Positions 1 through 64,000 of a DNA stretch of 64,000 bases are shown here, piece after piece (position 1 is the stretch's first letter; each line of letters starts with the position of its first letter). The DNA is from an uncultured virus (IMG/VR IMGVR_UViG_3300031758_000059) (Duplodnaviria > Heunggongvirae > Uroviricota > Caudoviricetes > Crassvirales): IMG/VR virus record IMGVR_UViG_3300031758_000059, one strand, 5' to 3'. The translations under genes were made by a program, and so were the position numbers. The notes under the pieces are model-generated. The model did not search any database. It saw nothing but the letters and a program-made list of their open reading frames with translations, and had not been told where the DNA came from.

Positions 1-3000
1 TCGTAGAAACTAATGTTAACCCATACATGTTTGAGTTTTTGGTAGCAGTAGTGCTAAATGCAGCACCACTTGTTTGTATAGTTGTTCCTATGTTAATTGG
101 CGATGTTGTCCCAATTCCAACATTACCTCCGTATTGGAGAATCATTAAATGTGTTGCTCCTGCTCTAAAGTTTATACTTGTTCCTGAACTATTTGATACA
201 AATTCACCTAATCCTGAAATAAATTGACCTCCTGCCGATAATGACCCATTTGTATTTAATGTTACAATACCTGCATTTCCTTGTACATCTAATTTATAGG
301 AGGGAGATGAAGTACCAATGCCTAAACCTGTAGAGGTAAGACGCATTTGCTCGGAAGATGACGCATTAAATACTAAATCATTGCCGCTATTTCTTGCATA
401 TACTCCTGAATTATAATTTCCTGCACCTGAAAAGAAAATACCACCGTTGCTATAAGAAAAAATATCCCCATTAAAATAACTATTTCCATTTATTTGTATT
501 CTATATCCATTATCTACGGTAGTTCCAATAAGTACATTACCATTTTGTAAAAATCTTACTCTTTCGGTTCCTCCCGGCGCAAATACAAATTTATTAGTTG
601 TGCCGCCCGAATAATTAGAAACAAAGTTTAATGTATTATCGCCTGCTGAACTATGGTATATCTGTGAGTTTTGGCTTGAAGCAGCATTACCTAATTGAAT
701 ACCTCCATTGTAACCTGCATTGCCTCCACCTGTAGATTGAAATATTGCTTGAACAATATTATCATCTGCGCCTTTAACTTCTAATCTCTGAACAGGTGCA
801 TTTGTTCCTATACCTACGTTGCCTGCGGAGGTAATTCTAAACCTCTCTGTACCATCAGAAATTGTTGTTGCACCGCTTCTATAAACCAAATCATTACTCC
901 CTGCAGCATATCCCAAAACGCCTTTATCTGATTGCGCTATCTCTCCAAAGTAAATAAAACTTGCATATCCACTTTGCCCTAAAATATCTATTCTGCCATT
1001 AACATCAGTTCTAACTCTTATTAAACCTTGTGTCCCGTTTATATAAGTGTTTCCCGAAACCTGTAACTTATACCCTGCATCTGTGGTGGTTCCGATAAGT
1101 ATATTCCCATTCCCCCTTATTCTCATTAATACATTAGATGTATAAGAACCATTATAAAAAGAATGGAAGTCCATGTTAGTTACCCCTACACTATAAAACA
1201 TTCCTATAGCACCTACTATATTTGGATTATCGTTCCAAATTATGTTTTTATAATATCCATCATTTGTGCTCCAAGCAGGCATTGTTAAACTTACCATATT
1301 GGTATTAGCTAAAGTTGATGCAACATATACATCAAGTTTTGCGTAAGGCGAAGCAGTCCCAATACCTACATTGGTGCCATTGTCATAGATGATACTATTG
1401 GTAAGCGTATTGGCATCTTGCCATCTCGGCACATAATTAGCTGTACCACTACCATCAACAACTCCCCCTGCCGTCTCAATGATATTGCCTGAAGAGTCAA
1501 CGGCAAGATTATATGCAACAGTTCCGGTCTTAGAGCCTGAACCATAAGCATTGAAACGTACAGCGCCTGTTGAATTAAGTCTAATACCAATATTACCATT
1601 ATAATAAAAGTCAAGAATATTAGATGTTCTTGCGTAAATACCCGTTCCGCTTGCGATAGCACCATTAAACAATCCAATGCCGTTTGCATCGCTATATAAA
1701 TAACCCGTTGTAGTCCCGTTAGAATATGAAATAATATCTGTCGTTCCAACAACTGATAATTTTTGAACAGGAGCACTTGTTCCAATACCTACAAGACCGG
1801 CAGCAGTAATGCGCATGTGTTCAGAAGAACTCGTATAAAACCTTAAAGTTCCTGCAGAAGCTCTTAAAGACAATCCACCTGCTCCCGGTGCTAAAACCCT
1901 AAATCCATTAGCAACATCATCTCCACCTCCGGTAGCACCCCAATTATTGCCAAAAGCATCAATTAATCCTACTGCTCCAATGTCATTAGAAAACTGAAGT
2001 GTGTTTCTTGAAGTTGTTGCAGTGCTACTATTTTGCAATAATAAAGAAATGAAGTTTCCTGCAACTGAACTATATATATAAGTAGAACCTTCTACAGAAA
2101 GTTTTGATGAAGGACTTGCTGTCCCAATACCAACATTGCCACCTGAAGTGATACGCATGCGTTCGCCATAAGCAGAACCATCAAATGTTTGATATACTAA
2201 TTCTGCATATCCGCTCGCGTTTTGTACTGCTCCAAAATACGCTTCAGCATTGCCTCCAACTCCAAGTGAAATACCTGTTGTTGTTCCTGTAACAGGAGTA
2301 CCTCCCGATTTCAATCTTAAATTCATACCACTTCCCATAAACGAAGTGGAACTATAAGCTATCGCAGAAGCAGTTTGAAGATAACTTGAACCAAGTATAG
2401 CTAATTTTGCATAACTACTTGGATTTGTAAAACCCAATCCCAAACTACCATTCGCATCCAAACGCATGCGCTCGGTAGCATTAGTATAAAAAAGAATAGG
2501 TATTGCAATACCATTATATAAATATTGACCTGTTGCATTTATTCCAAATAAAGCACTACCTAATGTTGTTTGAGCTTCTAAATAAGCGTCATCTGTATTA
2601 AAAGTATTCCTAACTCTTATACCAACTCCTGCAGCCGATTGAACATCTAATCTAAATATAGGACTCGTAGTACCAATCCCTAATCTTCCACTCGCATCAA
2701 GCGTCATAGCTTGTGTAAATGATATGGCATTACCTGCCGTACCTGAAGGTGCGTTGTACCAAATGTGTGAAGCATTTGAGTTTTGGTCATAATAACTTGC
2801 AGCACTTGTTATTTTATATCTATATACTGAACCATCATAATAAGCGTTTCTAAATAATGAAACACCAAAAGATGGGTATACAGCCAATGAGCCAACATTA
2901 GAAATATCTAATGCAGTAAAACCACTCCACGCACTCGGTGTAACTCCTAAACCTAAATTGCCTGAAGAGTTTAAAGTAAGATTAGTTGCCCCATTGGTTT

Positions 3001-3316
3001 TAAATATCATTGCGTTTGTAGAATGACTATACCCAATAGCACCTGCAGCTCCATCTACATCTTTAAATTGTATATATTGTTCAGCAGTAGTACTTGATAA
3101 TAATGTTAAAAATGAACCTGCTGTTTTATTAACAATAATCTCTTCTCCACTATATGTTAAATTAGTACCGTTATCTACCAATAAACTATTTGCAATCGTA
3201 TCTTCACTCGTAAACTTAGGTACATAGTTAACCGTTCCCGTACCTACAATAAGGTTTATCGGGTCAATACCACTATCTGCTAATATGTTGTTACTTATCG
3301 TAGCTAAATTTGCCAT
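1..3316 (-). CDS. Giant tail-fibre protein, N-terminal part (runs off the left edge; absent from the ORF track)
   Basis: ATG at 3316 gives MANLATISNNILADSGIDPINLIVGTGTVNYVPKFTS. Same frame confirmed at 2465, 1814, 1361 and 113. Repeated (E)RMRIxxxGNVGIGT fibre motifs are the same family as in 59659-64000. Confidence 0.85.
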   Translation of the reverse strand, partial: MANLATISNNILADSGIDPINLIVGTGTVNYVPKFTSEDTIANSLLVDNGTNLTYSGEEIIVNKTAGSFLTLLSSTTAEQYIQFKDVDGAAGAIGYSHSTNAMIFKTNGATNLTLNSSGNLGLGVTPSAWSGFTALDISNVGSLAVYPSFGVSLFRNAYYDGSVYRYKITSAASYYDQNSNASHIWYNAPSGTAGNAISFTQAMTLDASGRLGIGTTSPIFRLDVQSAAGVGIRVRNTFNTDDAYLEAQTTLGSALFGINATGQYLYNGIAIPILFYTNATERMRLDANGSLGLGFTNPSSYAKLAILGSSYLQTASAIAYSSTSFMGSGMNLRLKSGGTPVTGTTTGISLGVGGNAEAYFGAVQNASGYAELVYQTFDGSAYGERMRITSGGNVGIGTASPSSKLSVEGSTYIYSSVAGNFISLLLQNSSTATTSRNTLQFSNDIGAVGLIDAFGNNWGATGGGDDVANGFRVLAPGAGGLSLRASAGTLRFYTSSSEHMRITAAGLVGIGTSAPVQKLSVVGTTDIISYSNGTTTGYLYSDANGIGLFNGAIASGTGIYARTSNILDFYYNGNIGIRLNSTGAVRFNAYGSGSKTGTVAYNLAVDSSGNIIETAGGVVDGSGTANYVPRWQDANTLTNSIIYDNGTNVGIGTASPYAKLDVYVASTLANTNMVSLTMPAWSTNDGYYKNIIWNDNPNIVGAIGMFYSVGVTNMDFHSFYNGSYTSNVLMRIRGNGNILIGTTTDAGYKLQVSGNTYINGTQGLIRVRTDVNGRIDILGQSGYASFIYFGEIAQSDKGVLGYAAGSNDLVYRSGATTISDGTERFRITSAGNVGIGTNAPVQRLEVKGADDNIVQAIFQSTGGGNAGYNGGIQLGNAASSQNSQIYHSSAGDNTLNFVSNYSGGTTNKFVFAPGGTERVRFLQNGNVLIGTTVDNGYRIQINGNSYFNGDIFSYSNGGIFFSGAGNYNSGVYARNSGNDLVFNASSSEQMRLTSTGLGIGTSSPSYKLDVQGNAGIVTLNTNGSLSAGGQFISGLGEFVSNSSGTSINFRAGATHLMILQYGGNVGIGTTSPINIGTTIQTSGAAFSTTATKNSNMYGLTLVST

Positions 3317-3320
3317 AATC

Positions 3321-6300
3321 TTATACCATTGTTAGTGAACGCCAAGTTCCGTTAGCGTAAATATACAAACCAATTACACTATTCGTTTGATAAACTATCA
3401 ATCCTTCAGGAGGAGTTGAAATTGCAGTACGCTGCGCCTGCGTCATACGTGGAGGTAAGAATCCTTTAGTCGTACTACTCATCTCAAATAACGCTGCAGC
3501 ATTAATCGTTGACGTACCCAATCCTATTGCTGACCCGCTATCATATAGCAAGCTATCTCCAATCGCACTTGTTCCGGTAAACTTCGATAAATAATTTGTC
3601 GTACCTGTACCGGTAACAGGATTGGTTAATACACTCTGATAGATAGGTATATTTAATGTTGCTCCTACTAAAGTAGCTGCTCCTGATGTCCCCGTGGTCG
3701 TAAGTGTTATTGCCGCCTGCTTGTTGTTAAAGGTGTTCCAATCAGTGCTGCTTAAATATCCGTTTGAGCTTGCACCTGCCTGCGTGATAGCAATTGTCGT
3801 TCCTACAAGGGTAATCGGAGCCGTAACTGAAATGGTGTTCTGCTTATTATTAAACGTAGTCCAATCCGTAGAACTCAAGTATCCGTTCTGTGAACCGCTT
3901 GCTTGAAGGATTCCAACAGTACCTGAGCCTGTAATCGTACCACCCGTTAACGGGCCGCTAAATGTTATTGAAGTAACAGTACCTACCGACCACGTGCGGT
4001 TAACACTTAAGTCGTAACTCGTACCATTAATTGTCAAAGTTCTTGTATCAGGCACACCACCCAATCCACTTAACGTGTAGTTAGGGACGTTTAAGGTAGC
4101 TCCGACTAAAGTCGATGCACCGCTATTACCTGTAGTTGTTAGTGTAATGGCGTTCTGCTTATTATTGAAAGTGTTCCAATCAGTGGAACTCAAATAACCA
4201 TTTGAGCTTGTAGTTGCTTGCGTTATCCCTATTGTACCTGACCCGGTAATCGTACCACCCGTAATTGGCCCTGTAGTAGCAATGCTCGTTACTGTACCTA
4301 CACTCCAACTTCTGTTGGCTGTAAGGTCGTAAGCCGTTCCGTTAATGGTAAGCTGACGAGTATCAGGAACACCGCCAAGCCCCGCAAGTGAATACTGAGG
4401 GACATTAAGAACCCCTGTTAAATTGCTGTAAGTAGCAGCACCACTGTTTCCTGTTGTTGTTAAACTTATAGCCTGACGTGCTCTACTATCAGTAAAGTAT
4501 AGATTGGTTCCTTCAGAGATATTAGAAGTAGTAAGAACTACAGCCCCTGTAAATCCGTTTACTGATGTAACAGACTCTGTATTATCTACTTTCTGCCAAG
4601 CGGACCCGTGAAACACAATCCAATCCCCTACCTGCCATCCACTAATGCCATCAATAGTCGTATTACCTGCTACACTTACAATATAAAAGTACCCATCTGT
4701 ACCAACACCTGAAGTGATGGTAGGAGTATTTGTAGAAGCGTTCCACGTACCCTGATATTGAAGTCCACCTATAAGGTCATTTACTTGTCCTTGAAGCTTT
4801 CCTAAAGCGCTAAGAATACTATCAGTAGCAGATATTGCTGTGCCGGTCACTGTAAGACCTGTAAGCACCTTGCCTGTAACAGCAGAGTTACTGAGCGTGA
4901 CACTTGCTGCGCCCGGTCCACTTGCTGTGGCTTCACCCGTCAGTGAAGTAATATAGTTACCCTGCGCTTGATACTGAGGGATATTCAGCACGTTGGATAC
5001 CAACGTAGCTGCACCACTCGTACCTGTAGTCGTCAGAGATGTAATTCGATTATCGTATGCCTCATCCCATTCAGCTTGAACAGCATTCGTTGGAAGGCTA
5101 TACCCTGAAGCAAAAGTAAGTGCAAGCGTACCGCTTGATGTTACAGGATTTCCACCAATAGCAAACCCCGTAGGAACAGTCATGTCTACGCTTGTCACCG
5201 TACCTACTGACCACGTTCTATTTGCAGAAAGGTCATAAGTCGTACCATTAATCGTTAGCGTTCTTGACTGAGGCGTATAAGCTGTAGTATCAACTATCAG
5301 CGTACCATTTGAGCCCGAAGTCTTAAGTATACCATTGGTAGTATACCCGATAAGCTGAATGCTTAAGTCAGAATTTAGTGACATGGTGTAGTTACCACCA
5401 TTCACCTCAAACATTATCTTACCGCCTACATTGTAGTTAGCAAGCGTAACCCTTGTTTCTGCAGTATTATAATACAAAGCACCGCTACCTGCTCCCATGT
5501 TTGTCAAATAATACGCAGGAGCTGTAACTGAGTTTGCAAATGTCTTTGCGCCACCTATCGTCTGAGTCGTAGCGTTCACAAATCCTCTTGCTGAAGCTGA
5601 CGCATCAGGGATATTGAACGTATGAACAGTACCTGCACTAACAATATTGAAGTCAGTACCTGTTGTTCCGGTAGCAAACGTTTGATTTGAAGACAGCGCG
5701 AGGCCGTTTAATGTTCTTGTAAGAGGAACATATCTCAAATCTAAATCAACACTCGCAAGACCCGTCACGTGACCAAAGGTGTCAAGCGTTACATCTTGAA
5801 TAACCGTGCCACCTGCATTGTCAACACTTGTCTGAGACGAAGTATCTGCGTGGCTAATAGTTCCTGACGTAGTAATTGTACCACCGCTAAGACCTGAACC
5901 TGCAGTAATTGATGTAACAGTTCCTACGTTCCACGTTCTATTAGCGCTCAGGTCATACGTAGTACCATTGATGGTAAGCGTGATAGCCTGATTAGCCGGA
6001 GTGTATCCAAGAAGCGTAGCAATAGTTGCACTCTTCCAAAGATTAACTGTGGTATCACGGTATAGAACACCGTTATTTATGTAAGGGGTAGGAGCAACGT
6101 CATGTAGCTCCTCAAGCTCATAACCATTGTCAACCTTAACGTATATCTTACCATTGTTGGCATTAGAGTACTCTACGTATCCAACAATTACAGTATGCTG
6201 TGGCGCAGCCGGCTTGATATTAGTAATTGCACCCGGAGTAGTTGGACTCAAATAAAGAACGTCACCATCACTCCACGTCTCACCTTGAAGATTACCTGTA

Positions 6301-8816
6301 GTGTTTACGTTAATAATCTGACCAATGTTTACAATAAATCCTTCCTGATTGGTTGATATATCCTCGCATACCAATCCAAGTGTAGATGCACTATTAGCGT
6401 CATTGTTAGCCTGCGCCAACGAAACAGCAAGTCTTTGTCCCTGCGCTCCCGCAACTCTTACAGCTTGATAAGCTGTTCTTGATAGATTACCTCCTGTGCT
6501 ATTGCGCACTCTTGCTACAACACTTTCTCCAATTGGAAGGTTGTAAGTGTTTCCTTTCAAAGATAGCCTAATCGTACCCTCAGTGTTATCCCACCACATT
6601 ACTCCTTCAGCAGAAGGAATGTTACTACTTGAAGGATTAAATCTAACAAAGTCAGAAATCAGTCCATACGTACCAAGGTTAACATCTTGTGTTGCACCTG
6701 TGTACGGAACATATCCTGTAAGTACAGACCCGTAATCAGGAATATTAAGTATACCTGTTATGTTGCTATACGTTGCAGGACCGCTTGTGCCTAATGTGGT
6801 CAAACTAATAGCCGCACGTGAACGTGCGTCTGTAAAATATAAATTAGTGCCCTCGGTAACAAGGGTCGTTGTATAATCGCCCGACTGAGCTATAATCGCC
6901 CCTGTCCTTCCGAACACACTTGTCACCGGGGCAGTATCGTAATCCGTCCATGAAGCAGTGATGGTCCCACCATCCTGCTGATTCATGGTTAATGTCTTTG
7001 TTGTTGTACCTGTAACTGTAGCAGATACAATCATATTGTTGTAAGCACTATCCCAAGTCGCTTGACTTACGTTTGTTGGAAGCGAATACCCCGCAGCAAA
7101 CGATACAGCAAGCGTGCCTGCTCCTGTAACAGGGTTGCCACTTATTGCAAACCCAACAGGAACGCTCATATCTACCGATGTAACGGTGCCTACAGACCAT
7201 GACCTGTCTGCGGACAAGTCGTAGGAGGTGCCGTTAATAGTTAATTGACGTGTTGTGGGGACACCGCCAATGTCACTTAACACCTCACTACCTGTCCTAT
7301 ACTTAATAACCCCTGAGTCAGATACTAAAAACTTATCTGTGTCAGTGGCTGCATTTGCAATGGTCTCAATGTAAAGGTTACCCTCAATACTAAGCTTATA
7401 CCCACTATCAGTAGTGCTATCACCAAGTATCATATTGCCATTGGCAAATAGTCTTGACACCTGTACACCACCAATATACTCAACAACGTTGCCATCAGTA
7501 TACGTATGGAACGTAGTTCTCGTGACATTATTCATCACGATAGAGTACGTATACGTAGTAGTAGCTGTATTGATAAAGCTTACTGTAGCTCCGGCTGCAT
7601 TATTGTAATTAAAGTCAACAACGCCTGTACCGTGAGAGATAATACTATCTCCAAGAGTAGTGAGTCCCGTCCACATCGGCACGTAATACGTAGTACCCGT
7701 ACCGGTAACAGGGTTAGTAAGCGCGTTTTGCTTGTTGTTAAATGTATTCCAATCAGTAGAGCTCAGATATCCATCTGAACTTACACCCGACTGCGTAATT
7801 CCTATCGTCCCTGTAGTTGTTATAGGTCCACCTGTAAGCGGTCCGGTAGTATCTATCTGCGTAATCGTACCCACGCTCCAACTCCTATCAGCAGATAGGT
7901 CATAGGCTGTCCCATTAATAGTCAATTGACGGGTTGATGGTACACCACCAAGCCCACTTAACGTATAATTAGGGATATTAAACTCACCCGACTCGTCATT
8001 ATAGGTAGCAGCCCCACTATTTCCCGTAGTTGTCAGGCTAAGCGCTGCCCAAACACGCTCGTCAGTGTAATAAAGGTTTGTACCCTCTGCAATATCAGTA
8101 GTAGTTAGTACAACAACCCCTACTTTTCCATTTACCGATACAACCGTATCAGTATTATCAACCTGTTGCCACGCTGTTCCGTCAAAAATCGCCCAATCCC
8201 CCACATTCCAATCGGTAATACCATCCAAATTGGTGCTACCCGCTACACTTACGACATAATAATAGCCTTTTTGACCTACTCCACTTTGTAAAGTGGGCGT
8301 ATTTGTAGCCGCATTCCACGTTCCTTGGTACTGAACACCACCAACAAGGCTATTAATTTGGTTTTGAACCTTACCAAACGCCTGTAAAATGGTGTCAGTG
8401 TCATTAACAGAGCCCCCTGTGATGGTAAGACCCGTCAAAACTTTGCCAATAACAGCACCATTGCTCAGCACAACAGTCGCTACACCGGGCCCTGAAGCCG
8501 TAGCCTCACCACTAAGCCCTGTAATGTAGTTGCCCGCAGGCTGATAGACCGTTGAATCAAGGCTGCCGTCAGCTTTTACGAACTGAGTAGACAGTCCACC
8601 CGGTACAATAAAGGCTGATGCCGTTATACTGAATAAACCTAAGTCAACATTTTTAGTAGCACCTACATAGGGGACGTAGTTATCTGCTATAATGAGGTCA
8701 GTAATATCCCCAATGGAGAAATTTTTCGTCTCATTAAGATTCTCCACATCAGTACCAATCAACAAATCGTTGAAAGTAGGTACAGATATTAAAGGATATG
8801 TACTTATCCGTGCCAT
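3321..8816 (-). CDS. Tail fibre / fibre-like structural protein, 1831 aa
   Basis: Thr/Gly/Ser-rich, with many internal repeats (RxLTINGTxYDLSAxRxWSVGTVTS, GYLSSTDWNTFNNKQ, YQGTWNAxTNTP). Confidence 0.8.
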   Translation of the reverse strand: MARISTYPLISVPTFNDLLIGTDVENLNETKNFSIGDITDLIIADNYVPYVGATKNVDLGLFSITASAFIVPGGLSTQFVKADGSLDSTVYQPAGNYITGLSGEATASGPGVATVVLSNGAVIGKVLTGLTITGGSVNDTDTILQAFGKVQNQINSLVGGVQYQGTWNAATNTPTLQSGVGQKGYYYVVSVAGSTNLDGITDWNVGDWAIFDGTAWQQVDNTDTVVSVNGKVGVVVLTTTDIAEGTNLYYTDERVWAALSLTTTGNSGAATYNDESGEFNIPNYTLSGLGGVPSTRQLTINGTAYDLSADRSWSVGTITQIDTTGPLTGGPITTTGTIGITQSGVSSDGYLSSTDWNTFNNKQNALTNPVTGTGTTYYVPMWTGLTTLGDSIISHGTGVVDFNYNNAAGATVSFINTATTTYTYSIVMNNVTRTTFHTYTDGNVVEYIGGVQVSRLFANGNMILGDSTTDSGYKLSIEGNLYIETIANAATDTDKFLVSDSGVIKYRTGSEVLSDIGGVPTTRQLTINGTSYDLSADRSWSVGTVTSVDMSVPVGFAISGNPVTGAGTLAVSFAAGYSLPTNVSQATWDSAYNNMIVSATVTGTTTKTLTMNQQDGGTITASWTDYDTAPVTSVFGRTGAIIAQSGDYTTTLVTEGTNLYFTDARSRAAISLTTLGTSGPATYSNITGILNIPDYGSVLTGYVPYTGATQDVNLGTYGLISDFVRFNPSSSNIPSAEGVMWWDNTEGTIRLSLKGNTYNLPIGESVVARVRNSTGGNLSRTAYQAVRVAGAQGQRLAVSLAQANNDANSASTLGLVCEDISTNQEGFIVNIGQIINVNTTGNLQGETWSDGDVLYLSPTTPGAITNIKPAAPQHTVIVGYVEYSNANNGKIYVKVDNGYELEELHDVAPTPYINNGVLYRDTTVNLWKSATIATLLGYTPANQAITLTINGTTYDLSANRTWNVGTVTSITAGSGLSGGTITTSGTISHADTSSQTSVDNAGGTVIQDVTLDTFGHVTGLASVDLDLRYVPLTRTLNGLALSSNQTFATGTTGTDFNIVSAGTVHTFNIPDASASARGFVNATTQTIGGAKTFANSVTAPAYYLTNMGAGSGALYYNTAETRVTLANYNVGGKIMFEVNGGNYTMSLNSDLSIQLIGYTTNGILKTSGSNGTLIVDTTAYTPQSRTLTINGTTYDLSANRTWSVGTVTSVDMTVPTGFAIGGNPVTSSGTLALTFASGYSLPTNAVQAEWDEAYDNRITSLTTTGTSGAATLVSNVLNIPQYQAQGNYITSLTGEATASGPGAASVTLSNSAVTGKVLTGLTVTGTAISATDSILSALGKLQGQVNDLIGGLQYQGTWNASTNTPTITSGVGTDGYFYIVSVAGNTTIDGISGWQVGDWIVFHGSAWQKVDNTESVTSVNGFTGAVVLTTSNISEGTNLYFTDSRARQAISLTTTGNSGAATYSNLTGVLNVPQYSLAGLGGVPDTRQLTINGTAYDLTANRSWSVGTVTSIATTGPITGGTITGSGTIGITQATTSSNGYLSSTDWNTFNNKQNAITLTTTGNSGASTLVGATLNVPNYTLSGLGGVPDTRTLTINGTSYDLSVNRTWSVGTVTSITFSGPLTGGTITGSGTVGILQASGSQNGYLSSTDWTTFNNKQNTISVTAPITLVGTTIAITQAGASSNGYLSSTDWNTFNNKQAAITLTTTGTSGAATLVGATLNIPIYQSVLTNPVTGTGTTNYLSKFTGTSAIGDSLLYDSGSAIGLGTSTINAAALFEMSSTTKGFLPPRMTQAQRTAISTPPEGLIVYQTNSVIGLYIYANGTWRSLTMV

Positions 8817-9271
8817 TACTGAGTATTTTTCTTCACTGCACTACCAAAATAATAACCAAAGATTGAAAGCACAACACCCTCCGCAATCCCTATTAGATGT
8901 ATAAATAGTTCTTTATTCTCTTTTGGTATATCAAGGTAGACAATGGCGTAAACAATGAATACAAAAACGCCTAATCCAATTAGACCGGTAAGATTAAATA
9001 AGAAATCAAACTTACCTGTCTTTGCTATTTCAACCTCACGTGTGCGCGCAGACTCTCTATCACGCACCTCCAACTCATACAACTCTTTTATCTGCTGATG
9101 AGCCGCCTCTTTATCAGCAGGACTCAGCTCAGGAGATTTATCAACTAAATTTTTTACGATACCTAAGACTCCGGAATCCGGAAGCAAGTCACCAACCTTC
9201 GCCAAAATATTTGGAGCTTTGGTCTTAAGAAACTGACCAACCTTGGTGTCCTTAAACTTCTTGTCCTTCAT
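8816..9271 (-). CDS. Putative holin
   Basis: Two C-terminal hydrophobic segments ending IFGYYFGS, directly downstream of the endolysin. Confidence 0.6.
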   Translation of the reverse strand: MKDKKFKDTKVGQFLKTKAPNILAKVGDLLPDSGVLGIVKNLVDKSPELSPADKEAAHQQIKELYELEVRDRESARTREVEIAKTGKFDFLFNLTGLIGLGVFVFIVYAIVYLDIPKENKELFIHLIGIAEGVVLSIFGYYFGSAVKKNTQ

Positions 9272-9714
9272 ACCTTAACATATTGAGTCTTTCCGTTTAT
9301 CTTAACTGCTTTTAATACTTGCTTGCGGTTGTTTTTTGCATTGAAAGACACATGCACCCATGATGGCTCAGCGTCTGTTCCAAACTCCCATATCACTTGG
9401 TCAAAGTCAAGATTTTCTTTAATGAACTTAAACATCTCGTGATTACGTCCCTCTACCTGCAAATCAGCAGCCTGCCCAAAGCAGTGCTGTGATGTTCTGC
9501 TCCCACCAATCATTGCATTGAGCGCAGCAGCTCTATAGCCTGAACTAACATTGATAGTGCATCCCATGTGCTCACGCAGTGGTTGCAAAACTTTCTCACA
9601 AAGAATACGCATATTCTCAATATGCTCTTCACTTGGTTTGTTTGCAATACCCTTACGAATAGCCGTTGGGCTAAAGGTTAACTCATGCAACGAAAAGTTT
9701 TCAGTCAATTTCAT
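9268..9714 (-). CDS. Endolysin, peptidase M15A family (Zn-dependent)
   Basis: Motifs NFSLHEL, SSGYR, SQHCFGQAAD and WVHVS are typical of peptidase M15. Confidence 0.85.
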   Translation of the reverse strand: MKLTENFSLHELTFSPTAIRKGIANKPSEEHIENMRILCEKVLQPLREHMGCTINVSSGYRAAALNAMIGGSRTSQHCFGQAADLQVEGRNHEMFKFIKENLDFDQVIWEFGTDAEPSWVHVSFNAKNNRKQVLKAVKINGKTQYVKV

Positions 9715-9998
9715 TTTGAAAGAATTTCAATTATCACTTTTAATGCCCCAATGCCAATTAGCGTAACCATCGCATAGAAATATGCTTTGTACTTTTTTAT
9801 CTCAGCTTTCATGGCATAGACTTCTTTTTTCATGTTCCTCAAATCACCAATCATTCCACTTGCGTCTTTATCAATTGGATTGCCTGACAAGATGTGATAC
9901 ATATCTGTTACCATAGCTTTTACTTCAGCTACGTCATTTTTCAACGCATCTAATTCTGCTGCCATATAATCAAGCCTGCTGTTTTCTATTGGGTTCAT
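9711..9998 (-). CDS. Coiled-coil protein with C-terminal membrane anchor (lysis cassette)
   Basis: Heptad-like N-terminus and hydrophobic C-terminus; stop overlaps the endolysin start. Confidence 0.5.
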   Translation of the reverse strand: MNPIENSRLDYMAAELDALKNDVAEVKAMVTDMYHILSGNPIDKDASGMIGDLRNMKKEVYAMKAEIKKYKAYFYAMVTLIGIGALKVIIEILSK

Positions 9999-10020
9999 CT
10001 TACTTGTATTGTAATAGCGA

Positions 10021-10278
10021 TTACCATAATGCTATAATGTTGTTTGCGTTTGTTGTCGATGCAAATACTCTAATTACCTGTACAGGTAAAAATGTTCCGT
10101 TCGGTATGTTTATAAAAGTGATGTCATCACCACCTGCAGTAAGAACACGAAGTGTTCCACCTGTACCAACATAGAGAACGCATCCTTCAACCTCGCCATT
10201 ACTCGGATTGGGAATATCAACTGTGTCACTTTTTGTAACAGCAGCAGCCCGTGCCGGTTGGAGTTTCTGATATGCCAT
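10021..10278 (-). CDS. Small beta-rich virion/spike-base-like protein
   Basis: LYVGTGGTLRV...GTFLPVQVIRV pattern, familiar from small phage structural proteins. Confidence 0.45.
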   Translation of the reverse strand: MAYQKLQPARAAAVTKSDTVDIPNPSNGEVEGCVLYVGTGGTLRVLTAGGDDITFINIPNGTFLPVQVIRVFASTTNANNIIALW

Positions 10279-10280
10279 GA

Positions 10281-10451
10281 TTAATTTGTTTTATTTTGTT
10301 TATAAGGAAACGCACGATTAAGTGCATCTTTTCTTTTTTTACAACCACAGTCTTTACCTGTTGCCTTGGCTACTGTCTCGACAACTTTCTTAATTCCTGT
10401 AGCTGTTGTGAACTTCTCAATACTATCTCCAAGTCCTTTACTCTTTTCCAT
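10281..10451 (-). CDS. Small basic protein, 56 aa (absent from the ORF track)
   Basis: Translated by hand: MEKSKGLGDSIEKFTTATGIKKVVETVAKATGKDCGCKKRKDALNRAFPYKQNKTN; fills the intergenic gap. Confidence 0.75.
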   Translation of the reverse strand: MEKSKGLGDSIEKFTTATGIKKVVETVAKATGKDCGCKKRKDALNRAFPYKQNKTN

Positions 10452-10529
10452 TTGGCTCTATTTTAAGCAACAATGGCATCAGCCCTTTTGGAACTGATGC
10501 CTTGCTACAATTACTAACCTATTAATTCT

Positions 10530-10937
10530 TTATTGAACTTCTTCATCATCGGATGGCTTCTCGGCCTCAATGCCTTCTACCCATCCTGCGAGGAATTTCA
10601 GGTCATCAATGCCTTCGGTTGAAAATGTAAATTGATAAAACTCAAACTCTTTATCAAGTAGCGCTTTCATATCCTTAGCCATTGCCTTGATTGCATCTTT
10701 TGTAAACTTGTACTCACCTTTTTCATTCAACTCTAACACACCATTAGATGCAGTAAACGCATGGTCAAGACGAATGTCTTCACGCTGTTCATTGTACTCT
10801 TCAAAGAGCTTCTTAATTTTTTCAGCAATCTTTTTAAGTTTTGCTTCTTTCTTGCTTCCTTTCTCTGCAGGTGTCATGTTTAATGCACGCACCAACTCAA
10901 GTAATTCAGCATTTGTTTTTGTGACTTTTTGTGCCAT
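10530..10937 (-). CDS. Hypothetical protein
   Basis: 135-aa ORF with an AAATCAAATCCA leader and an upstream TATATTTG element (10963-10970). Confidence 0.7.
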   Translation of the reverse strand: MAQKVTKTNAELLELVRALNMTPAEKGSKKEAKLKKIAEKIKKLFEEYNEQREDIRLDHAFTASNGVLELNEKGEYKFTKDAIKAMAKDMKALLDKEFEFYQFTFSTEGIDDLKFLAGWVEGIEAEKPSDDEEVQ

Positions 10938-10970
10938 TGGATTTGATTTTTAATTTATAGAACAAATATA

Positions 10971-11306
10971 CTAAACTTTAGAAACTCTTTTTCCCATTCC
11001 TACCCTACTCTTCTCAGCTTTTTTTGCAGCAAGTCTCGAAGGAGAAATTTCACTCTTTGTCTTTGGTGTCCTTGAAGACACACGCTTTGTCGGACGGCAG
11101 TACTCATTCTTCCCACCCGCCCCACACGGTTTACCACTTTTGGTATCAACCCACTTCTCAGATTGCCATCTTTTTAGTGCAGTGCCTGATTCAGTTCTGC
11201 GAACTGAACCGGACTGTTTCCTACACTTAGCAATAGCCTGTGAAGCCCTTGCAGAAGGGAACACATCATACGATGCCTTTACTTTTCTATAGCAAGCGTC
11301 TTTCAT
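10971..11306 (-). CDS. Small highly basic Cys-containing protein
   Basis: K/R-rich, DACYRKVK...CGAGG...YCRP; translationally coupled to its neighbour. Confidence 0.65.
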   Translation of the reverse strand: MKDACYRKVKASYDVFPSARASQAIAKCRKQSGSVRRTESGTALKRWQSEKWVDTKSGKPCGAGGKNEYCRPTKRVSSRTPKTKSEISPSRLAAKKAEKSRVGMGKRVSKV

Positions 11307-11485
11307 TTCTTTGATAATACTTTTCTTTTAGCTTCAGGACTTAAATCCATAAAGTGATACAGCGGTTTACTTGAAGCAGTATGCTTCTTGCCCGTCATAA
11401 TTTTACTGCCGGACGCATGTTGATGCCCCTTCCACTCTGTACCATCTTTGAGGTAATGCCCTTTACTTTTCCAAGACTGACTCAT
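11303..11485 (-). CDS. Small basic His-rich protein
   Basis: 60-aa ORF with overlapping start/stop junctions on both sides. Confidence 0.6.
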   Translation of the reverse strand: MSQSWKSKGHYLKDGTEWKGHQHASGSKIMTGKKHTASSKPLYHFMDLSPEAKRKVLSKK

Positions 11486-11775
11486 TAGTACTTTCCTTTA
11501 CGTGATTTAGGACTTGACTTCGTTGAACCACCGGGCCCCGCCCACAGGTTCTTACACGCCCAATACCTCGCAGATAACTTATTGCTTGCGCTGTCACATT
11601 TGTGACGAGCACGGAATGAAGACCGTGCCGCAGCCGAATAGTTGTGGCCATAGCCTTCGGCACCAAAGTGAATGAGTTTCTCTTGCCCATTTGCACAGGC
11701 TTTCACCATCCGCTTCTTGCCGGGTCTATCTGAGGCCACGACACGGTTACATTTCATTTTGCTTTTGCTTGCCAT
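11485..11775 (-). CDS. Small basic protein
   Basis: IHFGAEGY...SFRARHKC...SARYWAC motif, familiar from small basic proteins of aquatic phages. Confidence 0.65.
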   Translation of the reverse strand: MASKSKMKCNRVVASDRPGKKRMVKACANGQEKLIHFGAEGYGHNYSAAARSSFRARHKCDSASNKLSARYWACKNLWAGPGGSTKSSPKSRKGKY

Positions 11776-12047
11776 TAGTACTTTTTCTTTGCAGCTTTTT
11801 TCATAACGGCTTTAACAACTTTCTTTGCAGCAGCTTTCTTTACTACTTTAGCAGCAGCAGCAGGAGCTTTCAGCATTGAAGATGCAGGCAAATTTGGTTT
11901 TGCTTTTTTCATCGTCTTTGATTTTTGAGGGTTAGAAATTATTTTTTTGGTTTCTTTGGTTTCGGCATTGTCGCTGCCTTCACCACTTGTGTGCAAGGGC
12001 TCATTTCGTTTCTTTTTGAATAATTTTGATAAGAACTGAAGTATCAT
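11775..12047 (-). CDS. Lys/Ala-rich histone-H1-like basic protein (alternative start 11912)
   Basis: C-terminus KAPAAAAKVVKKAAAKKVVKAVMKKAAKKKY. Confidence 0.55.
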   Translation of the reverse strand: MILQFLSKLFKKKRNEPLHTSGEGSDNAETKETKKIISNPQKSKTMKKAKPNLPASSMLKAPAAAAKVVKKAAAKKVVKAVMKKAAKKKY

Positions 12048-12051
12048 GTTC

Positions 12052-12071
12052 TATCTTTGTTCACAAATATA
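12052..12071. promoter_or_regulatory. Adjacent opposed Bacteroidota-type -7 promoter elements
   Basis: TATCTTTG on + (12052-12059) and TATATTTG on - (12064-12071), between divergent genes; -33 boxes are weak. Confidence 0.5.
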
Positions 12072-12076
12072 ATAAA

Positions 12077-12544
12077 ATGAAATCAAATTCTCACGATTAC
12101 CTCAAGTATTGGAGAGTTATTAGACAGTACACAAAAGTTCGTTACGGACTCTCCCAAGCCGACCTCGATGTTTTACTCTTTCTTTACAGCGAAGGATATT
12201 TTGGAAAAGACAAGTTCAAAGAGTTCTCCCAACTGATTTCGTGGGAGGTCAAACGCTTTGACCGCCTACTCAGAGATGGATGGATTGAAAACTTTAGAGC
12301 CGGCAGACGCGGTGCCGTAAAGGGTCTCTATACCCTAACCTTTAAGTCTAAGAAAATGATAGCAGGTATCTACAACAAGCTAAGCGGAGAGGAAATCCCC
12401 GAAACCATCTGCAATAACCCTATGTTCAAAAAGAATGTTCGCTTCACCGATAAGGTGTACCGCAATATGATTAGAGCTATGAACGCAGAAACCAAGCAGA
12501 ATAAACTCAGAGGACAAGCACCACGTCCCGTTCCTGAATTATAG
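12077..12544 (+). CDS. Winged-helix (MarR-like) DNA-binding protein
   Basis: YGLSQADLDVLLFL...FDRLLRDGWIE...YTLTFKSKK fits a winged helix. Lone plus-strand gene in a minus-strand block; start taken at MKSNSH. Confidence 0.55.
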   Translation: MKSNSHDYLKYWRVIRQYTKVRYGLSQADLDVLLFLYSEGYFGKDKFKEFSQLISWEVKRFDRLLRDGWIENFRAGRRGAVKGLYTLTFKSKKMIAGIYNKLSGEEIPETICNNPMFKKNVRFTDKVYRNMIRAMNAETKQNKLRGQAPRPVPEL

Positions 12545-12764
12545 TAAACTGCTCATCACGAATAATCATCGTGTAGCTCTGCGCCTTGTCATAGTAAATC
12601 TCGTCACCCTCTTGAATGGCTTTCACCTCAGTGCCCGGAGTCACCACCTTGCCACGCTTGTAGCGTAGCTGATTGGTGTCTTCACCCGACAGGACAAGTC
12701 CTGATGAGGTTTTCACCTCCTCGTCAATTTGACGAACAATTATGTTTTTACCTATCGCTTTCAT
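12507..12764 (-). CDS. groES: Co-chaperonin GroES (Cpn10)
   Basis: KAIGKNIIV...KTSSGLVL...GKVVTPG...EGDEIYY...IIQERDVL. Confidence 0.85.
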   Translation of the reverse strand: MKAIGKNIIVRQIDEEVKTSSGLVLSGEDTNQLRYKRGKVVTPGTEVKAIQEGDEIYYDKAQSYTMIIRDEQFTIIQERDVVLVL

Positions 12765-13056
12765 TTGATTTTTTTGTTCCAAAATAATATGAGAATATCA
12801 TCAGTGTTAAAGTCTTTATTAAGTCAAACAGCTCAGTGTCTTGATTGTCAGATAGTAATGGTATCTTAAATGCTACTACCTTGTCAATAATGTACACCCC
12901 AACAAGAGCTGAGAAGACAAGCAGGATAAACTTTACGAGTATCTCCTTAGTGTCATTGACAAAGATTTTATTGACAAAGTAGACGCATCCCACTATGAAC
13001 CCAAGTGACAGAATCACTGCCAATGCCGTAATGATATGTGAATTTGTGCTAAACAT
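12748..13056 (-). CDS. Small membrane protein, three TM segments
   Basis: Three hydrophobic stretches; C-terminus IFSYYFGTKK. Confidence 0.6.
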   Translation of the reverse strand: MFSTNSHIITALAVILSLGFIVGCVYFVNKIFVNDTKEILVKFILLVFSALVGVYIIDKVVAFKIPLLSDNQDTELFDLIKTLTLMIFSYYFGTKKSNESDR

Positions 13057-13234
13057 CGCTTCTGTTTATCTCAGTCCAATGCCCACACTTAGGGCACTCT
13101 AATAAGTCACCGTGATATAGTTCCACGTGGAACTCCGTCCACTCAATCTTACTCGCCTCAACCAAAGCAAGCCATTGGTAGTTGCATCTCGCACACTCCA
13201 TAGGATATGCTATGTTCTCTTGGCCTACGGTCAT
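13049..13234 (-). CDS. Small zinc-ribbon protein
   Basis: CARC...CPKC; coupled to the groEL stop by an ATGA overlap. Confidence 0.55.
   Translation of the reverse strand: MTVGQENIAYPMECARCNYQWLALVEASKIEWTEFHVELYHGDLLECPKCGHWTEINRSDV
13119..13134. promoter_or_regulatory. parS-like palindrome
   Basis: AGTTCCACGTGGAACT, a perfect 16-bp palindrome with the parS core GTTCCACGTGGAAC. Confidence 0.55.
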
Positions 13235-14829
13235 TTGGTCTCGTATGAGCGTGCCATGGTGATAATGGCGTTAGTGGATAAAATGGTTGTTGCTACGCTC
13301 ACTGCATTCTGCAAAGCTGAACGAGTGACTTTCAGTGGGTCAATCACCCCCATTTTAATCAGGTCGCCCATCTCGCGGGTCTTGACGTTTAAGCCGAACC
13401 CATCGGACACGTCCGATGTATAGTGGTCCTCCGCTTTTAACCCCGCATTGTCAAGTATCTGCTCAAGAGGCGCTTTGAGCGCGCTCTGCAGTATCTGCGC
13501 TGCAACGTCCTGCTCCTCTTGGGTGACCTCACCCAAAAGGTCGAACACCTCAACTTCGTACAGCGCCTTGCCCCCACCGGGCAGTATCCCTTCCTCAAGC
13601 GCTGAGCGAACGGCATGCACCGCATCGTCAACCCTGTCATATAGCTCCTTCTGCTCAAGGTCAGTGTTTCCACCTACATAGATAACCCCAATACCCCCCG
13701 TAAGCGAAGCAATGCGCTCAAGCAAGTGGTCACGGTCAGCCTTTTTCTTGGCAACCCTGTGCGCCTCCCAAAGCTGCGCCACCCTCGTCTCCACCTTCTC
13801 TTGGTCGACCTTCAGCTCACTTTTTAAAATGATAGTGGTATCCTTTGACACCACAACCTTCGCGGCATGTCCCAAATCGGCATAACTTATCTGCGATAAG
13901 TCGTCACCGGTCTTCTCGGAAAAGTAAATGGCTCCTACTGACACGGCAAGGTCTTGCATCAGCTCATGCTGCTTATACCCAAAGCTCGGAGGCTGCACCG
14001 CACAAAGCTTGAGATTGTTCTTCATCACATTCGCGGCAAAGGTATTGACCACGTTCACGTGGCAGGGAGCCACAATCAGCAGCTTCTTGCCCTCTTGGAT
14101 AATTGGTTTCAAAACAGCTTCTATCTGCAGGATATTGCTTATCTCAATGTCAGCTACCAAAATGTATACGTCCTCAAAGACGCATTCGTCCCTTCCTTGG
14201 TCGTTTATAAAAAGTGGGCTGTAGTACCCTCTGTCGATTTTTAGGCCCTTGGTGGTCTCCGCATAGGTCTCAGCGGTCTGTGACCGCTCTACGGTCACAA
14301 TCCCCTGTCGGCCCACGTCCTTATACACCTCGGCAATTATCTTCCCAATCTCGCGGTCGTTGTTGGCTGAAATAGAGGCAATGTCAACAAGCATACTGCT
14401 TGAGACCTTCTTGCTGCGCCTGCGCAGCCTATCCACCACCTTTGTGGACAAGTCCACCATATTGCGTAGCACCTCCGTCCGGTTATGGTGTGGCTTCATC
14501 AGGTTAAGACCACCAAGTACGAGCGCCTCAGTAAGTACGATAGCTGTCGTAGTTCCGTCCCCCGCAAGGGTGGCCGTCCGGTCTGCTGCCTCCTTCATCA
14601 TCTTAACCGCCAAGTTCTCGACAGGGTCCAACAAGTCAACCGCCTTAGCCACCGTAACCCCATCCTTCGTAACCGTAATACCATGCGTGTGCTGAGGAGA
14701 CTCAATAAGCACCGTGTTACCACTCGGCCCCAACGTGCTTTTAACCGCTTGTGCCATCTTTTCAATGCCACTAATAAGCTTCTGCCGACCCTGTTCGGCA
14801 AAGACTAAGTCTTTAGGAGAATATTCCAT
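13231..14829 (-). CDS. groEL: Chaperonin GroEL (Cpn60)
   Basis: AVKSTLGPSG, VTKDGVTVAK, AGDGTTTAIVL, DRVDDA, EEGILPGGG and GVIDPLKVTRSALQNA; no C-terminal GGM tail. Confidence 0.97.
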   Translation of the reverse strand: MEYSPKDLVFAEQGRQKLISGIEKMAQAVKSTLGPSGNTVLIESPQHTHGITVTKDGVTVAKAVDLLDPVENLAVKMMKEAADRTATLAGDGTTTAIVLTEALVLGGLNLMKPHHNRTEVLRNMVDLSTKVVDRLRRRSKKVSSSMLVDIASISANNDREIGKIIAEVYKDVGRQGIVTVERSQTAETYAETTKGLKIDRGYYSPLFINDQGRDECVFEDVYILVADIEISNILQIEAVLKPIIQEGKKLLIVAPCHVNVVNTFAANVMKNNLKLCAVQPPSFGYKQHELMQDLAVSVGAIYFSEKTGDDLSQISYADLGHAAKVVVSKDTTIILKSELKVDQEKVETRVAQLWEAHRVAKKKADRDHLLERIASLTGGIGVIYVGGNTDLEQKELYDRVDDAVHAVRSALEEGILPGGGKALYEVEVFDLLGEVTQEEQDVAAQILQSALKAPLEQILDNAGLKAEDHYTSDVSDGFGLNVKTREMGDLIKMGVIDPLKVTRSALQNAVSVATTILSTNAIITMARSYETK

Positions 14830-14868
14830 TTGATTTTATTTGATTATACCATACGAAGTATGGTGAAA

Positions 14869-14899
14869 CAAAAGTAATAACTACGTACGATATAACAAA
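14869..14899 (-). promoter_or_regulatory. Bacteroidota sigma70-type promoter for the groEL operon
   Basis: On the minus strand: TTTG (14896-14899), 19-nt spacer, TACTTTTG (14869-14876). Confidence 0.7.
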
Positions 14900-14925
14900 G
14901 TTTATTACTCGACTAATTCCTGTGT

Positions 14926-15101
14926 ATTTCGATAGTGAGCTATCGAAATGACAAGTTCTTCCTTCCCTATTATATATATATATTTACCTCCTTTTATATA
15001 GAATTTTATGGTTATAGTTCATTTTTAAAATCGACATAATCGACATAAATAATAATAATCAATAAGTTAAGTAACATAAAATCTGTCATTGAATGACAGA
15101 T
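14926..15101. repeat. AT-rich origin-like element, copy A
   Basis: Inverted repeats at 14926-14949 and 15081-15101 flank a (TA)n tract and tandem TCGACATAA; related to 24030-24186. Confidence 0.5.
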
Positions 15102-15114
15102 TATCAGGTAATAT

Positions 15115-15156
15115 AAAAAGAAGAAGGGAGAAACCACAACCGTGACCTCTCCCTTC
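15115..15156 (-). terminator. Probable intrinsic terminator
   Basis: GAAGGGAG...CTCCCTTC stem followed by a U-rich tract on the minus strand, downstream of ORF 15183-15380. Confidence 0.5.
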
Positions 15157-15182
15157 ATTAAGTAAGCTTGTACAATCCTCGT

Positions 15183-15380
15183 CTATTTCTTCTTGAGCTC
15201 CATTAAAGACTCCATCATATCAGCACGCATCTCCGCCTGATACATGGCCTCTGACATCATAGAAATCTTCTCAGCTTTCTTCATCTCTTTCTTGATACGA
15301 ACAGCCTGTTGGATTCCCGTAACATCATTAGGACGATTGTTGATAAGCCTACCGTTCCGAACTGTTAAATCATTGTACAT
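15183..15380 (-). CDS. Hypothetical protein
   Basis: 65-aa ORF with a helical K/E/M-rich C-terminus, followed by a terminator-like hairpin. Confidence 0.55.
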   Translation of the reverse strand: MYNDLTVRNGRLINNRPNDVTGIQQAVRIKKEMKKAEKISMMSEAMYQAEMRADMMESLMELKKK

Positions 15381-15687
15381 AGCATAAAGATACGTACTTG
15401 TGTCGACAACTTAAAACAACTAAGGGTGACACAATACCGGAAACTTTAGATAACCGGAGTGTGGGGGTTATACCCCGGTTTTGCGCGGCCCGCCCCGAAC
15501 CCGAAACGACTTTTATTTTAGGGGGTGGGGGTCGAGTTCCCTTCGGTTCACTCAGATTTTTTAGCTTTTTCCCTGCACCCCTTGCGCCCCTCGCCCGCTC
15601 CCCGCATCCGCGCCCCGCTCGCCCCCCTGCACCTTGCGCGCTTTTACGTTTGACGCGCCCCTTTGTCATCCTTCGCCCGCCCGCCCT

Positions 15688-15703
15688 GTGTCTTCAAAGA
15701 CAC
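15688..15703. repeat. Dispersed palindrome GTGTCTTNNAAGACAC (one of 8 copies)
   Basis: Copies start at 11066 (1 mismatch), 15688, 17404, 19101, 27751, 36558, 50220 and 57288. Confidence 0.9.
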
Positions 15704-15908
15704 AAAGAGAGACCCAAAGAGAGGGGGTAACCCTCCCGCCCCTGTTTGAATTAGTAAATAGTTAGACGAGCAATAAACGGCTAAAATGCTGTGTTTGTGC
15801 ACACATTGTACACACTAAAAAAAATTCTTTAAAAAAACTTTTTTTGTGTCGTGAATTGTTGTAATATTGTTGCGGAATTGTTTTTTAATTATTCAAAATT
15901 TAATCAAA

Positions 15909-16484
15909 ATGAGTTTACTTACCATTGAGCGCAACTTTTTAAAACTACCTGAGGTAGCCACAGCGCTTCGCCTCTCTGAGGTGCGCACGATACAGCGCAC
16001 GATTGCAAACGCCAAAAAGAAAAAGTTCGAGCAGTCGCTCGCCCTGTCTCAGCACGTTCAATCCGCTTTCGAGTGGTTTAAAAGTGAAGACGGACGCGCG
16101 AAGTTCAGCGAAGAGGGTATCGTGTGGACGGCTGAGGACTTTGGGTTGAAGGTCTTCGGATGGCAAAGGTCATTTTTCTACAAAATGCTTCGGGTGGCTT
16201 CGCTACCTTCTGAGGTGGTCGAGCGCTACAGCGCGCAGGCTGACGAGCAGGGCGAGGACGCACAGCGGAGCATTGAGGAGTTATTGAGCTACGCGAAGCA
16301 GGTGGAAGAGGGGAGCGAAGAAGGTGGAACAGGGGAGCGCCCGCAAATTATCCTTTCTCTTGTCTTCAATCATCCTGACGGCAAGACTACCATAAAAATC
16401 AACGATGCGGGGCAGGTCAAAATTTCGGGCGAGAATATTCGCGAAGCTATCCAATTGTTAACCTCTTCAATCAATTTACAATGA
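15909..16484 (+). CDS. Hypothetical early protein, possibly DNA-binding
   Basis: First gene of the plus arm; AATCAAA leader before the ATG at 15909; the WTAEDFGLKVFGWQRSFFYKMLRVA segment resembles an HTH. Confidence 0.6.
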   Translation: MSLLTIERNFLKLPEVATALRLSEVRTIQRTIANAKKKKFEQSLALSQHVQSAFEWFKSEDGRAKFSEEGIVWTAEDFGLKVFGWQRSFFYKMLRVASLPSEVVERYSAQADEQGEDAQRSIEELLSYAKQVEEGSEEGGTGERPQIILSLVFNHPDGKTTIKINDAGQVKISGENIREAIQLLTSSINLQ

Positions 16485-17401
16485 GTCAGGGCATTATATA
16501 CGGCTTGCATGGTGCAGGCGAAAACAGATGGGGCAATTTAGTGTCACGCGGTCAGGTACAGCCGTATCACGACAAACCGCATCCCCTCAACATTTCAAAG
16601 GGCGGGCACGCGGTTGACATTGCGGGGCTTAAAAAGAAGGTGACAAGGGATACCATCCTTCTTGAGAATGGCGAATATGGCGCGCGCTTTACGATAGGCT
16701 TTGAGATTGAAAAAAACGCCCTACACAGAAACGCGGTGCAGGAATACCCCCTGCTTTGTGGCTTCGAGCGTGACGGGTCGTGTGGATATGAGGCGGTGAC
16801 GCACATTTTGCCCCTGCTCCCTGCGAGTAAGTGGCGAAATAAAGTGTTTGACATGTTCGTACAGGCTGAGAAGATTATCGATGACAGGTTCAGTCCGTCC
16901 GATAAGCGGTGCGGTGGGCACGTTACAATCGCGGTGCAGGGGATGAGCGGGGACGAGCTACGCGAAGCCATCCGCAAAAATTGTGGCATCCTTTACGCCC
17001 TATTTCGCAAGCGTTTGACCAATGGCTTTTGCTCGAGAAATAGACGGATGCAAACAGAGAGTGAGGTGCATTTGGGGCAATATAGCGAGACAGGCGGGTG
17101 GCATGAAAAATATCAGGTTGCGCTCGTCAAAGACAAGTGTCTTGAGTTTCGCCTGCCTTCAAAGGTTGAGAGTGTAAAACAGCTCCTGAGACGCTATGAG
17201 CTACTTTTTGAGATGGTGAACTTCACCATCAATTGCCCCAACGGCTCGCACGAGGCGCTTCTCAAGCGCGTGCGCCCAATTGTCAAAAGCATGTACAATG
17301 GGGACGATGCGAAAACGGACGGCATCCTTGAGCTCGCGCGCCACTTCCGCAAGTTCATTCTAACGGGTGAACGGCATGGGGACATCGTGCGCTATCTGTG
17401 A
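16481..17401 (+). CDS. Putative amidoligase (COOH-NH2 ligase type 2)
   Basis: TIGFEIE, RDGSCGYEAVT, CGGHVTI and LEFRLP motifs. Confidence 0.8.
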   Translation: MSQGIIYGLHGAGENRWGNLVSRGQVQPYHDKPHPLNISKGGHAVDIAGLKKKVTRDTILLENGEYGARFTIGFEIEKNALHRNAVQEYPLLCGFERDGSCGYEAVTHILPLLPASKWRNKVFDMFVQAEKIIDDRFSPSDKRCGGHVTIAVQGMSGDELREAIRKNCGILYALFRKRLTNGFCSRNRRMQTESEVHLGQYSETGGWHEKYQVALVKDKCLEFRLPSKVESVKQLLRRYELLFEMVNFTINCPNGSHEALLKRVRPIVKSMYNGDDAKTDGILELARHFRKFILTGERHGDIVRYL

Positions 17402-17421
17402 GCGTGTCTTCAAAGACACAC

Positions 17422-17480
17422 GCCTGTGACGGCTTACTCAGGGCATGCCCTGAGGCAAGGGTTCGACTCCCTCGACAGGC
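17422..17480 (+). ncRNA. tRNA-like element (acceptor-like stem, hairpin, T-arm; no D-arm)
   Basis: GCCTGT/ACAGGC closing stem, CTCAGGGCATGCCCTGAG hairpin, AGGG-TTCGACT-CCCT T-loop. Confidence 0.55.
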
Positions 17481-17501
17481 TCGAATTAAAATCAAATCAA
17501 A

Positions 17502-17612
17502 ATGGGAACACACATTACAATTTTGGAGGCGGTCGCGCTTAGCGCGGTGAGTCTCTTCGCTTATGTCTTTATTGCAACCTTATTCGATTACCTTAAAAAC
17601 CCAAACAAATGA
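17502..17612 (+). CDS. Small single-TM protein, 36 aa (absent from the ORF track)
   Basis: MGTHITILEAVALSAVSLFAYVFIATLFDYLKNPNK; AAATCAAATCAAA leader; ATGA overlap with the next gene. Confidence 0.65.
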   Translation: MGTHITILEAVALSAVSLFAYVFIATLFDYLKNPNK

Positions 17613-18151
17613 GACGCATTACTGAGATGATGGCGTGCGCCTTCGAGAGAGGGCGTCAGCTACGGATGAGCAACAGCTACACAGACGGCACGTCCCTGTG
17701 GCTACATGGCAACAAAATCGCGGAGGACAGAGGCGGTGAGCTATGGATAACGAGTGCGGGGTGGCGAACAAACGTAACAAAGGAGAGGCTTAACGGGCTG
17801 ACGGGTGTAAATATCCAACAGCGCAGGGGCACGTGGTATCTAAACGGACAGCAGTGGGACGGGGAGTGGACGAGGGTGGACGGATACGAGTGGCAGGCTG
17901 TGCCTCAAGAACCTGAGTTTGACATGACGAGCGAGTGGACGGGTAAGTACAGCCGTCCATTGTATGCCATCTTACACACGCATGACGCGGACGAGTTGTG
18001 CGGGGTGGAGAAAATACTCAATGAAGAAGGTATACCGCACCGCAGGCACGAGACTGACACGACAGGAGAGTGGAGACCAAATCACTTTGTGGTGGTGCTC
18101 CCTGCGGACTACGAGCGGGCAAAGAGGTTAACTGAAGAGGCTTATGCTTAG
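17609..18151 (+). CDS. Hypothetical early protein; its 3' end lies inside hammerhead 1
   Basis: 180-aa Trp-rich ORF (LWLHGNKIA...GWRTNVTKERLN). Confidence 0.75.
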   Translation: MRRITEMMACAFERGRQLRMSNSYTDGTSLWLHGNKIAEDRGGELWITSAGWRTNVTKERLNGLTGVNIQQRRGTWYLNGQQWDGEWTRVDGYEWQAVPQEPEFDMTSEWTGKYSRPLYAILHTHDADELCGVEKILNEEGIPHRRHETDTTGEWRPNHFVVVLPADYERAKRLTEEAYA

Positions 18152-18193
18152 CCGAAACGTGAGCGAGTGAATCGAGCTCGCCACGTCTTAACC
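18126..18193 (+). ncRNA. Hammerhead ribozyme 1 (type I)
   Basis: Stem I GGUUAA/UUAACC, core CUGAAGA, stem II GGCU/AGCC, GAAA, stem III ACGUG..GCGAG/CUCGC..CACGU, GUC triplet; predicted cut after 18187. Confidence 0.93.
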
Positions 18194-18206
18194 AAATCAA
18201 AGTAAA

Positions 18207-18407
18207 ATGATAATCAGAAACGGATTCGTATGGTTGGCGGTGACCAACAAAGCAAAAGAGGTTTTCCAAAGCGGGCTATTTGAGGTTTACAAATTGCATG
18301 ATGATGAAAGTGAAAGCCTGTGTGAAAGCTATGCAGACATAAATGATGCGCTTGAGTTTGGGCTTGATTTAGCTATCGAGGTAGGTAGGTTAACTGATGA
18401 GGGTTAA
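18207..18407 (+). CDS. Hypothetical 66-aa protein bracketed by two hammerheads
   Basis: Starts 19 nt after the HHR1 cut site; stop codon lies in loop II of HHR2. Confidence 0.75.
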   Translation: MIIRNGFVWLAVTNKAKEVFQSGLFEVYKLHDDESESLCESYADINDALEFGLDLAIEVGRLTDEG

Positions 18408-18459
18408 ATTACCCGAAACGGAATCACACGGGCTCGCCCGTGTGACCCCCGTCTTAACC
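18388..18459 (+). ncRNA. Hammerhead ribozyme 2 (type I)
   Basis: Stem I GGUUAA/UUAACC, core CUGAUGA, stem II GGGU/ACCC, GAAA, stem III ACGG..UCACACGGGC/GCCCGUGUGA..CCGU, GUC triplet; predicted cut after 18453. Confidence 0.95.
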
Positions 18460-18473
18460 AAATCAAATCAAAT

Positions 18474-18704
18474 ATGATACTACACGAAAGAGACCACAAA
18501 GCAATCGCAAAAGCGAAGGAGCTACTAAAAAACTACGGGTACTTTACGGACAATCTTTGGCACGTTAATGACGTGATGAATAGGTTTGAATGTGACGAAG
18601 ATACCGCGCAAAGTATACTAAACGATGCCCTCACAAATGACGCAACCTTTGAGCAAGTTTGGCTTGCTATTGACTGCGCTATTCAATCACATGTAAATCT
18701 GTAA
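18474..18704 (+). CDS. Hypothetical early protein
   Basis: 76-aa ORF starting 20 nt after the HHR2 cut site, with an AAATCAAATCAAAT leader. Confidence 0.7.
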   Translation: MILHERDHKAIAKAKELLKNYGYFTDNLWHVNDVMNRFECDEDTAQSILNDALTNDATFEQVWLAIDCAIQSHVNL

Positions 18705-18707
18705 ACC

Positions 18708-18899
18708 ATGACACACGAAGAAAGGATTAATCTAATTCAGGGGCTCAATGACAGACTCCTGTACCTATCAGAGGAGAAGAGAAAAGAGTTTCTCGGCTAC
18801 CTTGACGCGCTGTATAGCGTCTATCAGTTCGACAGAGTTGTGAGGTATGGCAAAGACATCATCAAAACCGAAAGCAATGGAGAGAGAGTACCTGTTTAA
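18708..18899 (+). CDS. Hypothetical protein
   Basis: Tightly packed 63-aa ORF in the early cluster. Confidence 0.55.
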   Translation: MTHEERINLIQGLNDRLLYLSEEKRKEFLGYLDALYSVYQFDRVVRYGKDIIKTESNGERVPV

Positions 18900-19035
18900 A
18901 GTTTACTACGGGCTTGAGTTTGTCAAGCTCGTGACTGCCCGCTCAAGGTGGGAGGCGGTCGAGCTTGTGTATAGCAGGCTCGTCCTTGACTATCCCGAAC
19001 TTATTCGGAGCAAAATAAGGGTTAAAAAAGTTTGA
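18847..19035 (+). CDS. Hypothetical protein (true start possibly the internal MEREY)
   Basis: Fills the gap up to the next promoter. Confidence 0.5.
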   Translation: MAKTSSKPKAMEREYLFKVYYGLEFVKLVTARSRWEAVELVYSRLVLDYPELIRSKIRVKKV

Positions 19036-19061
19036 TATGTTCAAATTTTGTCGTATCTTTG
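19031..19061 (+). promoter_or_regulatory. Bacteroidota sigma70-type promoter
   Basis: TTTG (19031-19034), 19-nt spacer, TATCTTTG (19054-19061). Confidence 0.8.
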
Positions 19062-19144
19062 TCTAAATTTAGTTCAATAACAGGGCTCGGTGCGTGTATT
19101 GTGTCTTCAAAGACACAGCGTACTACCCATAAATCAAATCAGCT

Positions 19145-20218
19145 ATGTGTGTAATCATTGTCAAACAAAAGGGCAAGCGACTGCCCCATGATGTCGCAAA
19201 AACTTCAGCGCGCCTCAATCCCCACGGACTTGGCGTGATGTGGATGGACACATTCGAGGTCACTTATCATAAGTCGAGTGAGCACAAGGTGCTACTCAGC
19301 GACCGCCCCTACATTGCCCACTTCAGATACGCCACTGTGGGCGCAATCAACAAAGAGAACACTCACCCCTTCACCTGTGGGAGCAACAGCAATGAGTGGC
19401 TAATGATGAACGGGACAATCTTCGGGCTTGGTGACAAGACCAAAAGCGATAGCAGGGTACTTGCCGAAATGCTTGGCGAGATACCGCGCAATGAGTGGCG
19501 CGATGAGCTATCCAAATATCCCTGCCGTTTTGTGACCATCAACACCCGCAACAAGTCATACCAAATGTACAACAAGCACCTGTGGACACAGCGCGATGGG
19601 ATATGGTACAGCAAAGGCAATGTACTTGAGAGTAATGTGGTGGCTGTCTACGGCACGCTAAAGCGTGGCTATGGCAATCACAGAGCATACCTTGAGGACA
19701 GCAAGTTCATGGGTAAGGGTAAGACAAAAGACAAGTACCCACTCTTAATTGACGGACTGCCATACCTTGTCAACAGACGGGGGAAAGGGCACAATGTAGA
19801 GGTGGAATTGTACAAGGTAGACGATGACACCCTGCGAAGACTTGACGCGCTCGAAGGGCATCCAAATTGGTATGAGCGCAAACAGATACCAATCAGGCTA
19901 AGCGGTGGCGTTGAGGTCACCGCGTGGATATACTTCAACGATATGCCTATTGAGGGTAGAGTCTATCACAAATCATACACGCAACAGGTAACGCGCAAGC
20001 CCTATACCTACACGCCCATGCCATCACCTGTCGATGACTGCCTGATGAATAGATACGATGATGCGGACGAGTTCAGCATTGAGGGGGAGCTACCTGTTTG
20101 CGTCAACTGCTTCCATGACCTTGAGCATGACTTTTTCAATAACTACTACTGCCAATCGTGCAATGAGTGGTTTAACGAAAAAGAAATAGTTAAATTCGGT
20201 AACCTAAAAAGCATCTAA
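19145..20218 (+). CDS. Class II (Ntn) glutamine amidotransferase fused to a gamma-glutamylcyclotransferase (AIG2-like) domain and a C-terminal Cys4 ribbon
   Basis: MC start, NPHGLG, HFRYATVG, NTHPF, MNGTI, SDS; then VAVYGTLKRG and LDALEG..WYER; then CVNC...CQSC. Confidence 0.85.
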   Translation: MCVIIVKQKGKRLPHDVAKTSARLNPHGLGVMWMDTFEVTYHKSSEHKVLLSDRPYIAHFRYATVGAINKENTHPFTCGSNSNEWLMMNGTIFGLGDKTKSDSRVLAEMLGEIPRNEWRDELSKYPCRFVTINTRNKSYQMYNKHLWTQRDGIWYSKGNVLESNVVAVYGTLKRGYGNHRAYLEDSKFMGKGKTKDKYPLLIDGLPYLVNRRGKGHNVEVELYKVDDDTLRRLDALEGHPNWYERKQIPIRLSGGVEVTAWIYFNDMPIEGRVYHKSYTQQVTRKPYTYTPMPSPVDDCLMNRYDDADEFSIEGELPVCVNCFHDLEHDFFNNYYCQSCNEWFNEKEIVKFGNLKSI

Positions 20219-20400
20219 TGGCACACATAAAAATTGAAACCGTTGGCGAAGGCACAAGAGTTGAGATACATGGCAAAGCAAAAGACTTAACCGCGATACT
20301 TGCTGATGCTATTGTGAACGACCCGCACTTCGGCATTCTCATAATGACTGCAATTGCGGCAATCGAAGAAGATAAATTCAGTAAAATAAACTTAAATTAA
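20218..20400 (+). CDS. Hypothetical protein
   Basis: Coupled 60-aa ORF. Confidence 0.55.
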   Translation: MAHIKIETVGEGTRVEIHGKAKDLTAILADAIVNDPHFGILIMTAIAAIEEDKFSKINLN

Positions 20401-20401
20401 A

Positions 20402-20776
20402 ATGGACAGGCAACTACTTGAGAACATCTTTGTCACTGCCCTCGAAGGGGGTAGTAACTATTGGTATCACATCAACAGCGCCAATCACAAAAAGGTGCGC
20501 GATGCTGTACCCAAATCAACAGACCCCTACTTTGCAACCGCTATGCTTACCGCCATCCTCGACCACGGAGTTGAGGTGGAGGTGCATGACGCAGAGAACG
20601 AGGACGAGCTACTTGGCACCTTGACTGCAAAAACAATTGAGGAGGGGCTGTACGCTGCTGATATGAGTCCTGACTACGGATGGGCATTCGTAGCTGAGCG
20701 TGACGGGACGGGTGACGCTGAGTCAAGTGATATTTTGTTTCAATATTTTGTAATCGGAGAAGTATGGTTCTCCTAA
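20402..20776 (+). CDS. Hypothetical acidic phage protein
   Basis: TALEGGSNYW...DAESSDILFQY, a recurrent early-phage-protein pattern. Confidence 0.65.
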   Translation: MDRQLLENIFVTALEGGSNYWYHINSANHKKVRDAVPKSTDPYFATAMLTAILDHGVEVEVHDAENEDELLGTLTAKTIEEGLYAADMSPDYGWAFVAERDGTGDAESSDILFQYFVIGEVWFS

Positions 20777-21003
20777 AATCAAATCAAATGGAAATGTTTT
20801 ACGACTTCTGTGGCGTGTTTGATGACATGCTAAGAAAAGACTATCGCAAATCAAAAGCAAAAGAAAAGGGTATGACCTACCCGCAGTTTTGCGTTGTCAT
20901 TTTTGCAAATTTTATGGAGGAAGCAAACGATGTACTTAATATTAAAAAGCCTAAACGATATGACACTCGTAAAAGCAAAGTGGCTAAGATGCAGAGCATG
21001 TAG
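20764..21003 (+). CDS. Hypothetical protein
   Basis: AAATCAAATCAAA leader precedes the internal MEMFY start. Confidence 0.5.
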   Translation: MVLLKSNQMEMFYDFCGVFDDMLRKDYRKSKAKEKGMTYPQFCVVIFANFMEEANDVLNIKKPKRYDTRKSKVAKMQSM

Positions 21004-21088
21004 ACGCATGTTCACGCAGACAATAGTCAAGAAAAAAAAGAGCAGACCTGAGTGTCCACACTGTAAAAAAGTAAACCATGATACATGA
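20960..21088 (+). CDS. Small basic zinc-ribbon protein
   Basis: MTLVKAKWLRCRAC...ECPHCKK. Confidence 0.5.
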   Translation: MTLVKAKWLRCRACRRMFTQTIVKKKKSRPECPHCKKVNHDT

Positions 21089-21290
21089 GTTCAGAACAAC
21101 AATCGCAGTAAAGACCCCACACGGGGACGGGGACGCGATACTATTCATTGACTACGGACTAAACGTCAATAGCGTATGGGTGGTAAGACTGCATGGCGGT
21201 GAGGTCAAACACTATTACTCAGACCAAATCCATATCTACGGCAATCCAATGGACGGGCGTGGATGGGATATAAAACAAGCAGGGATATGA
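21078..21290 (+). CDS. Hypothetical protein
   Basis: VKTPHGDGDAILFIDYGLNVNSVWVV, a recurrent phage pattern. Confidence 0.6.
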   Translation: MIHEFRTTIAVKTPHGDGDAILFIDYGLNVNSVWVVRLHGGEVKHYYSDQIHIYGNPMDGRGWDIKQAGI

Positions 21291-21420
21291 AACAAAGACT
21301 CTACATCTTGGGTGAGTTTCTACACTTCATCTTTGTAGCTACACCCGTATTTCTTATGGTCATTACAGCAGTGTACGTTGGATTCTTTTTTTATGACATC
21401 TATAACTTAACTAAAAAACT

Positions 21421-21738
21421 ATGGCAAAAATTTTCAAAGCATTAGACGGGATGCTGTATATGAACGTCACACCGCACGCCTATGAGCTGTGGCGCGGTAA
21501 GACGCTTGACCTGTTCGTTGTGTGGGAGAAGGGTGCAACCGTATACAAGCTACCCATCTTGGAAGAGGTCGAGCTAACCTACGCACTAACACAGGAGGGT
21601 AAGCACATCTGTATTGAAATCGGTTCAGCCGAACAGCTTTCAGACCTACTCAAAATCAAATCATTCAAATGGGAGAAGGCTGACACCATCACACACGAAG
21701 GGTTTTTATATGTAAAGTATAACGACCTTTTGGATTAG
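21421..21738 (+). CDS. Hypothetical protein, apparent paralogue of 18207-18407
   Basis: Aligns by eye to the 66-aa ORF along its length. Confidence 0.65.
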   Translation: MAKIFKALDGMLYMNVTPHAYELWRGKTLDLFVVWEKGATVYKLPILEEVELTYALTQEGKHICIEIGSAEQLSDLLKIKSFKWEKADTITHEGFLYVKYNDLLD

Positions 21739-21759
21739 TCAGAAATTATTGTATCTTTG
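21729..21759 (+). promoter_or_regulatory. Bacteroidota sigma70-type promoter
   Basis: TTTG (21729-21732), 19-nt spacer, TATCTTTG (21752-21759). Confidence 0.8.
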
Positions 21760-21782
21760 TACTAAATTTAATCAAATTAACT

Positions 21783-22010
21783 ATGACACAAACAGACTTT
21801 GTTAACACCGGTCGCATCGTTGACCTTAAGACATTCACTAATTTATACCCGAAGGCGGAGCTTCAGTCCGACTGCACAGATGTCGTATTATATCAGGACG
21901 GATGGTATATTCAGATGCTCAAGACGGGGTGGTTTTTCTTTAACGGCTATCAGCATCACACCCTTGAGGCAATGGAAAAATTATTGTGGATAAAGTTCAA
22001 CGAGAATTGA
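21783..22010 (+). CDS. Hypothetical protein
   Basis: 75-aa ORF immediately downstream of the promoter. Confidence 0.6.
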   Translation: MTQTDFVNTGRIVDLKTFTNLYPKAELQSDCTDVVLYQDGWYIQMLKTGWFFFNGYQHHTLEAMEKLLWIKFNEN

Positions 22011-22048
22011 ACAAATTAACATATCTTAGCAGACCTAAATTTAATCTA

Positions 22049-22351
22049 ATGAAAAGCGATGTTTTTAATCAATACGTGGAGCGCATATCAGAGCTGTTCC
22101 ATATCACAAGGGACGAGCTGTTCTCTAAATCAAAACGCAGAGAGCTTGTCGATGCTCGCCACTTGCTTTACTACCTATGCTACAAAAGACCGATGACGCT
22201 TGGCTACATTCAAAAGTACATGGCAAGTAACGGCTACACTATCCAACATTCTTCTGTTATTCATGGGGTGAACACCGTTGAGCGCAGAGTCAAAGAGGAT
22301 AGCGACTACATGCAAGTAGTCAAGGATATTCAGAAAGCAGTCTTCATTTAG
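22049..22351 (+). CDS. DnaA C-terminal (domain IV)-like HTH protein
   Basis: ELFSKSKRRELVDARHLLYYL...HSSVIHGVNTVE resembles the DnaA signature (R..I...RQ.AMYL...DHTTV.HA). Confidence 0.75.
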   Translation: MKSDVFNQYVERISELFHITRDELFSKSKRRELVDARHLLYYLCYKRPMTLGYIQKYMASNGYTIQHSSVIHGVNTVERRVKEDSDYMQVVKDIQKAVFI

Positions 22352-22375
22352 TAATCACAAATAAAACCTACAGTA

Positions 22376-22966
22376 ATGGCAAACGAAAAAACCGTTTACG
22401 CAACCTTGTCGGCTATAAGCGTCAAGGAGAAAATCGAACGCAAGGGAAACCTTGACTATCTATCATGGGCAAATGCTTGGTCCATGCTCAAATCCAATTA
22501 CCCCGATGCACAGCGCAGAGTTTATGAGAACGCTGACGGGATGAACTACTTCAGCGATGGGACATCTTGTTGGGTGAAGGTGGGTATCACCGTTGGAGGT
22601 ATTGAGCATATTGACTACCTGCCTATCATGGACTTTAAAAATCAGTCCATCCCACTAACAAAGGTGACGTCTATTGATGTGACCAAAGCTATTCAGCGAA
22701 GCACTGCAAAGGCAATTGCGATGCACGGACTTGGACTATCCCTTTGGACGGGTGAAGACCTTCCTGAGATGGTTGCTGAAGCACCGAAGAAACCCGCGCA
22801 GGACGAGCTTCTTGAGTTGAAGAAAGGCACAGCGAATTGGGAGGCGGTGGTAAAGTATGTGACGGACAACAAGGCACAGGGCATTGAGGCAATCGGCAAA
22901 CAGCTTGTTCGTAAGTACAAAATTTCACCCGCACTCAAAAAAGAAATCGCTGAGCTATGCAAGTAA
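22376..22966 (+). CDS. Single-strand annealing protein (Sak3/DUF1071-like)
   Basis: LDYLSWANAW...YLPIMDFKN...KAIQRSTAKAIAMHGLGLSLWTGEDLP. Confidence 0.8.
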   Translation: MANEKTVYATLSAISVKEKIERKGNLDYLSWANAWSMLKSNYPDAQRRVYENADGMNYFSDGTSCWVKVGITVGGIEHIDYLPIMDFKNQSIPLTKVTSIDVTKAIQRSTAKAIAMHGLGLSLWTGEDLPEMVAEAPKKPAQDELLELKKGTANWEAVVKYVTDNKAQGIEAIGKQLVRKYKISPALKKEIAELCK

Positions 22967-23688
22967 TCGATAAACTTAGAGATGACCACGAGTATTACAG
23001 GGGGATAGGTAAGAACTACCTATCCAATTCAGACATCGGTGCGCTACTTACCAATCCTAAATCTTTCCGAAAGGATAGGGATGATAACAAGAGTTTTGCT
23101 GAGGGAAGGCTATTTCATCAGCTCTTGCTTGAACCTGAGAAGATTCACAAGGTAGACAGCGTTGACGTGAGCTCCCGTAATACCAAAGAGTACAAGACAT
23201 ATTGTTCGGAGCGCAATTTAGAGTTCGCCCTGCTTACAAAGGAGGTTGAGGAGATTCACAAGCTTGTCGGTGTAATTAAAGCAAACATTGCCTTTTACGA
23301 TGACATCTATCAGGCAGGCTCTTTGTATGAGGAGCCGATGGTAGGGGACATCAAAGGAGTAGAGTGGAAGGGGAAGGCTGACATCGTCACGCCTGAGTTT
23401 ATCATCGACCTGAAGACTACTTCTGACATCAACAAGTTCAAGTGGTCAGCCAAAGCCTATCACTATGACTCGCAGTGTTACATCTACCAACAGCTGTTTG
23501 GCAAACCCCTCGTCTTCTACGTCATCGACAAGGAGACGGCACAGCTCGGCATCTTTAGACCCACAGAGAACTTCATCAGAGGTGGGGAGCTAAAGGTTGA
23601 GCGCGCCATTGAGGTGTATCAAAAGTACTTTGGTCCTAACGCGACTGAGGATATAGACAATCATTTTATTAACGAAACATTAGACTAA
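22957..23688 (+). CDS. PD-(D/E)XK exonuclease (RecE/ExoVIII-like)
   Basis: LSNSDI, GRLFHQLLLEP, KGKADIV..IIDLKTT and YDSQCYIY; adjacent to the annealing protein. Confidence 0.8.
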   Translation: MQVIDKLRDDHEYYRGIGKNYLSNSDIGALLTNPKSFRKDRDDNKSFAEGRLFHQLLLEPEKIHKVDSVDVSSRNTKEYKTYCSERNLEFALLTKEVEEIHKLVGVIKANIAFYDDIYQAGSLYEEPMVGDIKGVEWKGKADIVTPEFIIDLKTTSDINKFKWSAKAYHYDSQCYIYQQLFGKPLVFYVIDKETAQLGIFRPTENFIRGGELKVERAIEVYQKYFGPNATEDIDNHFINETLD

Positions 23689-23690
23689 TC

Positions 23691-23969
23691 ATGGAAAATC
23701 AAGAGAGAATCTTTGCCGATGGTTTTATCATCAAGCGCAGAGACAACGCACCTGAGTTTGTAATCGGGAATCTATCAATCAAAGTGGACGAAGCCATTGC
23801 CTTTCTCAAGAAGTATGAGAAGAAGGGATGGGTGAATCTTAACCTGAAAAAGGGACGTAGTGGAAACCCTTACGTTGAGCTCGACACCTTCGAGGCTAAG
23901 CCAAAGGACACAGGCGCAGCCGTGTCTGCTAAAGCTGAACCTGAAGACGATGGCAATTTACCGTTTTAA
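23691..23969 (+). CDS. Putative single-stranded DNA-binding protein
   Basis: Small beta-rich protein with an SSB-type acidic tail EDDGNLPF, in the recombination cluster. Confidence 0.6.
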   Translation: MENQERIFADGFIIKRRDNAPEFVIGNLSIKVDEAIAFLKKYEKKGWVNLNLKKGRSGNPYVELDTFEAKPKDTGAAVSAKAEPEDDGNLPF

Positions 23970-23989
23970 GTCCCATAGCTATACCGAAT

Positions 23990-24015
23990 GGGGGGTTTCT
24001 ACCCCCTTTCTTTTT
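23990..24015 (+). terminator. Intrinsic terminator
   Basis: GGGGGGT-TTCT-ACCCCC followed by TTTCTTTTT. Confidence 0.7.
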
Positions 24016-24029
24016 CTCTTAAATATGCC

Positions 24030-24186
24030 AATTTGTTCTTCTCCCTATACTATATATATATTTCTATATATTATTATTATTCTATAGAATACAAAGTAAA
24101 ATAAAAATTGACATAATTGACAGTAAGTTAGTAATCAATTGCTTAAGCGTACATATTAACGACATAACGATAACATTTATGACATA
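24030..24186. repeat. AT-rich origin-like element, copy B
   Basis: (TA)n tract and GACATA repeats directly upstream of the primase-helicase; related to 14955-15075. Confidence 0.5.
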
Positions 24187-26587
24187 TCAGATAACAATCT
24201 TCCAAAACATCAAGGAAACTGCCGCTCCCTTCCATAGAGATGTGCGTGTAATCCTTGAGCGTATCAAGGAGGGGGCGACTAAAGACCTTGTCAAAAAGAT
24301 AAGACAGGAGAAGCGTAAGACTGAACGCAATGAATTAAAAAAGCAACTGCCCGCCATTTGCTTCAGTGGTACGTTTACCAAGAGGGCAGACACTGCCATC
24401 GTGGAGCATAGTGGTCTTATCTGTCTTGACTTTGATGGGTATGACAAGCAGAAGGTACTGCTAAATGATAAAGAAACTTTGAGTAAGAATAAATACGTAT
24501 ACTCAGTGTTCATTTCGCCATCGGGCAATGGTCTAAAGGTGCTCGTCAAGATACCGGCTGATGCAGACAACCACGTAAACTACTTTAACAGCTTAGAAAA
24601 GTACTTTAATTCCCCTTTCTTCGATAAAACGAGTAAGAACCTTAGTCGGGTGTGTTACGAGTCCTATGACCCTCTAATACACGTTAACGAGAATAGTAGC
24701 GTATGGGATACCATCGAGGAGGTGGAGTACACGGAGGTGAATAGGTACAAGGACACGGCAACTATACCCATTACGGACGAGAATAAGATAGTTGAGATAC
24801 TTGTAAAGTGGTGGCAGAAGAAGTACCCGATGACCGAGGGGCAGCGCAATCAGAACTGCTACGTCCTTGCGATGGCGTTCAATGACTTTGGGATTAATAA
24901 GAGTTTGGCGAGCTATGTTCTCAATCAGTATGCAACTAATGATTTCCCCTTAAAGGAGATACAGACCACGATTGAGTCGGCTTACAGGAACACGGCATCC
25001 TTTGGCACCAAGTACTACGAGGATGAGGAGCGAGTAAATCAAATCAAGGCAAAGCTGAGACGCGGTGTCTCAAAAAAAGAGGTGCGCCTCCAACTGCAGG
25101 ACTCCAATTTGGATGGCGACACGATAGAAGCGGTGCTTGCAAAGGTCGAGGAGGAGAATGCGAAGCAAACCTTTTGGACCAAGAACGACAAGGGAGTCAT
25201 CAAGATAGTACACATTCTCTTTAAGCAGTTCTTAGAGGACTCAGGGTTCTACAAGTACTGCCCTGAAGGTGGGAAGAACTATGTATTTGTGAAAGTCACA
25301 AATAATCTGATTGACCACACATCAGAGAAGGAGATAAAGGACTTCGTCCTAAACCACCTGCTTGAGTTAGACGACATCATGGTGTACAACTACTTCGCTG
25401 ACAACACGAGATTCTTCAAGGAAGAGTTTTTGTCTATGCTGAGTACAATTGACATCTACTTTATTGAGGATACCAAAGATGCAGCGTACTTGTACTACAA
25501 GAACTGTGCGGTGCAGATAACAAAGGATGAGATAAAGCCTATTGACTACCTTGATTTGGGAGGGTATGTGTGGAAGGACCACGTGATAGATAGGAACTTT
25601 AGTATGTGCAAGGTGACATCAAGGTGTGACTACAGGAAGTTCATCCGCAATATCTGTGGTGGTGACGACAGCAGGGCAGCTTCAATGGAGAGTACCATTG
25701 GATTCCTATTGCATGGCTACAAGAACCTGAGCTTCTGTCCTGCGGTGATTTTAAATGACGAGGTCATCAGCGATAACCCTGAAGGTGGTACGGGTAAGGG
25801 GCTTTTTATGAATGCGCTGAGCAATATGAAGAAGCTTGTGGTAATTGATGGCAAGAGCTTCACCTTTGAGCGAAGTTTTGCTTATCAGTTGGTGTCAGCG
25901 GATACGCAGATACTATGCTTTGATGACGTGAAGAAACATTTTGACTTTGAGCGACTCTTCAGCGTGGTGACCGAAGGTCTCACGCTTGAGAAGAAGAACA
26001 AGGATGCCATCAAGATTCCATTCAGCAAGAGTCCTAAGATTGCCATCACTACCAACTACGCCATCAAGGGTAGCGGTAATTCATTTGCCCGTAGGAAGTG
26101 GGAGCTTGAGCTACATCAGTATTATTCCAAGGCGTATACGCCACTTGATGAGTTTGGTAAGCTCATGTTCGGGGATTGGACAGATGATGATTGGTGTGAG
26201 TTTGACAACTACATGATAGGTTGTCTCAAGTCTTATCTTAGAACCGGATTAGTGAAGAGTAAGTTTGTAAACCTAAAGATTCGTCAGCTATCAGCAGAGA
26301 CATCGCACGACTTTATTGAATGGTGCGGTCTTGTGGAGGGACAGCCTAAGAATACTTCACTTGAAACAGGGGTAAGGGTGTACAAGAACGAGCTCTATCA
26401 CGACTTCATCAGCGAGTATCCTGACTACGGACCGAAGGCAAAGATGACCATCAGTAGGACCAAGTTCTACAAATGGTTGGTTGCTTACGCGATGTACAAA
26501 GAGGGTATCGTTCCTGAAGAAGGGCGCGACCTGAATGGAAGATGGATTATTATTCACCGTAAAAAAGAAAAGGATGCAGATAGTTGA
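24179..26587 (+). CDS. Primase-helicase (BT4734/VirE-N-like primase, PriCT-like linker, P-loop NTPase)
   Basis: HSGLICLDFD, FISPSGNGLK, EGQRN, Walker A EGGTGKG, Walker B ILCFDD, IAITTN. Confidence 0.85.
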   Translation: MTYQITIFQNIKETAAPFHRDVRVILERIKEGATKDLVKKIRQEKRKTERNELKKQLPAICFSGTFTKRADTAIVEHSGLICLDFDGYDKQKVLLNDKETLSKNKYVYSVFISPSGNGLKVLVKIPADADNHVNYFNSLEKYFNSPFFDKTSKNLSRVCYESYDPLIHVNENSSVWDTIEEVEYTEVNRYKDTATIPITDENKIVEILVKWWQKKYPMTEGQRNQNCYVLAMAFNDFGINKSLASYVLNQYATNDFPLKEIQTTIESAYRNTASFGTKYYEDEERVNQIKAKLRRGVSKKEVRLQLQDSNLDGDTIEAVLAKVEEENAKQTFWTKNDKGVIKIVHILFKQFLEDSGFYKYCPEGGKNYVFVKVTNNLIDHTSEKEIKDFVLNHLLELDDIMVYNYFADNTRFFKEEFLSMLSTIDIYFIEDTKDAAYLYYKNCAVQITKDEIKPIDYLDLGGYVWKDHVIDRNFSMCKVTSRCDYRKFIRNICGGDDSRAASMESTIGFLLHGYKNLSFCPAVILNDEVISDNPEGGTGKGLFMNALSNMKKLVVIDGKSFTFERSFAYQLVSADTQILCFDDVKKHFDFERLFSVVTEGLTLEKKNKDAIKIPFSKSPKIAITTNYAIKGSGNSFARRKWELELHQYYSKAYTPLDEFGKLMFGDWTDDDWCEFDNYMIGCLKSYLRTGLVKSKFVNLKIRQLSAETSHDFIEWCGLVEGQPKNTSLETGVRVYKNELYHDFISEYPDYGPKAKMTISRTKFYKWLVAYAMYKEGIVPEEGRDLNGRWIIIHRKKEKDADS

Positions 26588-28025
26588 GAGAACACCGGGG
26601 TATTCTGACTACAGCATGTGGAAGTACTGCGATACTCTTTGCCGTGTGATGGGACAGATGAAAGAGGTGAAGACAGGCAGGGGCGTAAAGATTGAAGTGA
26701 GCTACGTGTACAAGTATAAGGATGCACCGGAGATTCTTCCACGGCTACAACGTAGCCGAGACTATTATAAAAACCTACACGAAAAAGGAGGTAGCCAAGT
26801 GGAATTTAGACCATATCAAATAGAGATAATTGCATTAGGGTCCAAGACCCTAATGGCACATCGCTTCCTTTACCTCGCCATGGAGGTGAGAACAGGTAAG
26901 ACGCTCACGAGTTTGGGTATAGCAGATGCGTTAGGATTCAAGCAGGTGTTATTCGTTACAAAGAAGAAGGCTATCGGTAGCATCGAAGATGACTACGCTG
27001 CGCTAAACCCAAGCTTCAAGATTACCGTCATCAACTACGAGAGTTTGCATACGGTGATGGATGATGAGATGTGGAACTTGATTATCCTTGACGAGGCGCA
27101 TGGGCTCGGAGCCTTTGCTAAACCAAGCGAGAGAGCGGTGATGGTGAAAGATTTGATTGAGAAGTGTGACCCGTATGTGATACTGCTTAGTGGTACACCA
27201 ACACCTGAGAGTTACTCGCAGATGTATCATCAGGTGTATGGCATACCCGGAAACCCGTTTCACGGGTACCGAAACTTCTATCGGTTTGCTGACGACTACG
27301 TCAGGATTACCAAGAAGAAAATCAACGGGCTATTCGTTAATGATTACAGCAAGGGGCTTGATAGTATCATCGAAGCCATGAAGCCCTACACTATCAACTA
27401 CTCTCAGCAGGACGCAGGCTTTGTGACGCAGGTGACTGAGGAAGTACTTGAGGTGGAGATGAAGCCAAGCACGGTGGAGTTGATTAAGAAGCTGAAAAAG
27501 GACTTGGTAGTGGAAGGTAAGAGCGAAATTATTCTTGCAGATACTCCTGTGAAGCTAATGATGAAGGTGCATCAGCTATGTAGTGGGACTATCAAGTTTG
27601 AGAGTGGCAACAGCATGGTGCTTGACACAAGTAAGGCTGAGTTCATTAAAGAATACTTTGCCGGTTGTAAGATTGGAATCTTTTACAAGTTTAAGGAGGA
27701 GCTCTCTGCGTTGCAGTCAGTATTCAAGGATGACTTGACAACTGAACTTAGTGTCTTTGAAGACACCAATAAGAACATAGCTTTGCAGATTGTAAGTGGG
27801 CGTGAGGGAATAAGTCTTAAGCAGGCTGACTACTTAGTGTACTACAATATTGACTTTAGTGCTACAAGTTATTGGCAGAGTAAGGACAGGATGACTACCA
27901 AAGAACGTGCGTTCAACCACGTGTATTGGGTGTTCAGCAAGGGAGGAATCGAGCATGACATCTACAAGGCGGTAACCAAGAAAAAAGATTATACCTTAAA
28001 ACATTTTGAGAAAGACTACTTGTAA
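26574..28025 (+). CDS. Superfamily 2 (SNF2-like) helicase
   Basis: FRPYQ, EVRTGKT, IILDEAH, LLSGTP and SGREGISL; start taken at MQIVER. Confidence 0.85.
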   Translation: MQIVERTPGYSDYSMWKYCDTLCRVMGQMKEVKTGRGVKIEVSYVYKYKDAPEILPRLQRSRDYYKNLHEKGGSQVEFRPYQIEIIALGSKTLMAHRFLYLAMEVRTGKTLTSLGIADALGFKQVLFVTKKKAIGSIEDDYAALNPSFKITVINYESLHTVMDDEMWNLIILDEAHGLGAFAKPSERAVMVKDLIEKCDPYVILLSGTPTPESYSQMYHQVYGIPGNPFHGYRNFYRFADDYVRITKKKINGLFVNDYSKGLDSIIEAMKPYTINYSQQDAGFVTQVTEEVLEVEMKPSTVELIKKLKKDLVVEGKSEIILADTPVKLMMKVHQLCSGTIKFESGNSMVLDTSKAEFIKEYFAGCKIGIFYKFKEELSALQSVFKDDLTTELSVFEDTNKNIALQIVSGREGISLKQADYLVYYNIDFSATSYWQSKDRMTTKERAFNHVYWVFSKGGIEHDIYKAVTKKKDYTLKHFEKDYL

Positions 28026-28273
28026 TGACCGAGCAGCAGATACAAAGCAAGCTGATTAAAGAGCTTGAGGATAAGGGATACTACGTCATCAAACTGATGA
28101 AGACCAATAAGAATGGTATCCCTGACCTCATTGCTATACCAAAGGATAGCGATGTTGAGTTCATTGAAGTCAAGCGTGCGGATGGTAAGCTAAGTAAACT
28201 ACAAGAGTTTCGTATTAAAGAATTAACTAAACATGGAATTAAAGCAATTGTCTATCGAGGACCAAAGGACTGA
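28025..28273 (+). CDS. VRR-NUC domain nuclease
   Basis: TEQQIQ...GIPDL...FIEVK...GKLSKLQ. Confidence 0.85.
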   Translation: MTEQQIQSKLIKELEDKGYYVIKLMKTNKNGIPDLIAIPKDSDVEFIEVKRADGKLSKLQEFRIKELTKHGIKAIVYRGPKD

Positions 28274-28733
28274 TGTTGACGTAGTACGCAACATAGTGGA
28301 GATGGTAACGGGTGTGAGCATCCTTGCCAAAAACAGAAAGCGTTTTGTGGTAGAAGCGCGTATGATATATTCAACACTTCTGCGTGAAGCAGGATATTCT
28401 CTGCCCTTCATTGCAGAGACCCTTGATAAAGACCATACCACAATCATACACTACGTTCAGTCTCTAAAAGATTTGAAGGAGACAGATATGCACACGATGC
28501 GGAAATATTTAAGATGCCGTGAGCTATTTCTTTCTGAAAAACAACCTGTAAATTTAGTTGATGATTGTGAGAATTTGAGGGCAGAAATCTATTTATTAAA
28601 AGAGGAACTTGCTCAGCTTAAAATTGCTGATGAAAGTAGGCTTATGAAAATTATTAAATTAATTGAAGAGAATACTCCGGTGGGGCACGAGTTAATTGTT
28701 GAACGCAAAATAAGAAAGATGTTCGATGACTGA
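28233..28733 (+). CDS. Second DnaA domain IV-like HTH protein, with a coiled-coil tail
   Basis: KNRKRFVVEARMIY...YSLPFIAETLDKDHTTIIHY. Confidence 0.75.
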   Translation: MELKQLSIEDQRTDVDVVRNIVEMVTGVSILAKNRKRFVVEARMIYSTLLREAGYSLPFIAETLDKDHTTIIHYVQSLKDLKETDMHTMRKYLRCRELFLSEKQPVNLVDDCENLRAEIYLLKEELAQLKIADESRLMKIIKLIEENTPVGHELIVERKIRKMFDD

Positions 28734-28911
28734 GCAGGAAAAAGATAGGGGCCACCGCATATCATTTATGACGGAGGGCTTTCACGAAGACGTGACTTCC
28801 ATCTATGAAAACTTGGTGGACAGGAGATACGACTCCGCTATCGAAAAAATCAAATCACTCATGCGAGACCTTCGAGCAACAATAAAACTTATTGAAGATG
28901 ACGATTTTTGA
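28726..28911 (+). CDS. Hypothetical protein
   Basis: Coupled 61-aa helical ORF. Confidence 0.55.
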   Translation: MTEQEKDRGHRISFMTEGFHEDVTSIYENLVDRRYDSAIEKIKSLMRDLRATIKLIEDDDF

Positions 28912-29314
28912 AACAGAGCAAGACCTTGATAGAGAGAAGAAAGCCATTAACACATTCGTAAACGTGTTCAAAGGTTCATTTAAAAAGCTTGGACCACAGG
29001 ATATTGACTATAAAGTATTCGACAAGGATGGTAATTTGATTGCGTATGCAGAGGTGAAGGGTAGATTAAAGTCTATGAAGACAGCCTACCCTCTACCTGT
29101 TGCGCTGAGTAAGGTGAGTAAGCTTATCGATAAGAGATTAAATCCCGTGCTAATATGGGCGTGTGATGACGGCATCATCTACGGCAAGGTGTTTAGCCTT
29201 GTCGGTGAAGTAAGATTAGGTGGTCGCGCTCCACGAGAAGGAGGCAATACTGATGTAGAGATGATGGTCTACTACGAACAGCAAAGAGAGTTGAAGTACG
29301 TAAGGTTTACGTAG
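28892..29314 (+). CDS. PD-(D/E)XK-fold nuclease-like protein
   Basis: DIDY...YAEVKGR motif. Confidence 0.6.
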   Translation: MKMTIFETEQDLDREKKAINTFVNVFKGSFKKLGPQDIDYKVFDKDGNLIAYAEVKGRLKSMKTAYPLPVALSKVSKLIDKRLNPVLIWACDDGIIYGKVFSLVGEVRLGGRAPREGGNTDVEMMVYYEQQRELKYVRFT

Positions 29315-29570
29315 GGTCTTCTTCCTTCCCTTTAATAGACTTAAATATGTTAGCCACTGACTCGATGGTGGTGAGACCAAGAGAGACAGCTACGAGCGTA
29401 GCTACGCTATACACTAATGAATCTGCGGGGGCTATATGGTTTTCAGAGTGAGAGTTATCCCACATCGTCCAAAATAAAAACATAGCTCCTATGATTCCTA
29501 CAAGTCTCTTGCTTGAGTTGTTGCTTTCGGAGGAGAAGAATCCTCCAATCCAATTAAAAATCTTTTTCAT
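29307..29570 (-). CDS. Holin-like two-TM protein
   Basis: SSKRLVG followed by two hydrophobic helices. Confidence 0.5.
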   Translation of the reverse strand: MKKIFNWIGGFFSSESNNSSKRLVGIIGAMFLFWTMWDNSHSENHIAPADSLVYSVATLVAVSLGLTTIESVANIFKSIKGKEEDPT

Positions 29571-29901
29571 TTGATGTGCTATCTATTGTTGTTTTTGTTT
29601 TGCCCCAAAAGTTTTTCTTTTCAGTAATAAATACAGTGTCTCTAACAACAGTTGACTTTGTTATTTTGATAGTCTCTTTCAAAGTCTTTATCTCGTTTCT
29701 CATATTGTCAACCTTCTTCACCACTTCCTTTACTACTTGCTCTGTTTTTTTGTCTGCTATCTTTAGTGCAACTACAGAGGAGTCGCTTGTCTTTATACTC
29801 TTAATCAAAATGCTATCTACTGCAGGCATAGCCTCCGGCTGCACCTTCAGCTCCTGCTGACAAGAGATAAGTATGAATGGTATAAGTAATATCTTTCTCA
29901 T
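29554..29901 (-). CDS. Lipoprotein, possible o-spanin
   Basis: Signal peptide with lipobox MRKILLIPFILIS-C; coiled coil; RDTVFIT. Confidence 0.55.
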   Translation of the reverse strand: MRKILLIPFILISCQQELKVQPEAMPAVDSILIKSIKTSDSSVVALKIADKKTEQVVKEVVKKVDNMRNEIKTLKETIKITKSTVVRDTVFITEKKNFWGKTKTTIDSTSNEKDF

Positions 29902-30158
29902 TTTATTTTACCCAATTCTTGTAACAACATTAATTTAGAATTAGCTGCAGACTGAAGGCTATCAGACCTGCGAAGCTGTTGAGTCAGTGCATCTATCTTC
30001 GACTCAAGTACTTCAATCTTTTGTCCCTGCTTTTCTATTTGGTTGCTGTAGTTAATCTTTAAATCTACATAGAGATATCCTACTGCTATCAGGCAGAGGA
30101 ACATCACAGCCTTTACGGGTTCTTTTACAAATTCCGAAAATGATATTGGTAGTGCCAT
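29898..30158 (-). CDS. N-anchored coiled-coil membrane protein, possible i-spanin
   Basis: One N-terminal TM segment then heptad repeats; overlaps the lipoprotein start. Confidence 0.5.
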   Translation of the reverse strand: MALPISFSEFVKEPVKAVMFLCLIAVGYLYVDLKINYSNQIEKQGQKIEVLESKIDALTQQLRRSDSLQSAANSKLMLLQELGKIK

Positions 30159-30162
30159 TGTA

Positions 30163-33100
30163 TTATTGTTTAAGTGATTGCTTTTCTTTTCTAATTTCTT
30201 TTTTCATTTGTTCTACTTCATAAAGAGTACCACCGGGTCCGTACATTTCATTGTACATATCAGGATAATATTTTTTCATATCTTCTTTACTCATCTTTTT
30301 TCCTGCTCCCTTTTCTTTCTTCACCCCACTTTCATTGGTAGTTGCGTTGCGCTTTGCATCATTGACAGAAGAACGAATAACTGAGTTAACCTCTGATGGA
30401 GCAAGACCGATATTGGTTAAAAGTGCAGGGGCAATAAGTAACGCAAGTGCTTCCCTGTCTGACTCTGATAAATACTTTTCGCGACCATAGTCATCTTTAA
30501 AAGAACCACCTGAAGAGAGATTAGCTATATCATATAACTGAAGAGCTCTATCTGCTGTGATACCAAATAAACCAAGACTTTGTACTAAATCTTGTTTATT
30601 ACCTGAGTAAATTGATAGCCTATCTTCATCAGCTACTTCTAATGCGTTTTGTACTTTTTCAAGAGCGCCCGCTGCGCCTGCCTGTACAATCTTATCTGTA
30701 AGCGGAAGAGGAGAAAACATGTCCGCAACGGTGCTTGTAAGCTGACCTTTCACGATAGCGTCCATCTTCTTCTTATCCTTCTCCTCATCATCTTCTCTTC
30801 CCATCACCTGCTTAACAAGTGCTGCAATTAATAGTGCTGAGCCAACTGAAATCATTCTAAAGGTCGCCATCTCTACACCAAAACCTGCAAGTGAACGAGC
30901 GGCAATCTTCTTGTCTTCTACGGTTGACACATTAGACATGAGCGTTCCGAGGTCAGCGCCAAGCCTTGCAGATTGGTTCATTCTAAATGAAGCAAACGGC
31001 ATAAGCATCTTAATCATCACCTGCTTTGTAGGTTCTTTACCTGCAAAGAGTTTACCGGCAAGGTCCGCGTCAGATATGTTTTGTTGACGGTCAACCATAC
31101 GCTGAGCATAATCAGCTGCTTTTTTATTTATCTCATGCGTATTATAATCAATAGTCTTAGGATTGATACCTTGCTTTTCAAGAGACTGCTCATAATAAGT
31201 CATCCAAGAAGAGCGCGCAATGAATACATCGGGCTTTACCAAGAATATTTCAAGCCATTTTCTATTGGCTTCCTCTATATACTGAAGTGATTTTTCTCCT
31301 TTTGATTTAGCTGCTTTATCAATTAACTTATCAATAGATTCTATTTGAGCTTGTGACTCAACACCACGATTAGCAATGGCATATCCTGAGTTGCTAATAA
31401 ATTTATTTTTTGCAGGATTAGTTACTGCTCCGATGTCTAAACCACCACCATTAATAAGCGTGTTCATAGCCACAGGTATAACCTGTTTAACAGGCTGTAA
31501 CACACCGCCAAGAGACTGACCGACACCAATAGCTGCAATTTTATTAAGTCTTCTTACTGCTCTTGACAGCTCATCATTTGAGTATGGATTCTTGTTACGA
31601 ATGTTATTTACAAAAAGACTAATCCTGTCTTTTAATATCTCTGCATCTTCGGCTTGTGGTACCACTTTTTTAAGTGATGCTGAGTTAAGAAAGCTTTCTA
31701 CTTGTCTGATTGGACCTGCTGTTTTAATATCAACAAGCGCGTCATACATAGCGTTAGCATTATTCTTATCAAAAGAAAGGTCGATATACATGCTTGTCTC
31801 TCCATTCTTTGGGTTTTTTGGAAGAGATTCAGGGCGAGTAGCCTCCATAAGCACGCCTGTTTCTTTCTTATAAATGGTTCCATTATTGACGTGGAACGCC
31901 ATATCATCTGTAGCAATCTCAACTGTGCCTGTCTCAGTGCTCAGATTTGTAAACTTATCAGGGTTATAGTTGATGTCTTTGCCTAATATTTTGTTGTACA
32001 CATTGAGCGATACATCAGCAAGCTCTTCATATTTATTAGCCCACTGCGCTTGCCAAAAGTTTACTGCATCCATATTAGTCTTGTCAACATTTGCGCTAAC
32101 CTCATCCATGTTAGTAGCGTCTTTTAAAATCTTATCATAAACCTCCTGATATACTTTAGATTTTTCTACCTCTTGCTCGTTTCCTTTTTCAAGTTCAGCG
32201 ATAGATTCATTGACAAGGTTTTTTCTTCTATCAAACTCAGCCTTCATCTCAGCTTCACTACCAATAACATTACGCATCATAAATGCTGTCATACCACGTT
32301 CTACGTTATTAAAGTCTGTATTAAAGGCTTCACCGTTTGCCTTCTTTTCGTAGAATTTTTTAACATAGTCATTGACAATAGCGTTGGCTTCTGCCTGTCC
32401 TGCTGACTTTCCATTCTTTAGGTCTGTTACGCCTGACTTGTCCTCAACCATGCCACCACGCTCAAAACCTTTGAACATCTTTTCAAATAAGATATTTAGA
32501 TTGGTTGTTTGCTCACCTAAAAATCTCCCAAGTGGTTTAGACCAATACTTACGAAGAGGGGATGCTTTAATCCCCTTGTTTGCTAATTCTTTTGCGTTGA
32601 CTCTTCCTGTATAAGAACGAACCACTGATTCCATTTTTGCAGTAGAACCGTTCTGAATAAAGTTCATAAGACCATCAACAGCTTCTAATGCTTCTTTTGG
32701 ACTTAGCTCGTCAAGCTTCATATTCATGAACTCGCCTACTACTTTTTTCTGTGATGGGGTGTAGCTTACTTCTTCACCGGTGAATAGGTCTTTACCGGTC
32801 TTGATAGACTCCTTAATCATAGTGGAGTAAATATCAAAAGCCTTATTGATAGCGGAGCGCACAAGCTTTTCGTTATCCTTTGGCATCTCTTTATCTTTAG
32901 CGAGAAGCTCAACGAGCTGTTCGTAGTTCAGTTCAGATGCGTCTACGCCAAGCAGTTCTTGTATCTCGGCTACCTTCATGTCGAATAACTTCTGACGCTG
33001 AGCATCCATCTCTCTATTGATATAAGGAACAAGCTCATCTTGTCTAACAATATCTGCGAACTTCACATCTTTACCACGTATGGACGAGCCCTTGATTGAC

Positions 33101-36100
33101 TCGCTCAGCATAGATGCCATTTGATTATAGGCATCAATATCCTCAACCATTGAAGGGTCTATTTCTACGAATTGCGACCCAAGGTCTCTTAGGTTTGCAG
33201 CCTTGTCTTTGTTTTTAGATAGCTTACGAATCTGCCTGCGCATAATGGTTGCAGCACCCAACTTATTAGCATACTCTGCGTCAGCAAATACCTTTTCTGC
33301 GTAGTCTACAAATTTATCTACCGCTATCTGACTGTCAAGATTAAGTTTACCTATTCTATTGATAAGAGCATTGACCTTCTTAACGTCCATCTTACCGTCA
33401 GTTCCCATTTTGCGAACTACGTCAATAAGTTGCTTGCGTTTTTTATTCAGGTCACCTTTTGCTTCACGAGCAGCACGAGCTTCAAGTCTTATTTGGTCTT
33501 TGAGTGCAGCCATCTCGTCAACGGTAACCTTAGTCTTTTTCTGTCCTAATATTTTTTGTGCAGAAGGAGCGCGTCTTGGCTCTTTGCCTCCAAGCAAATT
33601 ATCAAACACACGAGTTATCTCAGGCGTAAGCTCAACATCTATACTACTATCCTTGATGAACTTGTAGATATTAGTAAGCCATGTTCTTAACTTTTCAAAT
33701 ACGCTTTTCAGGGATTGATTAGGGGCTTTGCCATTTCTAAGGTAGCGCTCAAATCCTCTTGCAAACTTCTCTTCTGCCGCAACTGACCATTGGTCATCTT
33801 TCACTCCGGACCATGTTTTTGCTGCCTCATAGTCTCTTGCAAACATAGGGTCACGCTGAGCTAATTGCTCAAGCATTCTACGACCAAGGTGCCCTGTCGC
33901 TTCGTGCGCAAGCGTTGAGATGTCAGCTCCTTTAAAAATATAAATAGAAGCTTTGTTATCATTTGAGAAGTCAATAGCTCCTTTAATTTTACCACCTTCT
34001 TGTTGGAAGGCGATAACAGGATTCATTCTATCAGCGTCAGTAATCTTTGTCGAAAGCCAACTTTTACCATTTGCATCAGTTACAATTTGCGCATCGGTAC
34101 GCATCTTTTTAATCGTATCGCCAAGTGACTCGTATTTACTAACGACTGTCTCTTGGTCATCGTCTAAGTCTTGCCTAAAATTGTCTTCATCTACATCGCT
34201 ATCATACTCATCAGGCTGACCAAGCCTTTCCGCATTCCTTCTTTCAAGTGCATATACGGTATCATCATGCACATACATATCTGCTGACCATGATATTAAA
34301 TCACTTATGTCCATTTGCTCAAACTCTGTACGCACATCATTTTCTACAATATCATATATCCGGGCCCAAGAAACGCTTTCTGCTTCAGGATTATTTTTAA
34401 AGTAATTATCAAGATGAAATGTTACATATCCTGCCATCCATTCATCCTCTTTATAATTTTCAGCGTCTTCTCTTGTAATGTTGTCTACATCATCAAACTG
34501 CTTTTTAATATCATAGTCTATTTCATCCATTCTAATATTAGCTTCATCATCTACTAAGTCAGGTATATTGTAAATAATAACTTCATCTTTTGGAGCTACA
34601 GTTATAGAAAAAGCTGAAGAGTCTACTACCATCATCTCTACTCCACCATAATCTATTGTATCACCATGGTCAAGTCTACTTTCATTTCCTTCAATAATTT
34701 CATAAGGAGCTCGCCCTGACTCGCTGATATATCCTTCAATGGTAGCAATAGTAAATGGCGCGGGGAATCTAAGTTCCGTAGCTCCGCTCTCTGCAGCATG
34801 TTTAATGGCTTCTCTAAATAGTCTTAGCTCATGTACTTTCTGAGACGCAGCAAACTGCTTGAGCATTAAGTTCCCTTCATCGGACTTCTTAATCTCTTCA
34901 ACCCTTTTAGCTATGTATTTCTGTCTTTCTTCTTTTTGTATATTATATTCTTCTTTGTTGTACAGGTCTCTTAGTTGATTATATCTTGAATCGCCTAAAG
35001 CTTGTTCCCCTTCTTCCATTGCTTTTGCAATTGTTCTTGCTGAATCTACTTTTCTTGCAGCCAATACAACAGTTAAATATTCACCTATTTCATCTACTGT
35101 ATACCCAATTCGAGGAATATAGGATGGCGCATAAGACATTTGCTCAATGATATTTTCAGGGTCTGACTTTTTAAATACTTGAACAATTCTGTTGCCATTT
35201 GCGTCATTAAATATCTTAGTCTCTAAATCAAAATCATTCTTCATTATGTCTACATACTTCTTATCAAGCGCTACTGTGAAGTTTTTATTTAGATACTCGT
35301 TAATCTCGTCTTCAGTAATTTTTGAAGCATATAAATCATTGGCCTTATTCTTTTGAAAGTAATCGCTTTGAAGCTCAGCTAAATTGTATATTCCTTTTTC
35401 TTTATTAAACCATCCACGAATGTGACCGAAGAGACCTTTGTTTATCTCAGCATCGTTTTTAATATTATTTCTATCAGCTATCCATCTTTCAACATCAGCT
35501 TTTGGTCCTGCCGTGCCAATGTATTGCGAAACTTCAGCTTGTGTTACATCGGATGGCATATCAGCGTCAATAGCTACATACTGCTCTGTACCCGGAAGCT
35601 GTTTGATATTCCAAGTCTTTTGCTGTAGTCCTTGCTTTGTGAAGTCATTGCGGAAGTGACCGTACTGTCCGTGGTCAATGGGACTATTAAAGATGATAGT
35701 TTCTGCCGTTCCATAATCTTCCTTATTACCAAGATTCCCTTTACCGTATGTTGCATAGGTATTAGTGTTAATCTTTTCAAGCTTCATCACCTGTGTCTCA
35801 ACATCATCACGAAACTCATCAAAAGATATTTTCTTCTGTCCCTTGTATTTATCGTATCCAAGTACTGTGTTGATGATATCTTTTTCAATTTGCTTACCGC
35901 GAGACTTTATCATGTCGGTGACAGACTGAACGGCAACTGTACTTCCTTTCATCTTTTGAAACTCAGGAAGCTCAAATATAGCTAAGCTCACACGAGACAA
36001 GGGACGCTGAGACTGCTCAACATTTTGGAAAAGTGCACCTCCCTTTTCTTTGATAGCGTCAATATCACCGACTTTTATGTCTTCAATGAACGTATCATAA

Positions 36101-38319
36101 AAGTCATCATTGCCGGTTGTTTCTTTCCATACGTTAGCCATGGCATCGGTAAGCGCCATCTGTACGTCAATCTCTTCTTGTGTTATCCCTTCTTTCCCTG
36201 TTTGAGCGGAGACCAAGACCCCTGCATTTTTGACTCTGTCAAGGGACTGCTTGATTTCTTCTCGCTTTGGAGAAGGTTGTACACGCTCTTGCTGAGCTGT
36301 AGGGAGCTTAATTTCCGTGGGCGTGGGGAGAACAGGCTCTCCGAGTCGTTGTACCCCTTTATCTTGTATACTTTCATAAACTAAATTTTCTACTTGATTA
36401 ACTAATTCAGGATTTGTCCCTTCTTTTTTAGATGCAACATAGGCATCGTATACTGCATCTTGAACGGGTATCCCTTCAGTTTTAGGTATTAGGTTCATAA
36501 CAGGAGCCAACTGCTCATCGGTAAAAGCAGCAACAGACTCTCTTGTTATCTCAGGCTGTGTCTTTAAAGACACTACTTTTTCTTCCGTGACTTCAGGCGT
36601 GACACCTTCTTCGGTAACGACTTCAGGTTTTGATTGGGGTTCTCCTTGCGCCACTTCTTCGCTAATTCCGGTAGTTGGCTGTACAGGTACTTCACCTGCT
36701 GCTTGCTTTTGAACGGCATCTTCTTTTGGTTTAGTTATGATTGATTGAATCTGATTGTTTATTTCTTGTATTTGCTGCTTCTCCAATACCACTAATACAT
36801 CGTCTTTGTTTTGTATTTTAGTGGCAAGCTCATCTCTTTTTTTGAGAAGTGTAGCAATCTTTGCTTTATCTTCAACACTAACATCTAAATCTTTTACAGA
36901 GTTAGATACCTGTTGAGTCTTATCAAAAACATACAGCGATTGCTTTGCGTCATCTTCTGTTATAGTCCCCTTATCTACAGCATCTTTAAGTTTCTTTTGT
37001 AATACCAATCGAGCATTGTCGACATTAGCAACCTCAAGTTGTTCAGCAGTAATATCCGAATTTGCAGGAACATTATAAAGATTATTAATATTGTCAGCTT
37101 TTTCGCCAAGCACTTCCCCAATCTTGTCTTTCGCTTGATACGTTTTAACTTTATTGTTAATGTAATTTTTTGCTTGTGCTGCAGATATAGGCGCAGTAAA
37201 TATTACACCACTCCCTGCTCCGGTAACAAACGCATCAGCAACCCCTTCAAATGTTGGTTTTCCTGCAATAACATTTTGAGTTATTTGGGTAGCAGCTTCT
37301 TCGATTCCTTCGCCTGCAAAACCCGCAGCAGCTCCTGTCTTTTCTAATGCTTTCTTATAGGTTTGAACAAGACCATTCTTCAAAATATCTTTAGCAGCTT
37401 CCTTCCCTTCTCTCTTTGCAATATCTCTATACGCCCTACCAATAGTAGCCGACCCTAACGATTCAAACACTGATTCAGCCGCAGACATACCAAGAGCCTT
37501 CAACGTTTTCTCTGACTCTTTCATCTCAGGGTCCATCTCTTCAAGTTCTTTTCTTTGACTTTCAGTTAGACCAACTGTAGTAATAGCTGCAAGACGAGCG
37601 GGTGCCATATAAGCCCCTGCCATCATCATTGTAGCGCTAAGAGGAGCTGATTGAGCTATGCTTGAACCAAGTAGTTCAAACGCTTCTTGATAGTTTCCTT
37701 TTTGAAAGTTACCCACAATACTTGGGTCATCATAGTTTTGGGCTATATATTTTGATACATCACCCTTTATAACCTTTTGGCTTTCTTGTATGTAATCTAA
37801 TAATGGATTTTTAATACCAAGTTGTTTTTTTACTTGGTCTGCATTAGTGCCAATATTCCACCCTGTCTTTTCTGCTATAAAGTTCTGAGGTATAGCAAAA
37901 AGGTTTATTAGTGTTTCAGGAACAGATACGACAGCTTCATTGACGTATGATGCGCCAAGAGCAAGGTTGTTATATATATTTTTTAAATAGCTATCTCCTT
38001 CTTCTTTTTTAGGGGATTGCCCTACTATTACAGGCTTTACGGCTGTAGATTCAGCAACGGCTTTAGTCGAAGGTGATGCCAATAAAGACGGAGCCAAGGC
38101 AGATACCGTATCGTCTTTTTTTTTAGAAGGAACGGATAGACCCATTAACGATTTAAAGTCGTCAATAGATTTACTGTATCCATTACCAACAAACAAATCA
38201 TAAGAGTCTTGTACCGCCTGTGAATTTGATGCTATTAATTTCTTATAGTCATCAAGAGATTTATTGTATCCATTCTGTACGAACAGATTATATGCGTCTA
38301 TTATTGCTTGCTCGTTCAT
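30163..38319 (-). CDS. Giant 2718-aa virion cargo/ejection (polyvalent-type) protein
   Basis: Last of three helical proteins after the tail genes; GEGIEEAATQ motif; zincin-like TLAHEATGH...EEKFARGFERYL. Confidence 0.65.
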   Translation of the reverse strand: MNEQAIIDAYNLFVQNGYNKSLDDYKKLIASNSQAVQDSYDLFVGNGYSKSIDDFKSLMGLSVPSKKKDDTVSALAPSLLASPSTKAVAESTAVKPVIVGQSPKKEEGDSYLKNIYNNLALGASYVNEAVVSVPETLINLFAIPQNFIAEKTGWNIGTNADQVKKQLGIKNPLLDYIQESQKVIKGDVSKYIAQNYDDPSIVGNFQKGNYQEAFELLGSSIAQSAPLSATMMMAGAYMAPARLAAITTVGLTESQRKELEEMDPEMKESEKTLKALGMSAAESVFESLGSATIGRAYRDIAKREGKEAAKDILKNGLVQTYKKALEKTGAAAGFAGEGIEEAATQITQNVIAGKPTFEGVADAFVTGAGSGVIFTAPISAAQAKNYINNKVKTYQAKDKIGEVLGEKADNINNLYNVPANSDITAEQLEVANVDNARLVLQKKLKDAVDKGTITEDDAKQSLYVFDKTQQVSNSVKDLDVSVEDKAKIATLLKKRDELATKIQNKDDVLVVLEKQQIQEINNQIQSIITKPKEDAVQKQAAGEVPVQPTTGISEEVAQGEPQSKPEVVTEEGVTPEVTEEKVVSLKTQPEITRESVAAFTDEQLAPVMNLIPKTEGIPVQDAVYDAYVASKKEGTNPELVNQVENLVYESIQDKGVQRLGEPVLPTPTEIKLPTAQQERVQPSPKREEIKQSLDRVKNAGVLVSAQTGKEGITQEEIDVQMALTDAMANVWKETTGNDDFYDTFIEDIKVGDIDAIKEKGGALFQNVEQSQRPLSRVSLAIFELPEFQKMKGSTVAVQSVTDMIKSRGKQIEKDIINTVLGYDKYKGQKKISFDEFRDDVETQVMKLEKINTNTYATYGKGNLGNKEDYGTAETIIFNSPIDHGQYGHFRNDFTKQGLQQKTWNIKQLPGTEQYVAIDADMPSDVTQAEVSQYIGTAGPKADVERWIADRNNIKNDAEINKGLFGHIRGWFNKEKGIYNLAELQSDYFQKNKANDLYASKITEDEINEYLNKNFTVALDKKYVDIMKNDFDLETKIFNDANGNRIVQVFKKSDPENIIEQMSYAPSYIPRIGYTVDEIGEYLTVVLAARKVDSARTIAKAMEEGEQALGDSRYNQLRDLYNKEEYNIQKEERQKYIAKRVEEIKKSDEGNLMLKQFAASQKVHELRLFREAIKHAAESGATELRFPAPFTIATIEGYISESGRAPYEIIEGNESRLDHGDTIDYGGVEMMVVDSSAFSITVAPKDEVIIYNIPDLVDDEANIRMDEIDYDIKKQFDDVDNITREDAENYKEDEWMAGYVTFHLDNYFKNNPEAESVSWARIYDIVENDVRTEFEQMDISDLISWSADMYVHDDTVYALERRNAERLGQPDEYDSDVDEDNFRQDLDDDQETVVSKYESLGDTIKKMRTDAQIVTDANGKSWLSTKITDADRMNPVIAFQQEGGKIKGAIDFSNDNKASIYIFKGADISTLAHEATGHLGRRMLEQLAQRDPMFARDYEAAKTWSGVKDDQWSVAAEEKFARGFERYLRNGKAPNQSLKSVFEKLRTWLTNIYKFIKDSSIDVELTPEITRVFDNLLGGKEPRRAPSAQKILGQKKTKVTVDEMAALKDQIRLEARAAREAKGDLNKKRKQLIDVVRKMGTDGKMDVKKVNALINRIGKLNLDSQIAVDKFVDYAEKVFADAEYANKLGAATIMRRQIRKLSKNKDKAANLRDLGSQFVEIDPSMVEDIDAYNQMASMLSESIKGSSIRGKDVKFADIVRQDELVPYINREMDAQRQKLFDMKVAEIQELLGVDASELNYEQLVELLAKDKEMPKDNEKLVRSAINKAFDIYSTMIKESIKTGKDLFTGEEVSYTPSQKKVVGEFMNMKLDELSPKEALEAVDGLMNFIQNGSTAKMESVVRSYTGRVNAKELANKGIKASPLRKYWSKPLGRFLGEQTTNLNILFEKMFKGFERGGMVEDKSGVTDLKNGKSAGQAEANAIVNDYVKKFYEKKANGEAFNTDFNNVERGMTAFMMRNVIGSEAEMKAEFDRRKNLVNESIAELEKGNEQEVEKSKVYQEVYDKILKDATNMDEVSANVDKTNMDAVNFWQAQWANKYEELADVSLNVYNKILGKDINYNPDKFTNLSTETGTVEIATDDMAFHVNNGTIYKKETGVLMEATRPESLPKNPKNGETSMYIDLSFDKNNANAMYDALVDIKTAGPIRQVESFLNSASLKKVVPQAEDAEILKDRISLFVNNIRNKNPYSNDELSRAVRRLNKIAAIGVGQSLGGVLQPVKQVIPVAMNTLINGGGLDIGAVTNPAKNKFISNSGYAIANRGVESQAQIESIDKLIDKAAKSKGEKSLQYIEEANRKWLEIFLVKPDVFIARSSWMTYYEQSLEKQGINPKTIDYNTHEINKKAADYAQRMVDRQQNISDADLAGKLFAGKEPTKQVMIKMLMPFASFRMNQSARLGADLGTLMSNVSTVEDKKIAARSLAGFGVEMATFRMISVGSALLIAALVKQVMGREDDEEKDKKKMDAIVKGQLTSTVADMFSPLPLTDKIVQAGAAGALEKVQNALEVADEDRLSIYSGNKQDLVQSLGLFGITADRALQLYDIANLSSGGSFKDDYGREKYLSESDREALALLIAPALLTNIGLAPSEVNSVIRSSVNDAKRNATTNESGVKKEKGAGKKMSKEDMKKYYPDMYNEMYGPGGTLYEVEQMKKEIRKEKQSLKQ

Positions 38320-38335
38320 TGTGACCTAAAGTTAA

Positions 38336-40219
38336 TTAATTATATTTACTTCCTACGCCCTGTGTAGTTGCAGCTTGTTGGTCCTGTGGTTGTGGTGCTG
38401 CAATCACACCTTTTTTAGCAAGGCCACTTAGGAATATAAGCTTTTCTTCTTCCGTCTTACCGGGCACATTTGCTATAAGGAACGATTGTATTTGAGCCAC
38501 AGCGTCATCAGGACTACTAAGGTCAATTTTCCCTGTAGTTTTTCCATTGCCTTTTATTTCAATAAACTTACCTACTGTAAATGGAGTCGATGGAATTACG
38601 GCTTCAAACCCAAGCGCTTGTACTAATGGTTTTACGCTTTTTAATGTTTCTACTTCAGCTCTATCATTATCTGTAGAAGTGGATATTAATGATGGGTTTA
38701 TTTTAGTGTTTACATAATTGCCATACATCTCATTAGGATTCAAGCTTATTGACCTTGCAGAAGCAGTACCGGATTGGAAATTTTTAGAACCCGTACTAAG
38801 CGCACCTCTAAGAATATCATCTACGTTTGTTTTTTCTCCAAGTAATCCTGTTGAAGATGAAGCGACAAATTGTTCTAGCGACATTCGTTTTCCGGATACT
38901 TTATTAATAAATGGTATAGGCTTAGTTTCACCATTACGTGTAATTAAAATTCCATTATCATTACGCTTAACATCAGTAACACCCGGAAGCCCCATAAAAT
39001 AGTTAACTGCAGCTTGCTGTTGTTCAGGATTTCCACTATACAACATACCAATCATATTACCTGCAGTCTGCGCTTCCTTTCTTTTGTCTCCTCTTTCATA
39101 TAAGTAAGAAGGAGCATATTCTGCACGAGGCTGAGCAAATGGTTGTAGCTCAGTTTTCTGCTCAAGCATGCTACGAAACTTATTAGTAAGGTACTTCTCG
39201 GCTTCTTTCTTTTGCTCTCTTCCATTTGCAGTGGCGTCAAAGTCAGGTTGCATCACACCTTCTTTAAAAGAATAAAGCACATAATGAGAACTTGTATTAG
39301 CAAGCTTTTCATCAAAGACTACTTGATAAGGTTTTTTAGTCTTAGGGTCTATGCCACCTGCCCAATCAAAAAGAATAGATGATGTGTTGTAAGGGTTAGT
39401 AAGTTTTGCAGCAATAATATCTTTCTCAGATTGCAGGTAAGCATCAACAGCCTGTTTGCCCTCTTGGCTTAAACCAACACGCTTAGTAGGGTCGGTTATC
39501 TTTGTCATAAAACCTGTTTCAGTAGAACTACCTGTCTTTGTCACAACTTCACTTATTACATCTCCCAACAAATCAACCTCGCCTTTTAAATCATCATTTA
39601 CTTGATACTTATTAATCTTTTGCTTAATACGATTGCGAAGCTGATTAACGGTCATATAATTATCAGCACCTTCTTTTAGAACTCTTATGCCGTCTTTTGT
39701 TTCCATTTTGCCTATACCAACAGCCCCCGTATTTGGATTAATTAAAGCTTCTGTATCTCTAAGGTTAGCAAAGCCTTCAACCATTCCCATAATCTGAGTT
39801 TCAGCAGCAGAGCCATCGCCTCCGGGCTGTGCTCTTTTCATCTTCTCCTCGTACTCAGCTTGATATTCTTTAACGAGATTAAATAAAACTCCTGTTCCAT
39901 CTCTTAGATTTTGCGTTGCAAGACTATAGTCTTTTGGTTTAATAGCACCGGCTTTCAGTAGTCTATTCATCTGAAGCAAATAATCTGTAGCCTTTGACGT
40001 ATAACTAAAAGTGTATTGGTTTACAAGGTCGGAGTTTCCCGTAGGGGCATTAGCTAACTCTTGAACATCTTTACGGAACGCAGCTTCAGTCTCGGCCTTT
40101 CTTTTTTGGCGAAGCTCATCTTCTTTTTTTATACCATCGGTAATATCCTTGCCAACCTGAAACCAATTTATCTGACTTTCAGGTAGCCTATCTGCGTATT
40201 CAAAATATGTCTTTGCCAT
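38336..40219 (-). CDS. Putative internal virion/ejection protein
   Basis: 627 aa, between the small and giant ejection-type proteins. Confidence 0.5.
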   Translation of the reverse strand: MAKTYFEYADRLPESQINWFQVGKDITDGIKKEDELRQKRKAETEAAFRKDVQELANAPTGNSDLVNQYTFSYTSKATDYLLQMNRLLKAGAIKPKDYSLATQNLRDGTGVLFNLVKEYQAEYEEKMKRAQPGGDGSAAETQIMGMVEGFANLRDTEALINPNTGAVGIGKMETKDGIRVLKEGADNYMTVNQLRNRIKQKINKYQVNDDLKGEVDLLGDVISEVVTKTGSSTETGFMTKITDPTKRVGLSQEGKQAVDAYLQSEKDIIAAKLTNPYNTSSILFDWAGGIDPKTKKPYQVVFDEKLANTSSHYVLYSFKEGVMQPDFDATANGREQKKEAEKYLTNKFRSMLEQKTELQPFAQPRAEYAPSYLYERGDKRKEAQTAGNMIGMLYSGNPEQQQAAVNYFMGLPGVTDVKRNDNGILITRNGETKPIPFINKVSGKRMSLEQFVASSSTGLLGEKTNVDDILRGALSTGSKNFQSGTASARSISLNPNEMYGNYVNTKINPSLISTSTDNDRAEVETLKSVKPLVQALGFEAVIPSTPFTVGKFIEIKGNGKTTGKIDLSSPDDAVAQIQSFLIANVPGKTEEEKLIFLSGLAKKGVIAAPQPQDQQAATTQGVGSKYN

Positions 40220-40232
40220 TTCTTATTTCGTT

Positions 40233-41093
40233 TTATCGTCCTCCAATTGAAGGCATAGCCCAAGGGCTATAAAAATTTGGTTGAAATGTAGGTATTGCAT
40301 AATCAGCCGGTCTAAATGATTGTAAAGAATTTGGGAGTTGCTGATTTACTTGTTGTAAAACATTTGGATTTACCCCAACCATAAAAGACTCAAAAGCAGT
40401 TGGGTTCATTGAGCCAACTTTACTAAAGTCAACCCCACCAACCGTACCTAAAGAAGCTACGCTTTTTTGAAAATCAGCTTGACTAAGATTGTTCTTATTC
40501 ATCGCAAGGTCTTCCATTTTATTAAACGCTTGTGTACCTTCTGATTTACCGTAATCAGATAAAGCTGCAGTTATTTGAGTTCCAAGACTTGCCACACCTT
40601 TCATTGCTTGAGCTCCTGCCTGTGCAGCTCTTGCTTCAGCTACTGCTGCAGCTCTTTGTGCACCTGTTGCTTCTGAAATGTCAAGACTAGCCTGCATATC
40701 ACGAAGTCTTGTCTCTTCTGCTATAGCAAGCTTATCAAGCGCCTGCATCTCTTGACCCATTGCAGTAGCTATCTTACGCTGCTCCTGCCCTGCTCCTAAA
40801 AATACACGACCTGCAGTAGCTGCAGCACCACGCTCACTCTCTCTTCCCGCCTCAATAGCTTGAGCGGCTGTCGATGTTACCGCTTCACGAGCAAGCTCAT
40901 AAGGTTCCTTTTGAATACCAAGTTGCTCATAGAAGTTTATGTCAAGTTTCTTGCGAGCATCAGCTAAAAATTTAGCCGCCTCATTCTCAGCTTTTCTCTG
41001 TTCTTTTTTCTGTTTAGATTGCTGAGCAAATGAAGCACCTGTGCTAATTGCTGATATTCCTAATCCAACTGCTGCTGCTGTAGTTATAGCCAT
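40233..41093 (-). CDS. Putative internal virion (pilot/ejection) protein
   Basis: Ala/Gly/Gln-rich with a hydrophobic N-terminus; follows the GNAT gene as in podovirus gene order. Confidence 0.55.
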   Translation of the reverse strand: MAITTAAAVGLGISAISTGASFAQQSKQKKEQRKAENEAAKFLADARKKLDINFYEQLGIQKEPYELAREAVTSTAAQAIEAGRESERGAAATAGRVFLGAGQEQRKIATAMGQEMQALDKLAIAEETRLRDMQASLDISEATGAQRAAAVAEARAAQAGAQAMKGVASLGTQITAALSDYGKSEGTQAFNKMEDLAMNKNNLSQADFQKSVASLGTVGGVDFSKVGSMNPTAFESFMVGVNPNVLQQVNQQLPNSLQSFRPADYAIPTFQPNFYSPWAMPSIGGR

Positions 41094-41094
41094 G

Positions 41095-41502
41095 TTATAA
41101 TACTTTAATCATTTCACTTGTATATCCATCACCTTTTATGTACCCTAATTTTTCATAAGCACCTATTAGGCTTTGGTGTTTAATCAAGGCATATACATAT
41201 TTATGCCCTGTATTTCTACAAATATTAGTCAACGTATCGACTAATAATAGTATAGCTTCTTTTCTCTCAGGTTTTCTGTACGTCTTACTCGATATAATCC
41301 AATCCACCCAAGCTACCTTTGAGTTTGTCGTATACATAAACCCTGCGCACACCGGTTCGTCCTCATCAAGAACTATAATACCACCCTTACCATCGTCAGG
41401 AAGAAAGTCTTTTTGCGGAGGCTCCCATCCCCAATCATGCCACCACCCCTTCAGGATGCCGTCATAATCATTTTCGTTCAATGGTCGTACATTAAGTGGC
41501 AT
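41095..41502 (-). CDS. GNAT-fold acetyltransferase-like protein
   Basis: VRPLNENDY...PVCAGF...AWVDWIIS...YEKLGY; start taken at MPLNVR. Confidence 0.6.
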   Translation of the reverse strand: MPLNVRPLNENDYDGILKGWWHDWGWEPPQKDFLPDDGKGGIIVLDEDEPVCAGFMYTTNSKVAWVDWIISSKTYRKPERKEAILLLVDTLTNICRNTGHKYVYALIKHQSLIGAYEKLGYIKGDGYTSEMIKVL

Positions 41503-41513
41503 CTTACACAAAT

Positions 41514-42320
41514 TTAAGGATAACTTTTCATAACTTCTGACTCAGCAGCGAACAGCTCAACCTTACTTGTATTGTCGTTCTCAAGAGTGAAAACGCAGTA
41601 GTGACCAAGCACCCCGTGCGACTCAGCAATTGAGCTTTTGATATACATAATGTATGGGTCTTGAATACCGGGAATTGACGCTCCGGGTATTGTCGTGTCC
41701 ACTGTAATCCTATTTAAGTTAGAAGGATAGTCAACCTGTATATTAGTTACCTGACCAAATAGTACAGGTGTGTTATAGGTTGGCGGTAAACTGTAGTACA
41801 AATAGTCGCCAATGCTTAAGATGTTTCCTATTACAATAGGACTTGCTCCAATAGCAAAGTTCACCTGTACTGCCGCTCCCGTCCCCGTAATGGTAGTGCT
41901 TTTCCCAATACCATTCACAGACCTAAGCGCATACTCAGATGGTTGAGCAGGTACAGTTCCTTCGTTTCTTACAAAAGCAAACCATGCCCCTTCTTTTTTC
42001 TCAAACCATGCTGCATCAATAACGCCTGAGTTCTGTATATCACTCTGCATTTCGGCATCCCATGAGTCGTCTCCTTCTAAATTTAAAGTCTTGAATAACT
42101 TGTTCTCAAGTGGAGCATCATTGAATACACTTTGAAGTACTGAGTTATACTGAACCCCATAGAAATTATTTCGCAACTCATTTACGTTATGGCGATAGAG
42201 GTTACCGCCATTAAATGAATAGAAGTAGTTGTTCATCCCAATCATGTAATCAGGATTGAAAGAGTAGAATGATGGCCACCCTTGAACGCCTTCGCTATAT
42301 GATAGTGTGTAGTTTGGCAT
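41514..42320 (-). CDS. Tail structural protein (resembles the C-terminal part of tail nozzle/stabilisation proteins)
   Basis: TLSYSE..GWPSFYSF.PDYM...KLFKTLNLEG...VELFA. Confidence 0.55.
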   Translation of the reverse strand: MPNYTLSYSEGVQGWPSFYSFNPDYMIGMNNYFYSFNGGNLYRHNVNELRNNFYGVQYNSVLQSVFNDAPLENKLFKTLNLEGDDSWDAEMQSDIQNSGVIDAAWFEKKEGAWFAFVRNEGTVPAQPSEYALRSVNGIGKSTTITGTGAAVQVNFAIGASPIVIGNILSIGDYLYYSLPPTYNTPVLFGQVTNIQVDYPSNLNRITVDTTIPGASIPGIQDPYIMYIKSSIAESHGVLGHYCVFTLENDNTSKVELFAAESEVMKSYP

Positions 42321-42323
42321 TTA

Positions 42324-42983
42324 TTAACATTGAGTTGCTGAGTAAGCTGCTATGATACCATATCCGTCCATATCCCAATTCACATTTGCAAACACATACA
42401 GTTCAGTAACAGGAGACTGAAGTGCTGCATCCCAATAAAGACCACAACCTACAGCCAATGAAACTATTGGGCAGTCAGAATATAAGGTCTTTGGATTGTT
42501 TACTGCATCGTTACAAGCACCTGTTACATTCACATTGCTCACACCGCAGTTCCCTACAGAGTAAGAAGGTACACAAGTAACACACACTCCTGTAACAGTA
42601 GCTACAGGGTTCCCGTTAGTAACACTCACCTGAAGACTATAACCGCCAAATGAAACGTAATACGTTCCGGTTGCAGCAGCAGAGAAGATAGCTCCTGTAA
42701 ATGTCGTACAATCACAGAACGTAGGGTCGTCACCGGTTACTGTACCTGATGCTAAGAATCCACAAGCATCTTCAGTTGACCCACCAAATCCTACCAAAAA
42801 CTCGTTGTTACATGATGGACACGCTACCTGTGGAAGAAGAACGCCCGATGATTGCTCGCGAGAAATAATGCCATCTGAATAGAATCCATCCGCTGCAACC
42901 GTTGTTAGGTTGGCATCGTCATACACTACTGTTGCCGAGCTGAGTGATGGTGCGTCTAAATAATAAGTTCCTTGTGTTGCCAT
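42324..42983 (-). CDS. Cys-rich tail-associated protein
   Basis: N-terminal module matches the C-terminal module of 42995-47686. Confidence 0.55.
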   Translation of the reverse strand: MATQGTYYLDAPSLSSATVVYDDANLTTVAADGFYSDGIISREQSSGVLLPQVACPSCNNEFLVGFGGSTEDACGFLASGTVTGDDPTFCDCTTFTGAIFSAAATGTYYVSFGGYSLQVSVTNGNPVATVTGVCVTCVPSYSVGNCGVSNVNVTGACNDAVNNPKTLYSDCPIVSLAVGCGLYWDAALQSPVTELYVFANVNWDMDGYGIIAAYSATQC

Positions 42984-42994
42984 TTCGTTTTATT

Positions 42995-45900
42995 TTAAAG
43001 TAAGCATCCGCAACATGAGTCAAATGCGTCTGTGCTTGAATAACATAAAGATACCTCAACCCCGCAACCCGGACAGGACTGCTGAGCTTGTAATACACCT
43101 GCTGTTTGCTGACGAACCAAACCGCCTTGCGCGTAGTATCCATTAGGAGCAGCTACCGTAAGCGCCTCATCTGTAAATACACCCGTTGCCGAAGCAAATG
43201 TTGGTCCGTTTAAATAGTATGTAGATTGCGTTGGGCAGTCGCAGCATGCGTCAGCAGCGCTTGTGCTTGCATAGCAAAGCTCAGCAGTAGGAGGAGCACA
43301 CCCACAGCAAGAGTCTTGCAGGTCTATATCAGAGTAGCATAAACTAATCTGAAGTGAGTTTCTGTAATCCCATATCATATACAAGTACTCACCTGATGAT
43401 GGTACAGTAAATGGTGCTGAGTGGAATCCACCGCTCCCCGTAATAGGAGTTGCCTCTGAGGAAGCAGCAAGTAAATTAGCTATACCAACAGCAGTATTAG
43501 GGTATAGCGTATTGCTTCTATAATATCTGAACGAATCAGTTACTGTGTCAAAATCATAAGTGTCAAATCCAAACTTGTGGCATATCATCTCCATCGTTGC
43601 ACCTGCAGGAGGGAAACCGCCTGTTCCAATTGCACCTGTTATGATGCTATAGTTTGAAACAATCGGAGAAGTGCCGCTACCAAATGTTACAAGGTTAGAT
43701 TGAAGAGGAGATACGAAGTCTCCGTCAGTATATCTGTACTCATTGTGAACAAAGAATCCTGCATCAACAGCACTTGTCAAGCACACGTTAACGATGTTCA
43801 TCATAAGAGATACCGGACAGCTTACTGAGACTGTTAAGACCACAGCATCTGTGGCACTAATAAGAACCGTTGCGGTATTTACGCTATTTGAACTCTTGTC
43901 TATAAGAATAGAGCCTGACTCATCAGTAATACCTGAAGTCTCTGTATTTCCATCATAGGTAACTTCAACCTCAAACTCTGCTGTAGATGTAGGGTCTACG
44001 CTATAAGCAATAGTAACGTCTCCTATTGGAGCGCCAAGGTCAACGCAGTAAGTTACGCTATCACCTGCAGCAATATTAAATGTCTGAGCAACACCACAAG
44101 CCAAACACTCTTGAGGTTGTGGCAACTGCTCAGTATTAGAAGTGAGCACATACTCATTAAGGTATGGGTCAAATCCACCAAGCTTTTGCGTATTGAATGA
44201 TTCAATGAATGTATCCCTAAACCAAGTACGCATCCCGTTTTCAGACACCACTTTTAATTGGTCTGAGCTGTAAGAGTTTCCAATTAATTGAAGTACAGCT
44301 CCACGCTTAACATCAGTAAAGTATCTGTAATAACCCCACTGCACATAGCTCTCAGGGTTAAAGCTGATACCATACTTCTCGACACGAGCAATCTGTGTGC
44401 CTAATACTTCAGGAACTGAAGTGATGGCTCCTCCGGCTGCTGCGTCTGAGAGTAAGTTCTTACCGGCTAATACATAGGAAATCTTATCTTCTTGGAGTAC
44501 AAGCACGTCAGTCTCACGGCCATCCATCTTGTAGATAGGGCCAAACGAAACCTCTAAATACTTGTAGTTTATTAAACCAAGATTAAACTCGTTTAATTTG
44601 TTTACGTTGGACTCGAAGTTGTAAACACCGCTATAAGTAATATCAGCAAATCGTAACGTCCTTTTATAGTCTTGAGCAGATACAGATGTTACCCTGTTGC
44701 CTAAGTTGAATGTACGCCCGATAATTGAGTCACGAATCTTATAGCTCTCTGCTCCGTTACCAAAGCAGAAGCAGTTAAAAAACTCAGTATCTACAATTGC
44801 AGGCAAAGAACTTGTTTGGTTCTGCACGTTACCTGTGTGAAATCCATTCACAATAGGGAATGACATCTCGTTTTCAAAGAACACATCAGGTAGTGAATCT
44901 TTTGGCTCGGTCTCAAATATAAGTGTAGTCTCTGCTCTAAACACCTCAAAGTTTGCAATGATTGTAGACCTACGCTTTTCAACAGATAGTACACCACCGC
45001 AGCGAACCGTACCACTCATAAGAAGTGAAAGCCTATTTGTTCCGGCTTCACGATAGAATCTATAGTAGTTGGTATCCCCTGCAGTTGGTATATCGTTCCA
45101 AGAGGTAGCAAGAGTTGCGATATATTCGTTTTCAATCGGAGCGCCACCATCACCAACCTCCTGCGTTCCGTCATTTAAAATCTGCTCCACATTGTCTCCG
45201 TTCCACCAATCCTGCATATTGTCATAGTTGGCAGAAGCAATAAGTGTTTTCTCTAATATATATATCCTGCGCTCACACGCACCATTACCTGCACCTACAC
45301 CAAGGCGTTGGAATTTGATATTCATTTTAATCCGGCTACCCGCAGGAACGCTATAGTCAACCCATAGACCTGTTACGGTATCAAACCTATTCATGTCATA
45401 TCCAAGAATAGGATACTCTCCCGGTGTATTCTCGTTCACTTCTTTTGTACCCGGAGCAATTATAGAAAGCTCATCCTGTACAACTGAGAAGCTGTTTGGA
45501 TTAATCTTCATGTAAACCCCTGATGGCACAGGGATATTTACATTCGGGTCAAGCTCACTTGGTATAGTAATAAATCCTTCTTGCTTTGATTCTTTCTCAA
45601 GAACTGTTGCGTACACGCAGTTATTTGTAGGTCCGCTTGTGTCAGCCTTTACAATAAATCTATCACCCTGCTCAACCTTGCGTGCATTCTCTCCTTCAAG
45701 CAAAAAGAATGCGTTATTGCTGAGCGGGTCATTAAAGAATATACTACTATAAATAACATCATAATCCTCTTCATCAGGCTTGATAACAAACTTATATCGA
45801 GTGGCCCAATAAGGCGCTTTCTGTGTTGTAGGTATTGTAACCTGAATGCTGTTTTTGGTATCAGAAGCAGAGCACGGTACGTGTACCGTATTGTTAGGAC

Positions 45901-47686
45901 TTACAAGCGATGTAGTAGAACGACCAAAGTCATCCATGTATACGATGCCAATCTCATACCCACGATTACTATGAAGACTTCGTGGAGAGTTAATCTTCTG
46001 ATAGAACGATTCTGCAAAGTTTACAGAGTAGTACTCGTACACATTAATAGTAGGCGTAGTAGTATTATCTACATAACGCATAGCCGGCATTTGGAAACCA
46101 ATTAGCTGACTCGAAGGAGATGTTATAATTGTAATTGGCTGACCTGCAGCTGTGATACCACTTTGATATTTTATAAGCGCATCCAAGTTGTTGGGCAGTG
46201 CGCAGTTTATTTGGTCTGTAAATGTTGTACCGCTACAAGAGTTTGCAACAGTTTGGATATTTGCAACTGTACCAACTGCGTCCTGAAATGCTACGCTTGT
46301 AGCAAGTGCATATACTGAAGCGTAATTGGTTGGCAGCGTGAATGAGAATGTCGCATTTATATTTTCAGATTGCTCCGTAGGGAATGGAGTACTTCCTGCA
46401 AATGTATTGTGCGTCATCCTCATCTCTAAAGTGATAGACGCCCCTTCAATTAGCTCAACTCCTGTGAGGTCTACATAAACTGCAGAGTTTGCAATTGTCT
46501 GTGAGCTACCAAAGGTATAGTTTGATGAAGCTGTTGAGTCTGTAAGCGAAGTAGTGTCAATTAGCTCAGATACAAGATTAGCGTCATACTCAAGTCTTAC
46601 GGGATTGCCATCCTCGTCAACCATATCATACCCTTCCGTATAATTTCCATACATCAAGCGGTTACCCATAATGGTCTGCGCTCTTGCAAGTAGTGGTACG
46701 TTATCGTATAATCTGAGTAGCTCAGATTCGGGAAGGATAGTAAATATCTTGCTATTGCTAAATGTATAAGTATAGTCTGTATTATCTGCAAGTCCAAGAT
46801 TTGCTTTGTCAAGTTTCTCAATCACCTTGACAATACTTGCTCCCGCTTCTTTAAAAAGCAGGTCGATACCAACAACAAGAGGCCCGCCCGTATTGTAGGT
46901 GACAATAGCAGCATTGTGCAAATTGACCATACCCTCGTTGAGATAACTATTTACGCTAAACTCAAATGGGTTAGGCTGAAACGCAGGAGCTGACCACTGA
47001 GACGTTGCGCTATACTCGCCATCCTCGTATCTATAACGATAGGCAAAGCAAATAAAGCGAGTCTCTAAAAAGTTATCCTGAGCACCTGTAGTGATAGGTT
47101 GGACACCCGGGGCTTCAACGGGTGGTTTCTTGATGACAAGAATAGATTCAGAGGTGAATTGGTCTACATCGGCAACAGGGTCAGGATAATTTCTTTTACG
47201 ATTAAGAACCCTTGGAGGATTATAATTGTCAGTAAAGAAGATTAGGTTATCAATAATATCAATGCCTGTAATCAAGTATTGCGGATTAAAGTTTAACGTG
47301 GTATTCACGCCACCTCCATTGTCAATACTTACAATATGATACGTTAATATCTGAGAGTATACATTAAATGATACTATCATGTCAAGCTTACCCGTATTAC
47401 CTACAGGGAAGTTTGAGTCATGGATAAACCAATAAAGAGTTTCGTTGGCACTGTCGTCAATAGCACCAATACATTTTGCGCTTGAGCTGAGCGGAGTGCC
47501 ATCAATATATTTTAAAGTAGTTAGCTGAACATTACCTTTTGTGTTTTCAATAACACCAATCTCAGCATTTTCAGTAGACCCCATGCGTACATTGAGCGCA
47601 TCAATATACTCTCCGTTTGGAACAAGTCGCTCGTCCACGACTTTATTCATCCTACCTGCTGTGAAATTTCTTGTAATGTTCGCCAT
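42995..47686 (-). CDS. Tail nozzle/stabilisation protein, 1563 aa
   Basis: GRMNKVVDERLVPNGEYIDALNVR, FAYRYRY.DGEYS, GNRLMYGNY and YGISFNPES; propeller-like, crAss-like muzzle type. Confidence 0.7.
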   Translation of the reverse strand: MANITRNFTAGRMNKVVDERLVPNGEYIDALNVRMGSTENAEIGVIENTKGNVQLTTLKYIDGTPLSSSAKCIGAIDDSANETLYWFIHDSNFPVGNTGKLDMIVSFNVYSQILTYHIVSIDNGGGVNTTLNFNPQYLITGIDIIDNLIFFTDNYNPPRVLNRKRNYPDPVADVDQFTSESILVIKKPPVEAPGVQPITTGAQDNFLETRFICFAYRYRYEDGEYSATSQWSAPAFQPNPFEFSVNSYLNEGMVNLHNAAIVTYNTGGPLVVGIDLLFKEAGASIVKVIEKLDKANLGLADNTDYTYTFSNSKIFTILPESELLRLYDNVPLLARAQTIMGNRLMYGNYTEGYDMVDEDGNPVRLEYDANLVSELIDTTSLTDSTASSNYTFGSSQTIANSAVYVDLTGVELIEGASITLEMRMTHNTFAGSTPFPTEQSENINATFSFTLPTNYASVYALATSVAFQDAVGTVANIQTVANSCSGTTFTDQINCALPNNLDALIKYQSGITAAGQPITIITSPSSQLIGFQMPAMRYVDNTTTPTINVYEYYSVNFAESFYQKINSPRSLHSNRGYEIGIVYMDDFGRSTTSLVSPNNTVHVPCSASDTKNSIQVTIPTTQKAPYWATRYKFVIKPDEEDYDVIYSSIFFNDPLSNNAFFLLEGENARKVEQGDRFIVKADTSGPTNNCVYATVLEKESKQEGFITIPSELDPNVNIPVPSGVYMKINPNSFSVVQDELSIIAPGTKEVNENTPGEYPILGYDMNRFDTVTGLWVDYSVPAGSRIKMNIKFQRLGVGAGNGACERRIYILEKTLIASANYDNMQDWWNGDNVEQILNDGTQEVGDGGAPIENEYIATLATSWNDIPTAGDTNYYRFYREAGTNRLSLLMSGTVRCGGVLSVEKRRSTIIANFEVFRAETTLIFETEPKDSLPDVFFENEMSFPIVNGFHTGNVQNQTSSLPAIVDTEFFNCFCFGNGAESYKIRDSIIGRTFNLGNRVTSVSAQDYKRTLRFADITYSGVYNFESNVNKLNEFNLGLINYKYLEVSFGPIYKMDGRETDVLVLQEDKISYVLAGKNLLSDAAAGGAITSVPEVLGTQIARVEKYGISFNPESYVQWGYYRYFTDVKRGAVLQLIGNSYSSDQLKVVSENGMRTWFRDTFIESFNTQKLGGFDPYLNEYVLTSNTEQLPQPQECLACGVAQTFNIAAGDSVTYCVDLGAPIGDVTIAYSVDPTSTAEFEVEVTYDGNTETSGITDESGSILIDKSSNSVNTATVLISATDAVVLTVSVSCPVSLMMNIVNVCLTSAVDAGFFVHNEYRYTDGDFVSPLQSNLVTFGSGTSPIVSNYSIITGAIGTGGFPPAGATMEMICHKFGFDTYDFDTVTDSFRYYRSNTLYPNTAVGIANLLAASSEATPITGSGGFHSAPFTVPSSGEYLYMIWDYRNSLQISLCYSDIDLQDSCCGCAPPTAELCYASTSAADACCDCPTQSTYYLNGPTFASATGVFTDEALTVAAPNGYYAQGGLVRQQTAGVLQAQQSCPGCGVEVSLCYSSTDAFDSCCGCLL

Positions 47687-47687
47687 A

Positions 47688-48611
47688 TTATTTTAACCAC
47701 TTGTCCATACCACGCAGGTTCATAAGAAGTCTGCCCGGATGAATGTTACTCATTCTGATTTTTGCGTTACGAAGAAGTGCAGCTTTCTCTTTACGAGCGC
47801 GAGCTACAATATATTCTTGAACGCCAAGCTTAGAGTTTAGTACCTCATACGTGATATACGCATAGATGTACTTCTCAAATAATTTATTAACCGTTACGTT
47901 AGCATCGTTGCCATTCTCCATTCCATCAGAGATGTATTCGAGAATAACAGATTGACCATACATATCAGAGTTAAAGTTTATTACTCCCATTCGTTGGTCA
48001 ATAGCAAAGGTTGGGTTGAAGTTAGCTGTCTCTGTGTTTAAACCATAGCGCTCACCAAGACTATAATCAAAATACCACATGCCATCAACACACCATCCTT
48101 CCTGTCCGTTATATCTACTTTGTGGGTTAAGATATATACTCTTCTTAGTTCCTGCTAAACGCTGCTCATCAATCTCAGAGAACTCAGGAGAAAGCGCATT
48201 ACCTTCTTGGTCAAATAATATCTTCCCCGTTTGGTCTTGAAGATAAGCAAGTGAAGAAAGGATTTGAATGTTCTCGGTAAGTGGTCTTAAGTATCCGTCT
48301 TTGTAAAGATTTACGCGAACCCAATTGACATAATCAGATGGGAGAATATATCTAAGACCATCATCTACTGTAAGCTCTAATACTTTTATGCTTTTAAAAG
48401 CATCGTAGTTCAACTCTTGAATAGCACGCTTTGCGTGAAATAATATCTTAAATCTCTCTTCATTATTTACAAGAGAGTGATTGCCCGAATACATCAACAA
48501 AAAGTTGTTGACAATATCATATAGGCTTACGTATTGATATGACCCCCAATTCCTATCAATGGGTTGGTTACCGCTATTTTCGTAATACTGATATTGACTA
48601 ATGTATGCCAT
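47688..48611 (-). CDS. Tail ring/adaptor structural protein
   Basis: Position in the module; LPSDYVNWVRV and ILEYISDG. Confidence 0.6.
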   Translation of the reverse strand: MAYISQYQYYENSGNQPIDRNWGSYQYVSLYDIVNNFLLMYSGNHSLVNNEERFKILFHAKRAIQELNYDAFKSIKVLELTVDDGLRYILPSDYVNWVRVNLYKDGYLRPLTENIQILSSLAYLQDQTGKILFDQEGNALSPEFSEIDEQRLAGTKKSIYLNPQSRYNGQEGWCVDGMWYFDYSLGERYGLNTETANFNPTFAIDQRMGVINFNSDMYGQSVILEYISDGMENGNDANVTVNKLFEKYIYAYITYEVLNSKLGVQEYIVARARKEKAALLRNAKIRMSNIHPGRLLMNLRGMDKWLK

Positions 48612-48613
48612 AA

Positions 48614-49354
48614 TTATTGCGATTGTTTTTGTTCTTCAGCAGCACCAAACTGAACTGCTGTAATCTCACGTATTGACATTCCTGCATACTGAAGTATTTT
48701 AGTAATGAGCTTATACTCATCTTCAAACGGAACTTCAAAGTCTTGATAGTCAGGTTGAGATTGGTCAAACACAGGCTCACCATTAGTAAGCGTGATGTAA
48801 GTCCACTTAGGGTCTTTGGGATATCTAAAATAATTTGCATCAACTTCGTTGGCAAGATTGATTGTCGCAGGATACACTGTAAGAATACTACCCTCTTGTG
48901 TATACGCAGGATACTGCTCTGTTGGTGCAGTAAGATTAGAAGTAGTAAGCATCGTAATTTTTGTATGCGTTACCTTCTCGGCTTCTCCTTTAAATACACG
49001 TGTAAGCCCCGATGCGTCATAACACATAATCTTATTAATCATAAAATAGTCGAAGCCTGTTGTAGTTACAGACGGAAGATAAAATCTATTTGTCGCGGGT
49101 GTTACTTGTGTAAGCGTTGATGTAAGAGCAAATAATTCCATGGCTTCTTCAGTAGCTTTTCTGATGTCAGCATACGAAGTGCCCGACATACGAGCATTTT
49201 CCATGTTGAGTAACTTATTGTACTCTGAAAAATATTCTTCAAACACCTCCAACTGAGCCTCTTTTGCGTAGAGGTTAAAATCGGAAGGTGAGATGTATCC
49301 GTAATTGTTCTTATTCAGAACAGCTAAAACGGTATTTCTTACGGAATTTATCAT
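48614..49354 (-). CDS. Head-tail ring/connector protein
   Basis: LNKNNYGYISPSDFN...YFRYPKDPKW...ILQYAGMSIR; position in the module. Confidence 0.6.
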   Translation of the reverse strand: MINSVRNTVLAVLNKNNYGYISPSDFNLYAKEAQLEVFEEYFSEYNKLLNMENARMSGTSYADIRKATEEAMELFALTSTLTQVTPATNRFYLPSVTTTGFDYFMINKIMCYDASGLTRVFKGEAEKVTHTKITMLTTSNLTAPTEQYPAYTQEGSILTVYPATINLANEVDANYFRYPKDPKWTYITLTNGEPVFDQSQPDYQDFEVPFEDEYKLITKILQYAGMSIREITAVQFGAAEEQKQSQ

Positions 49355-49378
49355 TATAATCTTTTTACAAATATAAAC

Positions 49379-49405
49379 AAAAAAAGAGGGTATAGAAATA
49401 CCCTC
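49379..49405 (-). terminator. Intrinsic terminator
   Basis: GAGGGTAT-N4-ATACCCTC stem plus a U7 tract on the minus strand; a TATATTTG -7 element follows at 49368-49375. Confidence 0.75.
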
Positions 49406-49435
49406 CGTAACCGATTGCTTGCTTATATATTAAAC

Positions 49436-50182
49436 CTACAGTAAACTATTTTCAAGCATTTTCAGGGCATCAATACCTTCATCTGTCTTCAGAAACTCAG
49501 CCACCGTGAAATAAGGGTCCTGACCATAAGGTACAGTTATCATCTTTTTCTTGTTGGAAGCGGTATTAAACCATACCTCTTTCTGCCCGTTTCTGAAGGT
49601 CAGCAATTTATTTTCAAAGAACACATGCACATTTGATTGGTGCTTCAGCTGTGGGTCGTTGAGTATATTAAGGAACCCGTGAGGGTCTTTTTTGGCATAT
49701 ACCAACACATCACGCTTCAGCTCTGCGGTAGTAAACCTACTTGGGTCTTTTCCAAATAGTACCCTTGAAACCAATTCAAGCTGCTCTACACTAAGCTGAC
49801 GAGCTTCTACAAGCGCATCAACCTCTGCGGCAAGCTTCTCAACCTCTTTGGCCGCATCTTTTTCGTGGTCTACCTCGATAAATGTTCTACCATTTAAGGG
49901 GTGATAGTGTAAAAACTCCTGTAGAACAGGGTTGTTTTTGGGTACTCGAAGGAACCCATTCTCAAATATTACAGGCTCTACAATTGCATTTCCGTCTTGC
50001 TCATCCTCAAAAGCAGTCTTCTGATTGATGGCATATCTGAGAGGTCTATTAACGTTATTTGCCTCGTCAAACCACAGAAGAGGGAATCTTCTCGTGTTTC
50101 TCGAAGGCAAAGTGTAAGATAAGGGAGCTGAATCCCCTTTTAGCTTATATATCCTGTCTGCAGGAACTAATTTCTGTTTCAT
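49436..50182 (-). CDS. Conserved hypothetical protein downstream of the capsid gene
   Basis: 248-aa ORF with an AATTAAAATCTA leader. Confidence 0.65.
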   Translation of the reverse strand: MKQKLVPADRIYKLKGDSAPLSYTLPSRNTRRFPLLWFDEANNVNRPLRYAINQKTAFEDEQDGNAIVEPVIFENGFLRVPKNNPVLQEFLHYHPLNGRTFIEVDHEKDAAKEVEKLAAEVDALVEARQLSVEQLELVSRVLFGKDPSRFTTAELKRDVLVYAKKDPHGFLNILNDPQLKHQSNVHVFFENKLLTFRNGQKEVWFNTASNKKKMITVPYGQDPYFTVAEFLKTDEGIDALKMLENSLL

Positions 50183-50204
50183 TAGATTTTAATTTAATTA
50201 GATT

Positions 50205-50242
50205 TAAAAAGAAGGGGGAGTGTCTTTAAAGACACCCCACCC
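50205..50242 (-). terminator. Intrinsic terminator after the capsid gene; its stem contains the dispersed palindrome
   Basis: Minus strand GGGTGGGGTGTCTTTAAAGACACTCCCCCTTCTTTTT. Confidence 0.75.
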
Positions 50243-50255
50243 TATATTACTTGTA

Positions 50256-51677
50256 TTATGAACCGTAACGGAACAATACGAAGTTGTTAGCACCCAAGGT
50301 ACAAACGCAACGCTCAGAAAGGAAGTTAACCTCCATTGCGTCAAGGTCGCTTGTTTGAGCACCACCCGCAGAACCTGTAATCCAAGTTTTGTATCTGCGG
50401 TCTTCAGTCTCAGACGCTCTGTAACGAACGTGTAAGAATGGACGCTTAGCGTTCTTGCCAAGGATTTGGTCGTACACGGTAGTTGAACCGGCAGGAACCA
50501 AAAGACCTGTAACAGTACCTGCAGCTTGTGCACCTGTAGGTAATCCACCACGCATAGTTGGGTCGTTCAAGTATTTCCAATCAGACTTGTAGAAGTCGTA
50601 ACCTCTGCGGAAGCCTGTGAAACCAAGATTGAGCGCCATGTCCTTATCGTTGTCGAAAAGACCATAAGACGTACCACCTGTACCGTAGCTGTTCTGAGCA
50701 GCAAGCATATCATCAATGTCAAAGCTGAAGGCACGGTTAACGAAGATTACGTTCTCTTCGATAGAACCTTGCTTGTCAAGACGAGAGATGATGCTGTCGA
50801 AATCTACAAGAGTAGTTGGGTTACCACCACCCCATACGTTTCCGCGCTCATTTACTACGTAGAAGATACCTTCAGAACCTTTGTTACCAACCTGCGTATT
50901 TGCAGTTTGAGTAGCAACACCTGAACCTGACTCAGCAGGAACAGCCTCAATCATTGCAGTCTCAAGGTAGTCCTCAAAACGCAAGCGAGTCTCGTGCTCA
51001 CTCTTCAAATACCAAAGGTATCCGGTAGCTCCGTTCTCAGTTGTTACCTCTACCCATCCAATCTGTGCCATGTCAGAACCGCTTACAGCGTATTTGTCCT
51101 TGATGATAATTGGAGAGTTAGAGAAGATTTCGTCTTCTGCTTCCAAAGAACCAATCATTCCATTAGTTCCTTTCTTGAACTCAGAACCGTAAATCCATAC
51201 AGATAATGTATCAGTTGATGCGAAAGTCTGACCTGCAGCCTCATAGTAAGCTACATCAAAAGTACCTGATGTTGTGTTAACAGCAGTAACGATACCTTTG
51301 TTAGAAAGACCTGTGGCATTGTCAGAGATGTAAACAGTCTGACCAACACGGATAGCGATACCACTTACGTTAGCATCACTTACAGTGATAGTTGCAGTGT
51401 CATCACCTGCGTCTCCGTTAGAAGCACAATCAACATACTTAGTATGCAGACGGCCTTGCTCAGCCCACTTAATCATGTCTGAGTTAGATGGCATCTCTGC
51501 TCCTACCATACGTAGGAAAGATGCTACAGTACGATTACCATAACGCTCAAACTCCTTCTCATAAGTATCAGGAAGATACTGATTAAGGAAGTTGAAGTTG
51601 GTAATATAGTTAGTCGATAATGGTACCTGCTCCGCACTTGGCTGAAGCTGATAACCGGGATTTGGTAAAACAGCCAT
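50256..51677 (-). CDS. Major capsid protein
   Basis: 473 aa, after portal and scaffold, followed by a terminator; QYLPDTYEKEFERYGNR...IKWAEQGRLH. Confidence 0.8.
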   Translation of the reverse strand: MAVLPNPGYQLQPSAEQVPLSTNYITNFNFLNQYLPDTYEKEFERYGNRTVASFLRMVGAEMPSNSDMIKWAEQGRLHTKYVDCASNGDAGDDTATITVSDANVSGIAIRVGQTVYISDNATGLSNKGIVTAVNTTSGTFDVAYYEAAGQTFASTDTLSVWIYGSEFKKGTNGMIGSLEAEDEIFSNSPIIIKDKYAVSGSDMAQIGWVEVTTENGATGYLWYLKSEHETRLRFEDYLETAMIEAVPAESGSGVATQTANTQVGNKGSEGIFYVVNERGNVWGGGNPTTLVDFDSIISRLDKQGSIEENVIFVNRAFSFDIDDMLAAQNSYGTGGTSYGLFDNDKDMALNLGFTGFRRGYDFYKSDWKYLNDPTMRGGLPTGAQAAGTVTGLLVPAGSTTVYDQILGKNAKRPFLHVRYRASETEDRRYKTWITGSAGGAQTSDLDAMEVNFLSERCVCTLGANNFVLFRYGS

Positions 51678-51687
51678 TTTTTTAGTT

Positions 51688-52782
51688 TTAATTTATTTTT
51701 TTAATGCTTCGGATTTTTAGACTCCTTCCGGAATCCGGTGTCACCGATTTCACCTGCATTCCACCCTTGTTTACAACTTCAGGGGCTCTACGCTCAGACA
51801 TGTTAATATTTTTTGTCTTACGTAAAACATCTTCAGTCGCATCTGCTAAACCCTGTTCATAGAAATGCTTAGCAAACTTTTCGGGATTCATTGCAATTGA
51901 CAAAGCCCTATGGTATCCTGCAGCGTCTTTGATAAGACCACTCTCATCCAAAAACTTGTTAATAAAGTTCATCGGAGTTGCTTGAGCCTTCTTCAGTTCT
52001 GCTGCTGCACCGGGAGAAAAGACAACCTTCTTGTCGTTAATGTCGAACTCAAAACCTTTGAAGTCTTTACTAAAGACCTCTTCGGACTTTTGGTCGAACC
52101 ACTTACGCTTACGCTCGTTTTCCTCCTGCAGGGTTTTTGCCTGTTGTGTATACTGACGGTACGCTTCAAACTCTTCTTTCTCCTGTTGAGATAAGCTTAG
52201 ACCACTTGACTCAAGTGGAAACTTGTATTTCTCTTTTTGGGAGTTGAAGTAATTTTTAGCCTCCGCAATAGCCTTCTTTCTTGCTATCTTAGTTTTCTTG
52301 ACCTTAGATTCATCATCGACTTCTTCATCGTAAGAATACTCTTCCATGAGGATATCAATGTCTTCTTTGTCAAGACCTTTCTGCGTATCAGCAAGATAAT
52401 CTCTAAGAAGTTGGTCGGGGTCCATAGCGTCAAAGTCTTTCTTTAACTTGACAAAGTCATCAAAACCACGCCCTGTTTCCTTCTTAAAATTTAAATAAGC
52501 AGCCACGTCTTCAGGGAGCTGTTCACTCTCTTTGCGTTCTGCCATCAACTCATCAAATGAATTGATTTGCTTATTGTAGCGCTTTCCAATATATGAAAGA
52601 ACTTTTTCCTCTGATAGCTCCTCTTCCTGAGCAGGTTCCGGCTCAAGAGAAGATGTGTCAATTTTTACTTCAGGTTCAGCATTTCCACTTACTTCCTCCT
52701 CATGCTTCTTTAGAAGCTCTTCTTCTACCTGCTGAACACTTTTTTCTTCTACGCCATCAAGAGCACGTACTTTAATTTCCAT
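51688..52782 (-). CDS. Putative scaffolding protein
   Basis: Acidic coiled-coil protein between portal and capsid; own TAAATTTG element at 52804-52811. Confidence 0.6.
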   Translation of the reverse strand: MEIKVRALDGVEEKSVQQVEEELLKKHEEEVSGNAEPEVKIDTSSLEPEPAQEEELSEEKVLSYIGKRYNKQINSFDELMAERKESEQLPEDVAAYLNFKKETGRGFDDFVKLKKDFDAMDPDQLLRDYLADTQKGLDKEDIDILMEEYSYDEEVDDESKVKKTKIARKKAIAEAKNYFNSQKEKYKFPLESSGLSLSQQEKEEFEAYRQYTQQAKTLQEENERKRKWFDQKSEEVFSKDFKGFEFDINDKKVVFSPGAAAELKKAQATPMNFINKFLDESGLIKDAAGYHRALSIAMNPEKFAKHFYEQGLADATEDVLRKTKNINMSERRAPEVVNKGGMQVKSVTPDSGRSLKIRSIKKIN

Positions 52783-52830
52783 TAGATTAGATTTAATTTG
52801 TTACAAATTTATACAAAAAATGTTACATTT

Positions 52831-55266
52831 TTAACGAGGTTCAAACTCGGCTAAGTCAAAACCATCAAGGGTATCCTCATTTGACTCGAAGTTCATTGGA
52901 GGTAGGTTGTTCTTTCTTTGGTTTATGAGCTTAGACTGCTGCGTATTTTGGATAGCAATACGCTTTTCTTTAGCCGTTTCCTTCATATCCTCGCGGGTAG
53001 TGATGGCGGTTTCCTTAATACCTGCTATTTGCATTTGGTACTTAAACTCCTCGCTCATCAGTATCCGTTTCATCTCAGCCTCAGCCTTCATCTTCTCAAT
53101 ATCAAAAGCCACCTCGGCTTGCTTGATTTGCATCTTTGCTTGCGTCTCAAGCTGTATCTTTTGCATAGCCGTTTGCGCAGCAAGCTCCTGAGACTTCAGT
53201 TGCTGCTGAGCAATCATTGCCTGCTTTTGCATCTCCATGCGCTCTTCTCTATCCTGCTTCTTAACTCTTTTAAGCTTGAGAAGCTGATTAGCAAGCTTTA
53301 TGTTTTTAATCTCTCTAATGTCAATAGCATCCTCAAGGTTAATGTCACCCTTAGATAATGCCATTTGGATATTAGCTTCAAGCTGAGCTTTCTGCTCTTC
53401 GTCCGGAGAAACTTCAATAAAGATGCCAAAGTCATAGATATATAGGTCGCTTATCTCATTTAAGATAGATACATTGTATTTGCCAATCTTATTGGCGAAG
53501 TCGTCTTTAAAGTCAGCGTACTGCAGAATATCTGCAACACGGTAGGTAAGGGCCTCGGCAAGAGACCTGTATACGTACAAACCGCCCTCAAGAATATGGC
53601 GTGTCGCGGTGTTAGAGTTTAGGGCCGCAAGCTTTTGAACCCCTACCAATGCGTTCGGGTCAGGCATAGAGCCATCTCTTGCCTCATTCAGTCCTGTCAC
53701 AGACCGAATCATGTCAAGGTAGTGGTTGTAGTTAGCTATTAGCATCTGCGTCTTGCTTGCTCCTGAATTAGAAGTAAGCTGTTGAATAGGTACACGAGCA
53801 TTGTTAAACTCACCTTCCTGCGTGTAGCTACGCCCAATCACACTACCTGTTTGGAAGTAAAGACGCAGTGCGTCTTCAGGATTATAAGCCTGCCCTGTAC
53901 CAAGGTCAACCTCATTTAGACCATCAGCATCGATGAACACACCATCAGGGACAGTGCGTGCAATAACTTGCTGTAGTTTTAAATGGGTTAATTGAATAAG
54001 GTCTGCAAATGGTATCATCCTACGCACAAGCGATTCAATAACACCTTTGTACATTCTTGGTGCAACTGCAACATAATTCGGCAGCGCATGCTGAGAAGTT
54101 GATTTTGGTCTCACCATGTTCTCACTCATTTTCCACTTGAGTAAGAAGTTTGTTCCCATTACCATCACACCCTCATACCAAACATCAATTGTCTTTTCAA
54201 TCTTTTCAAACTTTCCTTCCTCCATCATTTCTACAGGAGGATTGAATTGGTCATCTTTTTCAATTATACGTGTACCACCTGTTTCAAGAATCTTCTTCTT
54301 GTAAACCATTTTCTTTGTGGTCTTGTAATTGAAATATAATAAAGTTGCTGTATCACGATAGAACAAACTATTCTCGTAGAATCTTGCTACGTTGTAATAG
54401 TCATACCAACTCTGTGAGTACATTGAAATCTCTTGCAATTGCTCACGAGTAAGTGTTGGGTCTATCTTTAATAACTCCGTTATTGGAAGAGTTTTAATTT
54501 CTCCCCAATAGAAGCAATCATTAAAGTAAGGGTCTTCCGTATAGCTGTATACCACATTTGCAGGGTCAACATAAGAGACCTGCACACCTGCTCCGGGTAA
54601 AAATTCATGTTTGGCCACACCAATACCCAAAACGGTAAGGTCATAGTCAATACGCTTACGAGTATCTTGATAATGATTCTCATCAAATATTGTATTGATA
54701 GCTTCTTCTTCTGCTATCTCAATTGCGGGCTTGTAGTTTAATTGCATATACAGCGACAATTCCTCGTCTGTTTCGGGAAGTTCTTCAGGGTCCATTGTAA
54801 ATGGATTTATCCCTGTAGACTCTTGCACCTGCATAAGAACGTCTTTAGCTACCATCTGCCCCTCAATCATATCTTGATACTTGCTGCGCTTCGCTTGTGA
54901 CATTGCATCTTGTGCATAAGCTTTCACTTTGAATAAGCGGTCACTCATACCATTTACAACAATGTCAACAAATTTTGGAAGAATAGGAACAGGAGTCCAA
55001 TCTAAATTTAGATATGACAAATCTCCGTCTATTGCAAGTTCATTTTTATACTTCTGAACAGACTGCTCACCACGAGCGTATAAGCGCAGTCTATGAAAAT
55101 CACGCCATTGATTATAGTATCTACATTGGTTTCCATCTTTGCGGAACCATTCATATTGAATTGCTTGGCCAACTTGTAGACCAAACGCATCAGAAGCTTT
55201 CTCTGCATCAGTTACAAACTGACTTGGAAAACCGGTTGCGGATATGTTGACTATGACATCTTTCAT
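52831..55266 (-). CDS. Portal protein
   Basis: 811 aa directly after the terminase; PILPKFVDIVVNG and TGLNEARDG; Gln-rich coiled-coil C-terminus as in P22-like portals. Confidence 0.8.
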   Translation of the reverse strand: MKDVIVNISATGFPSQFVTDAEKASDAFGLQVGQAIQYEWFRKDGNQCRYYNQWRDFHRLRLYARGEQSVQKYKNELAIDGDLSYLNLDWTPVPILPKFVDIVVNGMSDRLFKVKAYAQDAMSQAKRSKYQDMIEGQMVAKDVLMQVQESTGINPFTMDPEELPETDEELSLYMQLNYKPAIEIAEEEAINTIFDENHYQDTRKRIDYDLTVLGIGVAKHEFLPGAGVQVSYVDPANVVYSYTEDPYFNDCFYWGEIKTLPITELLKIDPTLTREQLQEISMYSQSWYDYYNVARFYENSLFYRDTATLLYFNYKTTKKMVYKKKILETGGTRIIEKDDQFNPPVEMMEEGKFEKIEKTIDVWYEGVMVMGTNFLLKWKMSENMVRPKSTSQHALPNYVAVAPRMYKGVIESLVRRMIPFADLIQLTHLKLQQVIARTVPDGVFIDADGLNEVDLGTGQAYNPEDALRLYFQTGSVIGRSYTQEGEFNNARVPIQQLTSNSGASKTQMLIANYNHYLDMIRSVTGLNEARDGSMPDPNALVGVQKLAALNSNTATRHILEGGLYVYRSLAEALTYRVADILQYADFKDDFANKIGKYNVSILNEISDLYIYDFGIFIEVSPDEEQKAQLEANIQMALSKGDINLEDAIDIREIKNIKLANQLLKLKRVKKQDREERMEMQKQAMIAQQQLKSQELAAQTAMQKIQLETQAKMQIKQAEVAFDIEKMKAEAEMKRILMSEEFKYQMQIAGIKETAITTREDMKETAKEKRIAIQNTQQSKLINQRKNNLPPMNFESNEDTLDGFDLAEFEPR

Positions 55267-57500
55267 CTAATAAGTTGACTTGTTGTTCCACTATTAGTGT
55301 ACCTTGCGAAATTAACACTAATTTTCGACTCTTTTTTCTCAGGTAAATATACGTGTTTTTGGTTTGCCATTATCGCAAGACCTGAGCTAATAGCTGCGTC
55401 AAAGCGTGTACGGTCGCTAATATCAAACTTTGCCCAATCCTCAAGTGTGCGTGTAAATGGCATCGTTCCAATCTCATCAGCAGGTCTGTATGTTCCTGCT
55501 AAATCAAAGCCAATGTACTTTTCAATATACGACTCAATAGCTGTTGCGTGCGCCTGCTTCACTTCTTCAGAAGAGTTAGGAATACCACCAAGCTCCCTCT
55601 CAGTCTTACTCAATTTATTGAGCAGTCTGTCGGGTCTGTTCATACAGAACTGACGGTAGCCTCTATTTTTAAAATGGTAAAGTAGTCTCGGCTTGTTATT
55701 CTCCGCAAGCACCGGCATCCCGTAAAACACGCAAGCCATAAGCACCTCTTCAAAAAATATCTCAGCCGTCTGAGGACGAGCAATGTACTCAAGAAAGAAC
55801 TGATTGACCGGAGCGTCATCCATGTGGTACTTGGTCATCCCGTGCAGCGACCCGTTGGAGCCACGTCCCCCTACCACTGCTGATATATCGTAGGGGTCAC
55901 AGCCAAAACTCCCAAGGTGTTCATTGCCGGGGTATTTTACTCCACTGCGAGTGGAGACGCTATTTTGCATGTGAACAGGTGGGACCCAACTAATTAAGAA
56001 CCTACCACGAGGGTCAGGAGTCCATATAACCTTGGTGTCTTTCTCTCCGTCTTTCCAATGAAATGTTCCACGTGAAACCATGTGCGCCTGAATCTGCGAG
56101 TCGTTGTAGTCAATCTGTTGGTATATCTTGGTCAGGTTAAATAGCGCCTGCTTACTCTCGTCACGAAAAGCGTGGCTTTCGGTGCGAGGGAACTGACGAT
56201 AAAACTCATTTAGTGCATCGGCATCATTTTTAAGCGATTCAACCTCTGCCTCCCAATAGTCAATAGCCCCGTTGGTTATATCTTGCCCGTCTACGCCAAT
56301 GATGGGACTGTCGGGTTTTCTAAATACAGGCATGCCGTAGCGGTCAATAAACCCCTCCATGTTCCACTCCATCGGAATAAATAGGGAGTACAGCCCACTC
56401 TTGGTCTGTCCGTTGGCGTTTCTGTTAAGAATATTTGAATCCTCATACAGCTTTTTATAGTTATCACCGCCCTTGCTTAGTGCATTCGAGGTGGAGCCCA
56501 TCATGCACTTGCCAATTATCTTACTACCCACCCGAAGACAGGTCTTGGTTACACGCCAATTATTAAGAATGTTATTTGGCTTTACCCACTTAGCACTCTC
56601 GTCATGGGCAAGGAACAGGAGTTTCTCTCCATCGTAGGAGTTCTCCTCAGTATTTTTCCAATCTATTGTGGTATCAAGACCATCGACAACGCTTCCTTCG
56701 GTAGTGGTCATGTTCTTCTTGGTAATCTTTGCAGCCGGAACGCGGTAGGCAAGCTCAGTCTTTGGCTTATCCATTCCGTCCATAATCGGACGGAAAAAGA
56801 ATGGCAGCCTGCTATTAATAGGCACAACCTTATCGGTGAACATCTTTTTGGCATCAGCACCCGTCTTTGACAGGATACCAATACGAGAGTCGCGAGCAAG
56901 GGTTGCTATGTTTACGCACTCTGATGAAGACATAAAAGAAAACCCTGAGCGTCTTATTTTTAGATATATCATCCCAAAAGCTCTTGAGTCTGCGCGGCAC
57001 GCCTCCCAAAAGATAAAAAAGATTCTATTAGCTTCTCGGTAGTCAGGATAGCCAATGTCAATACTTGACCACTGCAGGTACATATAGTGTGAGCCCGTAA
57101 TATAGGTCGGCTCTCCGTTATTCATAAACCACATACCCCCTTCACGCCTGTCAAACTCCTGCTCGATATAATCAACCCACCGGTCTTTAAACTCAGTAGG
57201 CATCTCGTTCCAATGAAATATTGATTGAATTTTGCTTAGTTCCCTTGGTAGGTCTTGCCTTTCCCAATACTGCTCACTTTTGGTGGTGTGTCTTTGAAGA
57301 CACTCTTTAGGTGCGAGGGGTAGGGCGATGAGTAGCCCTGCGACATTTATGATGTCACCAATCTGACCCGTCTTAGATATGACAACCATGTCATACTGCT
57401 CGTTGTAACCATATCTCCAAGCTTTTAGTGTGTTCTTCTTAGAGACAGCGTTCTTCGGCACGTAGTCATGTACGACTCGATATAGACCTTCGTTCTGCAA
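55263..57500 (-). CDS. terL: Terminase large subunit
   Basis: Walker A-like LKIRRSGFS, Walker B LAHDES, MMGST, nuclease GCDPYD, LAENN and FDAAISSG. Confidence 0.88.
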   Translation of the reverse strand: MQNEGLYRVVHDYVPKNAVSKKNTLKAWRYGYNEQYDMVVISKTGQIGDIINVAGLLIALPLAPKECLQRHTTKSEQYWERQDLPRELSKIQSIFHWNEMPTEFKDRWVDYIEQEFDRREGGMWFMNNGEPTYITGSHYMYLQWSSIDIGYPDYREANRIFFIFWEACRADSRAFGMIYLKIRRSGFSFMSSSECVNIATLARDSRIGILSKTGADAKKMFTDKVVPINSRLPFFFRPIMDGMDKPKTELAYRVPAAKITKKNMTTTEGSVVDGLDTTIDWKNTEENSYDGEKLLFLAHDESAKWVKPNNILNNWRVTKTCLRVGSKIIGKCMMGSTSNALSKGGDNYKKLYEDSNILNRNANGQTKSGLYSLFIPMEWNMEGFIDRYGMPVFRKPDSPIIGVDGQDITNGAIDYWEAEVESLKNDADALNEFYRQFPRTESHAFRDESKQALFNLTKIYQQIDYNDSQIQAHMVSRGTFHWKDGEKDTKVIWTPDPRGRFLISWVPPVHMQNSVSTRSGVKYPGNEHLGSFGCDPYDISAVVGGRGSNGSLHGMTKYHMDDAPVNQFFLEYIARPQTAEIFFEEVLMACVFYGMPVLAENNKPRLLYHFKNRGYRQFCMNRPDRLLNKLSKTERELGGIPNSSEEVKQAHATAIESYIEKYIGFDLAGTYRPADEIGTMPFTRTLEDWAKFDISDRTRFDAAISSGLAIMANQKHVYLPEKKESKISVNFARYTNSGTTSQLIR
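56064..56079. promoter_or_regulatory. parS-like site
   Basis: TGTTCCACGTGAAACC, a 15/16 match to TGTTNCACGTGAAACA. Confidence 0.55.
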
Positions 57501-57756
57501 ATCCTTGTTTTGTATCTGTTCTGTTTACTCCTTTCTCAAGCATCTCAAGCGCTTCTTTCTCTGCCTCAATCTTATTTAAAATCTCAAAGGCATCAAAGAT
57601 GGCAAGCTTCTTAGTAGCTGCTGCGTTCTTAAGCCTATCTGCTGCAAGCTCATCATCAGGGTCAGGCTTGATAATATCTTCCTTCGCCACTTTGATAAGC
57701 TGCTCGACTGCTTGATAGCCTGCTTCAATAATTTTTGCTTTGATATCTCTCATCAC
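57466..57756 (-). CDS. Possible terminase small subunit
   Basis: Small helical protein overlapping the terL start; position only. Confidence 0.4.
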   Translation of the reverse strand: MMRDIKAKIIEAGYQAVEQLIKVAKEDIIKPDPDDELAADRLKNAAATKKLAIFDAFEILNKIEAEKEALEMLEKGVNRTDTKQGFAERRSISSRT

Positions 57757-58229
57757 TTCTCTTTTAAGAATACAACTTGAATTAGACGAGCAGAGTCGTC
57801 TGAGCCAAAGTTCTCAAATATGTTTCTGCTATGCGGTAGTTCAGAGTCAAACATCAATATACGATTAAACTTAGAATACACCACACATGATGGCTTCCCA
57901 TCTTCGTCATAAATAGTAGTACCGTCTTCATCAGGGTGCCTGCGACTCAAATAAAGTATAGCAGTAATGTCACCCATCATCTCATCGGTATGAATAAAGT
58001 TTGGTTCTTCTTGATTAAGCGGTGACTTTCTAATGAAATTATACGCCACTTTGTAAACAGGTCCCGCTAATTCAAGCGCAAACCTTGCAAACTCATCATC
58101 ATGAGGGCGTGGCTGAATGTTTTGAAACGTATTGACGCCATCAAATACATCTATAAATTCACTACTAAGTATTTCGGAAACATACTCTACAGGATTATGA
58201 ATGACATTATCGGTTATGATTAAGTTCAT
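57753..58229 (-). CDS. 2-oxoglutarate/Fe(II)-dependent oxygenase
   Basis: HxD (IHTD), ILYLS, GTTIY, FNRILMFD, distal His (PHSR) and RLIQVVF. Confidence 0.75.
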   Translation of the reverse strand: MNLIITDNVIHNPVEYVSEILSSEFIDVFDGVNTFQNIQPRPHDDEFARFALELAGPVYKVAYNFIRKSPLNQEEPNFIHTDEMMGDITAILYLSRRHPDEDGTTIYDEDGKPSCVVYSKFNRILMFDSELPHSRNIFENFGSDDSARLIQVVFLKEK

Positions 58230-58780
58230 AGCTTCATCGTTATTTGATGGTCAAATATTCGGTATAGCTTTTCCCCATCCACGTCAAACTCATATTCGCT
58301 GTCAGGCTTAAAGCACACGGTGTCCCCTTCTCGTACGCCTTGGGTCAGCAGGTAAGCATTCGGGTAAACCATAGTCCCCATAAGCGGCTCATTGGTGAAC
58401 GGCTTTTTGATATAAGAGTCTACGGCCGGCATTGGCTTTACGAAGCAGTAGCGGTCATAGGTATGCCATTTGCCGTCATGGCGGTAGAGGTAAAATTGGT
58501 TGGGCTCTACAAAGAAGATATCATCTCGAAAGAAGCTTCGACTGCTTTTACGTCTACCCTTAATGTCGTTATAGAACTTAAAAACGTTATGGTGCACAAG
58601 TAGCGTATCGCCTTTTTGAACGGGGCCTGTGTAGCCGCGAGGCACCTCAACCACTTCAGCATAGCGGTTAGAGAACCTGTGGTCCTCCTCCGAGGTGTTG
58701 ACGATAAGCTCTATGCCACCAACTTCTTTGGTATTGTTATAGCGCTGTCCTGTAACAATAAAATCAAACGGAGATTGCAT
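58226..58780 (-). CDS. Protein with two GroES-like domains
   Basis: KEVGGIELIV...AEVVEVP...VQKGDTLLV and CFVKP...GTMVY...GVREGDTVCF...VDGEKLYRI. Confidence 0.55.
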   Translation of the reverse strand: MQSPFDFIVTGQRYNNTKEVGGIELIVNTSEEDHRFSNRYAEVVEVPRGYTGPVQKGDTLLVHHNVFKFYNDIKGRRKSSRSFFRDDIFFVEPNQFYLYRHDGKWHTYDRYCFVKPMPAVDSYIKKPFTNEPLMGTMVYPNAYLLTQGVREGDTVCFKPDSEYEFDVDGEKLYRIFDHQITMKL

Positions 58781-59007
58781 TAATATTCGATATTGTATTC
58801 AGTGGACACAGGCATATTGTGATTAAAAGACTTCCATAGCATCGTTTCATTTTTTTCGTTGGTGATGAAGATTTTTACATCTCCTGTCTCCGGGTCGAAC
58901 TTAATGAGGTTAATGTGATGGCTGTCTCCAAGGACCTTCTGTCCTACAATGTAGTGCATTGCACTACCCTTGTAGTCGGGTCCTATAGATATTTTCCTGA
59001 TGTCCAT
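58780..59007 (-). CDS. Hypothetical protein
   Basis: IRKISIGPDYK..AMHYIVGQ; upstream TAACTTTG element at 59033-59040. Confidence 0.65.
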   Translation of the reverse strand: MDIRKISIGPDYKGSAMHYIVGQKVLGDSHHINLIKFDPETGDVKIFITNEKNETMLWKSFNHNMPVSTEYNIEY

Positions 59008-59037
59008 ATTAGATTAGATTAAATTTCATTTACAAAG

Positions 59038-59274
59038 TTAATGCACAACTCCGAGATAATCCGTACCCGTGATGCGGTAGACGTTTCCGGCCACTAAACC
59101 TGCAGCGAGTGCGGCAGCGTTATTTGCATACACAGGGACGCTTGGGATAGGGAGGGCGAGTATATCGCCAACTGTGAAGTTCTTGGTCTTGTTAGAATCT
59201 TCAGCATCTGTGCCGATAAGTTTATCGGCATAGGATACGTTATTGTCAGTTGCGTATGAATTAATAGTTCCCAT
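59038..59274 (-). CDS. Small fibre-anchor-like protein
   Basis: N-terminus resembles the N-terminus of the 1831-aa fibre. Confidence 0.6.
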   Translation of the reverse strand: MGTINSYATDNNVSYADKLIGTDAEDSNKTKNFTVGDILALPIPSVPVYANNAAALAAGLVAGNVYRITGTDYLGVVH

Positions 59275-59280
59275 GTGTGA

Positions 59281-59625
59281 TTAAGGATTAGGAGTAGCCC
59301 AAGGCAGAGGAAGTGATACTACCGGTGGGTTAATTAAATTTTCAATTTGTACTGCAAGACCTGCATCAATTGCAGGTGTGTCAAGACCTGCTTCAAGCCA
59401 TCCGCAAACCTGCTCAAAAGTAAGGTCTTCGTAAGGAGTGAAGTCTTCAGGTGATGGAGCAGGCACTGCAAGAGAGCCATACACATCAGCGAAGTAAGTG
59501 TTGTCACCAACTACATCAGTTGCGTTGCGTCTCCAATGCACAGTGAATACTACGTCATCGAGACCATCAGGAGTTGTAGGGTATTCATCCATCGCGGATA
59601 CAACCCAATTGTAAACGATTGCCAT
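59281..59625 (-). CDS. Tail-fibre-associated acidic protein (possible fibre chaperone)
   Basis: VVFTVHWR...FTPYEDLTFEQVCGWL...LPW; directly follows the fibre gene. Confidence 0.6.
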   Translation of the reverse strand: MAIVYNWVVSAMDEYPTTPDGLDDVVFTVHWRRNATDVVGDNTYFADVYGSLAVPAPSPEDFTPYEDLTFEQVCGWLEAGLDTPAIDAGLAVQIENLINPPVVSLPLPWATPNP

Positions 59626-59658
59626 TTTGTTTTTGTTTTTATTGATTAAGAAAATATT

Positions 59659-62600
59659 TTAACACCATCCGGGATTTACTATTGGAATATATACAAGCAC
59701 ACCATCTACCTCCACTTCTATCACTTTATTGCTTACCATAAATGATGCCGCAAAGTCAGCATAGGTTGTAGGCAGACCACAAGAGTTTGTGATTCTACTT
59801 CCGAGTTTCCATGGAACGGCAGTACCACCTGTAGGTGTTCCTGTTTTAATGGAGCCGTTAGAAACAAGGAAGTTTCCTGAGAAAACATCAGTTGCGGTAG
59901 CGGTTATTGACACACGACCTGCACCACCTGCACCAATAGTCAAAGAGTCATCACCATGATAGTAGGAGAAGTAACCTCTGTATTCCTTATTGGTCCCGTC
60001 AGTACCATCCGCAAAGTAAATACCTCCTGTACCTGTGGTGTTATTGGCAATGGTCATACCTGCAAGTGTAGTACCTGTGCTTCCAAGAACAAGCGTATTG
60101 GCATCTCCCGAAAAGTCACCGGGGTTGGTGTTCCCGATACCTACGTTACCTGTTGATGTAATACGCATTCTTTCAACAGGAGTATTAGACCCTGATATTG
60201 GAGATGTTGAAAATATAATACTACTTGGACTTCCAAAAGAGCTATAAGAGTCTTGAGATAAGTTTATCTCAGAACCCCCATATAGATTTCTAATCTTAAA
60301 TGCAGTTAATCCATTTCCTTGACCATAATCGTGATAAATCGCACCTTCTCCATAACCACCGGAACTTGTTAGTAAAATCCCTTCGTTAGCGTGTGAAGAA
60401 TTGCTAATAGCTATTGTTAATTTAGCAGTAGGACCACTTGTACCAATACCTACATTCCCACCTGCCGCAATACGCATTCTCTCACCATTTGTTCCCTCGT
60501 TAAATGCTATATAGCTACCTGCGCAAACATTAAATCCTAAAGAACCGGAAGCAAATTGACCAATACCTACGTCATTATGAATGCCGCCAAAATCTTCAAA
60601 TTTTATTCTAAAGAAGTCTTCGCTTGATGGCGCTCCATAAGAAGCTTTACCAAATGTTAATGGAGAAGTGGGGTTTGTGGTTCCAATACCTACCAATCCT
60701 GCACCTGTTACTCGAGCAACCTCACCATTACCATTATAAAATAGAGCTACATTATCAGTAGTGTTTGATGAGTAAGCAAGAAGACCTGCTTTGCCTGACC
60801 AATTCACATCTGAACCAATTCCTGCCACAACGCCAAATCCGTTTGTATTACTATTTGATGTAAGACCAAATACCCCATAAGCATGCCCCGTAGTATGTGC
60901 GGTTGTTGTACCAACTCTACCGTAAATAGCAACGATTCCACCGTTAATATTTATTGATGTACTACCATCTACTTCTGTTAAGACACCGGTAGCCCTACCA
61001 TTTGCAAGGGCTGTTGTTTCAGTAAAAGAAAGATAAACTCCTGTTACGCTATTTGAACCCAATCTTACAGTTGGAATGTTAGCTCTTATAGCATAATAAG
61101 GAGGTCTTAAGTCTGTATCAACAGTTGCTAATTCTAAACCTGTTACTGTTCTTCCGTTAAAGTTTATACCCAATTTTGACGCAGGAGCACTTGTTCCAAT
61201 TGCAACATTACCACCTGATGTTATTCTCATGCGTTCGGATATAGCGCCACCGCTTGCAGTACCTATGTATAAATCAGCAGCATTAGTAGACTCTCCACCA
61301 TTCTGTATTGAAACACCAAACACAGCAGCATCTTTATTTGCCCCTGTGGTATTCTGCATTATAGAAATAACATTAGTAGAACTTGTGCTTATTGCTGAGT
61401 TAACAGATAGTTTTGAAGTTGGAGTAGTTGTTGCAACACCAACATTACCGGCAGACGTAATACGCATACGCTCGGTTATAGAGGATGGATATGCACCACC
61501 ACCACTATTAAATGTAAATACAGCACCTCCTTCTTTATTGGTACTCTCATTATATACAGTGATGGTAGCAGCAGCACCTCTATTTGTTATAGGTCTAAAT
61601 GCGAGAGATACCGCATGACTGCTTGACGTTGTACCGGGGTCATTTGCAGTTAATAGTAAAGCTGTTGTAGTTCTTATATCAGAACTATTAAAAGTAGTAA
61701 GTGTTCCATAATTAGACACTAATATACTATCAGGAGAAGTTGTTCCTATTCCTACTCTTGAACTAAAATATGATGTACCAATTACTCCAAATTCAAGTGA
61801 TGTGCCATTCCAATAAGAATATTGTTTTTGTGAGCCACTTACTGCTAAATTTGCAATATACCCTGCACTTGCAGATGTTTTATTGATATTTAACATATTG
61901 CCTGCGCCACTCACATCAAGTGTATATGAAGGAGAAGAAGTACCTATACCAACCAATCCCCCCGATGTGATTCGCATTTTTTCTGTTACAGAGCCACCAA
62001 TTTTTGTTTTAAAATATAAAGCTCCATCACCATCTCCTTGAAGAAGTGCTCCTACAATTCCCCAAGTATATGCACCACCATTATTTGTAAAAGTAATATT
62101 TGGAACATCAGAGTTATTTGATGCTTGAACGATTCCAAGACTTAAGAATCTTGCAGTACCGTTTACGTCTAACTTGTATGCAGGAGAAACAGTTCCAATA
62201 CCAACATTGTCAGCAGCAAATATACTTCCTGAGTTAGCGTAGAAATATCCTTCAACACCTGATAAGTTTTTCTCATTTGTTCCTGTACCGGGAGTTCCTA
62301 TGGCGTTTACAACACTAAATCCACTATCAGTACCATTGTATGCTTGCCACTGAAGCGTTGTGTTTGCGCCTAAGAAATCACTACCATACAAAACTTGTAC
62401 CCATATTTCACAGTTTCCACAACCACCCGTCATTCTTGCTTTTACCTGAACAACCATTCGGTTGTAAGTATTGCGCTGCCATTGAACAAAAGGTAAAGAA
62501 CAAGTATTTGATACAGTGATTTCTCCTTCTTCCTCAGAAGTATTAGTATTAACTCGATAGTAAATCTTATCTGTAGTAAATGCACCACAAGTTCCTAAAT

Positions 62601-64000
62601 GAACCCAAACAGTGCCATAAGTAATTGAGTTAGGAATTGCTAATACATTGTTCCCATATCCATAAACTCTTTCATGTCTGCTTGTTCCAACAAGATGCAA
62701 AGTTCTGCTTGGAGCAGTAGTTCCAATACCTATATATCCTGTGCTTCCTTGTAAATAAAATCTCTGAGTTCCACTAACTCTTAAAGATATGTTTTGTGCA
62801 GTACTTGGAACATTTATGTAAGAATCTCCTGCAAGGCTTTGAGCTCCAAGATAAAAAAGTGTTTGATTAATACCGGGGTCAACATTTTTAACTGTAAAGT
62901 TTCCATAAGCCCCACCTGCAGGATTCATCTGAAACTCATAAGTGGTATTAACCGATGATGAGTTTGAAGGCTTGAATGTGCCAATTAATGTAGGGCCACC
63001 ACCAACAGCTCCTGATATATTCATCACACCTATGTTCGCATCTCCATTAACATGAAGATTTGCTGTAGGAGAACTTGTCCCTACTCCTACATACCCACCA
63101 TCAGGATTAAGAGCTAAGTGCGCCCATGTTGAAGCACTACCTGCATTATCTGTTACCTGTAATTTTACATAGGAATCATTTGAGTATATAGTCATTCCTC
63201 TTGTTCCACCGCCACCTCCACCTGTAGTAAATCGAGCAATGTTATTCCCTACGGCTCCACCATTCACTTCAAGTTTATATCCGGGACTACTTGTATTAAT
63301 TCCCACATTACCCGAAGAAGTAATACGCATTTTTTCAGTAGCACCATAAGCAGTGGTAGTTGCAAATGCTAAGTGTCCTGTATTCCAATTCCCATCTCCT
63401 GAGTCTCCTGCAAGAATACCATATATAGCAGCATAGTTATTATTATAACTTCCGCTTGTTGTCCTTGAGCTAAAACTAATTATAGGAGAGAATGAACCAA
63501 CAGAATAAACATTATTGGTCAAATCAAGACCTCCTCCTATTGAAGCATTAGAAGTATTTGAAGAGGTAACAGTAATACCTTCAGCGTTAAAAGAATTACC
63601 GGTTCCATTTATATATGGTAAACGAGCCCCTAAATAAGACCCAAGAGTTAAACGAGTTGCAGTAGAAGTTGTGCCAATACCTACATTATTATAAAAAATC
63701 ACGTCACCCCAAGGCTGAATATCCATTCTTAATGATGGAGCAGTAGTGGAATTAGATGCGTTTCCTGTAAAGAATCCAATACCTTGTATTGCCCAAGAAG
63801 TTTGATTAGTTGGCCTAATTGATGCAGAGTCTTTTGTGTACGATGTATTCTTCCAAACAATACCATGAGAATAGCCATTTGGTTGTTGAAACACAAGGTC
63901 ATAGTCAGAAGATATATAAAGACCTCCACCTTCAACTTGAAGCTTGTATGTTGGAGCAGTAGTGCCAATACCCACATTACCATCCCCTGTTATACGCATT
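59659..64000 (-). CDS. Giant tail-fibre protein, C-terminal part (5' end beyond the right edge)
   Basis: At least 1446 aa with more than 10 ERMRITSxGNVGIGT-type repeats; the first Met is an internal repeat Met. Confidence 0.85.
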   Translation of the reverse strand, partial: MRITGDGNVGIGTTAPTYKLQVEGGGLYISSDYDLVFQQPNGYSHGIVWKNTSYTKDSASIRPTNQTSWAIQGIGFFTGNASNSTTAPSLRMDIQPWGDVIFYNNVGIGTTSTATRLTLGSYLGARLPYINGTGNSFNAEGITVTSSNTSNASIGGGLDLTNNVYSVGSFSPIISFSSRTTSGSYNNNYAAIYGILAGDSGDGNWNTGHLAFATTTAYGATEKMRITSSGNVGINTSSPGYKLEVNGGAVGNNIARFTTGGGGGGTRGMTIYSNDSYVKLQVTDNAGSASTWAHLALNPDGGYVGVGTSSPTANLHVNGDANIGVMNISGAVGGGPTLIGTFKPSNSSSVNTTYEFQMNPAGGAYGNFTVKNVDPGINQTLFYLGAQSLAGDSYINVPSTAQNISLRVSGTQRFYLQGSTGYIGIGTTAPSRTLHLVGTSRHERVYGYGNNVLAIPNSITYGTVWVHLGTCGAFTTDKIYYRVNTNTSEEEGEITVSNTCSLPFVQWQRNTYNRMVVQVKARMTGGCGNCEIWVQVLYGSDFLGANTTLQWQAYNGTDSGFSVVNAIGTPGTGTNEKNLSGVEGYFYANSGSIFAADNVGIGTVSPAYKLDVNGTARFLSLGIVQASNNSDVPNITFTNNGGAYTWGIVGALLQGDGDGALYFKTKIGGSVTEKMRITSGGLVGIGTSSPSYTLDVSGAGNMLNINKTSASAGYIANLAVSGSQKQYSYWNGTSLEFGVIGTSYFSSRVGIGTTSPDSILVSNYGTLTTFNSSDIRTTTALLLTANDPGTTSSSHAVSLAFRPITNRGAAATITVYNESTNKEGGAVFTFNSGGGAYPSSITERMRITSAGNVGVATTTPTSKLSVNSAISTSSTNVISIMQNTTGANKDAAVFGVSIQNGGESTNAADLYIGTASGGAISERMRITSGGNVAIGTSAPASKLGINFNGRTVTGLELATVDTDLRPPYYAIRANIPTVRLGSNSVTGVYLSFTETTALANGRATGVLTEVDGSTSININGGIVAIYGRVGTTTAHTTGHAYGVFGLTSNSNTNGFGVVAGIGSDVNWSGKAGLLAYSSNTTDNVALFYNGNGEVARVTGAGLVGIGTTNPTSPLTFGKASYGAPSSEDFFRIKFEDFGGIHNDVGIGQFASGSLGFNVCAGSYIAFNEGTNGERMRIAAGGNVGIGTSGPTAKLTIAISNSSHANEGILLTSSGGYGEGAIYHDYGQGNGLTAFKIRNLYGGSEINLSQDSYSSFGSPSSIIFSTSPISGSNTPVERMRITSTGNVGIGNTNPGDFSGDANTLVLGSTGTTLAGMTIANNTTGTGGIYFADGTDGTNKEYRGYFSYYHGDDSLTIGAGGAGRVSITATATDVFSGNFLVSNGSIKTGTPTGGTAVPWKLGSRITNSCGLPTTYADFAASFMVSNKVIEVEVDGVLVYIPIVNPGWC

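Follow-up and report, generated by a model that had tools for sequence, protein, structure and literature searches.

Results

Genes and features of the locus

The locus lies in a 64,000-nt stretch of DNA from an uncultured virus (IMGVR_UViG_3300031758_000059), referred to below as the window, and consists of three small plus-strand genes, p180, p66 and p76, with a hammerhead motif at each of their two junctions (HHR1 and HHR2). The features are as follows.

17609..18151, + strand: p180, 180-aa gene (ORF list; phrog_554; N-terminal part of Pfam PF23790 Kyano_Gp96, 34.9 bits)
18126..18193, + strand: HHR1, type I hammerhead (sequence, descriptor, MFE and R1 model), predicted cut after 18187; stem I GGUUAA 18126-18131 / UUAACC 18188-18193, core CUGAAGA 18132-18138, stem II with loop 18139-18153, GAAA 18154-18157, stem III 18158-18185, UC 18186-18187
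18188..18206, + strand: HHR1 leader, 19 nt, UUAACCAAAUCAAAGUAAA, with a predicted 5'-OH after the cut and no Shine-Dalgarno sequence
18188..18453, + strand: predicted cut-to-cut RNA, 266 nt, deduced from the two cut sites, with the leader, p66 and, at its 3' end, HHR2
18207..18407, + strand: p66, 66-aa gene (ORF list), with its TAA stop in loop II of HHR2
18388..18459, + strand: HHR2, type I hammerhead (sequence, descriptor, MFE and R1 model), predicted cut after 18453; stem I GGUUAA 18388-18393 / UUAACC 18454-18459, core CUGAUGA 18394-18400, stem II with loop 18401-18414, GAAA 18415-18418, stem III 18419-18451, UC 18452-18453
18454..18473, + strand: HHR2 leader, 20 nt, its first 14 nt the same as in the HHR1 leader
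18474..18704, + strand: p76, 76-aa gene (ORF list), first gene of the predicted 3' cleavage product

The last eight codons and the TAG stop of p180 are read from HHR1 (stem I, core and loop II), the stop itself lying in loop II, as does that of p66 in HHR2. The p66 start lies 19 nt and the p76 start 20 nt past the respective predicted cuts, and the two leaders diverge past their shared 14 nt (...AAAG/UAAAAUG in the HHR1 leader versus ...AAAU/CAAAUAUG in the HHR2 leader). Sequence common to both ends of the unit comprises only the conserved parts of the ribozyme and one 18-nt stretch. Searches of PHROG and Pfam returned no family match for p66 or for p76. A core Shine-Dalgarno sequence (GGAG, GAGG or AGGA) was found at 0 of the 28 listed gene starts of the window, a weak GGA or AAGG being all that three of them show, and A-rich leaders resembling AAAUCAAA are frequent, which together fits a Bacteroidota host. 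With 0 of 28 gene starts bearing a clear Shine-Dalgarno sequence, the idea that its absence from a leader marks special initiation was rejected.

The window belongs to a tailed phage, with terminase, portal, virion proteins, tail genes and GroEL on the minus strand. The plus-strand block at approximately 15.9-28 kb contains small genes, a GGCT-domain protein, a RecE-like exonuclease (22957-23688), a primase/helicase and a helicase. For TerL, identity is 77.8% to the protein of MW202828.1, a spring-derived uncultured 'Podoviridae sp.', and approximately 45% to those of Flavobacterium, Cellulophaga and Tenacibaculum phages, and DNA of the stretch occurs in freshwater metagenomes. The window belongs to an uncultured, tailed freshwater phage of roughly 60 kb, whose nearest cultured relatives infect Flavobacteriia. 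A promoter-like site was found at 15024-15059, and no plus-strand terminator-like site between 14800 and 21000, from which we infer that co-transcription through both ribozymes is plausible. Contigs of run X20, whose RNA label is doubtful and which is probably DNA, cover only 18507-18731 and 19024-19073. The region had no match in the phage collection in either near or distant DNA searches, and a 101-nt HHR2 query recovered nothing beyond chance matches of 25 nt (E 0.9). A related-locus search seeded with p180 found no relative; the nearest record in the collection (G001) begins at approximately 24060 of the window, and the locus is not covered by it.

Structure and detection of the two hammerheads

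HHR1 and HHR2 are 262 nt apart from start to start and 266 nt apart between their predicted cuts. Stem I is the same in both, and stems II and III are wholly different yet paired in each copy, stem II having 4 bp and a loop and stem III being long (28-33 nt). All the invariant core positions (C3 U4 G5 A6 N7 G8 A9, G12 A13 A14, A15.1-U16.1, and H17, which is not G) are intact in both copies, and the MFE structure, the descriptor and the covariance model alignment agree on one topology, with an open stem I, loop-closed stems II and III, and a G10.1-C11.1 pair closing stem II. RNAfold predicts the canonical three-way junction as the MFE structure of HHR1 (z -3.0), and that of HHR2 has all three stems together with extra core pairs (z -4.7). 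Loop II is conserved across the family, where the norm is a 5-nt UNARU-like loop, and it is different in HHR1 (UAUGCUU, 7 nt). For a tertiary contact between stem I (6 bp, with conserved flanks AG...AA) and loop II, which fast cleavage at low Mg2+ requires, no pairing partner was identified. Because of its atypical loop, the rate at which HHR1 would cleave at cellular Mg2+ is uncertain.

A descriptor requiring the core and at least 4, 3 and 3 bp in stems I, II and III matched exactly two sites on both strands of the 64-kb window, HHR1 and HHR2, and gave one match in total in 300 first-order-Markov simulated windows. The bare core pattern was not significant (13 matches where 4.5 were expected on average; 2 of 100 shuffles had at least as many). 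The Rfam hammerhead models, which the earlier note had proposed as a check, failed to recover either copy over the whole window, with no Rfam match of any kind at gathering thresholds or at E<=1. A scan of the small region gave RAGATH-1-hammerhead on HHR1 as the only hammerhead match (19.9 bits, threshold 56.3), together with two chance snoRNA matches, and RF00163 (curated threshold 34 bits) did not match HHR1 or HHR2 at E<=10. As short members of the phage family also fall below the RF00163 threshold, at 27-30 bits, the miss is a property of that model and not of HHR1 and HHR2. We therefore used a covariance model (R1) built from 74 distinct hammerheads of other viral contigs, with the window copies left out. 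Under R1 the score was 56.2 bits for HHR2 (E 5.6e-11) and 52.1 bits for HHR1 (E 5.1e-10), and nothing else in the 64 kb reached E<=10. Judged from their sequence, HHR1 and HHR2 are genuine, active-looking type I hammerheads and members of a widespread phage family.

Much of what the earlier note had described is upheld by these results, namely two complete cores starting 262 nt apart, with their positions and three helices (sequence, descriptor and R1), their assignment to type I (complete cores, open stem I, 52-56 bits with R1), and a stem I (GGUUAA/UUAACC) identical in both copies. The RNA that it expected double cleavage to release, 18188-18453 (266 nt) with the whole 66-aa ORF, has the right coordinates given the predicted cuts, and the 5' UUAACC of this RNA is indeed complementary to the GGUUAA of HHR2.

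A hammerhead family fitted to phage gene junctions

An IMG/VR pattern scan for type I hammerheads with a UUAA stem I yielded at least 135 loci, many with 3-8 copies. We aligned 74 distinct copies from the listed contigs (alignment A1), with seeds chosen by a descriptor demanding pairing at the helix bases. In A1, 99.5% of cells were paired, compared with 25-39% in slid controls, a percentage inflated by the pairing that the seed descriptor required, which does not inflate the diversity of pair types. Thirteen of the 16 pairs vary on both sides (280 such cells versus 75 when shuffled), and the covariation score was 0.582 versus 0.116, a value reached by none of 500 shuffles. The stem I sequence GGUUAA/UUAACC is conserved family-wide, with GC at the variable position in 40 of the 74 copies. 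Among the matches listed, single hammerheads are commoner than arrays (69 locus-strands versus 34).

The matches listed include 132 distinct type I copies, 129 of them with sufficiently long flanks. In 126 of these 129, an ORF of 30 codons or more starts no more than 80 nt from the cut. Within this set the ORF starts 12-32 nt past the cut in 113 of 126 cases (median 23 nt), and the upstream ORF stops within -13 to +11 nt of the C of CUGA in 114 of 120 cases, the stop codons including the TAA of stem I (35), the TGA of CUGA (24) and a TAG just before stem I (18). As most upstream ORFs stop at the core and the next ORF starts approximately 20 nt past the cut, the ribozyme and its leader of about 20 nt make up the whole intergenic region. 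These counts document how tightly the family is fitted to gene junctions, and the same layout, with a stop inside the ribozyme and a short leader, is present in relatives of the window phage. One family member was found in a cultured relative, Flavobacterium phage vB_FspP_elemoA_7-9A (MT497017.1; 17288-17349, minus strand, 54.1 bits), which offers an experimental system for the question of what hammerheads do in bacteria and phages.

Hammerheads around p66 in related phages

Related loci were chosen with the flanking p306 and GGCT genes as anchors. They carry both type I hammerheads (30 matches) and type III hammerheads (RF00008, 29-48.7 bits); which junctions of the block hold a ribozyme varies, and the order of p180, p66, p76, p63, p62 and p60 differs among 12 of them; p76 lies elsewhere in relatives, downstream of the GGCT gene. 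Homologues of p66 at 76-83% identity were found in five viral contigs, and a hammerhead lies directly upstream of p66 in none of these five other phages. Directly downstream, four of the five have one, of type I in L185 and of type III in L186, L187 and L189; the fifth, L188, has none within 1.2 kb on either side. Contig L148, whose p66 is 70% identical, likewise had no hammerhead at all in either the type I or the type III search. In L140 (p66 83% identical), p180 and p66 adjoin with no hammerhead separating them, and the pair is preceded by one hammerhead and followed by the HHR2 orthologue and then p62; the p180-p66 junction in relatives does not have the hammerhead of approximately 70 nt. 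A gene cassette ready to circularise had been put forward in the earlier note; that such a cassette around p66 is conserved is not supported by the five contexts, all of which lack an upstream hammerhead. The comparison of these sequences suggests instead that the two-sided flanking of p66 is an accident of which junctions bear a ribozyme in the window strain.

Compared with HHR2, its orthologue in L140 (3665-3737) has unchanged stem III arms and a stem II that is wholly different yet paired. With the family covariation, this swap bears out the earlier proposal that stems II and III, which differ yet remain paired, have been under selection for structure. Both hammerhead copies of another relative, L141, carry a U15.1-A16.1 swap in the core. 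The junction after p66 is occupied by type I hammerheads in the window, L185 and L190, and by type III hammerheads in L186, L187 and L189. Such an exchange of types at one junction suggests that the cut itself is the selected function, and thus that cleavage, rather than topology, may be what matters at this junction. In MW202828.1, the nearest complete public genome, the search covered 58.9 of 60.85 kb and found no hammerhead, so the role of the ribozyme, whatever it is, is dispensable.

Mosaic joints at the hammerheads

The only metagenome contig sharing stem III of HHR2, L190, comes from a near-identical strain (amino acid identity to the window 98.5% for p66, 100% for p76, p63 and p62, and 99.6% for the GGCT protein), and its copy of HHR2 differs solely in the stem III loop. 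Starting at the 3' end of HHR1 and running rightwards, L190 is approximately 100% identical to the window, and leftwards it is unrelated: its upstream hammerhead is a different copy with other stems II and III, and the preceding gene is not p180 and had no match in the other loci. The unit exchanged at the DNA level, compared with L190, thus coincides with the predicted RNA unit from cut to cut. The simplest reading of this mosaic, as far as the two sequences allow, would be recombination at the conserved ends of the ribozyme. Contigs of a related population (X16) show three joints, 18151 to 18413, 18401 to 18796 and 18471 to 18708, each with one end inside or no more than 20 nt from a hammerhead; two of the three are each seen in a single contig, where the shorter side spans only 22 letters and is 80% alike. 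In 54 anchor-selected loci, 47 of 1057 HSP end points fell in hammerhead intervals, which make up 2.0% of the length, a 2.2-fold excess on which we do not rely because any intergenic spacer would be expected to collect HSP ends and the loci overlap and are not independent.

Discussion

In this study, we found two type I hammerheads at consecutive gene junctions of a freshwater phage, and we consider it probable that they cut an early polycistronic RNA co-transcriptionally into linear single-gene mRNAs, thereby insulating shuffled gene cassettes from one another. We have the following process in mind. HHR1 and HHR2 sit in the rightward block of early and replication genes, which is probably transcribed as one long RNA, and each ribozyme would fold while being made and cut after its own GUC. 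The upstream gene would thereby receive a 2',3'-cyclic phosphate and a compact ribozyme as a structured 3' end, and the downstream gene a 5'-OH and a short, unstructured, A-rich leader placing the cut approximately 20 nt before the AUG. The outcome would be linear mRNAs of one or a few genes, with a stability and translation independent of their neighbours, and such insulation would suit a region of small genes that are gained, lost and shuffled among related phages. What the sequences show is intact motifs, family membership, covariation, placement at stop and start codons and a bracket that is not conserved; that the block is co-transcribed, that cleavage takes place in vivo and that stability and translation are affected is what we infer. 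Perreault (2011) arrived at the same reading of long phage transcripts cut into single-gene mRNAs, and the accessible part of that article reports cleavage, both in vitro and in E. coli, for three other phage arrays (PMC3088659). Two reviews repeat the observation that hammerheads flank phage genes (PMC6155905 and, in its accessible part, PMC6765202). HHR1 and HHR2 therefore add two examples to a well-documented class, and the arrangement, described in 2011, carries little weight alone.

Two other views start from the same motifs. It is possible, although we hold it unlikely as the main reason for their persistence, that the hammerheads are kept chiefly because, as DNA, they form movable borders of gene cassettes: the conserved ends (a 15-nt AGGTTAACTGAnGAG and an 18-nt CGTCTTAACCAAATCAAA) would serve as short homology linkers at which phage recombination swaps units of leader, gene and ribozyme, and RNA cleavage would let any newly joined gene be expressed. 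The L190 breakpoint at the 3' end of HHR1, with another hammerhead and another gene upstream, argues for this view, as do the reordering of the small genes in the 12 related loci, the three X16 joints at or near hammerheads, the enrichment of HSP ends in hammerhead intervals and the RecE-like exonuclease that the phage encodes. However, two of the X16 joints rest on short matches in single contigs, the HSP enrichment is confounded by intergenic location and dependent loci, many shuffled junctions have no hammerhead, and 15-18 nt of homology is short for recombination; a limited literature search found no paper proposing hammerheads as recombination or mosaic boundaries. Cassette boundaries and the cutting of linear mRNAs are compatible and do not exclude each other, and with a mosaic breakpoint inside a ribozyme the former becomes a testable idea. 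That the motifs are inactive or decaying relics, or structured RNAs that do not cut, such as stabilising 3' hairpins, is very improbable. Relatives that manage without hammerheads, the atypical loop II of HHR1, the tertiary contact for which no partner was identified, and core variants in some relatives, such as that in both L141 copies, would be in keeping with decay. They are outweighed by the intact invariant cores of HHR1 and HHR2, the strong family covariation, which implies selection on the fold, the stem II replaced entirely with its pairing kept in the L140 orthologue, and the cleavage of comparable phage arrays in vitro and in E. coli, as far as the accessible text of PMC3088659 describes it.

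The fate of the excised unit deserves separate consideration. In a reading that we regard as very doubtful, both cuts are followed by self-closure of the 266-nt fragment, its 5' UUAACC pairing with the GGUUAA of HHR2, and the rebuilt ribozyme or a host RtcB-type ligase seals the junction to give a circular p66 mRNA. The geometry is correct for such a closure: the HHR2 core is complete in the fragment, which ends in C17>p on the 3' side and begins with the matching stem I strand, and forcing the cross-junction helix costs only approximately +1.9 kcal/mol relative to the MFE in silico. Hammerhead-flanked RNAs are also described as circularising in viroids, retrozymes and engineered systems in the accessible parts of PMC7761336, PMC7229834 and PMC4344496. 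Nevertheless, the excised RNA is predicted to form the cross-junction helix with a probability of approximately 5%, the bracket around p66 has not been conserved (0 of 5 other contexts, with L188 devoid of hammerheads within 1.2 kb on either side), and in L140 the unit from hammerhead to hammerhead comprises p180 and p66 together. Family members are mostly single and not arrayed among the matches listed. The p66 ORF has a stop codon, and the genome has no Shine-Dalgarno sequences for internal ribosome recruitment. The identity of stem I in the two copies, in which the earlier note had seen readiness for circularisation, is a family-wide trait: among the matches listed, the released 5' end fits the full stem I of the next ribozyme in 29 of 44 adjacent pairs (66%), compared with 59% of random pairs from different loci, both values being inflated by the UUAA-based ascertainment. 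In the other 15 pairs the released end is unable to form the full stem I of its neighbour, and every ribozyme pairs with its own 3' strand. According to the accessible part of PMC3088659, Perreault (2011) sought circular or spliced products of such arrays and detected none ('data not shown'); hammerheads flanking phage genes and the idea of a circular product were thus already in print, and the arrangement, which the earlier note did not know to have been described, is not new.

Nothing in the sequence appears to single out the p66 unit as built for circularisation, and a functional circular p66 mRNA is unsupported and, in our judgement, very unlikely. A literature search on RtcB, circRNA and prophage hammerheads yielded nothing on phages. 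We attach an equally low likelihood to a broader version, in which the unit, closed by the rebuilt ribozyme or an RtcB-type ligase, forms a circle acting as a long-lived circular mRNA or as an intermediate moving gene cassettes between phages; if this were true, the closed circle would explain why the DNA mosaic unit seen with L190 equals the RNA unit from cut to cut.

Comparison with known systems

The closest likeness to the linear mRNA punctuation that we favour is found in the arrays of Perreault (2011), in which same-strand hammerheads lie between small, non-conserved phage genes and a role in making single-gene mRNAs was proposed (PMC3088659, accessible part). At least two same-strand hammerheads flanking single genes or short blocks in phage DNA characterise such arrays in that text; in the window, one ORF lies between HHR1 and HHR2, amid phage genes such as those for terminase, portal and primase/helicase. 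The flanked genes vary among relatives here too, as seen in the synteny of the 12 loci and in the p66 contexts. By contrast, the arrays tested in the accessible part of that study came from Clostridium, Azorhizobium and Agrobacterium prophages and were often of type II, whereas the window has two type I copies in a freshwater phage. The stop codon inside the ribozyme, the leader of 12-32 nt and the exchange of types I and III are quantified here and are not stated in that part of the article. With the type I hammerheads of RF00163 (clan CL00010), HHR1 and HHR2 share the core, the open stem I and the G10.1-C11.1 and A15.1-U16.1 pairs; helix III is long and stable in the window (28-33 nt), in contrast to the short helix III of metazoan type I hammerheads (PMC13725137).

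Retrozymes and viroid-like RNAs resemble the locus in that two hammerheads in direct orientation could release a ligatable unit with 5'-OH and 2',3'-cyclic phosphate ends. As described in the accessible parts of PMC4918200, PMC7229834 and PMC7761336, they do not encode proteins, their ribozymes lie inside long direct repeats, and they have been seen as circles. The window unit differs in encoding a 66-aa ORF, in having repeats of ribozyme size only and in a bracket that is not conserved, and it is known here from DNA alone; no reverse transcriptase was seen in the window. A retrozyme-like unit would be expected to keep both flanking ribozymes in relatives, whereas here only the near-identical L190 has a copy directly upstream of p66, and a different one.

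The hammerheads of eukaryotic RNA viruses are also of type I with a long helix III and lie just upstream of an ORF start, one of them cutting 7 nt before the AUG. For these an aid to translation initiation was proposed, whereas the window belongs to a bacterial DNA phage in which the leader behind the ribozyme is like all others in the genome.

In RiboJ-type synthetic insulators, a self-cleaving ribozyme placed before a gene removes the upstream context, and RiboJ leaves a hairpin on the downstream RNA. Unlike RiboJ, the type I copies of the window would leave the ribozyme on the upstream RNA, so that RiboJ is an engineered analogue and not a relative. By this analogy, the insulation of linear mRNAs at phage gene junctions may be regarded as a natural counterpart of synthetic ribozyme insulators.

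Mosaic joints at hammerheads

Comparison of the window with the near-identical strain L190 placed a mosaic breakpoint inside HHR1, the hammerhead upstream of the 66-aa gene (window 18124-18195 versus L190 reverse strand ~283-372), with ~100% identity to the right of the HHR1 3' end, unrelated sequence to the left, and another hammerhead copy in L190 at the position of HHR1. The DNA contigs of run X16, from a related population, contained three joints relative to the window, each with one end within a hammerhead or at most 20 nt from one, and in two of the three the shorter side was only 22 letters:

18151>18413, skipping 261 nt
18401>18796, skipping 394 nt
18471>18708, skipping 236 nt

One of the X16 skips takes out exactly the ORF of the 76-aa gene.

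Type III hammerheads and gene junctions in relatives

In the small-gene block of relatives, type III hammerheads were found alongside the type I copies as RF00008 matches of 29-48.7 bits, most of which fall slightly below the 48.5-bit threshold of that model.

Type III hammerheads (RF00008) in contigs of relatives
L140: 2501-2555
L141: 2059-2113, 3076-3130
L143: 2014-2068, 2851-2906, 5153-5207
L151: 248-302, 1536-1590, 2201-2253
L186: 1445-1499
L187: 1422-1477
L189: 436-490

The junction downstream of the 66-aa gene carries a type I hammerhead in some phages and a type III hammerhead in others. At the junction before the 306-aa gene, complete type I hammerheads are present in three relatives:

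L153: 3925-3983
L173: 3914-3985
L140: 1504-1567

No ribozyme was recognized at this junction in the window with the hammerhead family model; here the start of the 306-aa gene is overlapped by an upstream ORF, and GTTAACC occurs 22 nt 5' of its ATG (window 16455-16480), a motif that is possibly the remnant of a lost hammerhead. In L151, two tRNA genes (5159-5229 and 5296-5368) lie directly 3' of the GGCT-domain gene, and no Rfam tRNA match was obtained in the window.

Both type I copies of L141 (3418-3476 and 3678-3733) have GAAU...GAC in place of GAAA...GUC, a swap that yields U15.1-A16.1 where each of the 74 family seeds has A-U. These copies may be a natural test of how well the swap is tolerated, or they may be inactive.

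Stop codons and gene starts

Throughout the family (L001-L135) the ribozyme provides stops in all three frames: stem I contains TAA, CUGA contains TGA, and loop II often adds a TRA, or a TAG lies directly upstream. Any gene reading into a family hammerhead is therefore terminated. All 28 gene starts listed for the window lack a core Shine-Dalgarno motif, and A/T-rich leaders resembling AAAUCAAA recur there, for example 5' of GroEL (14829) and of the GGCT-domain gene (19145). Both features are consistent with a Bacteroidota host.

Relation to Flavobacterium phages

A GroEL gene of the window is shared with other phages:

13231-14829, minus strand, phage-encoded GroEL (phrog_5725, E 3e-130)

This gene is also present in MW202828.1, the nearest complete public genome, and in the elemo phages of Flavobacterium, whose genomes encode GroES too. 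The cultured Flavobacterium phage vB_FspP_elemoA_7-9A (MT497017.1) has one family hammerhead (17288-17349, minus strand, 54.1 bits) between two small minus-strand genes; the 35-aa 'hypothetical protein' annotated across it in the record (plus strand, 17275-17382) is probably a spurious call.

Follow-up and report, generated by a model that had tools for sequence, protein, structure and literature searches.

The DNA analysed here, a single stretch of 64,000 nucleotides (64 kb) that is called the window throughout and belongs to a virus record of 66,527 bases, contains tailed-phage genes identified by match, namely those for a terminase, a portal, virion proteins, Sak, an exonuclease, a helicase and GroEL. 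The closest terminase records belong to an uncultured spring-water phage (79%) and to Flavobacterium elemo phages (45%), and all hosts named among the closest records listed are Flavobacteriaceae. These gene matches and terminase records together indicate a tailed phage of a Bacteroidota host. Two hammerhead ribozymes, HHR1 and HHR2, were found within a run of small plus-strand genes that is bordered on one side by a strand switch (at about 15,000-16,000) and on the other by replication genes (Table 1). Given its position, this block of small genes presumably represents early genes.

Table 1. Genes, ribozymes and leaders at the locus, in positions of the window
Feature	Position	Strand	Remarks
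tRNA-like three-way junction with T-loop	17422..17482	+	folding; ends about 20 nt before ATG 17502
180-aa ORF	17609..18151	+	N-terminal PF23790 / phrog_554 match; last 8 codons within HHR1
TAG stop of 180-aa ORF	18149..18151	+	last loop II base and two stem II bases; +17 from the core's first base
HHR1, type I hammerhead	18126..18193	+	motif scan, folding, family covariation
HHR1 stem I	18126-18131/18188-18193	+	
HHR1 core	18132-18138	+	
HHR1 stem II	18139-18142/18150-18153	+	
HHR1 loop II	18143-18149	+	7 nt
HHR1 GAAA	18154-18157	+	
HHR1 cleavage triplet GUC	18185-18187	+	
19-nt leader after cut 1	18188..18206	+	A at -3, -6, -12, -13; no Shine-Dalgarno
66-aa ORF, between the ribozymes	18207..18407	+	no Pfam or PHROG match
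TAA stop of 66-aa ORF	18405..18407	+	first codon of loop II; +11 from core
HHR2, type I hammerhead	18388..18459	+	motif scan, folding
HHR2 stem I	18388-18393/18454-18459	+	
HHR2 core	18394-18400	+	
HHR2 stem II	18401-18404/18411-18414	+	
HHR2 loop II	18405-18410	+	6 nt
HHR2 GAAA	18415-18418	+	
HHR2 cleavage triplet GUC	18451-18453	+	
20-nt leader after cut 2	18454..18473	+	A at -3, -12, -13
76-aa ORF, function unassigned	18474..18704	+	widespread in related phages, positions vary

Two hammerheads with their genes and leaders

Sequence, motif scan and folding agree that both elements are intact type I hammerheads that overlap the ends of the upstream coding sequences. The 180-aa ORF ends in RLTEEAYA-TAG at HHR1 and the 66-aa ORF in RLTDEG-TAA at HHR2, both in the same frame relative to the core, and the two stops were confirmed to lie where the initial annotation had placed them, at the edge between loop II and stem II and within loop II, respectively. 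When the core and stem criteria given in passages of PMC3088659 are applied, all core positions (C3 U4 G5 A6 N7 G8 A9, G12 A13 A14 A15 and U16 H17) are present in HHR1 and HHR2. The stems at the junction measure 6/4/4 and 6/4/3 bp, respectively, with no mispair beside the core, and in both ribozymes stem I is open and stems II and III are closed, as is characteristic of type I. Their stems I are identical. The window contains no further hammerhead of type I, II or III, and the same three-type scan returned 0 matches on both strands of 5 shuffles of the window.

The fold z-score is -3.2 for either region. The hammerhead is the predicted minimum-energy fold of HHR1, while the active fold of HHR2 is 2.5-4.1 kcal/mol above a predicted minimum that is not the hammerhead, depending on the flank, and its stem probabilities in context are predicted to be 0.25 and 0.24. 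At gathering score, Rfam gave no match in the window. The best weak match to HHR1 was RF03152 (RAGATH-1-hammerhead), a type I model similar in core and stem II to HHR1, at 19.9 bits against a gathering cut-off of 56.3 bits (E=3); HHR2 was unmatched. Comparison by blastn of HHR1, one family member and one 1.8-kb array with cultured phages resulted in short chance matches or none.

According to the hammerhead consensus, the cuts are predicted to occur after 18187 and after 18453, placing ATG 18207 and ATG 18474 at 19 and 20 nt past cut 1 and cut 2, respectively. The two cuts delimit a 266-nt unit with one ORF, so that, as in the hammerhead clusters of other phages, several ribozymes surround one gene. 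HHR1 and HHR2 are likely to cut the message by themselves into single-gene pieces. Homologues of the 66-aa ORF that are 75% and 55% identical were found in relatives that have no type I ribozyme at the end of that gene.

The first 14 nt of the leader are common to both cuts, which bears out the shared leader and the ATG 19-20 nt past the cut of the initial annotation, but this leader turned out to be a composite and not a single element. Six nucleotides are dictated by their partners in the common stem I, the A that follows them is invariant in the family, and the rest corresponds to the general pre-ATG motif of this phage, which precedes 10 ORFs of at least 30 aa, 8 of them without a hammerhead. 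In Flavobacterium, initiation is favoured by A at -3, -12 and -13, and the region from -20 to +20 tends to be unpaired (PMC6847099). A predicted gain in leader accessibility after the cut (in 203/257 cases; median from 0.62 to 0.68) was discounted, since any truncation would do likewise and the comparison has no control.

Scans of the window for sigma-70 promoters and terminators gave counts at about shuffle level and none at either ribozyme, and a Bacteroidota promoter pattern had 5 matches against 2.95 expected, with none upstream of the ribozyme block on the plus strand. ARAGORN detected no tRNA or tmRNA in the window. Folding, in turn, revealed the tRNA-like junction listed in Table 1, which was called neither by ARAGORN nor by Rfam and which occupies the gap where many relatives have a type III hammerhead. 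It is possible that this junction is a third punctuation mark that would be processed as well.

The type I family and the position of upstream stops

Related ribozymes were collected with two patterns: one containing the stem I of the window, for which 130 viral stretches were sampled of an estimated 490, and one free in stem I, for which 133 were sampled of an estimated 1,300. One stretch (L018) was left out of the counts for the first set (n=144) and for tandem units. In the first set, the first ATG follows the cut by 12-32 nt in 129 of the 144 distinct ribozymes, with a median of 22, and loop II has 5 nt in 122; these 122 carry U at position 1 in 122, A at position 3 in 111 and U at position 5 in 110 cases. 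Type I accounted for 138 of the 142 matches in the stem-I-free set. Stem I measures 6 bp in 137 of these and is flanked by A on its two sides in 136 and 138 of 138, and its sequence is highly variable, with 51 different entries tallied over the 138 ribozymes. In an alignment of 62 rows that includes HHR1 and HHR2, 99.4% of cells are paired and 11 of 14 pairs have changed on both sides, as compared to 27-36% paired in slid controls; since the rows were preselected by a scan requiring these stems, this is not a blind test. The conserved U-N-A-N-U loop II and the A on both sides of stem I suggest a tertiary contact between loop II and stem I. The loops II of the window, with 7 and 6 nt, depart from this form, and their cleavage may therefore be slower.

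An ORF of at least 25 aa starts 12-45 nt after the cut in 243 of 269 cases, and these downstream ORFs fall into 185 protein clusters. The genes flanked by the ribozymes are thus not constant, as is the case in the phage hammerhead clusters. The median distance from cut to ATG in the family is 22 nt without and 26 nt with a motif resembling a Shine-Dalgarno sequence. In 26 of 54 tandem units the first ORF stops at most 80 nt before, or inside, the next ribozyme. This spacing and the tandem units support the repeating unit of leader, ORF and hammerhead, with a new 5' end some 20 nt before the ATG, that had been proposed for the window. A genome collection yielded 123 pattern matches, 58 of them with full type I stems. 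One cultured phage, the Flavobacterium phage vB_FspP_elemoA_7-9A (NC_055852.1; host Flavobacterium sp. BAL314), shares the motif: it has one type I member, with its core at 17341 on the minus strand and an ATG 28 nt past the predicted cut, and a second hammerhead-core match. Between the end of the upstream gene annotated there and the type I core lie about 76 nt.

The initial annotation had also assumed a conserved phase between stop and ribozyme that would send ribosomes through the core. The position of the upstream stop was determined for 279 distinct type I ribozymes, 243 of which have an unambiguous upstream ORF, taken as the longest ATG-started frame and not from a gene caller; the other 36 were dropped because they had less than 150 nt upstream (5), no upstream ORF (22) or an ambiguous one (9). 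The stop lies within -30 to +20 nt of the core in 233 of the 243, with 83 stops before -8, 100 at -8 to -1, 42 at the core UGA and 18 past the core. Many offsets occur, those from -13 to +1 being the commonest, and 58 of the 100 stops at -8 to -1 are a TAA, TAG or TGA at -3, in stem I. Only 16 of the 243 upstream ORFs, the two window sites included, cross the core in the frame seen in the window. This frame is depleted: it holds 43 of the 243 stops and, when weighted by upstream protein cluster, which removes relatedness only in part, 34 of 185 against an expected one third (p=7e-6). Furthermore, the offset varies within 15 of the 24 multi-member families of upstream proteins. The claimed phase is therefore not upheld, because relatives have their stops at many offsets and the frame of the window is precisely the depleted one.

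The ribozymes nevertheless close reading frames. Stop codons inside them close three frames in 52, two in 77 and one in 9 of 138 cases, so that at least two frames are closed in 129, and upstream ORFs mostly use the first of these codons. Of the 16 core-crossing ORFs, 14 terminate on the opening codon of loop II, where a stop triplet is present in 121 of the 227 others (p=0.008), and none extends past +29. Loop II itself spells a stop at chance rate (67/138), and its position 2 is flat (T40, A36, C31, G31); because loop II starts with U-N-A, a stop triplet arises about half the time by itself. An apparent enrichment of loop II stops in the first sample (73/122) disappeared in the sample unbiased for stem I. 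Core-crossing and non-crossing ribozymes are alike in predicted stem formation (p=0.65 and 0.93), and a misfolding that would need a ribosome was rejected on these grounds. For 25 of 26 type III hammerheads of the same gene region, the upstream stop lies clear of the ribozyme by 27-71 nt. The punctuation is thus conserved and the loop II phase is not, a pattern that fits a selection against ribosomes entering the 3' half of the ribozyme. The ORFs that end at loop II read better as a limit on ribosome entry, or backstop, than as a coupling device. The stop-in-loop arrangement is a rare form among related phages, and hence probably not a translation-controlled switch.

The class to which both window sites belong comprises 14 of the other 241 cases, and two of two would be expected at about 0.3% if the sites were independent, which calls for an account. 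Both upstream proteins have homologues of roughly equal length whose genes end without a type I ribozyme, and in one relative (L136) both of these genes carry an in-frame TTA at the place of the stem I TTA of the window. The simplest account is that a cassette took the place of the final 4-8 codons, with the frame set by a short match, as suggested by this one relative and 3-5 matching bases. If the cassette landed on an in-frame Leu codon shortly ahead of the former stop, by a few codons, protein length would be preserved. Selection acting locally in favour of ribosome passage may be an alternative.

Gene exchange at ribozyme edges in related phages

Related loci were anchored on a neighbouring 306-aa gene, giving 32 loci, several of which are near duplicates. 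A scan for type I only had found ribozymes at 8 of the 32, implying that most relatives have none, and this was overturned by a wider scan that revealed type III and variant forms and raised the number to 19 of 32, including a doubtful call on the minus strand (L151). Sense-strand hammerheads of type I or III are present at 18 of the 32 loci, in differing gaps; at the other 14 there is no sense-strand hammerhead within the fetched DNA, and any benefit that the element provides is therefore not essential. A type III form lies at most 250 nt after the match to the 306-aa gene at 17 of the 32 loci, usually behind a hairpin, and an ATG follows the type III structure by 13-27 nt in 21 of 26 cases. 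The type III and tRNA-like versions indicate that the common feature is a structured, probably processed element followed by an A-rich leader of about 20 nt, and not contact with an upstream ribosome.

Alignments of close pairs end at -7/-6 and at +58 to +84 from the cores, corresponding to stem I and to the leader or ATG, respectively. Compared to L150, locus L145 has an extra gene after the leader, and L150 carries a 406-nt insert just 5' of stem I. Close relatives have different genes behind the same ribozyme, and one gene follows a hammerhead in L142 but has none in front of it in L145 or L150. In addition, L130 contains a hybrid ribozyme in which the 5' half of one ribozyme of L134 is joined to the 3' half of its successor; the 88-aa unit that separates the two in L134 is gone. 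Recombination between copies, a hallmark of the PeSL cassettes, is thus seen in the relatives only. The breakpoints were read by eye and amount to about five events, drawn from four genomes of one clade and from a single pair; further breakpoints are located at plain leaders or inside genes. Relatives thus have gained and lost genes at ribozyme and leader edges, which supports the use of the conserved flanks as swap points, as put forward in the initial annotation.

Probable message processing, rival readings and known systems

The best reading, which we consider probable on the basis of the comparisons above, is that these ribozymes cut the mRNA constitutively into short mRNAs with a standard leader and that genes are swapped at the repeats. 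The transcript would be cut in the short gaps between small genes; every downstream gene would then begin with a new, unpaired, A-rich leader of 19-20 nt, and every upstream piece would terminate in the ribozyme hairpins. Hammerhead cleavage generates a 5'-OH and a 2',3'-cyclic phosphate, and from the consensus these same ends are expected here after GUC. The short, 6-bp stem I would release the product and may clear the -20 region that Bacteroidota ribosomes need unpaired. The end chemistry and the hairpins may alter the stability of each RNA piece, in either direction. Cleavage of glmS leads to decay (PMC6765202), whereas the RiboJ ribozyme raises mRNA and protein (PMC6206723), and the effect of a 5'-OH end would hence depend on host nucleases. 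Ribosome passage through the 3' half of the ribozyme would be selected against, with loop II as a possible backstop, and the repeated motif would offer a crossover point at which whole leader-gene units come and go.

Among the alternatives, a cleavage gated by translation appears unlikely. In this scenario, the ribosome ending the upstream gene melts the ribozyme, and cutting, or release of the stem I product, depends on upstream translation. Most stops (233/243) are near enough to the core for such an effect, because a terminating ribosome has a footprint large enough to cover stem I at these positions; both window sites are crossed to loop II, as is usual for core-crossing ORFs, and the competing hairpin of HHR2 could be opened by a ribosome. 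Set against this are the missing fixed phase, the depletion of the crossing frame, the flat position 2 of loop II, the differing offsets within families and the similar folding of crossing and non-crossing ribozymes, together with the type III stops far outside the structure and the distant upstream gene of NC_055852.1. We regard it as quite unlikely, too, that the motif is primarily a mobile recombination mark that spreads among gaps and swaps genes, with cleavage as a tolerated side effect. The patchy presence, the shifting positions, the breakpoints at ribozyme edges and the hybrid ribozyme in relatives would agree with it, and the PeSL cassettes of T4-like phages are a precedent (PMC2839356), but the stems covary freely around a fixed catalytic core and the hammerheads of all 18 anchored loci share the sense orientation and a conserved distance to the ATG. 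Moreover, the many different stem I sequences lower the DNA identity between copies, which is the opposite of what selection for recombination alone would produce.

The two ribozymes might also release the 266-nt piece for ligation into a circular mRNA encoding the 66-aa protein, which we judge distinctly improbable. As the stems I of HHR1 and HHR2 are identical, the two ends of the released piece could together restore a complete ribozyme, and 42 of 56 tandem pairs offer the same possibility. In other viruses, tandem ribozymes with a spacing of 186-399 nt, a range that includes the spacing in the window, have been linked to circles (PMC13725137). However, stem I cannot re-form in 14 of the 56 pairs, which is 14 of 30 among the pairs not fixed by the search pattern, and many ribozymes occur alone or beside type III forms. 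The unit also differs from Zetavirus-like or retrozyme circles, whose length is a multiple of three and free of stops, in that 266 mod 3 = 2 and the ORF stops after 66 codons, and according to passages of PMC3088659 circular or spliced products were sought in the phage clusters and none was detected. It is very improbable, finally, that one or both window copies are slow or dead in vivo and their coding overlap a relic. The atypical loops II and the low stem probabilities of HHR2 point in this direction, but neither copy has a defect in its core positions or in the pairs flanking the core, and 50 of 134 other family members have a similarly low stem I probability (<0.3) in a calculation that leaves out tertiary contacts.

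A parallel to constitutive cutting exists in T7, where RNase III cuts the polycistronic early transcript between genes into short mRNAs. In both cases an early message would be cut between genes, but T7 needs a host enzyme and a hammerhead would not. Clusters of hammerheads flanking single genes in phages and prophages cleave in vitro and in E. coli, a processing into single-gene mRNAs has been proposed for them, and the 5' end of a halovirus transcript maps near a hammerhead 13 nt before the start codon (PMC3088659). The processing of mRNA by hammerheads between phage genes is hence a habit already described in phages, of which the window pair is an ordinary example. It shares with these clusters the several hammerheads close around single variable genes. 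The form in the window differs from those described in passages of PMC3088659, the Dataset S1 of which may hold members, in being a compact type I with an A on either side of its 6-bp stem I and, in most relatives, a 5-nt loop II; the upstream stop is usually made up of bases of this ribozyme or directly adjoins them. RiboJ also removes upstream RNA to leave a uniform leader, and in E. coli it increases mRNA about twofold and protein two- to tenfold; it is engineered, placed behind a promoter, and leaves its hairpin on the downstream RNA, whereas the ribozyme body of the window would stay on the upstream piece (PMC6206723). The PeSL cassettes, too, are short repeated regulatory units in variable regions where genes are swapped by recombination, but they consist of a promoter and terminator stem-loops, in contrast to the ribozyme and translation leader of the window, where no promoter-like or terminator-like site was found at either ribozyme (PMC2839356). 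Type I hammerheads in the UTRs of fungal RNA viruses likewise cut just upstream of a start codon and have been tied experimentally to translation initiation, although this initiation is eukaryotic and cap-independent and DNA phage matches were set aside in that study (PMC13725137).

No published account of stop offsets or cut-to-ATG spacing in phage hammerheads was found in the mostly open-access literature, supplements aside. Passages of PMC3088659 give no account of either, and its Dataset S1 and Figures S4-S5 may bear on this; the term RAGATH is absent from the main text of PMC5737381, and descriptions in its supplement may bear on novelty as well. A further-reaching idea, which we consider rather unlikely, is that the type I hammerhead is a portable punctuation mark, combining stops in two to three frames, a self-cut, protective hairpins and a host-matched leader, that is set under the terminating ribosome and so couples gene to gene. 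If this were true, the ribosome would strip stem I and free the cut downstream message, and the window would represent the farthest overlap still tolerated, in which loop II provides the final stop.

What purpose self-cleaving ribozymes serve next to phage genes has been called largely unknown (PMC6765202). The family survey turns this question into measurable rules: a cut about 22 nt before the ATG, an upstream stop at the 5' edge of the ribozyme, ribosomes kept out beyond loop II, and genes swapped at the edges. As vB_FspP_elemoA_7-9A is a cultured phage with a host and carries this type I motif, these rules can be examined by mapping RNA ends and by testing mutants.

Ribozyme variants and coreless structures among the relatives

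Among the related viral stretches (L-numbers), the type I hammerhead itself varies: in L130 (positions 6933 and 8352) and L134 (2450 and 2800) it departs from the usual form either by an additional base that separates stem II from the core or by a mismatch adjoining the cleavage triplet. L052-L055 contain an array of at least six type I hammerheads, and the conserved leaders of this array, the stretches from the predicted cut to the next ATG, are longer, with the first ATG at 40-45 nt. In L135 (3893) and L136 (9299 and 11897) a type III hammerhead is followed by a second small hairpin, and because this hairpin intervenes, the ATG is found 46-47 nt past the ribozyme.

Other intergenic structures share the leader. 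A repeated structure of L130 and L134, distinct from the hammerhead, consists of a closed stem that encloses one or two inner hairpins and is followed by the same sort of leader; the hammerhead core is absent from the copies listed in the table. In L145, where a gene has been inserted next to the 306-aa gene, the gap separating the two holds a hairpin that resembles stem III of the neighbouring ribozyme and has a leader but lacks the catalytic core.

The tRNA-like junction of the window is composed of a 6-bp acceptor-like stem, a 7-bp hairpin, and a T-arm with a 7-nt T-loop. The gap that holds it is occupied in many relatives by a type III hammerhead and in L040 by another T-arm element, and comparable T-arm elements precede ATGs in L046, L058, L078, L130, L138, L216, and L233.

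Genomic surroundings

The fusion gene combines a glutamine amidotransferase-like domain with a gamma-glutamyl cyclotransferase domain, and in the relatives it usually lies downstream of the 306-aa gene, for which no matches were obtained in Pfam or PHROG. A phage GroEL is also encoded in the window. A 16-bp palindrome, either a candidate protein-binding site or a candidate RNA hairpin, occurs in 8 copies in the window (0.07 expected) and in up to 14 in the relative L147; where a type III hammerhead of a relative is preceded by a hairpin, that hairpin is often made by this palindrome. The Bacteroidota-type promoter pattern has 5 matches in the whole window, as compared to 2.95 expected, and the stretch downstream of the first match in the table is nearly unchanged in L131, L145, and L150. 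The non-coding stretch at the strand switch is a possible genome end or origin.

Features of the window and of related stretches
Feature	Stretch	Position	Strand	Remark
Phage GroEL gene	window	13231-14829		
Non-coding stretch	window	15480-15700		G+C-rich and pyrimidine-rich; at strand switch ahead of small-gene block
306-aa gene	window	16481-17401		
tRNA-like three-way junction	window	17422-17482	+	ends ~20 nt upstream of ATG 17502
Fusion gene	window	19145-20218		
Bacteroidota-type promoter	window	19031-19061	+	pattern match
Bacteroidota-type promoter	window	21729-21759	+	pattern match
16-bp palindrome	window	11066, 15688, 17404, 19101, 27751, 36558, 50220, 57288		
Repeated intergenic structure	L130	9543-9614		
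Repeated intergenic structure	L134	4332-4402, 4930-4999		
Stem III-like hairpin	L145	6950-7005		

Leaders and hosts

Across the loci of both pattern-matched type I sets, 75 of the 262 leaders contain a Shine-Dalgarno-like motif, and their median length is 26 nt versus 22 nt for those lacking it. Since such leaders exist and run longer, the one type I ribozyme form seems to have been fitted to hosts of different phyla.
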